Source: Malacoraja senta
Taxonomy: Eukaryota
Reading direction: 5' to 3'
DNA length: 64,000 bases
Assembly (NCBI GenBank): GCA_038087875.1
Contig: CM075988.1
Coordinates: 24,802,001 to 24,866,000 of the forward strand
This document shows positions 1 to 64,000 of the stretch, piece after piece. The notes under the pieces were generated by a model. That model saw nothing but the letters and a program-made list of their open reading frames with translations, was not told where the DNA came from and searched no databases. Both the position numbers and the translations under genes were made by a program. How positions within the stretch are numbered: the stretch's first letter is position 1; every line of letters begins with the position of its first letter.

Positions 1-341
1 CATTCGGTAAGGTGATGGCTGATTCCATTCTATGGCACAGTCCCATTCTCTCCCTATATCCCTTCTCTCCCTTCAAAGTCCAAACGTTTGTTAAAGGTGT
101 CAGTCCTCCATTTGCCTGTACTCTAGTCTGTGTTTGGTTTTCCCAGTGATGATGGGGCCACGGTGTGGGCACTGGTTGTAATGCACCAAGATGGAAAAGA
201 AGGAAGTGCATTGCCGCTTCACCTGAGAGAGTTATTTGGATATTGGGAAGTGATGAATCAAAAGAGCTTATTGAATTCCCTGTAAATGCATGGGAAAACT
301 TTGAAGCTTGATGATAGACATAAAGTAGGAAATATTCATCC

Positions 342-435
342 AAAAGGACACCAAGTGTTGGAGTAACTCAGCGGGTCAGGCAGCATCTCTGAAGAACATG
401 GATAGGTGACATTTCGAGTCAGGACCCTTCTTCAG
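342..435 (-). mobile_element. Short Penelope-like (PLE) terminal-repeat derivative with degenerate hammerhead core
   Basis: Matches the 3' terminal unit of the GIY-YIG PLE at 50131-51076 (ggagtaactcagcgggtcaggcagcatct...gacccttcttcag). Confidence 0.75.
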
Positions 436-1917
436 GTGTCTTTTTAGTGACATTTCTTGAGTGCCATGTTTTTGACCATGAGCTACTTTAATTTTCTTTG
501 TGAATGTTCCATGAATGTCCACTAGAGAAGATAGATGGGGCATTAAATTAATATTGCATCTGCTGGAAGACACCACTTCCAACAGTGCGTAATTTCATCA
601 GTCTGTGAATCTCTGCTGCGCCACTTAAACCCACAACCTTCAGTCTCTGCTCCCAGCTCCTCATTGCACCATTGCCAATATCTCCAGTATCATTAATTAT
701 CCTGCTGTTTTATAACATTAGTGGTCTGTGTACACGTTGGAATTTGACATTTCGGACTTTTCTAGAGTACAGGCAAATGTCCTTAATGTCATGAGATGCA
801 CATGTCTGGAACTTTTTTTTATAATAGTCCAGGAGAGGTTTGTATGTTTATCAGTCATGTCGTCAGGGTGAAAATCGGGTTCAATTTTATCTAATCTTGG
901 TTTTTTGTTCCCACTTAATACATTGGCTAGAAATCCTTCCCAGACATAGATAGTGCCCCTTTTAAATGTACACATTTGAATAGGAAAAGAAAATTACTTG
1001 ATATTTGTCACAAATCAGACTCGTTTATTAGCATTGCTTTAGGCTAGAAACGAGGCCTGGCAAAGTGAGAAGGCTGCTCTCTCTCTGCTGAAGGTGGGAG
1101 TCTAACGCTGATTCCAAACTACCTCATTTTCTGCGTGAATAATCTCCTTGGGTAATAGAGTATGACTCCAAATTTCCCTGGCTTAAATGCTTTTAGGTTT
1201 TTTTTTTCAGCTCTGTCAAGGGTTTACAAATCCATGCATGCCACTCTGCAGCTGACAGGCAGACTAAAAGCATTGGGGTCAGCAGGTCATCTGTCTGGGG
1301 CTCGGAGTTCACATGTCTTTGGCTTTGATCAGTCGTGGCATATTCTTCAGATGCAGCTGCTTGTTGCAGGATATTTTATTTCCTTCCCTTTTAAACGCCT
1401 TGACATGCATTGATGTTACAAAATTATTGCGCGGTTCAGATCTCGAAATACACTAGAATAATAAAGGCAGATTGGCGTCGACAGCATAGCGCAGTGGAAC
1501 AGCAGACGAGGGCCTGTGTTTGCACTTAGTTCTCTCTGATGCAGGAATAAAATTGCTCAGGGGTTTCATGGAATGCTCTCAGCGAGAGACACGTCTCCGA
1601 TTTGCCAGTCCTCCAGGATTCACCTGGAGACCCCAGATTGATAGATTTAATACAAGCATAATCCATGTGAAAAATCATAAAGGGATTACAAATATTTTCA
1701 CCATTTTTGGACATTTGATTCTAAAAGTATTGGAATAGATAGAAGAATTAAGTATCACCCAGTAAGATCCTGCATCTATTTGCTTTCTGTGAGGTTTTGT
1801 ATAGTGGGCTTGTTTGCCTCGTTGCTTATGAGTAACTAGATGCTTGGTATAACCTCCAGGAATCGGTCTAACTGGAGTTAGCAACATTAATAGGAAAGCA
1901 ATGCTCCTCACTGGAGC

Positions 1918-2192
1918 ACATGTTCCCGATGTTGGGGGAGTCCAGAACCAGGGGCCACAGTTTTAGAATAAGGGGTAAGCCATTTAGAACGGAGACAAGG
2001 AAACACTTTTTCTCACAGAGAGTTGTGAGTGTGTGGGATTCTCTGCCTCAGAGGGCGGTGGAGGCAGGTTCTCTGGATACTTTCAAGAGAGAGCTAGATA
2101 GGGCTCTTAAGATAGCGGAGTCAGGGGATATGGGGAAAAGGCAGGAACGGGGTACTGATTGGGGATGATCAGCCATGATCACATTGAATGGC
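1918..2192 (+). mobile_element. CR1-clade LINE 3' fragment
   Basis: Translates to the CR1 ORF2 C-terminus (TRGHSFRI...FFSQRVV.VW.SLP); same family recurs at 2727, 47860 and 57808. Confidence 0.9.
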
Positions 2193-2726
2193 TCTATTGT
2201 CAAATGATCTTTATGTTAAATTATATTCTAGCCTTCCTACATTCAGAGATGAGAGTAAGCTAGGATCAGATGGTACAATGTAAAAGTAAGAAAGTGTCTT
2301 TTGTGCAATTTGTACCGATGGGTTAAAATGGCATTGTTAGCAATATGATCATTACAGTAAGAAATCTAAGTTACTTTACCAACATTTCAACCTTTTTCTT
2401 TTTTTGGTTTACTGAGAGCAATACCCCATGCAGTTTCTATTTCCTCACTTGTGGAGAAGTGGGTGGATTGACCCACAGCCCAGGAAGGTCTCACATTCAA
2501 CCCCCTGATTCTACTGAGTTGCTCACTTCAACCAACCCGTGGAATGGATGCTACAGCTTGCCTTTTAGAGAGAGGAACAGGGAATAAATATCAATCACAA
2601 TCTTTGAGGGCTGATTGATTTAACATGGATCATAGAACAATGCGTTGATCTGGGTGGGTTTCTCCCCACAGGTTTTGTGAATTAATATTAGAACGAGAGG
2701 TTTTGGCATCAGGAGAATTCTGCGTA

Positions 2727-2966
2727 TTCTCACAGAGAGTGGTGAGTCTGTGGAATTCTCTGCCTCAGAGGGCGGTGGAGGCAGGTTCTCTGGATGCTTT
2801 CAAGAGAGAGCTAGATAGGGCTCTTAAAAATAGCGGAGTCAGGGGATATGGGGCGAAGGCAGGAATGGGGTACTGATTGGGGATGATCAGCCATGATCAC
2901 ATTGAACGGCGGTGCTGGCTCGAAGGGCCAAAAGGCCTACTCCTGCACCTATTGTCTATTGTCTAT
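2727..2966 (+). mobile_element. CR1-clade LINE 3' end with terminal stem-loop and short tandem tail
   Basis: FSQRVV.LWNSLP coding end, 3' UTR gctcgaagggccaaaaggcctactcctgcacc, (ctattgt)n tail. Confidence 0.9.
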
Positions 2967-3072
2967 GGAACCCAAGGGCCTTCCCTCTACTCGCTGTTCT
3001 GAGACGTGGAAACAAATTGATCACTTACCTTCGATATCTTGTGCACAAATAATTATGACAATAACAGTACCT

Positions 3073-3368
3073 GCGGTGGCACGGTGGCACAGCAGTAGAG
3101 TTGCTGCCTTACAGCTTCAGAGATCCGGGATCGATCCTGACTACAGGCTCTGCCTGTACGGAGTTTGTACGTTCTCCCCATGGCCGCGTGGGTTTCCTCC
3201 GAGATCTTCAGTTTCCTCCCACATTCCAATGTAGTACAGGTTTGTAGGTTAATTGGCTTAGGACATTTCTTTACAATTTTACCCAGTGTGAGTAGGATAA
3301 TGTCGACCCGGATTCGGTGGGCCAATGGGCCTGTTTCCGCACTGTATCACTAAACTAAACTAAACTAA
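3073..3368 (+). mobile_element. HE1-type tRNA-derived V-SINE
   Basis: A-box-like ggtggcacagcagtag, B-box-like ggatcgatcc, V-domain ggagtttgtacgttctcccc...ggtttcctccc, CR1-like 3' end, (taaac)n tail. Confidence 0.9.
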
Positions 3369-4794
3369 GTAATACCTTCTTGGAATAGCAGGAAACAAAA
3401 AAAAAGGGGGAAAAAGCAGGAAGCACCAAGAGGTAAACTGGAAGAGAAAACCCTTGGATTGTGAACCCAGGCTTTTGATATAAACTCTTGGGTCCAAAAG
3501 CTCCAGAGTTGGCGTAAACAATTAGTAAAATATGAATTCTGTCAGGGTCATGTAAAGAATTCTGCCTTGCCGAGATCCACAGAGTGGTCATATAATAAAG
3601 AGAAACTGTAGCCTGGCACTTACACCTTACCTCAACACAAGTAAGTTGCATCAGCTGGAGAAGGTTTATTCACTTCCAGCTTTATTTAAGAATGTTAAAG
3701 TAGAATGGGAAACTGACAAGCTTTCATCTGCAATTTTTTGTTCCACATATTTTTGTTACCCGAGTGACCCAGGCTGAAATATTTGCTCCACCTGAGCCAC
3801 CTTCCATCACTTTCTAACCTCTAATTGTCTGGACTCATTTCCCAGTGGGCCCCACTGTCTTGCAAATTGAAGGCAAGACCTTGGGTTGTTTTAATTGAAG
3901 CCTTTGCCACAAGGAGAAGCACAAATCAGATGCCAAGGAACAAATTTGAGGCCAATTCTTGCAGCCGACAATGTTCCTCGTGCCAATTTAAGATTGAACA
4001 ACATCTTGTCAATCCCTACCACATCTCACTCAGTGTCTGATGCCAAACTCGTTGCTTAAAGAAATAAATAATTCACTTTTGTTTCGCAGCATCTGTACAG
4101 GCTCCATTTGTCCTTAGATTTTGTACAGCATGCAAGTGTATATTTTTTAAGTGTGCGACATTTAGGCTCCTGATTCTGCCGAGCTTGCTGGCTTCAACCA
4201 GGTTTGTAGCGTGGATGCTACGTCTGTGGTTGAACGAAAATCTGTATGTGGTGTTGGAAAAGTTTGGAAATGCAAACATCAATGTGATAATGAGATGATA
4301 ACCTGTTAGTGGTTGGTTGAAGGGAAATAATAAAGCACTATTCTACAGTAAGGCATTTATCACACGGGTATTCTTCAATACCAGGGACCTAATGAGATCC
4401 ATTTTGTGTGGAAGTTTTTGTGCAGGACATTATTCATTGTGATAAAGTAGTTGTGAAGTGTGCTGTGTTGCAAACAGTTTAAGCAATATGCATTATGAAG
4501 CCTTCAGTAATAGGAGTGAAATGATTTGGAATAGTTAATAGCTGGAGGAAGGTCAAGGAGAATTAAAATGTTCTTGTGTCTGAACTGCATTCCGGTTGCA
4601 GCCCATTTCCTCAGCTGCCTGCATTAATAATCACACTGTTTGTGCAGCCAGTTCAGGAGGCGACTGTGTTTTGCTTTTGAACAGCAGAAACCTGTTCATC
4701 ATGAATAAGAAAAAAATTGGCCCCAGATGTCCTACTCCCTGCTACCATTACTTCACGTTGAGGAACATTCTGTGTTAGTAGGGAAAAGTAAAAG

Positions 4795-5060
4795 TACTTG
4801 TATTCATATCGCACCTGTCGCTGTAACAAAGTACATTACTGCACCAGTATGTTTTGCAGTCTGGGTACCGTTGTAATGGGAGAAACACATTTATGCTTGG
4901 CAAGGTCCCACATACAATAATCTGATTTTAAGCATGTTTTAAGTTTTATTTTGAAGGAAGATAAATATTGGCCAGGGAACCAGGGAGAATTCTGCCTTCT
5001 TCAGAGTACAGCCTGAAATGTTTTATCAGCACCTGAGATAGGGCCTTGAGACTTCAGATA
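4795..5060 (-). mobile_element. Old SacSINE1/Deu-SINE-like relic
   Basis: Reverse strand resembles the recalled Deu-SINE body (ataaatattggccagg, ggagaattc..cttcttc); heavily diverged. Confidence 0.55.
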
Positions 5061-5763
5061 AAACTTTAATCTCACCTTCAGAGGTGAGAGGAGTCCACGA
5101 GCGACTTACTGCATGTTCCTGCTTTCTGCTGTCTGGGGAATAACAGAGCCTTGTTTTATTATCATTTCCGCTTCTTTCATTGGTGTGTTTTTCTTTCATG
5201 ATTATCCATGCAGTCAGTGCTCAGGAATGTAACATCTTCTCACATTCCTTCCAGTATTGATCTTGCTCTTGGGTCAGGTGTACCGTGCGATATACAGTCG
5301 CTCACTGGATGCTCCCATCACCCCCTTCCTATTTGGTAACCTCAGCCTTATAACCCTTCAAGATCTTCATGCTTCACTAATTCCAACTTCTCGTGCAAGC
5401 CTGATATTAATTGATCCTCAATGGAGCTGAGCACTTAACAGCCATGAATTCTCTTTGCCTCTCTCCTTTAAAGTACTACTTCAATCCATTTGATCAATCA
5501 TATTTTCCAACACTAATATCTCTTAATATGTCTTTGATTCAAATTGTGTTCTAATAAAGCACCTTTGAGTATTTAACTAAACAGGAGGTTAACATTATTA
5601 GAAAGACAGTAGTTTGATATATTCAATTGTGCAATGGTACTTTATTATCACTTTCACCTGTGTACAGTGAAATTATTGTTTGCATACTGTTCAGTAAAAA
5701 TCTTGCTATACATTGGCACAATTATATTTAATTTGGAAGAGATTCCACATGAGACTGTCCACT

Positions 5764-6645
5764 AGGGGCGCCGCATGATGGCAGCCTCTGCCTACAGTCT
5801 GAAGAAGGGTTTCGGCCCGAAACGTTGCCTATTTCCTTCGCTCCATAGATGCTGCTGCACCCGCTGAGTTTTTCCAGCATTTTTGTGTACCTTCTGCCTA
5901 CAGTCTGTCTGTTTTTCTATCTTTTTTAAAATTTTAGTTTGTTTAAAGTGTTTTGGAGTTTTTTTTTTAGTATTTCTATGTGGGGGAGGGGTGTAGGGTA
6001 AGGAGGAAACCGTTTCCCAGTCACTTCCTGGCGAGGATGTGACTATTCTCCGAGTCGCGTCCTCGCCCCCCTCCTCGCGGCCTACCAACTGGATTGGTGC
6101 GGCCTTTCCTGCCGGGACTGGACCAGAGCTTCAGCAGCGACGGCACAGCGCTGGATACATCGCGGAGCGGGTGATGCCTTACCTGGGATCGCTGTTTGAA
6201 GCTCCGGAGTGTTGGGCCTGCTGCTTCAACATCGTGGAGCTGTGGTTTCCGGAGCTCAGCCGCGGGCGGCGCTGACCAACATCGCGGAGTCCTGGGACCT
6301 TTTGCCGAGGGCCGCCAGCGTGAATCTCCCGCCCAGCTCGGTCTGTGGACATCAGGAGCTGTGGTTTCCGGTAGGAAGTGGCCGATTCGGAGGTCCAAGC
6401 CGCTGAGGATGTTCTTCCGTTCCGACGTTGGAGTTCCATCATCCCGGGGAGAGGGCCTGAACATCGGGCCGCCCGTAGCAGCGACTGCGGATGGCTCTGG
6501 AGGCCCCGACCACGGGTGAACATCAAAGAACATCAAAGAGGAGGATGACTGAACTTTGGTGCCTTCCCTCACAGTGGGAAACTTTGATACCACTGTGTGG
6601 GGATGTTTATGTTATAGACTATCGTGTTCTGTGTTCTTTATTTTA
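5764..6645 (+). mobile_element. GC-rich non-autonomous retroposon with Rex1-associated 3' region
   Basis: 5' gcctctgcctacagtctgtctg and 3' tgccttccctcacagtggg...ggatgtttatg match the element at 26790-27645 and the fragment at 16490-16690; internal imperfect aacatcgcggag repeats; no credible ORF. Confidence 0.65.
5802..5892 (+). mobile_element. Short PLE insertion with 15-bp target duplication and minimal hammerhead core
   Basis: tctgcctacagtctg duplicated at 5787-5801 and 5893-5907; CTGAAGA-A-GGGT(TTCG)GCCC-GAAAC-GTT core starting at 5799. Confidence 0.85.
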
Positions 6646-6788
6646 TTCAAAAATTCTCTCTCTCTCTTGCTCTCGCTCTCTTGCTTGTCAGGGGAGGGGC
6701 AGGGAGTGAGGGTTTTTGTTACCAATTGTTATCTCGCACCCCCTATTGAAGTTCATCAATTGATAAGCAATGAGGTTTTACTGCCTTA

Positions 6789-7127
6789 TGGGCCTGTCCC
6801 ACTTACGCAACTTTTTCGGCGACTGCCGGCACCTGTCATAGGTCGCCGAAAATTGTCACCATGTTGAAAATCCAGTGGCGACCAGAACATGGTACGACTC
6901 TTTGGGCGACTACTCATGACCATACAGGCGTCACCCCGCGACAAGTCGCCGGGGTGTCGCCTGTATGGTCATCAGTAATCTCCTCAGTCGCCCAAAGAGT
7001 CGTAGCGTCTTTCTGGTCGCCGCTGGATTTTCAACATGGTGACATGGTGAGAATTTTCGGCGACCTGCAACAACCTATGACGGGTGCCGGCAGTCGCCGA
7101 AAAAGTCGCGTAAGTGGGACAGGCCCA
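6789..7127. mobile_element. PIF/Harbinger-type MITE, palindromic over its whole length
   Basis: TIR tgggcctgtcccacttacgc / gcgtaagtgggacaggccca; TTA duplication at 6786-6788 and 7128-7130; arms stay complementary to a centre near 6943. Confidence 0.85.
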
Positions 7128-7479
7128 TTAATCTCTAAATCAGAGAGAATGCGTTTGATATTTAGAATAAAATGGATGAGTAAAGCTACAGCTTACTCTG
7201 CCACCTGTTTTCTTTATTTCCTCTCTTTCCTTGAAATTAATACTGAGTGGGCCCTGGTGTAAGATGGGAATGTTCACCACACCCTGCTTCCATTATTACT
7301 AAAACGCTGAGCATTGCACATAAATAAAATGAACACTTGGAAAAAGCCTGGCACCTATGGCATAATGTCTTAAATGTCAGCACTTCCCTGAAATAGGAAC
7401 AAATTGAAGATGGTCTTCAAAGATTAATGCAGTATTTATATCTCTTGTCCAGAGGAATAACTCCTACATCCAATGTGAT

Positions 7480-7855
7480 ATTTCCACTTCTGCTCAGATT
7501 TGTGCACAAAATCTAGGCTGACATTACAGTGCAACACCGAGGGAGTTCTACATTTTCTTGGCAGTGCTTTTGGACTGCATTTTAAACTAAGGCCTGTTTA
7601 TCATTTCTGATAGATGTGAACAAAATGCCATGACACTGTTTTAAAGAAGAATATGATTTTTCTACTTCAAGACTTTTGTAAAAAGAAACCCTTTTAAGTT
7701 ATCTAATCATTAGTTCATTACAGTTTGTGAAACTTGCTGTGTGTATATTGGCTGCCTTGTTTCTAACATTACAGTTTGCTTAAAGTCATTTAATTGGCCA
7801 TAAATACTTTGGACATCCGGATGTTAGGAAAGCAGCTTTCAATGCAAGTCTTCTC
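7480..7855 (+). mobile_element. Old SacSINE1/Deu-SINE-like relic
   Basis: aatctaggctgaca...gagggag, cttgctgtgtgtatattggctgcc.tgtttctaacattaca and aatgcaagtc tail match the recalled consensus. Confidence 0.7.
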
Positions 7856-9659
7856 ATTACTGACGCCTTTCCTTTCCTCCTTGGACTTTTTTTTCTGTGG
7901 AGTGAATCCTGTAGGTAAAGGAGGTATTAAAACTGCACCAAACCCATTTCATGTGGTATTACCATTGCAACATATTAGAGTAATTAATGCTCCATTCATT
8001 GCAGTCAGAATATGGAAATAGGGGATACCTGACACCCTTCTTGGCTAGCCAATGTATGAAATAACGTCATCATTCATACTGTATCATCTTCTGCCTGTTT
8101 CTTTTCTGAACAGCGATGCTGCCTCACGACAGCCCCACCCCCACCGCGTTCAACACTTTCCCACATGTCCTTGTTGTTCGCCTTCAGATCAGAATGGAAT
8201 CATCGGTGGCTGAACGCTGCAGTTTTGCATAAACCCGGCTGTCTTGTCTGACCTTTGACTTGACCCTCTTTACAAAGACTCTTCTTCTCTGAGAGCCCAG
8301 TCTGGAACTGTTCCTTTTGTCCTTGGTCTTTCTCAGCACCTCTGACCCTTATGCAAAATAAAACCTTCTCCGTTTCAACCCTGGCCTCCTCCTGCACTCC
8401 CACTGTGAAGAAATACTTTCCTTTCTTGGGTACAAAAGTACGTTCGATGTCGCAGTTTTAGGTGAACCACCAAGGGGTTAACTTCGGAACATGAAAACAT
8501 TGGAAGTCACGCGATCTTCTGCTGCTAAATGGAACTGAAACTCTCACAGACACACACACACACTCCCATACACTCACATACAACTATCTATGGACATGGA
8601 GGAGGGACTGGAATTTATTGGAATCATGGAGTTCTTGCAGCTGTGTATATAACCTTGGATATATTTAGACTCTTGGTATCCCATACATTGTACACCATAG
8701 ATGCTGGTATTAGCATTGGAGCTCCCTGGTATTTTTTTTTTCACCTTTTTTTTTAATGGGTTATGTCAACAAGATTTGACACTGTGGCCATGATGATAAG
8801 GAAGGACAGCATCAGGCATCTATCATGCGGTCTGCTATCTCTGGGTTAATAGAGAATGCAGTGTTGGTGAAATAGAGTCACAGCGTTTCCTGGCGTCATC
8901 TGCTATCACTTAATGCTTTTTACACACAAAAAAAATCTACTGCTCTAAGAGTTCAGGTCTAGCGAGGCCTGCAGATAAATTGCAGTAAATGATCCTGGAG
9001 CTGTCACATCCAGTAGATGAGAGACTTGCAATTATAGTTGCTCTGGTTACCAAGCCTTGCCTGCTGCTTGAATGCTTTCTGCTTTATGAAGTCTGATCAT
9101 TTTTTTTTTTTTACAACTTACATTTCTGTGTTTCCTTTCAATGTTTTGAACTGCCTGTTTTACCGTCATTTTTCTCTAGTATTTTCAAGGAAATTTGAAC
9201 ACCAGGTGTCAAATTGGGATGAATGTCAGGACCGGTTTTAATAGCATCTTTTGAAAGAGGAAAGGTGTTTCAGGAAAGAATTAAAGAGCATGAGTCCTCA
9301 CCAGATGATGACATAATTACTGTTGGTGGCACAGTGAACATCAGATTACCTAAAGGCCAGAAATAGGAGATTAGTAAAACGAGGTAGCTTCAGGGATGAA
9401 GGACTAGATTTGAACACAGATGAGAGATTTAAAGTCGAGATCCTTTTAGTTCTATGAGCTGTTCCCAATGAAAAAATGTAAGTTACTTTTTGTAAATTTG
9501 CACATTTGGGTTGGAAAAATATTCTTCATTTTGCCTTTGAGCCTCCTGTTCTCTCTTCTTCATCATGGAGGGTCTTTGTGTAAACTATTCAAATCTAGAT
9601 TCCAAAGCAAATATCAATTGAGAACGTATATAGGCCACGACTTTGCAAACTTGCCCGTT

Positions 9660-9890
9660 CATTCAAAATGTGTAATGGGATCACCACACCATCATACTGA
9701 GAGGATGGATCAGGCCTCAGTTTGAAGACTTTTCCAAAAGATTGCACCTCTGGCAGTATAGCACCCGCTGAATACAATACTGAGATTATCAATCTGATTT
9801 ATTAATGTACATCAGCCCTTGTCATGGGCCTGAATTGGACTAAGTACAAGAGTGTACAAGAGCTACTACCCCACAGCTGACACTTCTGAC
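9660..9890 (-). mobile_element. Old SacSINE1/Deu-SINE-like relic (5' half)
   Basis: Reverse complement of the ggcctcagttt...cacctctggcagtatagcac segment. Confidence 0.55.
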
Positions 9891-10042
9891 AGAGATTGGA
9901 ATGTGGCGACATAAGGAAATTCAATCACAAAACACTTCTTTTTCTCAGCGTTGTGCAATTGAAAATCATCTCCAACCTCCACAGTAAACCTCCAGATTTG
10001 GAAAAATTACTCGCACATGAGTCAATCTTGAGCATCGACCAT

Positions 10043-10242
10043 CTTCTTGCGTTTGAGGCAGCAGAAATCTGCAGCGGGGTGATGCCATCAGGTTCGACAT
10101 CCATAGGTGCCTGCCCTAAAAAGGGTGCATGCTCTGGGTTGGCGCCAAGCTGCGGCACTGCTGCTGTCTATGTGTGTTGCCGTTCGCCTGACTGAGGTCA
10201 GTTGACAGGGCTGACCACGGGGAGGTCGACAACATGAGCCCC
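10043..10242 (-). mobile_element. HDV-ribozyme-headed short retroposon, family C (200 bp)
   Basis: 12-bp TSD agcatcgaccat at 10031-10042 and 10243-10254; 3' tail ...caaacgcaagaag; 5' end is ribozyme G1. Confidence 0.9.
10175..10242 (-). ncRNA. HDV-like self-cleaving ribozyme (68 nt, with P4)
   Basis: P1 GGGGCUC/CAGCCCU (G1-U wobble, one C-C mismatch), P2 UGUUGUCG/CGGCAACA, P3 ACC/GGU, L3 UCCCCGU, GU, P4 CUGAC(CUCA)GUCAG, J4/2 CGAA. Confidence 0.88.
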
Positions 10243-10634
10243 AGCATCGACCATGATTTCTGCAGTATAACATCATTCCCTAGGTACTACAGGGGAAGTT
10301 AAAGTAAGATGCCAAACAAGCCACCTTCATTGGGCATGCCAAGAGCAAGCAGTTTTTAGGTTTTAGTAATAATGCCAGATTGGGTCACTATTGCCCTGTT
10401 TCCATCCCATGTGGCCATCCCAATCCATTGCATCCATGTTCTGCACTGGAATTTCTCCATGAATGTTTGCATACAGAGCAGATTTCAGATTATGGTAACT
10501 AACGGCTTGGTATATTCCATAGGAATGGTCAAACAAAAAAACTCTATTTGGAAAAGGAAGAGATTGATGGGTTATTGGTGACGATCGTGGGATTTGGGCT
10601 AATTAAAAGGAGTCAGGTATTTGTTACAATGTAA

Positions 10635-11140
10635 CTTTGGTAGCATACACTTCTGAGTCAGAAGAATGAAGGTTCAAGTCCCACTCTAGACAATTGACCA
10701 CAGTGGAATATTGTGCTTGGGAGAGCTTCACTGTTTGAGTTGCAACCATTTGCATGCAACATTTTACTGGGGCATTATCTGCCCTTTCAAGAGGACATAA
10801 AATATAGTGGAGCAATATTGTGAAGAAAACGAGGGGAGCCACACACAATATGCTGGAGTAACTCAGTGGGTTAGGCAGTATCCTGAGATGTATCTTAGTT
10901 GTAAATGAGCATCTGCAGTTCCTTCCTACATGGGGGGAGTTATACCCTGGCTGTTACTTTTGTCTCAATCAATATTTCTAAAACAAATGATGGTATCTGG
11001 GCTTTGCTATTTGCGTGATCTTGCTGCAATCCGAAAACTATTGCATTTCCTACAGTGACTACACTTAAACATTACTTCATTGACCGCAGACCATTTTTAC
11101 ATGCCATGAGATCATTGCATTGTTTGTGTAGATGCAGATC
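10635..11140 (+). mobile_element. SacSINE1/Deu-SINE-like relic interrupted by a short PLE piece (about 10842-10930)
   Basis: tRNA-like head ctgagtcagaag...ggttcaagtcccactc; tail ttcctacagtgactacacttaaa; ggggag repeated around the insert. Confidence 0.7.
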
Positions 11141-11820
11141 TTGTTTTCTTTTTAGATCTCATCGGGATCGAGCGAACAGTGCATTGAAAACAAGCCCTAG
11201 AATATTTTAGAGAGGCAAATAAAACAAATTAACCTGTAGTTAGAATGTGTTCTAATTATACAATGAAGGCACAATCTTAATCACAATATAATGAAACACA
11301 ATTTAAATTTCAGCTGCCACATTCATCTTTATGATTATAGGACTCACTTTATTTGTAAATTATATGTTTTCCAGACAAAAGAGGAGGCATGTTATTATGC
11401 AGTTGGTATTTTAGTAAAGACTATTCTTGGCTTTCTGGCTGGTTTATTGTAATGTTTTTATTTCAGTCTTCAAACCCTCTGCCTGATGGGATCAAAATAA
11501 GATTAGTGAAATAAGAGGCGGACAAAGACTGTGATGGGAAAAGGAGCCAGAGAGAGGAAATGAGGATTGAAAGAGAGAATAATGTATTTTATACTCCCTG
11601 GCAGGATAAGGAAGGTTTGGTCTGTGTGGCCAACCAACACGTTATACAAATCTTCATATCTTGAGATACTTAAAAGGAAGATTTTCATTTATGTAATGTA
11701 TTTTCAAAACCTCTGAAAGCACTTTATACCCAATTAATTAATTTTGAAATGTAGTAACTGTTATAACATTGAATCCAGTTTCTGTACAGCAAGATCCAAA
11801 AACCCGGGAAAGAAAAGATA

Positions 11821-12140
11821 GGGCGGCACATTGGCGTGGCGGTAGAGTTGCTGCCTTACAGTGCTTGCAGCGCCGGAGACCCGGGTTCGATCCTGACTAC
11901 GGGTGCTGTCTGAACGGAGATTGTATGTTCTCCCTGTGACCTGCGTGGGTTTTCTCCGAGATCGTCGGTTTCGTCCCACACTCCAAAGACGTACAGGTTT
12001 GTAGGTTAATTGGCTTGGTATAAGTGTAAATTGCCCCTAGTGTGTGCAGGATGGTGTTAATGTGCGGGGATCGCTGGTCGGTGCGGACTCTGTGGGCCGA
12101 AGGGACTGTTACCGTGCTGTATCCCTAAACTAAACTAAAA
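11821..12140 (+). mobile_element. HE1-type V-SINE, near full length
   Basis: gggcggcac...ggttcgatcc head, V-domain, gggccgaaggg 3' stem, (taaac)n tail. Confidence 0.92.
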
Positions 12141-12660
12141 AATATAAAGATGGTTTGAGTAGAGAAGAAAAATAATTAAGGCAAAGAGTCAATTGTGGGA
12201 GTTATCTATTGCCCCCTAATAGTAACTGCATGGCAGGATGTAGTATAACGAAATAATTCAAGGGAGCTTGTCAGAGGGGTACCGTGATAATCAAAGGCAA
12301 TTTTAATCTACCAATAAACTTGAAACATTAGGTGGGCATGGACTTGGGGTACACTCGAATTGTACAGGATCATTTCTTGCAGCAGCCTTTGGACAGCAGG
12401 AAAGAAGAATGGGCCCTTGATTCATATTTTGCACTTATTTCATATTTTACACTTAACTAAGGGCAAGTACAACTCTATGAAAGTAGAAAGTGAACTGGCA
12501 TTTACCTGTAGGTTAAGGTATCATTTAATTGAGGTGTGGTGAAGACATTTTGGGGGATCCTTCAAAACACAAAGAATGGAGGAAGGAGAATTCCAACAGG
12601 GGGCTCCATCGAGTATGGTTCTACAACAAAAAGAGAAAAATAATATGTGTACGAAAAGCA

Positions 12661-12930
12661 AAGCACAGTTGGGCTACTGCCTTACAGTTCCTGCAAGCTG
12701 GGTTTACTCCTGAACTCCGGTGCAGTGTGTGTGGAGTTTGCATGTTCTCCATGTGACCATTCCCTAGGTGTTCTTGTTTCTTCCCACGATTCAATGACTT
12801 GCGGGATTGCAGGTGAATTTGCCACTAGATTCACTGATGCAATGAGGAGAGAATAAAATGAGATTATAAAAGGGTGGTTGGTGAGGACTAGGTGGCATGA
12901 AGAGCCCGTTTCCATGCTGTGTCATTCTAC
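12661..12930 (+). mobile_element. Diverged HE1-type V-SINE
   Basis: ctgccttacag...gtgtggagtttgcatgttctcc...cccgtttccatgctgt. Confidence 0.7.
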
Positions 12931-13058
12931 GACTCTGGGTATAAACCTTGGAGAAAGAAAAATCATAATTTCACAAAGACCGGTAAGAATCAAAAGATAT
13001 ATGATGACTAAAAGATTAATGTGCAAGGAAAGGTTGGAGCAAAGCGTGCTAGAGAGAT

Positions 13059-13202
13059 CTTCTTCTTCTTCTTGCATATGGCATGCACACCCTAAAGTTG
13101 GAGGACAACTTGATCTATTTGATCTTATTTGATTGTGCACACCGGGTTGATTGCATTCGGCGAGACAGGGCAGACCTCGTGAAGGTTGCAATCTCCCACC
13201 CC
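13059..13202 (-). mobile_element. HDV-ribozyme-headed short retroposon, family A copy 1 (about 144 bp)
   Basis: About 90% identical to 58397-58538 by eye; (GAA)n tail; TSD ctagagagat / ctagaaagat at 13049-13058 and 13204-13213. Confidence 0.9.
13149..13202 (-). ncRNA. Minimal HDV-like ribozyme (54 nt), mutated copy
   Basis: GGGGUGG-GA-GAUUGCA-ACC-UUCACGA-GGU-CUGCCCU-GU-CUCGC-CGAA-UGCAAUC; P1, P2 and P3 pair; last L3 base is A. Confidence 0.8.
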
Positions 13203-13203
13203 A

Positions 13204-14420
13204 CTAGAAAGATAAAATCAGATAATAAAAGTTTCTATGGATATTTAAGAGTCAATAAATGGAGCACGTGTCTTTCAGAAAGTAAGCTGGCAGAATTAAT
13301 AGAAAATAAGGAGATGATATATGAATTCAAGCTGTATTTACATCAGTCTTCACTGTGGAGGATAGAAGTTAGAATAGTTTTGAATCTGGCATTGGAAAGG
13401 AAGGAGGAATTTGGGGAAACCTACATTCGCCAGGACTGTGGTGCTGAGCAAATTGTTGCCTGACAAGTATCCAGTCCTAATGAACCTCATCCTCGGTTCT
13501 TTAAAGAAGTGGCTGGGGAGATGGTGGACGTGTGCTGGTGCTAATTTTCAAAATGTTTATTGCATTTGAGAAGGTTTCATTAGATTGGAAAGCAGTCAAT
13601 ATAACTCCTTTATTTAAAAAGATGAGGGAGCCGGAATTCAGAAAACTTACAGATAAATCCGTTGTCACAGGGAAAATGTTAGACGCTATAATGAAAGATA
13701 TTATACTGGGACACGTGGAGGTGAACAGCCAAAGTCAAACAGGATTGTGAAAGGGAAATCAACTTTGTCCAATTTTGTCAAGTACTTTTGAGTAAGTAAC
13801 TTGTGCTGTAGATAAAGGGGAACTGATGAATGTACTAAATGTTAGATTTCCAAAAGGCATTTGATAAATTGGCATATTAGGTTATTATGAAAAATAAAAG
13901 CTCAAGGTATATGAAATGACATATTGACAATGGATGGAAGATTGGCTGGCTGGTTGACAGAGAAAATGGGTTTGCATAATATTTACTTTCCTGGTTGGCA
14001 AGATGTAGCAAGTGGTGTACAACAGGGACCGGTGATGGGATCTCATCCATTTAACAACTTGTATGGGACTTGGATGAAGAGATTGAGGGTATACTTTCTA
14101 GATGTGTTGTTGGCACGTAGATAGGTAATAAAATAAATTGTAAAAAGGCATAAGGAAACTACAAGAGAATACAGGGTGGTTACATGAGGGGGAAAGAAAC
14201 TGGCAAGTGGTGTGCAATGAGGTGAAAATGTGAAAATGTCCATTTTGGTAAAAACAATTTTTTTAACGGAAACAAATATATTGTCTGAATGGTGAGAGAT
14301 TACAGAGCTTAGATGCGTGGGGATCTGGGTTACCTGGCTATTGATTCACTGAAGGCTTGTATGCAGATATCATTAGAGAAGCTAAATACATATTGTCATT
14401 TATTACACGAGCCATTGAAA
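13204..14420 (+). pseudogene. Decayed CR1 LINE reverse transcriptase region
   Basis: Remnant motifs K.FYGY, DWKAVNITPLFKK, LDFQKAFDK and SGVQQG across frameshifts. Confidence 0.8.
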
Positions 14421-14542
14421 TACTAGCAACACTCAGGCAGCCAAACAGTATCTGGAACGTGAAACAGTTGACATTTCAGGTCTGGACCTTTAACTCTTTC
14501 TGACCTCTAAAGGGTCTCGGACCTGAATCCTTAACAGATTCT

Positions 14543-14853
14543 TTAGACTCTAGTGATACAGCACGGAAATAGGCCCTTCAGCCCACCGAGGCGGCGCTGG
14601 CCAGCGTTCACCCTGTACACTAACACTGTCCTGTGCAAACTAGGGACAATTTACAATTGTTTACCGAAGCCAATTAACCTATCAACCTGAACGTCTTTGG
14701 AGTGTGGGAGGAAACCGGAGCACCTGAAGAAAACCCACGTGCTCACAGGGAGAATGTACAAACTCCGTACAGACAGCACCCATGGTCAGGATCGAACCTG
14801 GGTCTCTGGTGCTGTAAGAGCAGCAACTCTACCGCTGCGCCACCGTGCCGCCC
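14543..14853 (-). mobile_element. HE1-type V-SINE
   Basis: Reverse complement of the HE1 copy at 11821. Confidence 0.9.
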
Positions 14854-16265
14854 TTTTCACTTCCCACTGATGCTGCAGGACCTGCTGAGTGTTGGTGTGT
14901 TTTGTTTTCATTTCTGATTTGCAGCATCTGCACTTTTTTAAATTTGTATTTATTTGTTAAAACTATGATACTTGTTTCCAGAGCCTTTCGTGTGCTCACT
15001 CTTCACGGGATGACTTCCAACCTTATGATCCCTGCTTATCTGCAGCTCTGGTCTCTTGCACATCGCTGGTTATCATAACATTCCTATGAAAAGCTGTCTG
15101 CTCAATGGGGGAGAAGTCGCAGAGAAAGTTTTCTGGCATTCACTTGATTGACTTTTTTTAAACTTAAAAGTTCCAGCTGGGTCTATTTTACTACAGGCGT
15201 ATAAGTTCACTCCCCAGACCACCTCAACACCTTAAGTTCCACTTCTTTGAGTGAGATTTTGATCTCCTGTCATATACGATTTGGAATTAAAGTTTTAATT
15301 TGATAGGTAACACAGTGTGGTTTTACTGTGTTAAAAGCTTCTATATAAATGCAGGTTACTGTTTTTATCATTCTGAATTTATTGCATTTTATTTTTATAC
15401 ACGCACAGCTCGGACAAGGACACTGCCAAGTGAACCTCGTTAAATATCTTTCAGTGTGGCCACATTACCTGGCCCCAGCTGGACAACCTTTTGTTTTCGG
15501 CCCTTGTTATTGTGTCTAGACGGTTATTAGGCTGCCTCGAGTAGATTTCAATGGTATCGATAACACCTGGGGGCAATATTAACTGGAGCACTGTCGAGCT
15601 CAGAGTGATGGCTGGAATGTGAACAAATAAAGCAGGTCCTTGGGTAGGGTTACTAAACGTGCAGTATAGTTGTTGCTACATGCTGCCCTCTGCTTCTGAA
15701 GTTAAACAGAGTTTCTGACGTGGAGTAGAACACACAACTGCTGTTCTAGTGTGTGATTACCGGCAATGGCCAAGGGTGAATTCTGCCCCTTGGTCCTAAT
15801 GAGCATCCATTATGAATTAATGTCTGTGCTTCATCAGACTTTAGCAGTGGCCGTAAAAAGGAAAGGAAATGCTTTCATATCTGGTTCTCATTTTCGAAAG
15901 TTGGGTCAAAAATTTGTTTTTTTTCATGTACCAACTTGATCTTGTTAGGTTAAAGTTAACTAACTGGTTCAGAAACTTCTTCACCAGTGAGCAGGGGAGA
16001 ATGGAAAAATTACTACCAATTGACGTAGTTGAGGTCAGTAATGTTTAAAGGAAGGTCAGATAAATGCGTGTTGAGGAATAAAAGCAAATGCTTGTAGGGT
16101 GAGAAGAGACTGGCATAGACCATAAACACTAGTACTGACATAATGGGCTGAATGGCCTTTTTCAGTCTGTACATTCTCAAAATGCTCTTAATCAACTACG
16201 AACATTTTTATAAAGATGTTAGATTAATGATGTCGGTGAGTTTTTGTGGGCATTAGGAAACTGTC

Positions 16266-16964
16266 TAGTTTAGTTTAGAGATACAGCACGGAAACAGGCC
16301 CGTCGGCTCACCGAGTCCACGCTGACCAGCGATCTCCGCACACAATACAATACAATCAATACAATCAGTTTTATTCGTCACTTGCACATAAAGTGCAAGT
16401 GAAATGAATTTGCCAGCAGCGGTACAATGAAAAAAGAACACACAATACACGATAAAAATTTAACACAAACATCCACCACAGCATTCACCGCGGGTGAAGA
16501 ATAAAGGGAAGAGATAAGACTTTGCCTTCCATCACAGTGAGGAGGTGTTGGAGACTCACTGTGATGGATGTTTATGTAAACTGTGTTAAGTGTGGGTCTT
16601 GGTTTTTTTTGTAATGTAAAAAAACTGTAGTAATGATATTTCGTTCAAGCCTAGGTTTGAATGACAATAAATAGCATTCTCTTCTCTTCTCATCACTGTG
16701 GTGGAAGGCACAAAATTTGGCCAGTCCTCCTCCATTTTCCTAACACTATCCTACGCAATCTAGAGACAATTTTACCAAGTCAATTGACCTGCAAACCTGT
16801 ACTTCTTTGGAGTGTGGGAGGAAACCGGAGCTCCCAGAGAAAATCCACGTAGGTCACGTGGAGAACGTACAAACTCCAGACAGACAGCGCCTGTAGTCAG
16901 GATCGAACCCGGGTCTCTGGCGCTGGAAGGCAGCAGCTCCACCGCTGCGCCACCGTGCTGCCCC
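16266..16964 (-). mobile_element. HE1-type V-SINE split by nested Rex1-associated 3' fragments (16343-16740)
   Basis: SINE tail at 16266-16342 and body at 16741-16964; insert begins with an (acaat)n tail. Confidence 0.85.
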
Positions 16965-17663
16965 TTGTCCTTGAGGTTCCTTTCTACAAATGCATTGCAT
17001 GCTGTCAACAGAAATCTTCCTTTCATATATAATCAATATAATTTATATTAATAATGTATCTATATCATATTACCCAGTGAGATATTTTGCATGTTGCTCT
17101 ACATATTCTTTAGATATTGCTCTGTCCTTTTGGATGGATTATCGAGGCTTTATTTTACCAGCAGGTTAGTGTGACGTTCAGAGCAAAGAATCTTCCCCAC
17201 TAATCTAAATTTCAGTAGAGCTCGGAGGTTACAGTTAAACTTGGCTTAAAATAAAGATGTTCATCCTATCAGACAAAAGAATATTGAACACAAAGGAAAA
17301 ATCGATTTTTGTTGCTAAATGTGTTTGAAGAATAGAGGATATAATCTATAAAGATAAAAATTAATATTGAGCAAGCGTGGGAGACCTGTAAATTAATATG
17401 TGATTGACACACAGTTAATGGTTGGTGTGTTATAGTGCATTGTGCTTGGGGATTATCAAAATTACTGTAACAAGGCTCCAGTACAGGGATACGAATTCTT
17501 CTTCAGTAGGAGATAATGTTGCCTCCTTATCCCGTGTGTTTCAACACTGAATGTACTGTGCATTCTACAGACACTCCGTAAAACACTTAATCAACTTATG
17601 GTAGACAAAAATGCTGTAGAAACTCGGCGGGTGAGACAGCATCTATGGAGCGAAGGAATAGGC

Positions 17664-17691
17664 GACGTTTCGGGTCGAGACCCTTCTTCAG
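17664..17691 (-). ncRNA. Minimal PLE-type hammerhead ribozyme core
   Basis: CUGAAGA-A-GGGUC(UC)GACCC-GAAAC-GUC; loopless palindromic helix III (ACGU) as in PLE minimal hammerheads. Confidence 0.65.
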
Positions 17692-17925
17692 ACTGATGTG
17701 GGTGGGGGTGGGTCGGGAAAAAGAAAGGAAGAGGCGGAGACAGTAGCCTGTGGGAGAGCTGGGAAGGGGAAGGGAAGGAGGGAGAAAGCAAGGACTACCT
17801 GAAATTGGAGGAGTCGATGTTCATACCGCTGGGGTGTAAACTACCCAAGCGCAATATGAGGTGCTGTTCCTCCAATTTGCGGTGGGACTCTCTCTGGCAA
17901 TGGAGGAGGCCCAGGACAGAAAGGT

Positions 17926-18936
17926 CAAGTCAAGTCAAGAGAGTTTATTGTCATGTGTTCCAGATAGGACAATGAAATTCTTGCTTGCTGCAGCACAACA
18001 GAATATTTTAGGCATAAAGACAGATCAGATCAGTGTGACCATATACCATAGAATATATATATACACACATTAATACACAAATAAAGTGCAATAGGCTGTT
18101 ATAGTTCATAGTTTGTTTGAAGTTGTGTTTGATAGTCTGATGGCTGTGGGGAAGAAACTGTTCCTGAACCTGGATGTTGCAGATTTCAGGCTCCTCTACC
18201 TTCTACCTGATGGCAGTGGAGAGATGAGTGTGTGGCCAGGATGGTGTGGGTCCTTGATGATGCTGGCAGCCTTTTAGAGGCAGCGCCTGCGATAGATCCA
18301 CTTGATGGTAGGGAGGTCAGAGCTGATGATGGATTGGGCAGTGTTTACAACTTTTTGCAGCCTTTTCCGCTCCTGGGCGCTCAGGTTGCCGTACCAAGCC
18401 ACGATGCAACCGGTCAGTATGCTCTCTACTGTGCACCTGTAGAAGTTCGAGAGAGTCCTCCTTGACATACCGACTCTCCGTAATCTTCTCAGGAAGTAGA
18501 GGCGCTGATGTGCTTTCTTTATAATTGCATTAGTGTTCTCGGACCAGGAGAGATCTTCGGAAATATGCACGCCCTGGAATTTGAAGCTCTTGACCATCTC
18601 CCCCATCGACCCGTTGATATAAACGCGACTGTGGGTCCCCATCCTACCCCTACTGGTCCACAATCAGTTCCTTGGTTTTGCTGGTGTTGAGGGCCAGGTT
18701 GTTGTGCTGGCACCATTTGGTCAATCGATCGATCTCACTTCTATACTCTGACTCGTCCCCATCAGTGATACGTCCACAACAGTGGTGTCGTCGGCGAACT
18801 TGATGATGGAGTTCGCACTATGTCCGGCTACGCAGTCATGTGTATAGAGTGAGTACAGCAGGGGGCTGAGCACGCAGCCTTGAGGTGCTCCCGTGCTGAT
18901 TGTTATCGAGGATGACACATTTCCACCAATACGAAC
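17926..18936 (-). mobile_element. Rex1/Babar-type LINE, 5'-truncated and frameshifted
   Basis: [40 protein letters not shown]; aataaa followed by (ttgac)n tail. Confidence 0.92.
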
Positions 18937-19329
18937 TCGGATTCGGAATGGGCAGGGCAGTTGAAGTGTTGAGCCACTGGGAGATCAGGTTGGTTATTGC
19001 GAACTGTCACTCCAGGTAGAGTTAGGGACAAGAGATCACGGGTCCACAATTTTCAGGAGACTGCTAAAGGTGAAGATCTTGGGTTACTTGTTGCTTACAG
19101 CATGTTGTGCCTAAAGCTCATATTTAAGTAGTACTGGTGTGATTGGGGCAGGTTGTTAGACTGGCAAAGTTTGATAAATCGCAATTCTGAAAGGTTTTGT
19201 GGAAGTACACCCAGCAATATACTAGGTTCTATTTCGTGGACAGTGGCAAACTGGCCATCCTACAAACCGACTGACGCAATCTAGTTATACAGATCAAGTT
19301 TCTGTGTCCATCTCCTCCTGCACCACACC

Positions 19330-19640
19330 CTCTCATGTATTCTCGCTCTCACCCACTCCTTCTCCCTGGCGCTTGCCCCCACCCTGTCTCTCACCACCTC
19401 CACCTTATCCATTCCATCTCTTGGTCCCACACTGCTGAGTCATAATTAACCCTCTTTACCATGTGCTCTCTCTCTTTCCTGTCTCCCTCTGCCTCCCCTG
19501 ACCATTCCCTCTTCCACTCCCACCCCCTCTGCACTGAGTCATCTGATTAACTCCTCTCTACCTTGCGTGCTGTCATTAATATTTCCCCTGACCATTCACT
19601 CGCTTACTCTCCCACCCCACTGTGCTGAGTCATATGATTA
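19330..19640 (+). repeat. Pyrimidine-rich tandem repeat (about 95-bp unit, 3 copies) containing TGAGTCA motifs
   Basis: ctgagtcat...atta recurs at about 19435, 19534 and 19625; tcccctgaccattc recurs. Confidence 0.7.
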
Positions 19641-20008
19641 TAGCAGAAATGAGGATCATAAATTATTCTAATAGGGATCCCAAAAGAGTTTGAAGAGTAA
19701 GGCACAGTTCAATAAGGTTCTCGACCTGAAATGTCACCCATTCCTTCACTCCAGAGATGCTGCCTGTCCCGCTGAGTTACTCCAGCATTTTGTGACTATC
19801 CTTTGAATAGTAAGTCATTTGAAAGGAAGCTAGTTCCATGCATGAGGGAGAAAGGACTAGAGGGTTGGCAGAAGGCACACATGCAGTAATATCATTGCCT
19901 TGGATCAGGTGGACTGAAGAGTTAAATATAGGTGACAGCCACGATTAGGAATGGGGGTAACAGGAGTGGAGGTTCACCACTTTAGATTGTTGCATAATAA
20001 CCTCTCTC

Positions 20009-20160
20009 CTGGAGAAGGGTCTCGACCCGAAATGTCACCCATTCCTTCTCTCCAGAGATGCTGCCTGTCCCGCTGAATTACTCCAGCACTTTGTGTCTAT
20101 CTTCGATATTAAACCAGCATCTGCAGTTCTTTCCTACACATTTTGTCTCTCCTTTGGGTT
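20009..20160 (+). mobile_element. Short PLE derivative (related copy at about 19715-19800)
   Basis: gaagggtctcgacccgaaatgtcacc...cagcatctgcagttc. Confidence 0.8.
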
Positions 20161-20466
20161 TGGGGATCAGGCTGAGATTGTACCACTGCTTTACTGAAAT
20201 GGCTCCTCACACAAGTTCCCAGGTTCATATTGACAGCATGGTCATTTGGGTGAGGAACCCTAACCCAAACAGCACCCACAAAACTCTTTCCCAGCAAGAG
20301 ATTCCATCGTGGGGATTACAGGAATCATACAGCTTTAAAGAATACCATTTGACCCCTGAAGTCTGAAAGGTTTCTATCTAACATGAATCTGTTTCCAGTG
20401 AGGGGATGGCGAGCAGAACATTGATTCCAGATAATTGGTAGAAGTAGACGAATGGGCACATCGGTG

Positions 20467-20746
20467 GAGACCCGGGTTCAACCCTGAACATGGGTGTTTG
20501 TCTGTACGGAGTTTCTACCTTCTCCCCATGACTTGCGTGGGTTTTCTCCAGGAGCTCCGGATTCCTCTCGCACTCCAAAGACGTACAGGTTTGGAGGTTA
20601 ATTCGCTTGGTATAAATGTAATTGTAAAATTGACCATCGTGTGTGCAGGACAGTGTTATGGGATGGTGGGGGGGGATCGCTGGTAGACGCAGATTCGGTG
20701 GGCTGAAGGGCCTGTTTCCGAGCAGTATCTCTAATCTAAACTAAAA
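20467..20746 (+). mobile_element. HE1-type V-SINE, 5'-truncated
   Basis: gagacccgggttcaaccc, V-domain and tail. Confidence 0.85.
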
Positions 20747-21466
20747 AAGTCCTGGTGTTGGATGGGCAATTGTTTGGGGTTTCAATTCGTGAATTTTTCT
20801 GCTTACCGTGCTGTCATCTGGTATGCACTGCCTGAAAGGGTAGTGGAAGCAGATTTATTAGTAACTTGCAGAAGAGAATTAGATATACACTTGAAGAGGG
20901 ATATAAGCGAGGCCATGTGGAACGAGCCGAAGGATAGTCCTTTGAAAGCAATGGCATATCAGCCAAATGGCTTTCTCCCGTGCAGGATAATTCTACTGAT
21001 TGAACGATGCCTGATCCTGCTGTCATTAAGCTTCATAGTGTTGATGTGTATCATCAAGAATTTAAGTCCAAAATTACTGTTGCAATTAATGTAACAAGGG
21101 AAGCATTTTGCTGTTACCAGATGTGTAACATTGCAGATGGTAGCTAGACGGTTTACCTTAATTCCCTGAGATGAGGATGAGAGAGATTGCAGTTTGGGAT
21201 TCCTTGTAAACTGTTGTATATTTTGTTGCAAGCAGGTGGTTTGTAGTGCTTCACACACTAAGGATCAAGTCAGAATTTCAGAAATAGGACTGCAGTGTTG
21301 TGATAGGAAACAATAGGGAATAGGGAATAAAGTACCTTCTGTAATAGGGAATAAAGTACCTTATTACCTTTGTATGAAATATTGGATAACCCGCATGCTG
21401 AACAATGGCTGCAATGTGCTATTGAAAGGTGGCTCACTCTGACAAGCTCCAGTCGTGGAGTGATGC

Positions 21467-21748
21467 TTTAGTTTAGTTTAGAGATACAGGAAACAGGCCC
21501 TTCGGTCTATCGCCGCACACTTAGACTATCCCACACACACGGGACGAGTTCCAACTATACTAAGCCAATTAACCTACAAACCTGTACGCCTTTAGAGTGT
21601 GGGTGGAAACCGGAGATCCTGGAGAAAGCCCACGCAGGTCACGGGTTAACATACAAACTCTGTACAGACAGCAACCGTAGTCAGGTTCGAAGCTGGGTCT
21701 CCGGCGCTGTGAGGCAGCAGGTCTACCGCTGCACCACTGTGCCGCCCA
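21467..21748 (-). mobile_element. HE1-type V-SINE
   Basis: Reverse-strand head, V-domain and (taaac)n tail. Confidence 0.88.
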
Positions 21749-22319
21749 CAGTTTAATCACAGCACCTTCCACCATGTGGCAGGTGCTGTAAAGGACGGAG
21801 CTCCTTTTGCCATTACAAGATTGACATCCGTGGGTCTCAGTATCACACTATGGATTGAATTTATCAATCGCAGAATATGTGTCCCCGAAAAAAAATCCTC
21901 TGGGGATGGCAAGGGTTTTGAGCATTTGAAGTGACAATGTTTTGATTCAGGGTGTAAATCCTCTCCAGTTCTTTCCCCTGGCCATATTTCCTCATGGTGA
22001 TTGGGGGCATAATTTTAATTTAATCATTATTGTGAGCTCAGTCTGTTAACCATCTGTGAAGCTGCTCATCTGGCAGCAACCAGTCGGCCAACTCCTGAAT
22101 TAGACCCACCATAAATTGGTAGATTACACATACTTGGTGACAGGTTGCTGTGAAGATTAGAACTCCTCCAAAATGCCCCAAACACTTTGCAGGAGTAGAA
22201 CCTGACAAAAAAATGGATGGCAAACAGGTCAGCAAAGTCTTGGTTGATGAGCATTTGAGAAGCATCGTGAAGAGGGACAAAGAATGAAAGACGAATAGAT
22301 CAGTTTTGAGTAAGAGTTT

Positions 22320-22780
22320 TAATAGTAATAATAATACTTTATTGTCATTCTAAATACATACAACAAAATTTCAGCCACACTGCCCGAGCGGAGCTCCAAC
22401 GTATCAGACAAATAATAACGAATAACAAAAACAGCAAGAAAGCGTCAAGTCATAATGTGTAATATTTCACAGTCTAGTGTTGTGGCAGTACAAAATATTG
22501 GCTATGGGGGCTGTGTGTTCAGTGCAGAGTTCAGAGTGGTGATGGCCTTGGGGTAGAAACTGTTTGTTAATCTTGTGATGTGTGATTTGATGGATCTGTA
22601 CCGCTTTCCTGAGGGCAGAAGGGCAAACAAATGATGCGCGGGATGAGATTAGTCCTTTAGGATGCGTGATGCCTTCCGCAGGCAACGAGAGCTATAGATC
22701 TCTTCCAGGGCAGGCAGATGTGTGCGTTGGTGATCTTCTGGACTGTGTTGATGACTCTCTGCAGAGCCTTTAGAACTTGA
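22320..22780 (-). mobile_element. Rex1-type LINE 3' fragment
   Basis: LPALEEIYSSRCLRKASRILKD; gacaataaa plus short tandem tail. Confidence 0.75.
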
Positions 22781-23094
22781 CGTTTTAGTTACCTCTGCCA
22801 GAGTGAAGAAAATTGGGATGTGAGAAAGACCAATGATGCAGAAGAGCAAAGATCTTCTGCAAATCACCAAGTTGGTAACAGCAAGGCCGTAGAAGGAATT
22901 TAAAATGGGTACAATAATTTTAAAATTGAGCCATTGGCATTCTATGATGCAACAGCAGGGCAATGAGTGAACAGGACTTGGGAGTTCGGTAGGGACAGCA
23001 GAGTTTTGAATGAATTGAACTTCACAGAGGTGGCCAGAAAGCCATTGGAATTCCTAAAGGAAATTATTGTGTAAATGTGCTGAGATTCTGACCA

Positions 23095-25437
23095 GTGGTT
23101 AACCAAAAGCTTGAAATATCGGTCTGTGTTGACATCTTGATGATTCATTCCACATCTGTGACTGCAGCCTATATTCGTCCTGATGCTAATGCCAAGCTTG
23201 CAATGAAAGATCTGCATACTGCCATTAGCAAACAACAGACTCACAACCCCAAGGCAACCTTCATTGTTGCGGGTGACTTCAATCACTCCAACCTGAAGAC
23301 TGTACTCCCCAAATTCCACCAACATGTCTCCTTCGCCACTAGAGAAGACAAGACACTGGACAAAGTCTACACTAACATGGCTGAAGCTTACAAAGCCGCC
23401 CCCCTCCCCCACCTTGGACAGTCTGATCACCTCTCATTGTTCCTGCTCCCAAAGTACTCCCCACTCATCAGACGGGTTAAACCCACTGTGAGGACAGTTA
23501 AAGTCTGGTCAGAGGAGGCGGACTCCACACTTCAGCAGTGTTTTGGAAACACTGACTGGAAGGCGTTTGCAGCCCAGGCCACCCTTGACTCCCACACGGA
23601 CATTGACTCCTATACATCCTCTGTTCTGGACTTTATAAACTCCACCATCAACAGTGTCACCTCCCTCAAATGGGTGACCATATTCCCGAATCAGAAGCCA
23701 TGGATGAACAGCGAGGTCAGGCTACTGCTGAAAGCACGGGACACCGCTTTCAGGTCAGGCGATGTCCGAGCCTATAGTTCATCCAGGGCTAACCTGAAGA
23801 AGGGCAGAAAGAAGGCCAAGCACTGCCATAAGCTCAGGATTGAGGAGCACTTCAACAACAACTCCGACCCCCGACGCATGTGGCAAGGCATCCAGGCCAT
23901 CACGGACTTTAGACCCACCAACACCACCCCCACATCCAGCAACGCCTCCTTCCTTGAGGAGCTTAACCACTTCTATGGCCACTTCGATAGGGACAATCGG
24001 CAGTTGGCCATCAAGGCGGTGCTCCCTGCCGATCACCAGCCCCTCTCACTCACCCCCTACGACATGTACGTGGCACTGAGTAGGACTAATGCACGTAAGG
24101 CTGCTGGCCCCGACGGCATCCCCGGGCGCGTCTTCAGGGTCTGTGCTGCGCAGCTGACAGACGTCTGGACTGACATCTTCAACCTGTCACTTGCCCAAGC
24201 AGTTGTGCCCACGTGCCTTAAATCCACCTCCATCGTGCCGGTGCCAAAACACTCCACTGCGGCAAGCCTCAACGACTTCCGCCCAGTTGCACTTACTCCC
24301 ATCATCGCCAAGTGCTTCGAGAGGCTGGTCCTGGCACACCTCAAAGGCTGCCTACCCCCCACATTGGATCCCTATCAGTTTGCCTACCGCAAGAACAGGA
24401 GTACGGAGGATGCCATCTCAACGGCACTTCACTCCGCCCTCTCCCACCTCGACAACAGAGACACTTACGTAAGAATGCTGTTCATCGATTACAGCTCAGC
24501 ATTCAACACCATCATACCCTCTAAACTGATCACCAAACTCAGTGACCTGGGCATCGACCCCTCCCTCTGCAACTGGATACTGGAATTTCTAACCAACAGA
24601 CCCCAGTCTGTTAGGTTAGACAAGCACACCTCTTCAACCCTCACCCTGAACACCGGCGTTCCACAGGGCTGTGTGCTGAGCCCCCTCCTCTACTCCCTCT
24701 TCACCTACGACTGCACACCTGTACATGGTACTAACACCATCATCAAGTATGCAGATGATACAACGGTGAATGGCCTCATCAGCAACAACGATGAGTCGGC
24801 CTATAGGGAGGAGGTCCAGCTCCTAGCAGCATGGTGCGCTTACAACAACCTGGCCCTTAACTCCAAGAAGACCAAGGAGCTCATTGTAGACTTCAGGAAG
24901 TCTAGGGGCGGCACGCACACCCCCATCCACATTAACGGAACGGAGGTGGAACGTGTTTCCAGCTTCAGGTTCCTGGGGGTCAACATCTCCGATGACCTCT
25001 CTTGGACCCACAATACCTCAACTCTGGTCAAGAAGGCTCACCAGCATCTCTTCTTCCTGAGGAGACTAAAGAAGGTCCATCTGTCCCCTCAGATTCTGGT
25101 GAACTTCTACCGCTGCACCATCGAGAGCATCCTTACCAACTGCATCACAGTATGGTATGGCATCTGCTCTGTCTCCGACCGGAAAGCACTGCAGAGGGTG
25201 GTGAAAATTGCCCAACGCATCACCGGTTCCTCACTCCCCTCCAATGAGTCTGTCCAAAGCAAGCGTTGTCTGCGAAGGGCGCTCAGCATCGCCAAGGACT
25301 GCTCTCACCCCAACCACAGACTGTTTACCCTCCTACCATCCGGGAGGCGCTACAGGTCCCTCCGTTGCCGAACCAGCAGGTCCAGGAACAGCTGTTTCCC
25401 TGCGGTGGTTACACTACTCAACACTGTACCTCGGTGA
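23095..25437 (+). CDS. Rex1/Babar-clade LINE ORF (C-terminal part of APE endonuclease plus complete reverse transcriptase); first ~20 codons probably flanking DNA
   Basis: IVAGDFN, TLDKVY, SDH (APE); [54 protein letters not shown] (RT); no internal stop in 780 codons. Confidence 0.95.
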
Positions 25438-25616
25438 CTGCCAATCACCACCCCCCCCCCCGGACACTCCTCCCACCAGGATTTATTAGATTATTTATTT
25501 ACTGCTCATATTTATGTCGCTCTTCTAAGGAGATGCTAACTGCATTTCGTTGTCTCTGTACTGTACACTGCACAATGGCAATAAAGTTGAATCTGAATCT
25601 GAATCTGAATCTGATC
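23155..25616 (+). mobile_element. Young 5'-truncated Rex1/Babar LINE
   Basis: ORF above, 3' UTR, aataaa at about 25580 and (gaatct)n tail. Confidence 0.92.
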
Positions 25617-26329
25617 TATTGTTTTCCCAGTCCATTCCTCTCCCACGTCTGAGATGTTGTTGGGAGGAGTTTAGCTCTACTGTCCTTTGCTCCCTTTTCT
25701 CCAGCTCCCCTTTTCTAGTCATTGTCAATGTCACAGATTCAAGTTGGGTAGATGGAGGCCACTTGAGTTTAGTTGTACTTGCTCTGCTCTTCCTCTTGGT
25801 GACCTTGGTGTCTGTAATTGGTGTTTCTTTGTCTCCATTTTTGGGAGTCAGGAAGCCAAGCATCTTCTTAACCAGCCTTTTATTTTTCTTCCAGATGGAA
25901 GGTGATGTGCTGAGATGTAGATGACCAGCAGTCAGCAGGTTGGTGGGTCCCACTCCCTGGATGAAGGAGTTGCTGTGTGCACCCCTCTCTTAAGGAAGAA
26001 GTGAGAGGACCTTCAGCTGTGAAAGCAGATCAAACTTGCAAGGTCAGTTGCTTTTTTTTCTCAGAAGCAAACTTCAGTGCAGAAGTATGTCTGAGATCTG
26101 TCACTGATTTGGCAAACTATCCAGGTTCAGGGCCAGCTTCCTGCAATGATGTGCATGTTATTTAGACTCCCTGTTCAAGCACAATAGTAAAGGTGTATGC
26201 TATTTCTGGGGTGATGTCTTTTGCAGGGGATGTTAATCTGTGGTCCTGTCTGCTTTCTTTATTGATATTTATTATCTATATAAAATGTGTCATTTGGAAG
26301 AGAGGAAGGATTGTTTTTCTTATGTAAAA

Positions 26330-26538
26330 ACAAGGAACTGCAGATGCAGTTTTATACCAAAAAAAGGACACAAAATGCTGGAGTAACTCAGCGGGTCAGG
26401 CAGCATCTCTGGAGAACATGGATAGGTGACATTTTGGGTTGGGACCCTTTCAGGTGATCCAATCCAAAATATCACCTATCCATGTTCTCCTGAGATGCTG
26501 CCTGACCCGCTGAGTTACTCCGGTATTTTGTGTCTTTC
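26330..26538. mobile_element. Palindromic PLE-derived fold-back element
   Basis: ggagtaactcagcgggtcaggcagcatctc and its reverse complement about 100 bp downstream. Confidence 0.85.
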
Positions 26539-26789
26539 TTAAGAGTTTTACTTGATCTTCCGAACCATGTTTCCACCTGAACCAAAATAATTTTTAATTT
26601 AAAAAACAAAACAATGTAGTCATCCCATTGTGTTTCTATGTGGCTGTGCACAAATTGTGCAGTCACTTCTTATCCTGTAGATGGAACTACGTAGCAGGAG
26701 GAAATGTTGTCTGGTTGGCTATCTGATCCATAGATCACTGCATCAATAGTTGCTGCAATTTAAGTTGTAGAAATGGGTATCCAACAAAG

Positions 26790-27645
26790 GTTTCAAAGGT
26801 CTTTTATTGTCACCTGTACCAATTAAGGTGCAGTGATATTTGAATTACCATACAGCCATACAAAAAAAAAAGCATCAAGACATACAACCACATAAAGGTT
26901 AACGTAAGTAAGTAAGTAAGTTTATTGGTCAAGTATTCACATACAAGGAATTTGCCTTGGTGCTCCGCCTACCAAGTAACAACATGACATACAGTGACAG
27001 TTACGAATGACTCAGAAAACACCAATCATTGATAATAATAAAACATTAATGATAAAACACCCTTGATCAAGCATGTGAACCAACAAAATACCAGATCAAA
27101 GGGAGGCTACAGATTTTTGGCTGTTGAGTAGAGCAACTACTCGTGGATAAAAACTGTTTTTATGTCTGGCTGTGGCAGCTTTGACAGTCCACCACAGCAG
27201 ATTCCCCACATTCCTCACTGTGATGGAAGGCAATAATGTCCAATCTTCTTCCCTCTTTACTCTTCCACGGTCGGGGCGATCGGAGCTCCTGCAGCCAGCG
27301 TTCAAAGCTCCCGCGTCGGGGCAGTCGAAGCTCCTGCGGTCGGAGCTCCCGAAGTCTGTCTCTAACCAGAGACCGCGAGCTCCACGATGGTAAGTCCGCA
27401 GGCTCCTGCGGTTGGAGCTCCCAAATCGATCTCCAGCAAGAGGTCGCAACTCATCGATGTTAGGCCACAGTGCGGACAGAGATAAGACACGAAAAAAAAT
27501 CTCCGTCGAGGTAAGAGATTCAAAAAAGTTTCCTCCAACCCCACCCCCCCCACATAAAACAAGATAAAGAATTAAAACATACATTTAACTTATACTATTA
27601 AAACAACAAAGAAGGAAGGGACAGACAGACTGTTGGCGAGGCAGA
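26790..27645 (-). mobile_element. GC-rich non-autonomous retroposon related to 5764-6645, carrying a nested Rex1 3' fragment (26903-27190)
   Basis: Shared ends with the 5764 element; internal tcggagctcc repeats; nested piece nearly identical to 51477-51762. Confidence 0.7.
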
Positions 27646-28190
27646 GGGAGAAGATAGCAAACTGCATCAACTGCTGCCAGCCTTTGTGTCTGGCTCCCAA
27701 CAAACACAATTTCTGCACAGTAAAACCCTGCGTTCGATTCTGGGTTTGATATCAAAGAGAGCACACTTTGCCATTGGGGACAGTCCCCAAGACATTCAGC
27801 TGTAAATGATCAGGGCTGCAAACAGCAAGTCGTGTGGAGCAATTACGTAGGCTACATTCCAAGAAATTCCAGAAGGAGTGATTTGTTTGACATTTTCTTG
27901 AGGGTTTTAAAGAATTTAAAGTGGAGTGTAAATCATTCTGTGGTAGGATAATGAGAGCATGAGAGAATTAAACCCAAGACATTCAGACAGAGAATGGAAG
28001 AAAAATGCAATATTAGAAATGAACTTGTTATATTTTTGACAAGCAAGGTTATAAAAGGATACAGAACCAAAATGGTTGACTGAAAGTAGGGCACAAGTCA
28101 GGATTTCTTGGAATGTTCGAACATGCTTGAGTAAGAATCATTGTTTTCTTATAAAACTCGTCAGTATTGCATGTGATAACCAATGGATTT

Positions 28191-28470
28191 GTTTAGAGAT
28201 ACAGCATATATACTTGCCCTTCGGCCTGTCGAGTCCACACCGACCATCGATCACCTGTTCACACTAGCTCGATGTTATTCCACTTTCCCATCCACTTCCT
28301 GCACACTTGGGATAATTTACCAAGGCCGATTAACCTACTAACCCGTGCGCCTTTGGGATGCGGAAGGAAACCGGAGCACCCGGAGGAAACCCACGCTGTC
28401 ACAGGGAGAACGTGCAAACTCCACACAGACAGCAGCCGAGGTCAGGATCAAACCTGGGTGTCTGGAGATG
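28191..28470 (-). mobile_element. HE1-type V-SINE, diverged
   Basis: ggaaaccggagcacccggaggaaacccacg...gcaaactccacacagacagc. Confidence 0.85.
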
Positions 28471-29160
28471 TGTGGCACCCAAACAGACAATATTTATTCC
28501 AGTTAAACACTGGTGTCCCTTTCTCTGCTTCCTGAGCCAGTGGGTTTTTTTCTGTCTTCCTGGGTAAAGTCTTCCAGGATGGGTTGAAACTAAACTTTAG
28601 CAGGCAAACAAATTATATGATAAGATAAGCAACCATCAGTGCTCTAGAGCTAATGGGATGTCTATAAAAGTACAGTCAAGATGGAGAAGGCATCTGAAAT
28701 GTCTCGGTGTTGTACGTTTTGAAACGTTTTTGGGAGTACATATTAAATCGCCAAGATTCTGATCAGCATATTTGTGTGGAACTTTTTTTTTTATCCACTT
28801 AACTTGAAATTCAGCATATAGCTGGAACTTGAAATCCTTCTCAATGTGCTTTGGATTAAACATAATCAATAACTACAATTAAATACAATTAATAATTACG
28901 TTAGCATCAGCATTGTAGCCAAGTGATGTGCAGTTGATGTCACCAGGCAATGGGAGGCACAAATCCACCATTAAGCTGGAAAGTAATAAAGCGCAAAGGG
29001 TATTATGACGTGAAAATAGCAAGTTCAAAATATACAGTGGGGAATTAGAGCCAGGGAAATATATTCAGCAGAGGGCTTAACTATTTTTGCAAGTTGAGCT
29101 TGTTAAAACATTTGTTTTATTTCAGTTATATACCTAGATTTAAAGAGAGAATTATCAATA

Positions 29161-29285
29161 CACACGGACACGCACACACGGGCCCGCACACACGTACACG
29201 CACACACGGGCACGCACACACGGACACGCACACACAGACCCGCACACACGGGCACGCACACACGGACATGCACACACGGACACAC
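29161..29285. repeat. 14-bp minisatellite (cacacggacacgca)n, about 9 copies
   Basis: Direct reading of the repeated unit. Confidence 0.9.
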
Positions 29286-30249
29286 TTTATAAAAAATATT
29301 TGTCTTGATTGATTGGATCCAAGGTAACATAAATGAAGATGGAAATTGGACAGAAATGAGCAATGTTGTATTTTTCTTGTGTGGTTCTTTTAAAAGCTCC
29401 CAGATTAAATTAAGAACATTTGTTAAGCTGATATATTGTACTTGCCGAGTGACATTTTTGATATCACATGGATACAATGGAACTAAGTATTTTAAATTTG
29501 TAGATTTGGTATCATCTGAGATTCAGAAACACTGATCGTGATTGGTTACAGGGTTTAAGGCTTAAATTAGGTCTAAATCTGATATGATTATTCTGGGGAA
29601 TTGGACGAAAGCCTTTTAATAGTTTGTTTTTTTCTGCATCAATATACTGTGATGCCTAGGAAACTCCCTGAATTTTCATTTGCAAATTGAAATCAAATAA
29701 AGAAAGGGGGATGGGGGAAATAAAAACAAATTAAATATTTGAAGCAGAATCCCTTTCTTTCTGGGGTGCTGGCGAGTGTGGCTTGTTTTTAATGAAGCTG
29801 ATAAATCCAAATAGATTCTGCAATTATCCATGTGTAAATATATCTGGGTTCTCCAACAGCTTTTGTCTAGACAGCGAGATCAATCAAGCAAGCCCTGGCC
29901 TTGCACTTTGCAACATTCAATCTCCACATCTCATTTCCATTTTGAATGCAAACGTGAGTGTCTCGCAAATCGAGTACAACATTTTGATAGTAATGCCACT
30001 TCTTTGTGAAGAAATGTAAAACAGTTTCTTGTACGGCAAAGGTACATCCTGTGATTGGTAATCTTTTCATTCGAGGAGATGTTCTCCTCGTGCTTTTCTA
30101 TTAAAGCAAATGTTAATTTATTAAGCAACACATTTGTAATGTTCTGTTTCATTTAATGGTTGCAACGGAGGGATTCAAATTAAAACATTTACAATTGAGG
30201 AAGATAATTATGTCAAATAATGTTTCCTTGTCAATTCCAGGAGATGCTG

Positions 30250-30730
30250 AATCTCTGTCTGCCTGACTCCCTTTCTCTCTCTCTTTGTATCTCTTTGTCA
30301 TCCCCATTCTCTGTTTCTTTGTGTCTGATTCTTCGTGCCTCTGTCTCTCTCTCTCTCTCTCTCTACCAGACTCAGCCTTTCCCCAATTTTTGCTCTTTTT
30401 ACTCTCTCTCTCTCTCTTTCCTTATCTCTCTTTCCTTATCTCTTTCCCTTTCCCTCTCTCTCCCTTTCCCTCTCTCTCCTTCCCTCCCTTTCTCCCCCCT
30501 TTCTCTCTCTCTCTCCCCCCTTTCTCTGTCTCTCCCCCTTTCTGTCTCTCTCCCCCCTATCCCACCCCCTTCCTTCCCATCCCCCTTCCTTCTCTCCGCC
30601 CTCACTCTCCCCCCTCCCTTTCTCCCCCTCCCTTTCTCCCTTTCTCTCTCTCTCTCTTTCCTTCTCTCTCCCTTTCCCTCTCCCTTTCTCCCCCCCCCCC
30701 CCCCCCGCTCTCTCCCCCTTTCTGTCTCTG
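30250..30730. repeat. Polypyrimidine (CT/CCT) low-complexity tract, about 480 bp
   Basis: Almost only C and T on the + strand. Confidence 0.95.
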
Positions 30731-30834
30731 GTGCAGAACTTGTGACATTTTCACTGTAGACAACTTCCATCTTTATCAAACTTATCTTGGAACCGATCAG
30801 TCAAAATCAATATTTTCACAAATAGCATATAATT

Positions 30835-31790
30835 CTTGCATCTGTAGAAGTTTGTTAGAGTAATTGATAACATGGCAAAACTCTTGAAACTTCTGAGAAA
30901 ATAGAGGCATTGACACGCCTTCTTCATGACTACATTTATGTGCTGGGCCCAGTTTACCTCATCTAAGATGTTAACTTGTGCTGCCAACTCTATCACTAAC
31001 CCACTTAAGAAAATTGGCACGTGGTCTCGTGCTTTCTTTGTTCCGAAGTCAACAATTACTTCCTAGTGTTGTTGACTCTGAACAAGATGTTGTTGTCACA
31101 GCAACACTCAATTAGGTGTTCTAACTTGTTTCTGTAGCTGGCTCATCATCACCCTTGCTTTGGCCAATAACAGTGGTGTCAATGGCGTATTTATAGATGG
31201 CATTGGGGCTCTGCTTAGCCACACTGTCTTGGGTGTACAGGGACTAGAACATGGGGCTGAGCACACAGCCTTGCAGTGCACCTGTATCGGTAGTCACGGA
31301 GGCTGAGATTTTGTGTAGGAAGGAACTGCAGATGCTGGTTTAAATGGAAGATAGACATATAATGCTGGAGTCTCAAGAAGGGTCTCGACCCGAAACGTCA
31401 CCCATTTCTTCTCTCCAGAGATGCTGCCTGTCCCGCTGAGTTACTGCAGCTTTTGGTGTCTATCTAGAGGCGGAGATGTTGTTATTGATCCATACCGATC
31501 GAGGTCAAGCATCCAGTTGCAAAGAGAGATCCAGAGGCCCAGGTCTTGTACCTTGCTGATGAGTTTGAAAGGGATGATCGAGTTTAACACTGTTGTAGTT
31601 ATTCAACAGCAGCCTGACATATGTGTTTCTATTATCCAGATGGCCCAGAGCAGAGTGAAGCACCAATGAGATACCATCTGCTGTTGGCCTGTTGTAGCAT
31701 TAGGCAAATTCAAGTGGTTGCGGGGTAATTTCTGAGGCAGGAGTCGATTTGCGCAAACCCAACCTGTCAAACCACTTCATTCTTTTCATT
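30835..31790 (-). mobile_element. Decayed Rex1-type RT fragment interrupted by an inverted PLE piece (31313-31465)
   Basis: KKACQCLYFLR and TGALQGCVLSP remnants. Confidence 0.75.
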
Positions 31791-32229
31791 GCTTCAGTTT
31801 TGAACGTATACCATCAGCTTCCTATTTTCTATCAAGTTGTGGGCACCCACTGATAATTTATTGATCCAGTTTTTTTTGCTTTCCGTTTGCTTTTGGAGCT
31901 TTCAGTTACATCACTGCCATGGTGTCAACACAGCATTTTCTTGAATAAAATTAAAGCCAACTATCCCGAATTATATTTGTTGCTATTTTATCACTTCCAT
32001 TTTAATCTGCGTCAAGTGAGGTTTGTGAAACTATACCTCTGAATACTTACTCAAATGGCCTCAGAAATGGCAGCAGAACAGTTCAAAAGTGCAGAATTAA
32101 TCGTACCTCACTGGCTTCTTGTTTTTGCAAAAACCTCAGACCAGAGCATTCGAAGGCACAAAATAGAAACAATAGTAAATCTTTGGCACCTGGCCACAAT
32201 GCTGCCAGTGAATAAGATCATGGCATGGT

Positions 32230-34270
32230 TAGTTCATCACTAGCTCCTTAACAGCTAAACACGTATTGATCCAGGTCTTGAATATACACGGTGACTCTGC
32301 CTCCACAAAGTTCTTGGATGGAGAATTCTGAAGACTCACTTCCCCCCGGGGTGAAGACATTGCTTCCCTCCACATCTCGAGTGGCTAAATCCTTATTTTG
32401 AAACTAAGATCCCTGATTCTACTCTCTTCAGCCAAGGAAAACATTATCTATCCTGTCAAACCTGATAAGAATTTTGTGCATTTCAATATTGTCATCTCTC
32501 ATTCTTCCTAACTCAAAAGGGTATTCGCCCAATCTGTTTAATCGTTCCTCATAGACAAAGCCGCTATCTCAGGAATCAGTCTGCTAAACCTTCATTTCAG
32601 TCCCGGCATCAATAATATATCCTTCCTTGTGCAGCAAGATTAGACCTGGACATAATATTCCAGATGCAGTCTCACTGGGGTGCTATATAATTGGAACGAG
32701 ATGTCTCTACTCTTGTGCTTAAACTCTCATTCAATAAAGGTCAACATGCCTTGCTAATTGCTTGCTATACCTGCATGTAACTTTCAGTGATGCATGGACA
32801 AGGACTGGGCCCTTCTGATCATTTTTCATTCCCTTGCCATTTAAAAAAAAGACTCCTCATTTTCCAGTTTGTTTTTGTATCAAAGTGGATAACTTTTTTT
32901 GTGTGCATTGTTACACCATATGGCATGCCTTTGCCAATTCAGGTAACTTGCTCTAAACCCCCGAATTCTCATCACCCATATTGCCATCCTGTTATAAACA
33001 CATTTGGATAAATTTGATCAGTTGATCTCAGCAGTCACTCCATTCGTAGCGACTGCAGAAATCTGCTTCCCAAGCACCAATCTCTGTAGCGTGGAGTCAT
33101 AAACCACGGAACAGGTCCTTTGACTTAACTCCTCCACGACGCCCAAAATGGCCATCCACTCTTGTCCTATTCAGTAAAGTGACCAAAACTGAATACAAAT
33201 ATTCCAAGTTCGGCCCCGCCAACATCTTGTGCAGCTGCAACATAACATCCCAACTTCCACACTCAATGCCCTTATTGATAAAGGCCATTGTGCCAAAAGC
33301 CGTCTTCATCACCCTGTCCACCTGTAATGCCACTTGCAGGGAAGGATGGACTTGTACTCCTTGGTTCCTCTGTTCTACAACACTCCCCAGAGGTCTATTG
33401 CTCACGACAAAAGTCCTACCCTGGTTTGACTTCCCACCTTGCACCTTTCCAAATTAAACTCCATTTGCCATTTCTCAGCCCACTCACCCAAGTGATCAAG
33501 ATCCCTCTATTTCTTGACAACCTTCATTGATCTACAATACTTGATCAGCCATGATCACATTGAATGGCCGAAGGGCCGAATGGCCTACTCCTGCACCTAT
33601 TGTCTATAATACTATCTATTTCAGTGTCATCTGTACTCCATTAATCACAGCCTCTCTTCCTGAAAATGACCTATTTATTCCTTACATCTAACCATTTATA
33701 TCCATTAATATTCCTCAATCAACACTTGTATATTACCCCTAATTCCATATAACTCTATTTAGTTGCCTCCTCTGTGGCAACTTGCCGGAGATCTTCTGAA
33801 AGTCTGAATGTATCACGGCCACAGGTTCATCCTTGTCTATTCTGCTAGTTACAACAAAGTGCAGGAAATGACAACCGTGATGTCTCTAACAAACCAACGT
33901 TGACTCTACCTAGTTCTATTGGGGGGTTTTAATCATGGATTCCAGTGTTTTCCCCACCTGATGTCGGGCTAACTGGTCAATATTTCCCTGCTTCCATGAC
34001 ACCTTATTTTACAATAATGGGGTGACATTTGTTGTTGTTCAATCTGAGGGATTTTGGAAGATGGTACTCAAAGTATCAATTATCTCCGATACTACCCTTT
34101 TCAAAAAACCTGGATACAGGTCATTTGTTCTTGGGCTTTTATCACCTTTCAGCCCCATTAACTTCTCAAATGTTCACAATTTTTCAAGAATAGTTATTCT
34201 TTTCTGCTCCTCATCCACCTCTAGAACATGCATTTTCTATTTTTCTATGAAGACGGATACCAAATATTTA
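32230..34270 (-). mobile_element. Old CR1 LINE remnants with nested younger CR1 pieces (about 33095-33606)
   Basis: Reverse-strand CR1 motifs including AFGTMAFINKGIE..SWDVMLQL; boundaries approximate. Confidence 0.7.
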
Positions 34271-35104
34271 TTTAGCTTTTGTGCCAAGTAACTCTGTATT
34301 TCTGGAAATGTGCCCATTGGGTGTAGACGGACATAGTAACAGTGACCGGATCAGACAGGATTGATGTGAACAATTTAAGTTGCCAAAGAAAGAACCTATG
34401 ACTCTCTAAAGCAAATGACATTTCCATAAAGCCTTCATGAACCCAGCAGATGAAATACTTTTTAAGTATAGTCATTCTTTGTCATGTAGAAAACACACTA
34501 ACCAATTTGTGCACAGCCGGCTCGCAAGAACAGCTATGTGTTCGTAACAAGTTATTTGGTGCTGGTGATATAGGTTAAGGGATGTGTTGAAATATCCATG
34601 GTATTCAAACATTGTAATATTAGTAATGAGCAGCTGTGTGCAAACAAATCCTTGGTTGGTCCTTTCAGTTTCCTCTGATTGCTGTTGTACATCCTGAGGG
34701 GAAGGGGATATGCACACTCACTGCAGAAAAGGATTTTGGGGGGGGGTCTTTACTTGTTAATCTTTAATGTAAATGTCAAACTGAAAAGCCTTCAGGACAA
34801 TCTATCCTTGTGCTGCCTGGTTCAATTGAACTGCTTTTGATCAGGTTCACAACTTACAATAGACATTTTATAAAGATGCAACCACTGATTCCCTCCCCCC
34901 CCCCCCCAATTTCATTCTGTACCCCCTCCTCCAAACGTTCAAAAAAAGATTAAATCAATCCTGATGAATAGCATTATTAAGCATTAAGAAATCCTTCACT
35001 AATTCAGATAGCTTGCTAATTCATTACTAAGGTTCAGTTACCATCAAGTTGTGACAACATTAATTGCTTGTTATGTACCACATGTAGAAAGAACTAATTG
35101 GATG

Positions 35105-35400
35105 CTCCTGAGCCCCGGTCAGTAACACTCACACATCTGAGATGGAAGGTCGTGGGTTCAAGTCTTACACCAGCAGCTCAGTTGTATAATCCACGTTAAC
35201 ACCTTCATGAAGATGTACAGCGCTGTCAGAGGTGTCCTCTTTTGACAGAACATTCACTTGAACCCCTGTTCCAGGAATATACAATGGCAATGATTTGAAG
35301 AAAGTTGGATGAGTTCTCTGCCGGTTCTGCGACAATATTTATGCCCGCTCCAAGACCCCTGAAACAGAGAGTCGAACCATTATCACGTTGTGCTAATTGT
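35105..35400 (+). mobile_element. SacSINE1/Deu-SINE-like relic
   Basis: gaaggtcgtgggttcaagtc head, ctgtcagaggtgtcctcttt, gagttctct...caatatttat. Confidence 0.6.
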
Positions 35401-35551
35401 ATGACGTAAGCTCCCTTTGGCAACAGTACAATAACGACTGGATCATCTGCTTTAGTAATGTTGTTGGGTGTTTAATATTGGTAAGGACACTGGGGATAAG
35501 TCCCTGCTCAAATCTCGTAATAATGCTCTGAGATTATACATGGTCTCTGAA

Positions 35552-35932
35552 TCATAGAAACATAGAAAATAGGTGCAGGAGTAGGCCATTCGGCCCTTCG
35601 AGCCTGCACCGCCATTCAATATGATCATGGCTGATCATCCAACTCAATATCCTGTACCTGCCTTCTCTCCATACCCCCTGATCCCTTTAGCCACAAGGGC
35701 CACATCTAACTCCCTCTTAAATATAGCCAATGAACTGGCCTCAACTACTTTCTGTGGCAGAGAATTCCACAGATTCACCACTCTCTGTGTGAAAAAATTG
35801 TTCTCATCTCGGTCCTAAAAGACTTCCCCCTTATCCTTAAACTGTGACCCCCTTGTCCTGGACTTCCCCCAACATCGGGAACAATCTTCTTGCATCTAGC
35901 CTGTCCAACCCCTTAAGAATTTTTGTACGTTT
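35552..35932 (-). mobile_element. CR1 LINE 3' end
   Basis: (catagaaa)n tail, ggccattcggcccttcgagcc stem, KILKGLDRLDARRLFPM. Confidence 0.9.
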
Positions 35933-36124
35933 TGTAAACATGGTGCCCTTGCAGCATTCCCTCAGCACTGCACAATGCGGGAACGTTTGTGCCCAAGCCT
36001 GATCATGGGACATGGACAGGCAGCTTTCTGACTCGGAGAAGCCAGCTGGGCAGAGGCTGATGTAGGCAAACATTAGACTAGCACAAGACTTAGAGTGACT
36101 CCTCTCTGCTTATTAATGTAGTAC

Positions 36125-36266
36125 GTTCAAGAAGGAACTGCAGACGCAGGAGAATCGAAGGTAGACAAGATTGCTGGAGAAACGTTTGGGGCCGAAACGT
36201 TGCCTATTTCCTTCGCTCCATAGAGGCTGCCGCACCCGCTGAGTTTCTCCAGCAATTTTGTCTACC
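36125..36266. mobile_element. Short PLE insertion with internal inversion and 14-bp TSD
   Basis: tattaat(g/a)tagtac at 36111-36124 and 36267-36280; inverted arms at 36161-36183 and 36243-36265. Confidence 0.85.
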
Positions 36267-36512
36267 TATTAATATAGTACCACTACTGACTCAATCCTGG
36301 ACAATTAGACAAGACTTACCTTCAAGTTGTCCTGATTGTTGTACCAATACATTGCTAATTTTGTATGCTGAATTTTCCAAATAGCTGCTTCCGCAGGAGT
36401 GTGAAGCAGACTCGTTGCAATGATAATTTTCTTTTGATTATTGTATTTTTCCGATGAGACATTTGAATTTTTGTCTGCAGAGGCTATTCAGCCTGTTAAC
36501 TCAATAGGATTA

Positions 36513-36808
36513 GGTTAGTTTAGTTTTGAGATACAACGTGGAAACATGCCCTTCGGCCCAACTAGTCCGCAGCGACCATTGATTACCCGTACACCACTTC
36601 TAGCCTACACGCTAGGGGCAATTTACAGAAGCCAATTAATCCACAAACCTGCACTTCTTTGGAATGTGGAAGGAAACCGGAGCACCCGGAGAAAACCCAC
36701 GCGGTCATGGGGAGAACAAGCAAACTCCACACAGACAGCAGCCGTAGTCAGGATCTAACCCGGATCTCTGGTGCTGTGAGGCAGCATCTCTACCACCATG
36801 CCTGCCGT
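36513..36808 (-). mobile_element. HE1-type V-SINE
   Basis: Reverse-strand HE1 consensus with (taaac)n tail. Confidence 0.88.
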
Positions 36809-36949
36809 CTTTGATTAAACCAGATCTCAATCTCAATTTATGGATTAATAGATTTATAGTAAACTCACTGAAGGAGGTTGTTTGACCTATTATGTCTGCA
36901 TAAAATGGGGACTAAAAGCTACCTATACTAATCTCTCCATCTGTCTGTC

Positions 36950-39675
36950 CAGTCCATAACCTCACAGCTCAAAACACCGCAAGTACAAAATATAATGAGA
37001 GTTTCTGCCTCGATCATACATTCAGGCAGTGAGTTCCAAACATCCACTACCCGCCTAAGGGGAAAATAGTGTTTCCTCATCTCTCCTCTAATCCTTCCAC
37101 CACTTACTGTAAGTCTGTGCCCCCCCTAGTTTTTTACCCCATTACTAACAGAAATAAATCCTTCCTATTTATTCAACTTGGGTCCCTCGGAATGATATGT
37201 ACCAAAATTAAATCTCTCAGCCTCCTCTGTTCCAAAAGAAATAACCCTAGCTTATCCAAACTTCCTTCATAACCACATTTTTTCCCAGTCCCAGCAACAT
37301 AATCAAAAATCTCCTCCGCACGCTCTCCCTTCAATCACATCTTCCCTATAATGTGGTGACCAAGAATGTACATGGGACATTCCTGTGGCCGAAATAGTGT
37401 TGTATACAGTTCAAGGTACCATCCCTGTTCTAATATTCAGCAGCTCAACTAATATAGCAAAGTCCCCACGTATGTTTTTATTAACCATTTTATGGGTCAA
37501 TGTACATTCACTCGCAGAGCACACAAGTCAGTAAATTCCCATTTATTGCATGTTCCCTTGCCACATAGCAACTCCCTAAATGTTTTACTTAAGACTTCTA
37601 CAGATTAAATGTTCTCTTCATTTAACCAGACCATCTACATCTCCTGTATTCCAAAGCTTTCTTGTTCACTGTCAACCACATGATCAAACGTTATCCTTCT
37701 CTTCTACACCCCCTGTTTGGTTAAATCTGTAATGTATATTACAAACAGTTAAGGACTGTGCACTAAGACCTGTTGACCCACACCTATAAAAGCCTTCCAG
37801 ACATAAAAACACCTGTGAATGCTTACCATTTGCTACTCTATTCCCTTGTGTTTTTACACTCTTGATCAGCCTGCCATGGAAACAATGTCAAAAGTCTTGC
37901 AAATGTCCAGGTGGACTCCACAAAATGTACTGTCCTCATTGACTCCCTTTGTTACCTCCCAAAATTAGTCCGACAGGTCCTCCCTAAAACAAATCATTCG
38001 GACTGTCCCTGATTAATCTGTGTCCTTCTAAATAAAGGTTAGAGTTGTCACGTTGAATTGATTCCAGACATCTTGGCCACCACTGAAATTAAATTGACTT
38101 GCAATTATTCAGTTTATTGCTTCTTTTATTATTTAAGTCATGATATAATGTTAACATTCCTCGATCTTTTGGTAATATTCCTGCTGGAAACATTGAAGCA
38201 TGAGCCTCCTTTTCTCCTTTGCTTTCATCAGCCTGAGATATATTGCGTCTTGTTCTGGAAATGTATCCACTTTTCAAAGTGCTAAACCCCTTAATACCCA
38301 CTTTTTTTTTTACTGTGTTTATCTTATCCAATATTTCACACTTAACCTCTTCAATTGATTAGTATCATCTAAACTTTTAGTGAAAACAGCCACAAAATAT
38401 TCATTAAGAATATTGCTCCTATCCTCTTTTTCTACATTAGTTCCTTTCTGGTCCATAATACTTTATAATCTTAATAAATATTTTGCTCCTTATGTGCTTG
38501 AATATTTCTGTTTTCTTTGATGTTACGTCTGTGTTTTTCAGAAAATCTCTGCATTCCAAATTTATAATTTTATTTCCATAATAACTTCTACACTCTTTCT
38601 GCTGTATTACACTTTCAATTGTTTGCATAATATTTAATGATTCATATTTCCTTACACTATAGGAGGCCATTCAGCCCATGGAGTCTATGCTGGTTCTCAG
38701 AGCAATCCCAACAATCAAGAAGGGTCTCGACCCTAAACGTTACCTATTCTTTTTCTCCAGAGATGATGTGTGACCCATGGAGTTGCTCCCTTTTTGTGTC
38801 TGTCTGTCTTCAGTTTAAACAAGCATCTGCAGTCCCTTCCTACACAAACCTATTTTCAATATCTATTGTCCCACTGATTCTATCGTCGGCCATGGTGGCG
38901 TTTTGTTTACTGTGTCCAATTAACCCAACAGCCTGGTTGTCTTAGGTTACGGAAGGAAGCCAGAACATCCAGAGGAAACCTATGTACTCCACAGGGAGAA
39001 CGTGTAATCCAGAGGTCATGGTTGAACCAGGGTCACTGTGAGTGTTGAACAGCTTTTCACCCTGTGACACCTGTTTTCCCAAAGTTTCCCTCTTTCTTTG
39101 CCTTATCTAACTGGTTATGCACCTTGGCATCCAGGATGCCCCAGGTCCCTATCTCCTTGAGGAACATGCTCTTTGCATGGTGACTTTTTGCATACTTGTG
39201 TACTGCATGCAAAACAATTTCACTGTACCAAGTAAACGTGACAAGAAAGAATCAATCGATATATATTTTCTACCGAATCTCTGCTGGAATGCCCTCTCAT
39301 TGCTTTTGCACTGATTGACATAAAGGTAGCTACTTCCAGTCCACTTCTGCTATATCACTTTTAAATCCAGTAACATTGATCTTACCCCAGTTTAAAACCT
39401 TGGCTCCTGTTGTATCTTTCCTCCTTCCTGTAACTACACTGTGATCACTGCCACAAAAATGCTTTCCCACTGACACTCTTCCCACCCGCAAGCTTCATTC
39501 CTAAAAAAAAACAAATGCAGAATTCCCCCATCCCCCTGTCCGCCCCCTTGATAGGCTTCCTACATGCTGGTAAAAACAAAAACTCTCCTGAATTTAAATT
39601 TGAAATGATGCACCCTCCACTTCTTCACATTGACGGTATCCCAGTTAATGTTCAAGAAATAGAAATCCCCCACTA
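36950..39675 (-). mobile_element. Highly decayed CR1 LINE with small nested PLE and SINE pieces (about 38650-39260)
   Basis: ggcagtgagttccaaacatccactac, tgtcaaaagtcttgcaaatgtccaggt (DF.K.FD), gaaatcccccactatta (GDF); boundaries approximate. Confidence 0.6.
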
Positions 39676-39694
39676 TTATTGCTTGTAGTCACTG

Positions 39695-40217
39695 ATCTCA
39701 TAGAGTTGTATAAAATCATGAGAGGAGTAGATCGGGTAGATGCACAGAGTCTTTTGCCCAGAGTAGGGGAACCGAGGACCAGAGGACCTCGATGGGTTCA
39801 AGGTGAAGGGGAAAAGATTTAATAGGAATCTGAGGAGTAAAGTTTTCACACAAAGGGTGGTGGGTGGTGGTGGAACGAGCTGCCAGAGGAGGTAGTTGAG
39901 GCTGGGACTATCCCAACGTTTAAGAGCAGGTACACGGATAGGACGGGTTTGGAGTGATGTAGACCAAGTGCAGGCAGTTGGGACTAGTGTAGCTGGGACA
40001 TGTTGGCCAGTGTGTGCAAGTTGGGCCAAAGGGCCTGTTTCCACATTGTATCACTCTATGACTAGTGTAGCTGGGTCATGTTGGCCGGTGTGGGCAAGTT
40101 GGGCCGAAGGGCCTGTTTCCACACTGTATTACTCTATGACTAGTGTAGCTGGGACATGTTGGGCGGTGTGGGCAAGTTGGGCCGAAGGGCCTGTTTCCAC
40201 ACTGTATGACTCTCTAT
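39695..40217 (+). mobile_element. CR1 LINE 3' end with triplicated 78-bp terminal unit
   Basis: YKIMRGVDRV...FTQRVV; units start at 39982, 40060 and 40138. Confidence 0.88.
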
Positions 40218-40624
40218 GTCCCATCTACACTAGTCCCACCTGCCTGTGTTTGGCCCATATCTCTCTAAACCCGTCCTAAACATGTACCTGAAACTCTAGC
40301 AATTATTCTCGCCTTGTTCTGAATCCTGCAATGCTCACCCCACCCTGACCCCAAGGGATCGCTCTCTCTGTCAACCTTAACCTTCTTAAAAGCATTCATA
40401 TCACAATTGGTTTGGTGAGTTTTCGGTCAGTCCTTTCAGTGAGGCCATTCAGGCCTTCTGTATTATCCGCGTCCATTGGTAGGAGGCACCGGAACGTTTA
40501 CCATTGTAAAACAGAAGGACAAGTGATCGCTGATTTTAATTGTGTCGGCTAGTTACATACTCAGTTTCTCATACTACTGAGCGTTGCTGTTCAAAGAATA
40601 GTGCAAACATAATACATTGAGACA

Positions 40625-40845
40625 GTGGGGTGGTGAATCTGTGGAATTCATTGCCGCAGGAGGCTGTGGAGGCCAAGTTGATGGATATTTTTAAGGCAGA
40701 GATTGATAAATTCTTGATTAGTACGGGTGTCAGGGGTTATGGGGAGAAGACAGGAGAATGGGGTTAGGAGGGGGAGATAGATCGGCCATGACTGAATGGT
40801 GGAGTAGACTTGATGGGCCGAATGGCCTAATTCTGCTCCTATCAT
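40625..40845 (+). mobile_element. CR1 LINE 3' end
   Basis: gtggtgaatctgtggaattc...gatgggccgaatggcctaattctgctcct. Confidence 0.88.
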
Positions 40846-43470
40846 TTATGAATTTACAAACAATATAAGACATTTTATCATTTCAATAATAATCTGGGAA
40901 CACAGATTATAAACAGAACAAAATACTGGTTTTCATTCTTTCTATTTTTAACCGCCTCTATCAAATCTTTCTCTGCTCTTTCCTCACCCCCTGTTCTCTC
41001 ACCCTCTACATTCATCTCTCCCCTTCGCCCTCCATTGTTTCGTACTCAATTTTTGCCTCTCTTCGAACGAAATGGCTAAATGGTCCCGAGATAGCCATTA
41101 CACATTCTACATTTAAAGGTTTTTTTTTTTAAACTTTTGATAACCATGTTCTCCACTTATCAATAAGAATGTTCTTTTATTTATTTTGACTCCTAGTGTT
41201 CCTAAAACTCCGAGTAATATCACAAAGAAAAACATTCTTTCAGCCCGCCTCCGTAAACCAGCATTGACTAACAAGCATCACGGAGCTTTTTTGCTGAAAC
41301 AATGCGGACCGCTCAGACATTTTCGTACATATTAAATTATTTTTGTGTGCTTGCAATAAAGAAGGCTAATTTCTAGATTGGGAAGGTCGCCCGCTTGCTT
41401 CATGCTTTAAAAAAAGCAGGGATGAAAATTATTCACGTTTTGCTGCCAAGCCATTGAAAAGACGTGTTTGGCTAATGAAATCGCCATGGAAACGAGGTGT
41501 AAAAATTGTTTCATTTGCAGAGAGCAGCCAGAAGCTCTCGCTGGCACAGCCGTCTGTAGGTGCTCATTTGCAATGCACGCCTACATTTTTGTCTGTCTAG
41601 TTTTCACGCACTCCCTCTTCACCTTTCTTTAAAAATAAATCGATATTTTCGCTAATTTAATAACCAAGGTTAGGATTATCGAATGGGTCTGCTTTTCCCC
41701 ATGAGCTCAGCTTTTGTGTTCTGCTGAAAGTGTAACACGGGGGGGGGGGGGAAATCGCCTCTTTGTTGCCGCTGAGCAGGTTTATTCTGGCTCCTGTCCA
41801 TATCCTTTCTGTTTTACACGTTGCGCTAATTAAACGCCGTTTTCACCGAGGTTTCATTAAGTTTCACACGCTTAATTTCCTCCCAGGGCTGTTTCTTCAC
41901 AAGGGGGACGAGCGGATTTCCCTCCGACGTTTTATTTCTCGTTCTCCACAATCCCAACACCCCACCCGGTTGAAATTTAAAGATACATTCGATGAAAAAT
42001 CGGCGCAATTGTGTGTGTGTGTGCCTCGGTTGTTCTGTTCTCATCTGTTCTGTTTGAAAATGCTGCGCAAATTCGCAAAGCTGCGAACGGGGCAATTAAA
42101 AAGGCCGTTTAATTTCGGGTTGAGAAACTGACCTGCGAAGTGCACTTTGTACATTGTGAGACTGAGAGTACTTGGCTGGACGGACTCTGTCTACTGGTGT
42201 AACGAGCGCTGCATGCATGTGCAAGGTCTTGCACACCTCAGCTGCCCACTACAATAGGGGGCTTGTGAGTTCCTGAGTAATAAATCCTAGACCTTCCACC
42301 CCCCCCCCCCCTTAAAGTCTTCACTTTCGTTGCCTTAGTGGCGAACCTTTGTTTTCCTGTCTGCAGGAGTGGTCGACACTGTCGACTAAGCAACGACGGC
42401 CGCTGCTTCACAATGGCCTATTTCTCCCCCTCGCAGCTAAGAGTTAAAAAAAAAAGGATGGCGGGAGGGAGTAAGAGAAGGGAACTTAAAGCAACAGCAG
42501 CAAAACTAAACCACTGACTGCTCCGCCAGCAGCCAGCCAGGATCGGCGCGGTGTCTTGAACATCTAAAATAATAGTTCAATTTTTCTCACTGAGTGCAAC
42601 TTTGTAAACGAGCAAACATCAATATTGAATGAATTTGTTGCGCCAAGTCCCCCCCCCCCCCCCCCCCCACCTCTCTCTCTCTCACTCTTCCCCCCCTGAA
42701 CAGTCCTGAATAGAGAGGGTTGCGGCATTCACATCAAAGTCTTCAAACAAAGCTTTCGGAGTCTGAGCCATGCTGGGAGCCGGATTGAAGTTAAGATGGA
42801 AGGAAGGGGGTTGGGGCGGACGGAGGGCCGTGAAGAAAATGAAATATTTGGCATTAAGCCAAAAATAAAATTGCCAGCTCCTTCTCCATTGTCACTTAGC
42901 ATTGGAGGAAAGCTGAGATCTCTGGGGCCGGGCCCTGTGCGAGGGTGGCAGGGGCAAACGCCGGGAAAGACACCAGGCTAAGCAAAGCCCCCCCCCCCCC
43001 CCCCCCCGTAAAAGTGTGGCGGGAAAGAAGAGAGACTTTCACCCAATAACAAGATTGTCAGTGGTGTCAAGTTATCTCTTTATTTTATTTCATCCAATCA
43101 GTGCTGTCATTATTGTAAAGATTAACGTATTATTAAGATGGTAATGCAATTAGACTTGGTGATCTTGAGTCATTGACACAGGAGACTGGCTTGTGGGTTT
43201 CACGCTGAGGTGTTGTACCTGGCACCGACCGACCGGGTTGCATTCACATCATAGATTTCACATGTGCCTGTACCTATTAGGTAGCTGACATAGAAATGTT
43301 ATTTGGGAAAGCGCACACACAAACGCACACAGATTACAGAGATGAACCAAATTACAGAGATGATCCAAATAAGCTCTGAACTATATAGACAGGGGCATTA
43401 GTTTTGTCCTTTTGCACTATTCTTGTTTGTTTATGTACGGTATGGGTGTGTGTATATCTATATATATATA

Positions 43471-44740
43471 CTAGACCAAGGGGGACCCGTTGGGTCCCGT
43501 CCCCTCAACGCGGGTTGCGTGGGGGGGGGGGGCGTTTTCGGCATCACACACACACACTAACCACCCCATTAATATTATATTAATATTATTCATTCGCTCC
43601 TTTTACCCCATCCCCTGCCCTATTCACTCACGCATAGTCCCCAATTGCGCAGGTGCGGCTAGAGAGGAGGGGGAGGGGGGTAGAGGGGGAGAAGGAGGGG
43701 GGTAGAGATTAAGGGGTGGGGAGGCGCGGCATCACAGGGGAGGGCTGGTTCCTGAACACAATACACCACCACTCACCCATAGGTCCCAATATTCACCACT
43801 CCCTAGTGAGTGAGGGAAGGGGGCAGATAGGGAGAGCCCCCTCCTCCACCCTCCCTCCATCCCCCTCCCTCCCCCCTTCTCCCCACCTCCCTACACCCCC
43901 CTCTCCTCCCCCCCTCCACCCTCCCTCCACCCCCTCCCTCCCTACACCCCCCTCTCTCTCCCACCCCCCCTCTCTCTCTCTCTTTCTCTGCCCAGGGGGT
44001 GGATGGAGAGGGAGGGGGAGGGGGTAGAGGCAGCATCTACCCAGGTCGTAGAGCAGAATCCTCCCGAGCTAGGCTGAGGCCGGCGTGGACTGGCGAGCGA
44101 GGCCCGGAGCGATCTAAGGACGGTGAAAAGCAGCGGAGGGCTGGCCGATCGTGGCTTCCGCGAGGGTAAGCCCACCCACCAGCGTGACAGACGATCGGGC
44201 GGGGGAGACGGAGAAGAGGTTGTCCCCTGTGACGGCCGCCACGGCCACTTTTCCACTGCGCTTGTCCGCGCCCGTGCTGTGATAAAAACTGCCGCCGCCA
44301 TGTTGTAGAACTTGAAGGAGCCCTGCACGACTTGAGCACGTGTTCAACAGCTTCAATCCAGAGCCCTGGGGGGTGGGGGGAAGGGCGACTTGGCCACGTA
44401 TCTCGCAGCTCGTGGAAAACAGTGGGACTGCGCGTTGAAAATTCTGCGCAGCTTGCCGCGAGGAGCAGAGGCATTGTGACGTCATCCAGCTCGCTTCAGC
44501 ACGTTAGATTTTAAAAAGATGTCAGATTGTTCAGCAATTTTAGTAAAAAAACTCGGGAAATAATAAATCAAATTTTCAGATGAGGGGATTTTTGAGATCA
44601 TGACATATATCTCTACCGGAATATGTAACATTTTCACCGTTACCACGTCGGGTTTTCGAGGAGATGTGAATCAAAGAAAAAGTTCAAGCAAGCTAGCAAA
44701 CCCATAACTAAACATCTAAGATCAGAGTTTTATAATTATA
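43471..44740 (-). mobile_element. Non-autonomous Helitron A
   Basis: Minus-strand 3' end GGGACCC-AAC-GGGTCCC hairpin, then ccttggtCTAG followed by T; 5' region tataattataaaactctgatc; lies in a (TA)n tract. Confidence 0.8.
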
Positions 44741-45399
44741 CTAGACCAAGTGCAGACCCGTTGGGTCTGTTCCCACAACGCATGGTTGCAAGGGGGGGCG
44801 GCCTGACGTCATCGCACAACGCCACGCGTTAGGTGTACGCCGTCAAGACACTGCATACGACGTCGAGAATCTGCGTACGACATCGAGACGCTGCGTACGA
44901 CGTCGAGACGCTGCGTACGCCCTCAATGTGCCTTCGGGCCGACAGGCCGTTGACGCGCGGGATTTTCGGAGAGTGCAAGCGTGCGGGCCGGCAGCGAGGA
45001 CGGCGAAAAGCAGCAGGGGACCAGCCGATCTGTGCCTTCCGTCAGCGTGACAGTGCCGGGCCGGGGGGGGGGGAGGTGGAGGAGAGCCGGGCGTCAGCAG
45101 CCGTTATGGTCTCGAGCGGCAAGTGATGAGAAGGTAGCCAGCAGGAGGCGACAAAATGAGTGAATGGGGGGGGGGAGGATTTTATTAAAAATGTGTACAG
45201 AAAAATTACTACATTTAATGAGGAGTGGATGAGCGAATGTAAAAGTGAAATCGCTAGCGAAATGGTAAAAATCTCAGCGTTTTAGCGTCTGATTTGGGCA
45301 GAGTAACGATTCAAAGGCCAAAAATATGAGACACACACACACACAGAGTTTTAAAAGTATATATATATATATATAATTGTATATAATTATATATATAGA
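44741..45399 (-). mobile_element. Non-autonomous Helitron B, inserted in the 5' terminus of Helitron A
   Basis: 3' CAGACCC-AAC-GGGTCTG hairpin, then cacttggtCTAG followed by T; 5' TCTATATA...cttttaaaactctgtgtg; second TCTATA at 45400-45405. Confidence 0.78.
44836..44925. repeat. 20-bp CpG-rich tandem repeat (tacgacgtcgagacgctgcg), about 4.5 copies, inside Helitron B
   Basis: tacg recurs at 44836, 44856, 44876, 44896 and 44916. Confidence 0.9.
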
Positions 45400-45414
45400 T
45401 ATAGATATATATAT

Positions 45415-45783
45415 AAAATTCTTAAGAGATTGGACAGGCTAGATGCAGGAAAAATGTTACCAGTGCTGGAGGAGTCCAGAACCAGGGGTCACAGTTTAAG
45501 AATAAGGGGTAAGCCATTAAGGACTGAGATGAGGAAAAACCTTTTCACCCAGAGAGTTGTGAATCTGCGGAATTCTCTGCCACAGAAGGCCGTGGAGGCC
45601 AATTCTCTGGATGCTTTCGAGAGAGAGAGAGAGAGAGATAGCTCTTAGGGCTAACGGAATCAAGGGATATGGGGAGAAAGCAGGAACGTGGTACTGATTT
45701 TGGATAATCAGCCATGATCATATTGAATGGCGGTGCTCGCTCAAAGGGCCGAATGGCCTACTCCTGTACCTAATTTCTATGTT

Positions 45784-45785
<2 letters not shown>
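45415..45785 (+). mobile_element. CR1 LINE 3' end in the same (TA)n tract
   Basis: LDRLDAGKML...TRGHSLRIRG...FTQRVVNL plus 3' stem. Confidence 0.9.
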
Positions 45786-45826
<41 letters not shown>

Positions 45827-47859
45827 TTGTTTTTGTGTATGTAAACACACATATAAATAACCTTTGTTCTCGTTTATTATATTGTTAATAAATTCTGTTG
45901 TGCTGCTGCAAGTAAGAATGTAATTGTTCTATCTGGGACATATGACAATAAAACACTCTTGACTCTTGACACAAAATGAATCTCAAACCCCCCCCCCCCC
46001 CACTTTATATTCCTTGTTTCGCTGGCTTCGTGTGTGAAATAACAGTTTTATTTCAGATTGTAAAGCAGGCAGCTGTCGCTGAAGGTGCCGTCACTCGGGC
46101 AGTGCCAGCCCCTATTCTGACTGGCTTCACCAGCCTGGCACTGTGGGGTCTGTGCGAGACACCCGCCATTTCCACACTCACACTAACCCCGAATCTTAAT
46201 GCGAACACTTCCAAAAATCTGTTGCCTGTATACAAATGATATCTTTTGAACAAATTATGCAGAACCCAACAAATGAAATAGGGGAGGGGGTGGAAATGGC
46301 GTTCAATAAATTTACAAGACTTCACAAGACTTCTGTATGCGGGCATTTATTTGTGCAGAGCTGCTTTGGTGTTATGCTTATTGCAATGCTAAGACAGATG
46401 GCAGGATTTCTGTCTCTGTTTGAGGGCTCTGCCCAAACCTAGGGCAAAGATGGCAAAGAGTTAGTGTCTGGTGAGTTCTCCGTCTCTCTCTCCCTCTCTC
46501 TCTCTCTGGTGGAGCGACATGTGAGAGATATTTTTTACAGGGAGTATGATATCCATTAAAATACAATATATATAATTTCTCCAATGCTCGTGGCGTTAAT
46601 GGAGACGTCAGGAATTCACTGGCGAGCATGGTAGAAAATCCGATTGAAGCCGGTAACAGCCCGATTACCAGTTTTCGCCCACTACACTATTTAAAACGAA
46701 CCAAATAAAACGTCCTACATTGAATTTCGTTACAGTTGGAACGGATTTAGAGAGGGGAAAAAAACAGGGACGCGGGAGGCATGAGGGCGGGTTGGGGAGA
46801 AACAATCGAACGAGAAAAATCCGTGGGAACGCTCCTCCTTTGAGAAAAAAACATGCCGGTGTAAAATTCTGGGAGATGAACTAAAAAGCTCCTGCGTTGA
46901 GGCTTGTTCTGCGGGTTCATCGAAGCTTCCTAACTCTGTCGGAGGAAACAAATCGGACCTTTAGTCCAATGTTCGGCATTGCGGTACTAACCCGTCTGTC
47001 CACATTGTGAACGAATATTTCTCTCAATATTTAAGTGATTACACGCCGCTCCTGCTCAAAACGCGATGAAAACTACCGTGCACGCTGAATAAATTCTGCT
47101 CTTTTCCTGGATTATTTATTTTCATCTAATTTTGCAGGCGTGGATGTAGGATTTTTTCAATTCAAACGGTGCAAGTTTTTTTTTGTGCGGGCGGTTATAT
47201 GTCATAGCTAGCATCTTTCGGTTCGATAATCTAGCGGCATTCAGAGAATGCAGAAAAGGATCAAGGTATTTCATATTTGCTGGTGCACTGCAGAGCAGGC
47301 AATGCCCAGTTCATTAAGGCCGTGTTTATTTGGGACCATTAGCTTCCGACCCGTGTAACTGCACTCATTAGGTTGATTCCATTCTTTGCCTATTTCCATG
47401 TTTAATGTCTGTGATTTCCTTCGTTTGTGTATTTTTTCCCGTTGCACCGAGATAATCATTAAACACATGCCCCGGTTCCCCTTGTCATGAAAAAGCAAGG
47501 TTATCGTGAGGAAAATGTGTTTCTCCTCCAGCTCTGACCCTGTATATTTTCAAAGCGAGCTCAACGTTGAGTTAGTGGGACTGTAACCAATGGAGAAATA
47601 GTAGGCGATCAAGCTGAACTTTCCTCAGTTAACCCTTTGTAAAGCTCGTTGCAGCATTTCTTATCTCGTCGTGTTGTAAGCATATAATCTTTCAAATGAA
47701 TGATACAAAATAGGGGTTTATATATATCCAGCTGTTGCAAAGGTGCTGATGGAGGAGTGTTTAGTTCTGCACCCAACCGATCTACAGAAAATGATAGACA
47801 CTAAATGCCGGGGTAACTCAGCGGGACAGTCAGCATCTCTGGAGAGACGGAATGGGTAA

Positions 47860-48480
47860 TGAAAGTAAGCATGCAGGTACAGCAGGCAGTGAAGAAAGCG
47901 AATGGCATGTTGGCCTACATAACAAGAGGAGTTTAGTATGGGAGCAAAGAGGTCCTTCTGCAGTTGTACAGGGCCCTAGTGAGACCACACCTGGAGTATT
48001 GTGTGCAGTTTTGGTCCCCTAATTTGAGGAAGGACATTCTTGCTATTGAGGGAGTGCAGCGTAGGTTTACAATGTTAATTCCCTGGATGGCGGGACTGTC
48101 ATATGCTGAGAGAATGGAGCTGCTGGGCTCGTACACTCTGGAATTTCGAAGGATGAGAGGGAATCTTATTGAAACATATAAGATTATTAATGGTTTGGAC
48201 ACGCTAGAGGCAGGAAACATGTTCTGAATGTTGGGGTGTCCAGAACCAGGGGGCCATAGTTCAAGAATAAGGGGTAAGCCATTTAGAACAGAGATGAGGA
48301 AACACTTTTTCACACAGAGAGTTGTGAGTCTGTGGAATTCTCTGCCGGGTGGAGGCAGGTTCTCTGGATACTTTCAAGAGAGAGCTAGATAGGGCTCTTA
48401 AAGATAGCGGAGTCAGGGGATATGGGGAGAAGGCAGGAACAGGATACTGATTGGGGATGATCAGCCATGATCACATTGAA
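47860..48480 (+). mobile_element. CR1 LINE 3' fragment
   Basis: LYRALVRPHLEYCVQFWSP...RRMRGNLIETYKI. Confidence 0.93.
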
Positions 48481-48599
48481 ATTGCAACTCAAAAGTAAAG
48501 AAAAGGTGAAAATAAATCTCGATGGTGGAAACATGAAAGAAAGAAAAAAAAATCCCAGAGTGATCAGCAGATATTTAGACCTTCCAACTGGACAGATCA

Positions 48600-48932
48600 T
48601 TGACAATAGACAATAGGTGCATGAGTAGGCCATTCGGCCCTTCGAGCCAGCACCACCATTCAATGTGATCATGGCTGATCATCCCCAATCAGTACCCCGT
48701 TCCTGCCTTCTCCCCATATCCTCTGACGTCGCTATCTTTAAGAGCCCTATCTAGCTCTCTCTTGAAAGCATCCAGAGAACCTGCCTCCACCGCCCTCGGA
48801 GGCAGAGAATTCCACAGACTCACAACTCTCTGTGAGAAAAAGTGTTTCCTCGTCTCCGTTCTAAATGGCTTACTCCTTATTCTTAAACTGTGGCCCCATT
48901 GTTCTGGAACTGTGGCCCCTGGTTCTGGAAAC
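48600..48932 (-). mobile_element. CR1 LINE 3' end, inverted relative to 47860-48480
   Basis: GHSLRIRSKPFRTETRKHFFSQRVV on the minus strand; (gacaata)n tail. Confidence 0.92.
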
Positions 48933-49255
48933 ATTAACTCTGTTTCTCATGGAACGCAAGGAACTGCAGATGCTGGTTTACAAAGGAAAATCACACAGTA
49001 CTGGAAAACTCGGCAGGTCAAGCAGCATCACCTAACAATATCCTCTGAGTATTTCCAGTATTTTCTACTTTAATTACTCCTCAAGTATTTCATTTGTAAC
49101 AGACTAATATATTCTGAGGTTTTGAAGGCCACTTTAATAATACAACCTTTTCATCATTTTATCCATCTAAATCTAGTGAGAAAGCTTTAATTGTTTCTCC
49201 CCTTCTCACTGTTGCCCAAGAAGAGCCTCAGTGATACCAACTGATGTCACTATTG

Positions 49256-49601
49256 GAGAGACCAGTGGAAGTCAGCGGAACCATCTAGGCTACACCAGTA
49301 CATCAATGACCCCATGGACGTCCCTGGCCAGGACCTGCCCCGAAAGCAGTGGACAACCTCAACCGCTTGAGGACAGGCATCGGACGCTATGGAGTAGCGA
49401 TGAAGAGGTGGGGCCTCGTGGACAGCGCCTCCTGCGAGTGTGGGGACCCAACACAGACAGTGGAACACAGAGTCACCAGTTGTCCCAAACACCGGCCACT
49501 GAATGGTGAACGAGGTCTGATTGACTTGGACGATGACACGTTGGCCTGGCTCGCCTCAACGGAGCTGCAGGTCTAAAAGACACACGACAGAAGAAGAAGA
49601 A
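49256..49601 (+). mobile_element. Vingi/Ingi-like LINE 3' fragment
   Basis: Continuous frame WTTLNRLRTGIGR...CECG..TQTVEH...C (zinc knuckle) to stop at 49576; very short 3' UTR plus (GAA)n; 13-bp TSD gatgtcactattg at 49243-49255 and 49602-49614. Confidence 0.85.
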
Positions 49602-49659
49602 GATGTCACTATTGTTTATAGTGGTGACCTGCATATCAACTCCTTATTTAACAAGGATC

Positions 49660-51476
49660 TGGACCCACTACAATCACTTACAGACAAAACAGATCAACAG
49701 AGGATGCGATCCCACTGGCTCTCCACTGGACCACGGACAATAAGAACATGTACATCAGCTATTCATCGACTACAATTCGATATTCAAACCATCATCCCTT
49801 CAAAACATATCATCGAATTCGGAGAACTGGGTCTCTGCTCGTCCCTATGCTATCCTCGACTTGTTCATCGGCAGACCACAATCAGTATAAATTGGCAACG
49901 CACTTCCTCCTTGATAGTCGTCGACACAGGAGCACCTCAAGGCTGTGTGCTCAGTCCCCTTCTCCACTCTCTCCGTACCCATGACGTTGTAAGTAGACAC
50001 ACCTCTAATGTCACCTTTAAATTCGGAAATGATATTACCATTGTTGGGTGAATAACGGGTAATGATGAGTTAGAGTGCAAGAGGAACATCGGTAATCTGA
50101 ATGGTGCAAGAACAACAACCTTGCTCTCAAAGGTACACAAAAATGCTGGAGAAACTCAGCGGGTGCAGCAGCATCTATGGAGCGAAGGAAATAGGCAACG
50201 TTCGGGCCGAAACCCTTCTTCAGACTGATAGGGGGTGGGGAGAAGAAAGGAAAAAAGGAAAAAAGGCGGAGGAGGAGCCCGAGGGCTGGGGGATGGGAGG
50301 AGACAACCAGAGGGCTGATGAAGGGGAGGGGACAACAAGGGCTAGCAGAGTTGGGAGAATTCAATGTTCATGCCCCCAGGATGTAGACTGCCCAAGCAGA
50401 ATATGAGGTGCATTTCCTCCCATTTCCGGTGTTGCTCGCTGTGGCCATGGAGGAGACCCAGGACAGAGAGGTCAGATATGGAATGGGAGGGGGAGTTGAA
50501 GTGCTGAGCCACCGGGAGGTCAGGTAGGTTATTGCGGACCGACCGGAGGTGTTCGGCGAAACGATCGCCAAGCCTCCGCTTGGTCTCACCGATTTAGATC
50601 AGCTGACATCTAGAGCAGCGGATGCAATAGATGAGGTTGGAGGAGATGCAGGTGAATCTCTGTCGCACCTGGAACGACTGCTTGGGTCCTTGAATGGAAT
50701 CGAGGGGGGAGGTGAAGGGACAAGTGTTGCATCTCTTGCGGTTGCAAGGGAAAGTGCTCGGGGAGGGGGTGGTACGGGAGAGAAGGGAAGAATTGACAAG
50801 GGAGTTACGGAGGGAGCGGTCTTTGCGGAAGGCAGACATGGGGGGAGATGGGAAGATGTGGCGAGTGGTGGGGTCACGTTGGAGGTGGCGAAACTGACGG
50901 AGGATCACTTGTTGTATGTGACGGCTGGTCGGGTGAAAGGTGAGGACTAGGGGGACTCTGCCCTTGTTGTGAGTGGGGGGATGGGGAGAGAGAGCAGTGT
51001 TGCGGGGTATGGCAGAGACCCTGGTGCGAGCCTCATCTATGGTGGAGGAGGGGAACCCCCGTTCCCTGAAGAATGAAACCTTGCTCTCAATGTTCGCAAG
51101 GCTAAGAAGCTGACTGTTGACTTCAGGAGGGGAACGCCAGGGATCCACTAACCTGTATTCATTGACGGAACAGAGATGGAGGGAGTGAACAGCTTCAAGT
51201 TCCTAGGCATACATATATCCCTGAAGATCTGTCCTGCACATTGATGCAATCATAAAGAAAGCCGTCAATGCCTCTATTCCCTAAGAAAATTGCGGAGATT
51301 TGGTATGTTGCTGAATCCTTTACCAAATATGTGCAAATGAGAGCATACAGACCGGTTCAATAACTCAAATACCCAGGAATGAATGAGGCCGCAGAAAGTG
51401 GTAGACATTGCCCAGTCCGTCATGGATAGTCACCTCCCTACTATCAAGGGGATCTAATTGGAGGTGCTGCCTCAAA
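49660..51476 (+). mobile_element. Decayed Rex1-type RT fragment split by the PLE insertion
   Basis: [13 protein letters not shown] before the insertion; VDFRRG and NSFKFLG after it. Confidence 0.8.
50131..51076 (-). mobile_element. 5'-truncated Penelope-like retroelement (Cys-rich linker plus GIY-YIG endonuclease, one in-frame stop)
   Basis: PLVLTFHP, CNRKRCNTC, NLIYCIRCSRCQLI*IGETKR...RFAEH...VAQHFN; 14-bp TSD aaccttgctctcaa at 50117-50130 and 51077-51090. Confidence 0.92.
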
Positions 51477-51762
51477 AGTAAGTAAGTAAGTTTATTGGCC
51501 AAGTATTCACATACAAGGAATTTGCCTTGGTGCTCCGCCCACAAGTAGCAACATGACATACAGTGACAGTTACGAATGACTCAGAAAACACTAAACATTA
51601 ATAATAATAAAACATTAATGATAAAACGCCATTGATCAAGCATGTGAACCAACAAAATACCAGATCAAAGGGAGGCTACAGATTTTTGGCTGTTGAGTAG
51701 AGCAACTACTCGTGGATAAAAACTGTTTTTATGTCTGGCTGTGGCAGCTTTGACAATCCGGA
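51477..51762 (-). mobile_element. Rex1-type 3' fragment, nearly identical to 26903-27190
   Basis: (gtaa)n tail on +; KAATARHKNSFYPRVVALLN on the minus strand. Confidence 0.85.
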
Positions 51763-53099
51763 GGAAGTTAATATCATTATAGGCTCGCACCACCCCAGGC
51801 TAAGCATCGGAAAGAAGCAGGTTGAATCCCTCAGGCATCGAGAGGAATCCACCAAGAGTTGGGATTAATACGGAAGGGTGCCCACTGGTCACCGTAGACA
51901 AATTGGGCAAAATAGTCTCTGTCCAGTTTGTAAAAGTCTATGATACAATTAGTATAAGGTGAACAACCCATCATTTAATGCACAAGAATTACAATTGAAA
52001 CACTGTGACTGAATTATACCACATCCTGGATTTCAGTACTCTTGTCTGAATGTAAGATTAACCATACTTGCATGTTTTTCCAAGCCTCGATGGTGCAGAT
52101 TACTTATGAGATTGAACTACATCAGTACGATTTGTAATGTCGTGTATTTATAATTTTGCCAGAACTAGTAGTCGGGGGGGGGGGGAGCTACCCATAATGT
52201 CATTAACACATGTAAGAAGCAACACCTCTGCCTATACAAGAATCTAGAGGAGTGATTTTGACTGGCAAGAAATAACGTTTTAGCACAGTATAATAATCAT
52301 GAAAATTCTGGGGATTTTCATTTTATTCACCAGATATTTTCTATAAGTATAATTTAGGATTTCATGTAATGAAGCATGAATTCCATGTTTTAATCGCTTA
52401 GTTGGTGCCCTTTACATTGACATCTGGTATGTTTTATAACAATGCTGTTCGTGGGCAGAGGGATTATGTAATGGTTTGTGTTGAAATAAATTGCAGCCGC
52501 TCTCTTGTTTGGTCCTTTACGTAAGCATCAATTCAGCACAAGGTACTGAAGGAGACTGTCACTGGCATGCTAGGTCGACTGCTCTAATCTTCCCGCACAG
52601 AGATGAATCTGCACATAAAATGGTGTTTGCATCCAGGGCTGCAATTTACCATCTCCATTCCCAAACAGGCAGGTAAATCAATATTGACTATGTACGTGAA
52701 AAGAAATCAGAAACATCCAATGTCAAAAGAGAAACAGGACTGAAATATCATTTGAAATGCTTGAAATATATGTTAGTGCATGCAGTCTACAGAATATATA
52801 ATTCAGTGGTTGTAATGTACATCATGCTCATTATGTAATCCTGAGTAAATTTGATAATTTATGATTATATTACATTTAATATAGCATAGTGCATTGTATG
52901 ATACAATAATATAAATATGACAAAGGCATTGTATGTATGGTACACAATATAATGTACTAAATGTGCATTATACGCCCAATCTTGTTTCTGTGATTATATG
53001 TTATGTGATACTTTCTAAATAGTGCAGATTGTATTATATACTGCATAGCTTGTATGTATGATGCATTCTATGTGGTGTCCAGTGCATTATACAATGTGA

Positions 53100-53475
53100 T
53101 GCTTCTGGTATTCATACTGCTGCTGCTATGTGCTGCCAGCATATATGAGGAGTTCTGGCAGTATTTAGGAAATGCTGCACTGTTCAAGTTGCGATTTTTG
53201 GATAAGAAAGGACTTCTCCAAAACCTCTTTGGCTCTATTGAAAGAGCAGGAATATTTTAAACAGTACCCTGGTGAGTATCTAGTCTTTGGGTGACAATAC
53301 AAAAAACAAATAATCTGGTCTTGTTATCTAATTGTGGGGCTATATTGTTTCTGTAGAAATTGGCTGGATGTTTTCTTACATCGAATCATTGAACCCCCCC
53401 CCCCCCCTATCTGATATTTCATAGGCTGTGAGAGCTTTGGATGTCCTGAGGATGTGAAGACTTTGTACAGAATGA
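53100..53475 (+). mobile_element. SacSINE1/Deu-SINE-like relic
   Basis: aagagcagg..., aattggctg..tgtttt.ttaca, ttcataggctgtgagagctttggatgtcctgagg. Confidence 0.6.
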
Positions 53476-54164
53476 TCTAGATGGCTATGGTGCTTTGCTT
53501 TCAGATATAAACTGGAATTGGGAAGAACACCACATGGAAAGGCAAACTCTGCCTTTCTCTATTGTGGAACCACACCTCCCACTCCTTGTTACCTTCGCTA
53601 ACCGGACAACTCTCAACGTTTCTGTCATACTCCATTTTGTGATGATTTTAAACTCCTGAATTTCCTTACATAAGCATCATTGCCTGTCTGCCTCTCGGTA
53701 AATGCTTCTTAAAGTCACCTCTATGACCAAGTTGTCCTACTACCACTTTATTTACGGTCGAATTTATTTGATAACAGCTTCTGTAAGTTGTCATGAGTCA
53801 CTATATTACTTTAAAGATGCCATATAAAAATATTCCATAAATGTGATTGTCATGAGGATATGATAGCACTTGCTCAAATTGTCCCACAATAGTATTGAAC
53901 AAAGAACCTTCAGAAATGGGTGAACATCAATGAATCTCGGTAAACAATGGGTAATTGAAAGAGACAACTTCCTAATGGCCCAAACACTTGCTCTCTCTTT
54001 TGTGAAGTTGTGTATTCTCTGATCATTGTGATGTTAACTACCAGTTGATATGATGCGAAACTAAGAACAAAAAGAACAAAAAGGCTTCATTTAAAGAAGA
54101 GCCTCTGCTGCACTCCCAGTCAATTAAACCCCAAGGTTGCTTTCCACAGTCCCAGTCTAGTCTG

Positions 54165-54830
54165 GTCGAGCTTATTGTCACATGCACAAGAACCATAAGG
54201 TACAGTTACAATGAAGAGTTTGCTTGCAGCAGCATCACGCGTACAATGACCCAGACAACACGCAAAAGCATGAATTATACATAAATTACACATAAATTCT
54301 ACATGATAGTGAAATGAAAATAACTGTGCAAAAAAAAAATTTTTATTGCAGAATACAATTCAAAATATAAGTCCAAGGTTATGCAAGAGGTGGTCTGAGG
54401 TGCTACTTTGCTGAGGTAGGATTAGGGTTGTGCGGGTTAGTTCAAGAAAGTCAAAGTCAAATCTAAAGGTTGTAGGAAAGTAGCTGTTCCTGAACCAGGT
54501 GGTGTGGGACTTCAGGCTTTTCTACCTACTGTCTGACAGTAGCAGCAAGAAGAGGGCATGGCCCAGATGTTGAGGAGTCTTGATCCCACCTTCCATGAGG
54601 CTTTGTTAAATGTTAATACTTTTGATGGTGGGGAGGACTGGGCTGAGTCCAACATTCTCTGCAACTTCTTGCACTCCTGGGTGTGAAAATTGCCACACCC
54701 CCTCCCATGATGCAACCACTCAGGATACTTTTTACGGTGCATCTGTGGAAGATCGTTCTTAGAGTAATTAGTACACTTGGACTATCTTTAAACCTCTGTG
54801 AAATTAGAGGCGCCAACCACCAACCCATCA
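54165..54830 (-). mobile_element. Decayed Rex1-type 3' fragment
   Basis: TIFHRCTVKSILSGCI and QECKKLQR remnants; ttattgtca tail. Confidence 0.7.
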
Positions 54831-54837
54831 ATGGAAA

Positions 54838-55058
54838 AAAAGACACAGAATGTTGGGGGTACTCAGCTGGTCAGGCAGGATCTCTAGAGAACATAGATAG
54901 GTAACGTTTCGATAGTTTGACGTTCATACTAAAGACGAGTCCCAACCCAAAAGGTCATCTATCTATGTTCTCCAGAGCACTGCCTGATCCGCCGAGTTAC
55001 TCCTGCACTTTGTGTCCTTTTTTTGTATTTTAACCAGAATCTGCAGTTCCCTGTTTTT
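54838..55058. mobile_element. Palindromic PLE-derived fold-back element
   Basis: Inverted arms tcaggcag...ctagagaacatagat / atctatgttctccagag...ctgcctga. Confidence 0.8.
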
Positions 55059-55642
55059 ACAATGAAAATTGGAACTTGATTTCCCAACTTCACTTTTCTG
55101 AAGTCACCAATTAGTTCCAAGGTACGTCTACAAAGGATTTGTATCGTTCTGTTGCTATTCATTCTTCTGGTGATGATTGCCTTTTCAAGTGGCCATCAGA
55201 GAGCCTGACTAGTCTACCTAGTCTGGGGGATTATACAGCATGAAATTACAGGTTATCAATTGAGCCCTGTCATTTTCGAGACCATATCTATCTCTACTAT
55301 CCATTCAGAAAGGTTTGGTATCCCAGTACTTTGGTGAGATCAACCACTCTGTTGCTGCGGTGAGAGAAACCGATGTGATTCAAGGTCAAATAAGTGTATG
55401 TGTGCTTTTGTGATGACATTTCCAGATTTGACATACAATGTCCTAAGAAGGGCAGGAATCAAGAATCCTAGCCTGTAATCATCACGAAGGAGACTTACAG
55501 TGCCCTCTATAATGTTTGGGACAAAGACCCATAATTTATTTATTTGCCTCTATACTCCACAATTTGAGATTTGTAATAGAAAAAAAATCACGTGGTTAAA
55601 GTGCACATTGTCAGATTTTAATAAAGGCCATTTCTATACATT

Positions 55643-55762
55643 GCCTATACATTGCCAAACGTTGCCTATCTCCTTCGCTCCATAGATGCTGCTGCACCCG
55701 CTGAGTTTCTCCAGCTTTTTTGTGTACCTTCGATTTTCCAGCATCTGCAGTTCCTTCTTTAA
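55643..55762 (+). mobile_element. Short PLE insertion in the left Tc1 inverted repeat
   Basis: 14-bp TSD catttctatacatt at 55629-55642 and 55763-55776; absent from the right inverted repeat. Confidence 0.88.
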
Positions 55763-55990
55763 CATTTCTATACATTTTGGTTTCACCATGTAGAAATTAC
55801 AGCAGTGTTTATACACAGTTCCCCCATTTCAGGGCACCATAATGTTTGGGACACATGGCTTCACAGGTTTTTGTAATTGCTCAGGTGTGTTTAAATGCCG
55901 CCTTAGTGCAGATATAAGATAGCTCCCAGCACCTAGTCTTTCCTCCAGTCTTTCCATCACCTTTGGAAACTTTTATTGCTGTTTATCAAC

Positions 55991-57003
55991 ATGAGGACCA
56001 AAGTTGTGCCAAAGAAAATCAAAGAAGCCATTATGAGACTGAGAAACAAGAATAAAACTGTTAGAGACATCAGCCAAACCTTCAGCTTACCAAAATCAAC
56101 TGTTTGGAACATCATTAAGAAGAACGAGAGCACTGGTGAACTTACAAATCGCAAAGGGACTGGCAGGCCAAGGAAGACATCCACAGCTGACAACAGAAGA
56201 ATTATTTTTATAATAAAGAAAAATCCGCAAAAACCTGTCCGACAGATCAGAAACACTCTTCAGGAGTCAGGTGTGGATTTGTCAATGAACACTGTCCGCA
56301 GAAGACTTCATGAACAGAAATACAGAGGCTACACTGCAAGATTCAAACCACTGGTTAGCCACAAAAATATTTGGCCAGGCTACAGTTTGCCAAGAAGTAT
56401 TTAAAATAGCAACCACAGTTCTGGAAAAAAAGTATTGTGGACAGATGAGACGAAGATTAACTTGTATCAGAGTGATGGCAAGAGCAAAGTATGGAGAAGA
56501 GAAGAAACTGCCCAAGATCCAAAGCATACCACCTCATCTGTGAAACACGGTGGTGGGGGTGTTATGGCCTGGGCATGTATGGCTGCTGAAGGTACTGGCT
56601 CACTTATCTTCATTGATGATACAACTGCTGATGGTAGTAGCATAATGAATTCTAAAGTGTACAAACACCTTATCTGCTCAAGTTCAAACAAATGCCTCAA
56701 AACTCATTGGCCGGCGGTTCCTTCTACAGCAAGACAATGATCCCAAACACACAAAGGAGTTTTACAAAGCTAAAAAATGGTCAATTCATGAGTGGCCAAG
56801 TCAATCACCTGATCTGAAACCAATTTATATGCTGAAGAGAAAACTGATGGGGACTAGCCCCCATAACAAGCATAAGCTAAAGATGGCTACAATACAGGCC
56901 TGGCAGAGCATCACCAGAGAAGACACCCAGCAACTGGTGATGTCCATGGAATCACAGACTTCAAGCAGTCATTGCATGAAAAGGATATGCAACAAAATAC
57001 TAA
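55991..57003 (+). pseudogene. Tc1 transposase pseudogene
   Basis: HTH region, GRPRK, LWTDETK, VKHGGGGVMAW, QQDNDPKH, SPDL; several frameshifts; catalytic Glu after SPDL.PI appears deleted. Confidence 0.93.
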
Positions 57004-57807
57004 ACATGACTACTTTCATTTACATGACATTGCTGTGTCCCAAACATTATGGTGCCCTGAAATGGGGGAACTATGTATAAACACTGCTGTAATTTCTACA
57101 CTGTGAAACCAAAATGTATAAAAATGGCCTTTATTAAAATCTGACAATGTGCACCTTAACCACGTGTGATTTTTTTTCTATTACAAATCTCAGATTGTGG
57201 AGTACAGAGGCAAATAACTAAATGATGGGTCTTTGTCCCAAACATTATGGAGGGCACTGTAACTGCTCCATTTACTGCTGCTTGGTGGACGGTATTTGCA
57301 CGCTGTGTTTGCCCGCAAAATATCAGTGACTGCAATTAAAAACTCATTACTTGTAAAGCTAATTGAGACATCAAGAATGTGAAAAGTTTAATATAAATCA
57401 AATAATTCTGCACTTTTCATCAATATTTTAGATTAAAGTTCACATAAACCCTAATTATGTATGTGATAAATAATCTAACCGACGTTCTGTCCTCCTAATG
57501 TCCTAAAGTACTTTGCAAATATTTAACATTTATTATTTTGTGTGTGATCACTGTTGTACTCAACAAAATTGTGTCAATTTACACACAGCGGGGTTCCACA
57601 AACAGCCACAAGAGCAGTTGACATTAAAGAGACACAAGTGCTGGAGCAACTCAGCGGGTCAGGCAGGATCTCTGGAGAAAAGGAACAGGTGATGTTTTGG
57701 GTTGGAACCCTTCTTCACACTGAAAGTAGAGGGGGGCGGAACTGGAGGTAGGAAAAGGGCAGAACTAATCAGGGCTGACAACAGATGACCAAGGACATCA
57801 AACTGGA

Positions 57808-58030
57808 TTGTGGAATTCTCTGCCTCGGAGGACGGTGGCGGCCAGTTCTCTGGATGCTTTCAAGAGAGAACTAGATAGGCCTCTTAAAAATAGCGGAGTC
57901 AGGGGATATGGGAAGAAGGCAGGAATGGGGTACTGATTGGGGATGGTCAGCCATGATCACATTGAATGGCGGTGCTGGCTCGAAGGGCCAAATGGCCTAC
58001 TCCTGCACCTATTGTCTATTGTCTATTGTC
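57808..58030 (+). mobile_element. CR1 LINE 3' end
   Basis: Same family as 2727-2966; (ctattgt)n tail. Confidence 0.9.
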
Positions 58031-58396
58031 AATGGTCAATCTGTTTCACCAATGTGAAGGGGGAGGAGTTGTGCCCCATGACAGAAGGGGGAGGAGTTGT
58101 ACAGTTTGATAGTCACAGGGAAGAAGGATCTTGTTCTGTGCTGCACCTTGATGGGACCAGTCTGTTGCTGAAGGTGTTCCTCAGGCTGACCATTCCACAA
58201 ATTCCACAAATATTAGTTAATGAGTACGATCTACTTGCCATTATGGAAATATGGTTCCTGGGTGACCGAAGCTGGCAACTGCATGTTCAACAATGGTAAT
58301 TTGAAGCTTCTAACTCACCCCACCACCGATAGGAAGGATGAGTATAAAGAGAAGAGATCAGTGCCTTGCTTAGGATGATCTTGTTTTGGCAGATCA

Positions 58397-58538
58397 TCTT
58401 CTTCTTCTTGCGTATGGCGTGCACAGCCTAAAGTTGTAGGACAACTTGTTCGAATTGATCTTATTTGATTGTGCACGCCAGGTTGATTGCATTCGTCGAA
58501 ACAGGGCGGACCACGTGAAGGTTGCAATCTCCCACCCC
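58397..58538 (-). mobile_element. HDV-ribozyme-headed short retroposon, family A copy 2 (142 bp)
   Basis: TSD tggcagatc at 58387-58395 and 58539-58547; tail catacgcaagaagaagaaga. Confidence 0.92.
58485..58538 (-). ncRNA. Minimal HDV-like ribozyme (54 nt)
   Basis: P1 GGGGUGG/CCGCCCU, P2 GAUUGCA/UGCAAUC, P3 ACC/GGU, L3 UUCACGU, GU, 5-nt UUCGA in place of P4, J4/2 CGAA. Confidence 0.9.
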
Positions 58539-58911
58539 TGGCAGATCGTGATTGAATCAGAATCAATCTTGGTTGAGTTAACATATAGGAAAAGGAAGAA
58601 AGCATTGGTAAAAAAAATATTAATGGGCCACCAAAGAGAAGTTGTAATATTGGACATGGCATAAATCAAGGCCGTAACAAGGTTAAAACAATAAACATGG
58701 AGGCGTTAATCTACATGTAGACTGGATAAAACAAATTAGCACAATAAGGTGTAGGACAAAATAACAGAATATATACAAGATCAGAATGCCAAGAGGGCTA
58801 TTTCCTATCTCATTTTGTCAATGAGAAAGGGTTAATTGATAATCTTGTGGTAAAGGGGCCTTTCGGGTAGAGTAACCGAATATAATCAAATTTTATATTG
58901 AGATTGAAAGT

Positions 58912-59072
58912 CTTCTTCTTATCGAGACCACATCACAAGATTAGAAATTGTTCAGCCAGAGCTGAACACACTTCTCAGCATCTGCATACAATGCGTCTTG
59001 TGCTTCTTGTGCGTGGTGGTGGAAAGATTTGTGGAAACAGGGCCGCGACGTGAACGCTCTTTCCTTGACCCC
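58912..59072 (-). mobile_element. HDV-ribozyme-headed short retroposon, family B (161 bp)
   Basis: 11-bp TSD agattgaaagt at 58901-58911 and 59073-59083; tail cgataagaagaag. Confidence 0.9.
59021..59072 (-). ncRNA. Minimal HDV-like ribozyme (52 nt) with CPEB3-like core
   Basis: P1 GGGGUC/GGCCCU (6 bp), P2 GGAAAGA/UCUUUCC, P3 GCG/CGC, L3 UUCACGU, GU, UUCCA, J4/2 CAAA. Confidence 0.85.
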
Positions 59073-59424
59073 AGATTGAAAGTGATGCAATTAAATCCAA
59101 AAGTTGGGTATTTGATCTAAACAAAGGAAAGTATGAGGGTATAAGGGAACGCTTTGCTGGTATTTAAATAAAATAATGTGAGAATTGCAACAAAAAAATC
59201 CTTTTGAGGCATTTGAACCCAAAGGGAAAGGATTAATCTTTGGCTGCCAAGAGAAATTAAAGATAACATTAAATCAAGGAAAGAGTCTGATAAATTTGTC
59301 AGAATGAACTGTAGGCACAAGTATTGTGAGCATTTTAGAATTCAATAAAGAATGACCAAGAAATTGATTTTTTGTTTAAAAAGTTAGAAAAACTGTAATG
59401 GCAAGAAACAAAGGAACTTAAATG

Positions 59425-59780
59425 TTTAAGAAGGAACTGCAGATGCTGGAAAATCGAAGGTAGACAATAATGCTGGAGAAACCCAGCGGGTGAGACAGCA
59501 TCTATGGAGCGAAGGAAATAGGTGACGTTTCTGGGTCGAGACCCTTCTTCAGACTGACAAATAGTGTGTAAACAGGAAAATGGGGACACAAGGAACTGCA
59601 GATGCTGGAATCTTCAGCAAAACACGAAGTGCAGGAGGGCCTCTCTGGCTCAGGCAACATTTGTGGATGGAATGGGCGGACAACATTTCAGATTGGGACT
59701 GAAGAAAGTTCTGATCTGAAACATTGCCTGTTTGACCTCCACAGGTCGTGCTTGACCCACTGAATTCTTCTAGCACTTGG
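59425..59780. mobile_element. Two adjacent PLE derivatives; hammerhead-like core at 59524-59552 (minus strand)
   Basis: gaaggaactgcagatgctgg...gacgtttctgggtcgagacccttcttcag; the second, older copy is palindromic. Confidence 0.78.
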
Positions 59781-62089
59781 CAGTAAACAGGAAAAGCTTA
59801 GCTAAGTCTAATGTGAGCTCCTTATTAATAGAGAGAAGAGAAACTATAATGGGGAATGAGGAAGTCAAGTCACGATGAGTGTATTGTCATATACACAGGT
59901 ATGGTGAGGTGCAGATACAAGGAAACATTCTCTTGCAGCAGAATCACCGGTAGAAAACACGTCAGCTCACAGAAAGCAGTGTGAAGAAAGTTTATACAAA
60001 AACAAGACATTATTACAAAAACCTGAGTATCTGATGCGGTGAGGCAGCAGCTTTACTGCTGTGTCCCTGTGCTGCCCCTGAGGCTTTTTCAGCCCATGTC
60101 CTTCCAATCTTGTTGTCGGCATATGACTCGTATTCTAGCCTTTCTCAAAATCCAACTATATTTGATGGTCCAATGTCGCCACCCTCAAGATTCTTGAAGA
60201 TATCCCACGACAATAACTCATATTTGTGTGGTCTGGAAGCTAGTTTAACCACCACAAGAATCCAGAAACAATAAAAAGGTAGCAGCAAGTCATTGGATTT
60301 TAGATAGGTTGATGGATAAATATTGGCCAGGTGAATGGATTTCTTCATATGGAGCCATGGGACTAAAGGATAGTCCTGGATAGTTGGAAACTCAGGAAGT
60401 GACAAAAAACATGCTGGCTTTTAAAAACATTTAGAAAATATATTGCACTTTATAATTTGACATTGTCACCATCAACACTTTGCATCTAATAAAGAATAAA
60501 TATTTTGGTCAATGCTGTGGTAATTTGAACCTAATTACGTAGTTCCCACATACTGCTAAGCTGTAAATGGTCCTTTATTTGCTAGAGTTATAAATGACAG
60601 AAGTGTTTTTCCAGCTGCAATCATAGGCCACTTGTACATCCACCATGGTTTTGCAGATGAGCCTTAAGTTTGAAGTCCTTCCAAAGGGAATAGAATGAAA
60701 ATGTGTTTGGTTTTGGATGCCTTCAATACACTGAACAATAACTATGTCTGTTGAACTGCTTTTTGAAAAAAATTAGTATTTTTGTCACTGGTCTTGTACT
60801 TCAGAAGTATTGTTCACACAGACATGTTACTACATTGCAAGTTTAGTAAACATGGAGACATATTTCCACCACTAGTTGAACATCGCTTTCAAACTGCACA
60901 GAGAGAGCACTGTGAATGCATTAATATTTTATGAATGAGACACTGTAGAATCTCAAGTGGGCTTTGAAATCAAAACCTTCTGAGTTAAGTTGAGAGTGTT
61001 GCCCACTCAGCTCGAAAATGCTTAATTTAGAACTTTTTTGCCAATTTGTCAAAAAATCCCTTTGTTTGCATCTCTTACGCATGGAAGGTGGAGCTGACCT
61101 CCAGTTAGAGTTGGATAAGATAATCAGATGGGAAACACTTGGCCTCATTAACCTCAGATGGGAGAGAGCAAAATTCATCAAGGCTCTGTGTTGATTACTA
61201 TCAGGGACCTGTTTAGACAGCCTGCAGGTACTGGACGAGGGCAATGGTTCAATGGTACTTTACCTGTCACATGTACCAAGGTGCAACAATATTCATTTCT
61301 GTATACAGTTCAGTACAAGTATCACTATACATAAGCACTTAGATACATCTTAGATAAGCATTTCAGATATAGTGCAAGTGTTAGCAGTAGTGCACTGAGG
61401 CTGTATACAGTCACCAGTTTTGGCGCCATTTTCAAGTCCCTGTTTGTAAGGGCAGGGTTCTTGACCTGACCTGTTGACCTTGCGGCGTGACGGAGTCGGC
61501 CTGGCCAAGCGTAGCTCTTGGTTTCTTTCTTGATGAATATCCAGAAAATACCCACTACATTATGAACACTCAAGTGGTACATAGATCCTGACAGTTTTGG
61601 GTTGGGGGAGACTTTGGTTAATTGACAGATGTAAAGGAAAGTCAAGTTACCTTGAACTACCTTGGGACCTGGTCTCTGACTGCATCTAGAGATTCATTTT
61701 ATTTTTTTCTGTTAGTTTCTAATGAACACAGAAAATCATGAAAAAGAGTCTTGACCCAGAATATCACCTGCCCATTCCCTGCTCAGATGTTGCCTGACCC
61801 ATTGAGTTCCTCCAGCATTTTGCGTTTCACACCATATCATCCAGTGTGCCTAATTATTCAATCGAGGAAAGGTGTTATTGTCAACAAATTAGTCTCTGGA
61901 GCTGGTAGGTATGAGATATCATCAAAAACTTGATATGGAAAAAATAGCCAAGGATTTTTATTCCTGAGCAACGAAGCTCAGGCTAAATTGAAAACCCTTG
62001 ACAACGTTGAAGAGCATTCCATGTTGTGTTCCTGTTGCACGCTGTGGTCAAAGTTCAGTCAACATTGACTGCTGAGAAAGAGTGATTTC

Positions 62090-62520
62090 CTCCTCCCCTC
62101 AAAGTCCATTGAGCACCCCATTTGAAATGTGTTGGCATTGACGTAGAAGTGAGTTTGGTTCTGGTGCACCCACCACCTCTATTCTTGCTGACCCATATTG
62201 GCACCCGATTAAACCATGTTTCCATTTTAACATTTTTATTATTGTTTTTTAATCCCCCCCCCCCCATGGACATATCCTTTCCTAAACCAGTACCTCCTCT
62301 GGTCCTATAGTTCTCCTTGGATATCTGCATTCCTTCAATTCTTCTGTCCACTATGCCGTCATTTGCTAAGGTCCTAGGCACTGCGATTTTCTATTTTAAG
62401 ATAGTAATTCAAACCTTTGTCAAAGCTTTTGCCGATTTGCTGTAATATCTTTGTATGAGGCCTTGTTTTATCATTTTATTTCTAGGATATTTTACTACAT
62501 TAAGGTCGCATATAATTTGT
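62090..62520 (+). mobile_element. L2-clade LINE 3' relic (similar relics near 5320-5580, 22780-22990 and 53560-53840)
   Basis: Degenerate L.W.P...F.IL.L.F motif and tail ttttactacattaaggtcgcatataa. Confidence 0.5.
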
Positions 62521-62859
62521 TGTTAACATGGAACTGGAGTGAGGGAGCTGTAGATTGACGGGAAATCTTCTATTTTAAGCTATTGTAGAAATGGAGTTAT
62601 TATTTTCAAATGTTATCTTGCCATTAAAGAGATGAGATTAATAATAATTGAGGTTGTTCTGGTGGATATTAATACGCTGGAAGCAAACCGCTACAAACAT
62701 AGATTGCTATATTTCCTGAAAAATGCTAAATCAACGTTATTATTGTGGAGTTGTATTTTTCAGTTTTTTATTTATTGGTTAGTTTGGGCCTATGTTTTCA
62801 GTTCTTCACTGTTAAGCAAATGAGTGTATTTCTGAACAGGTCAAAATTTCAACAGACCA

Positions 62860-63312
62860 AAAGTTCAGTTCAGTTTATTGTCACGTCTACCAACGTACAG
62901 TGAAAAGATTTTGTTGCGTGCTAACCAGTGAGTGGAAAGACAATACATGATTACAATCGAGCCATTTACAGTGTATAGATACATGATAAGGGAATAATGA
63001 TTAGTGCAAGGTAAAGCCAGCTAAGGATAGTCCGAGGGTCACCAATGAGCTAGATAGTAATTTAGCACTGCTCTCAGGTTGTGGTAGGATGATTCAGTTG
63101 CCTGATAACGGCTGGGAATATACTGTCCCTGAATCTGGAAGTGTGCGTTTTCACACTTCTATTCCTTTTGCCTGATGAGAGAGGGGAGTGGAGGGAGTGG
63201 CCAGGATGAGACTCGTCCTTTATTATGGCAATGGCCTTGCTGAGGTAACGTGAGGTATAAATGGAGTGAATAGAAGGGAGGTTAGTTTGTGTGATGGTCT
63301 GCGCTGAGTCTA
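62860..63312 (-). mobile_element. Rex1-type LINE 3' fragment
   Basis: LPSIHSIYTSR...HPGHSL..PL.SGKR.RS..T.TSRFRDS.FP.VIR.LN; (gaact)n tail. Confidence 0.88.
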
Positions 63313-63522
63313 CAAGACACAAAGTGATGGAGTAACTCAGCAGGTCAGGCAGCATCCTTGGAGAACATGCAACAGGTTCTGACCAGAAACGTCAGTCTGA
63401 AGAAGGGTTCCAACCTGAAGTGTCACCTATCACTGTTCTCCACAGATGTTGCCTGACCCGCTGAGTTACTCCAGCACTTTGTGTCCTTTTTTGCAAATCA
63501 GCATCTGCAGTTCCTTGTTTCG
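63313..63522. mobile_element. Palindromic PLE-derived fold-back element
   Basis: gacacaaagtgatggagtaactcagc / gctgagttactccagcactttgtgtc arms around hammerhead remnants. Confidence 0.82.
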
Positions 63523-64000
63523 ACAAAAATGCGAGGCATTTTTTGAGCATGACTAAGTTGTTACCTATTGCAATTATGGATTAGTTCGGCCTTTATATTT
63601 TTCATGTTATTGTGGATTCCTTTTGTATTTCATCTCATTCCAGTCTACACATTTGCTCTTCACCATCACACAACTGACCAGCGCATTCCACAAATAAATA
63701 ACTGTAAAATTATTTTTTAAAACGCCACATGCGGCCGCTTAAAACAAATGAATGGAAATATAAAATTCTGACTGGTTGATATTTATTGTTTGCACGGAGT
63801 CATATCATTGGAAATAAATGAAAGTATTCCCCAGCAAGGCCTTAGGGGCCTTTGCAGTTAGCAGGAAAAATAACACTGGAGCAATCAGCGTGCCGAGCGT
63901 TTTGCTTCCAGTATATTAATCAATACCAGAGCAATCACAATTGTTATTAAAAATAAAGAATAGTTCTACTTCCAGTCCTGGAAAATCTTTTTCCTAGTTC

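Follow-up and report, generated by a model that had tools for sequence, protein, structure and literature searches.

The first third of a ~141-nt SINE-like repeat found in the analysed window (the whole stretch of 64,000 nt) is a 54-nt sequence, located at 58485..58538 on the minus strand, that folds in the manner of an HDV-like ribozyme without P4. This sequence forms the 5' head of the repeat, which continues into a 3' stem-loop module, ends in an (AAG)n tail and is referred to here as family A. The head is probably a self-cleaving ribozyme and the repeat behind it a promoter-less retroelement, a reading in which cleavage is predicted from the fold and from its place in the genome. On balance we also favour a broader proposal, in which this animal genome, probably that of a chordate, holds a guild of promoter-less retroelements with HDV-like 5' ends to which family A belongs and which consists of one RTE-like LINE together with two or more short families, the latter each combining a ribozyme, an RT-recognition module and an (AAG)n tail. 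In its top family, with at least 6,000 copies and a locus that is empty in other runs, the guild would carry a 54-nt P4-less ribozyme, the smallest natural HDV-like ribozyme in a eukaryote, and would represent a class of SINE that needs no Pol III promoter.

Fold of the family A head

All of the helices and core motifs listed for the fold were found on the minus strand between 58538 and 58485. P1 (GGGGUGG/CCGCCCU, 58538-58532 with 58509-58503) is 7 bp long and contains wobbles at G1·U and U5·G; it is followed by J1/2, GA (58531-58530), by P2 (GAUUGCA/UGCAAUC, 58529-58523 with 58491-58485), which is made up of 7 Watson-Crick pairs, and by the 3-bp P3 (ACC/GGU, 58522-58520 with 58512-58510) with its loop L3, UUCACGU (58519-58513). 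Directly after P1 comes GU (58502-58501), the 3' strand of P1.1, which is able to pair in L3, and then the connector (L4) UUCGA (58500-58496) and J4/2, CGAA (58495-58492). The latter has the form C-N-R-A, immediately precedes the 3' strand of P2, and begins with C58495, the presumed catalytic base, which is position 44 of the 54-nt head. P1 and P2 are thus interleaved, with P3 and P1.1 inside, as in the nested double pseudoknot of HDV-like ribozymes, and a G1·U36 pair is present at the predicted cleavage position, which lies 5' of the first nucleotide of P1. The P4 helix of HDV-like ribozymes is missing, UUCGA alone standing between P1.1 and J4/2. A preliminary description of this DNA had reported a 7-bp P1 with a G1-U pair, a perfect 7-bp P2, P3 as ACC/GGU, L3 as UUCACGU and only UUCGA between the GU of P1.1 and CGAA, and each of these features was recovered at 58538-58485 on the minus strand.

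Rfam gave no match at the gathering level when the whole window was searched, and a local search of 301 nt returned no ribozyme match at E<=10, only noise. When 68 nt were searched, just 2 of 4,227 families appeared at E<=10, and both are HDV-type ribozymes. HDV-F-prausnitzii (RF02682) scored 14.4 bits (E 0.58) against a gathering score of 44, its full model spanning 58538-58485 with 5 nt standing in for 20 P4 positions, and CPEB3_ribozyme (RF00622) scored 11.0 bits (E 1) against a gathering score of 35, so that both scores are far below the thresholds of their models. Our own descriptor, with a 7-bp P2, matched 0.0375 loci per shuffled window (3/80 shuffles contained at least one). At this rate of ~0.04 per 64 kb many chance hits are expected in a 1.9-Gb genome, although the fold is rare, and it is the genomic context, namely the position at the 5' end of an element, the copies and the sister heads, that lifts the family A fold above chance. 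A nested-only minimum-free-energy fold formed P2 and did not form P1, and the stability of the whole 151 nt folded was not unusual (z = -0.43).

Boundaries and copies of the element

The copy whose G1 is at 58538 is flanked by the duplications ACGAUCUGCCA and AUGAUCUGCCA. The upstream target-site duplication, ACGATCUGCCA, occupies 58539..58549 on the minus strand, directly before G1, and the downstream one occupies 58387..58397 on the same strand. In contigs of runs X15 and X17, which bear other organism labels, 58396 is joined to 58549 at single-copy depth, skipping 152 positions; this empty-site joint indicates that the copy at 58538 is recent or polymorphic. The same copy differs from ~95% of reads at two places in the body, 58452 and 58454, and is therefore a minority variant of family A. 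A second, older copy is present in the window at 13059..13202 on the minus strand (head 13202-13149), in which P1 still pairs by way of G·U and L3 and the connector are mutated.

A 181-nt query returned 419 candidates from the 1.94 Gb of genome searched, and identity to the query is 94-100% among the 40 scored. A 19-mer from the body, outside the head, had 6,074 exact matches in the genome and none in a reversed control, and the identical 54-mer head occurs in 425 copies. Thirty copies picked by the body 19-mer in genome order served as an unbiased sample (two of them, L080 and L081, share flanks). Of these, 22/30 start exactly at G1 and 27/30 within 1 nt of it, and 15/30 have a perfect duplication of 9-13 nt immediately next to the first base. 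An apparent excess of CA before G1, which could have pointed to a target preference or to an RNA starting 2 nt early, was discarded: CA precedes G1 in 25 of the 30 best-scoring copies but in only 2 of the 30 unbiased ones, and the excess arose from the ranking of matches against a query that included the flank. In one insertion (L065, at ~567.8 kb of G000:C1) the duplication overlaps the first six bases of the element, GGGGUG being present in the target, which suggests that microhomology with the cDNA end served to join its 5' end.

With its short length, non-coding sequence, high copy number, target-site duplications and LINE-type tail, family A has several of the properties by which SINEs are strictly defined. 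The Pol III-derived head (tRNA, 5S or 7SL) with an internal promoter that belongs to the same definition was not found: ARAGORN detected no tRNA in or near the family A head, and local Rfam searches of the head gave no tRNA, 5S or 7SL match at E<=10. Two further searches concerned the ancestry of the head. The 5' half of the head followed by a connector that is not short, as expected of a P4-bearing ancestor, gave 6 matches and no such family, and 78 matches in which the head stood before what seemed a different body proved to be older subfamilies of the family A element.

The 3' module and tail

The preliminary description had also held that the rest of the element is structured, with a long stem enclosing an AAGUUGU-CCU-ACAACUU hairpin, and this stem is real. 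The 3' module (58415..58480, minus strand) consists of an 11-bp long-range stem (58480-58470 with 58425-58415) that encloses the 7-bp hairpin (58447-58441 with 58437-58431, loop CCU). Its minimum free energy is -24.0 kcal/mol compared with -13.45 +/- 2.74 for 200 shuffles (z = -3.85), and 0/200 shuffles were as stable. The terminal motif CAUACGC (58410..58416), which may take part in recognition by an RT, stands just before the (AAG)4 tail (58398..58409), both on the minus strand. Both stems of the module are kept in the family A subfamilies, without compensatory change, and for this reason a role of the module in RT recognition is regarded here as putative.

Variation among family A copies

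Five positions of the head differ in at least 10% of family A reads: 58531 in J1/2, 58494 (the N of CNRA), 58497 and 58498 in the connector, and 58507, where the change turns a U·G pair of P1 into U-A. None of them falls in P2, P3, L3, P1.1 or the catalytic C. By the same threshold, the 5 variable positions in the 54-nt head compare with 14 in the remaining 88 nt.

Conservation was also counted in 26 copies out of the 29 distinct ones of the unbiased sample, after removal of L069, L088 and L093, which have an indel or are truncated, and of the duplicate L080. The catalytic C is retained in 25/26 copies, and all 17 pairs together with the catalytic C in 10/26; the N of CNRA varies (G, U, A or C), and one subfamily has CUAA as J4/2. 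Columns varying at 10% or more number 2/41 in the core versus 16/56 in the body (Fisher p = 0.003), a contrast that reaches significance because the positions expected to be free were set aside first; with all 54 head columns included, the comparison is 8/54 versus 16/56 and is not significant (p = 0.11).

Sister families and a candidate partner LINE

A looser scan of the window identified a second short element, family B, ~200 nt in length (10043..10242, minus strand) and composed of an HDV-like ribozyme, a body and a tail of the form ...ACGCAAGAAG. The ribozyme makes up the first 68 nt (10242-10175) and has a 5-bp P4, and the element is flanked by a 12-bp duplication, AUGGUCGAUGCU, at 10254-10243 and 10042-10031. 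A local Rfam search of the family B head returned RF02682 at 23.2 bits (E 0.0095), RF00094 at 18.6 bits and RF01787 at 10.6 bits. There are 838 candidates for family B in the genome, 27 of 39 non-self matches starting at G1 or 1 nt before it, and a T5 run lies inside the element at 10122-10118. A third HDV-like ribozyme, family C, was found in a flank (L025:441-528, minus strand); it has a long P4 and a G1-C pair, is matched by the CPEB3 model at 22.6 bits (E 4.5e-4), and is rare, with only two other copies seen. Family C was considered as the head of the abundant repeat that follows it and was rejected in this capacity, as most copies of that repeat start just past the ribozyme and 2 others include it.

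Scanning of the obtained sequence for (AAG)n runs led to a LINE that bears such a tail and has 5,163 candidates in the genome. The copy in the window is 5'-truncated (49256..49603, plus strand) and comprises the C-terminal coding part, a 17-nt 3' UTR ending ACACGACAG, and (AAG)4; its 12-bp duplication, AUGUCACUAUUG, is found at 49244-49255 and 49604-49615. A near-full copy of ~3.2 kb (L096:1251-4506) encodes an endonuclease and an RT domain, both read in the same direction, followed by the 17-nt 3' UTR, and the C-terminus carries a C-x-C...H...C motif. This build is RTE-like and suggests RTE as the clade of the element.

All seven LINE copies examined with unrelated upstream DNA (7/7) have a common 5' end, and this end is the G1 of an 85-nt HDV-like fold with P1 GGAGGAG/CUCCUCU, J1/2 AC, P2 AAAGACA/UGUCUUU, P3 GCC/GGC, L3 UCUACGC and J4/2 CCAA. 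Outside P4, the lengths of its modules are those of family A, and RF02682 matches 3/6 LINE heads at 18.8-19.9 bits, from the first base. At the other end, the LINE closes with CA(C/U)ACGA-CAG before (AAG)n and family A with CAUACGC before (AAG)4, so that CAYACGM and (AAG)n are common to the two 3' ends and nothing else is; the helices of the two heads differ in sequence. Patterns placing the 3' module of family A behind a different upstream sequence found no LINE that carries the module, the 10 and 6 matches obtained being deleted or truncated family A copies.

When the heads of families A, B and C and of the LINE were aligned by helix, with manual assignment of the helices (a descriptor that demands pairing had yielded three of these heads, and the LINE head alone was located independently, from its 5' terminus), 67 of 68 helix cells held standard pairs. 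In this alignment both bases are replaced in 12 of the 17 pairs and 4 pairs are invariant, while the sequence of P2 differs entirely from head to head.

RNA-seq reads at the element

Two oligo-dT RNA-seq runs, X23 and X24, cover the family A element heavily in both orientations, at ~600-900-fold depth per orientation class, and the libraries look unstranded. In neither run is there a place where many molecules begin or end, G1 included, when one fifth of the neighbouring depth is taken as the criterion. Reads running across G1 into other flanks number at least 823 in X23 and at least 831 (625 + 206) in X24; among the reads listed, at least 915 in X23 and at least 1,126 in X24 run across the 3' boundary. 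Given the lack of a 5'-end pile-up and the reads that cross G1, efficient cleavage of most transcribed copies is unsupported. Bulk transcripts are not visibly cut, which speaks against efficient cleavage everywhere; the result concerns poly(A) RNA and says nothing about a small number of source copies.

Proposed mechanism and alternatives

In the mechanism proposed here, family A copies would be transcribed as parts of longer host transcripts, within which the head would fold into the nested double pseudoknot of P1, P1.1, P2 and P3. With C58495 in J4/2 acting as the general acid, the RNA would be cut just 5' of G1 (58538). The freed RNA would start at G1 and retain, towards its 3' end, the stem-loop module, CAYACGC and the (AAG)n tail, and the RT of the abundant RTE-like LINE, with its endonuclease and RT, may use that 3' end for target-primed reverse transcription. 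New copies would then begin at G1 and be flanked by duplications of 9-13 bp. Read-through transcription, self-cleavage at G1 and a LINE enzyme acting on the module and tail would together account for the precise 5' ends of the copies, for their flanking duplications and for the tail in common with the LINE, and by analogy with active P4-less theta ribozymes the loss of P4 appears compatible with activity. The position of the fold at the 5' end of the element, the stable module, the LINE and the theta precedent all lend support to the earlier suggestion that a compact ribozyme of the HDV-like type is followed by a structure that may serve in RT recognition at the 3' end.

The main rival to the ribozyme reading is a start defined by a promoter. 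G1 would then be the transcription start, the head would be or contain an internal promoter for Pol III or Pol II, and the fold would play no part. A fixed start site would also yield sharp 5' ends, and the RNA-seq data carry no cleavage signature; in addition, the sense strand of family A nowhere contains four T in a row, so that Pol III could read through it. We nevertheless consider this explanation unlikely. The head resembles no tRNA, 5S or 7SL in the searches described above, and the T5 run in family B, an element of the same build and with the same tail, would stop Pol III. Moreover, four unrelated heads keep one fold by compensatory changes, which a promoter does not predict, and the positions that are conserved are the helices and the catalytic core.

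Several subfamilies, which together comprise at least 6,000 copies, have G1 as their start; something must have set this end generation after generation, and this is difficult to reconcile with a head that is the dead relic of a real ribozyme, inactivated by the loss of P4. The core is conserved across subfamilies and the body varies, the 54-mer is identical in 425 copies, and published P4-less ribozymes are active with connectors shorter than that of family A. A relic would fit the missing 5'-end pile-up and the finding that all 17 pairs and the catalytic C are intact in only 10/26 sampled copies, and we give it a somewhat smaller chance than a promoter. Chance resemblance within an ordinary repeat seems very improbable: while the descriptor alone, at ~0.04 per 64 kb, would produce many chance matches per genome and the Rfam E-values lie near 1, the fold lies precisely at the 5' terminus of the element, family B and the LINE each begin with the same architecture, and the CPEB3 consensus has an identical L3 and J4/2.

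Relation to known ribozymes and retroelements

According to review literature, HDV-like ribozymes occur at the 5' ends of the non-LTR retrotransposons R2, RTE, baggins and L1Tc, elements that have no promoter of their own and are freed from a co-transcript by the ribozyme; that of R2 is described there as covering ~184 nt. Family A resembles these elements in having the nested double pseudoknot at its very 5' end, where a role in cleavage is predicted, and the RTE member has a single endonuclease and RT reading frame, as does the LINE found here. Unlike them, family A carries a 54-nt head without P4 on a 141-nt non-coding element that is not a LINE.

Minimal HDV-like ribozymes such as drz-Mtgn-1 are described as having no P4, and P4-less forms are reported from phages and metagenomes. 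Theta ribozymes, likewise without P4, show in vitro activity that a C-to-U change abolishes; they are placed in Caudoviricetes phages, often at the 3' ends of tRNAs, and a search of human, mouse and protist genomes is said to have given no eukaryotic hit. The preliminary description had stated that P4 is dispensable for catalysis and that natural minimal forms are mainly reported from microbial and phage sequences. The primers used for theta imply a ribozyme of 55 nt with the catalytic C at position 45, CUAA as J4/2 and 4 nt between P1' and this C, and a cleaved product of 17.65 kDa was reported. Family A shares with theta and minimal drz ribozymes the lack of P4, a length of ~55 nt (54 nt in family A), a catalytic C near position 45 (C44) and a J4/2 of the CNAA type, and the CUAA of theta is found as well in one family A subfamily. 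The connector is 7 nt in family A (GU+UUCGA) against 4 nt in theta, and, in place of a phage context, family A is the head of a dispersed retroelement in a 1.94-Gb animal genome with no tRNA nearby.

The mammalian CPEB3 ribozyme (RF00622) has module lengths equal to those of family A up to nt 38, and its Rfam consensus is identical to family A in L3 (UUCACGU), in CCCUGU after P1 and in CGAAU at J4/2. Residues U20, C22, A23 and G25, as named in an NMR paper on CPEB3, agree with the family A numbering. The CPEB3 ribozyme possesses a P4 hairpin, has its catalytic C at position 57 and resides in the intron of a single gene, whereas family A has no P4, has C44 and exists as thousands of dispersed copies.

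Short non-coding elements that combine a ribozyme at the 5' end with a 3' end on which a LINE enzyme acts are represented by R2 SIDEs, NARTc, SINE-like elements of Schistosoma (hammerhead) and Perere-3 (twister variants), examples that come from insects, trypanosomes and flatworms. Family A is similar in form, and the use of its 3' end by a LINE is likewise proposed. SIDEs and NARTc share ribozyme sequence with their LINE, whereas the helices of the family A head differ from those of the LINE found here and the two 3' ends share only a 7-nt motif and the tail. Judged by the relationship seen in SIDEs, family A and this LINE agree in architecture and tail and differ in their helices, and the 3' module of family A is present in no LINE that was found.

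The literature searched, which excludes subscription journals and repeat libraries, contained no vertebrate or SINE-borne minimal HDV-like ribozyme and none without P4 in an animal retroelement. Ribozyme-headed LINEs and non-autonomous elements, as well as P4-less forms in phages, were already known, and what appears to be new here is the P4-less form in an animal retroelement. A P4-less head amplified to thousands of copies in an animal genome brings together the ribozymes of retrotransposon 5' ends and the minimal ribozymes of phages. Should the ribozyme reading hold, the minimal P4-less form would work in eukaryotic cells, a natural 54-nt CPEB3-like core would be at hand for mechanistic work, and short retroelements could spread without a Pol III promoter by means of a self-cutting head and a tail recognised by a LINE. 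The finding is also of interest for annotation, as thousands of such heads in introns and UTRs could cut host transcripts.

Other repeats in the window

An L2-type LINE fragment at 23092-25600 on the plus strand contains a 781-aa open frame with RVT_1 and a C-terminal piece annotated as 'ALKBH8_N', and its RT resembles mainly chordate clusters. It was considered as a partner of family A and rejected because its tail is (TGAATC)n. A short repeat of very high abundance (2,392 candidates) inserts into other elements; it was seen in the flanks of L049, L050 and L058 and at ~20038 on the minus strand of the window, and one copy (L096:1546-1640) interrupts the endonuclease region of the near-full LINE. 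The stretch at 55937-56404 on the plus strand encodes an N-terminal fragment of a Tc1/mariner-type transposase (HTH_Tnp_Tc3_2, HTH_32).
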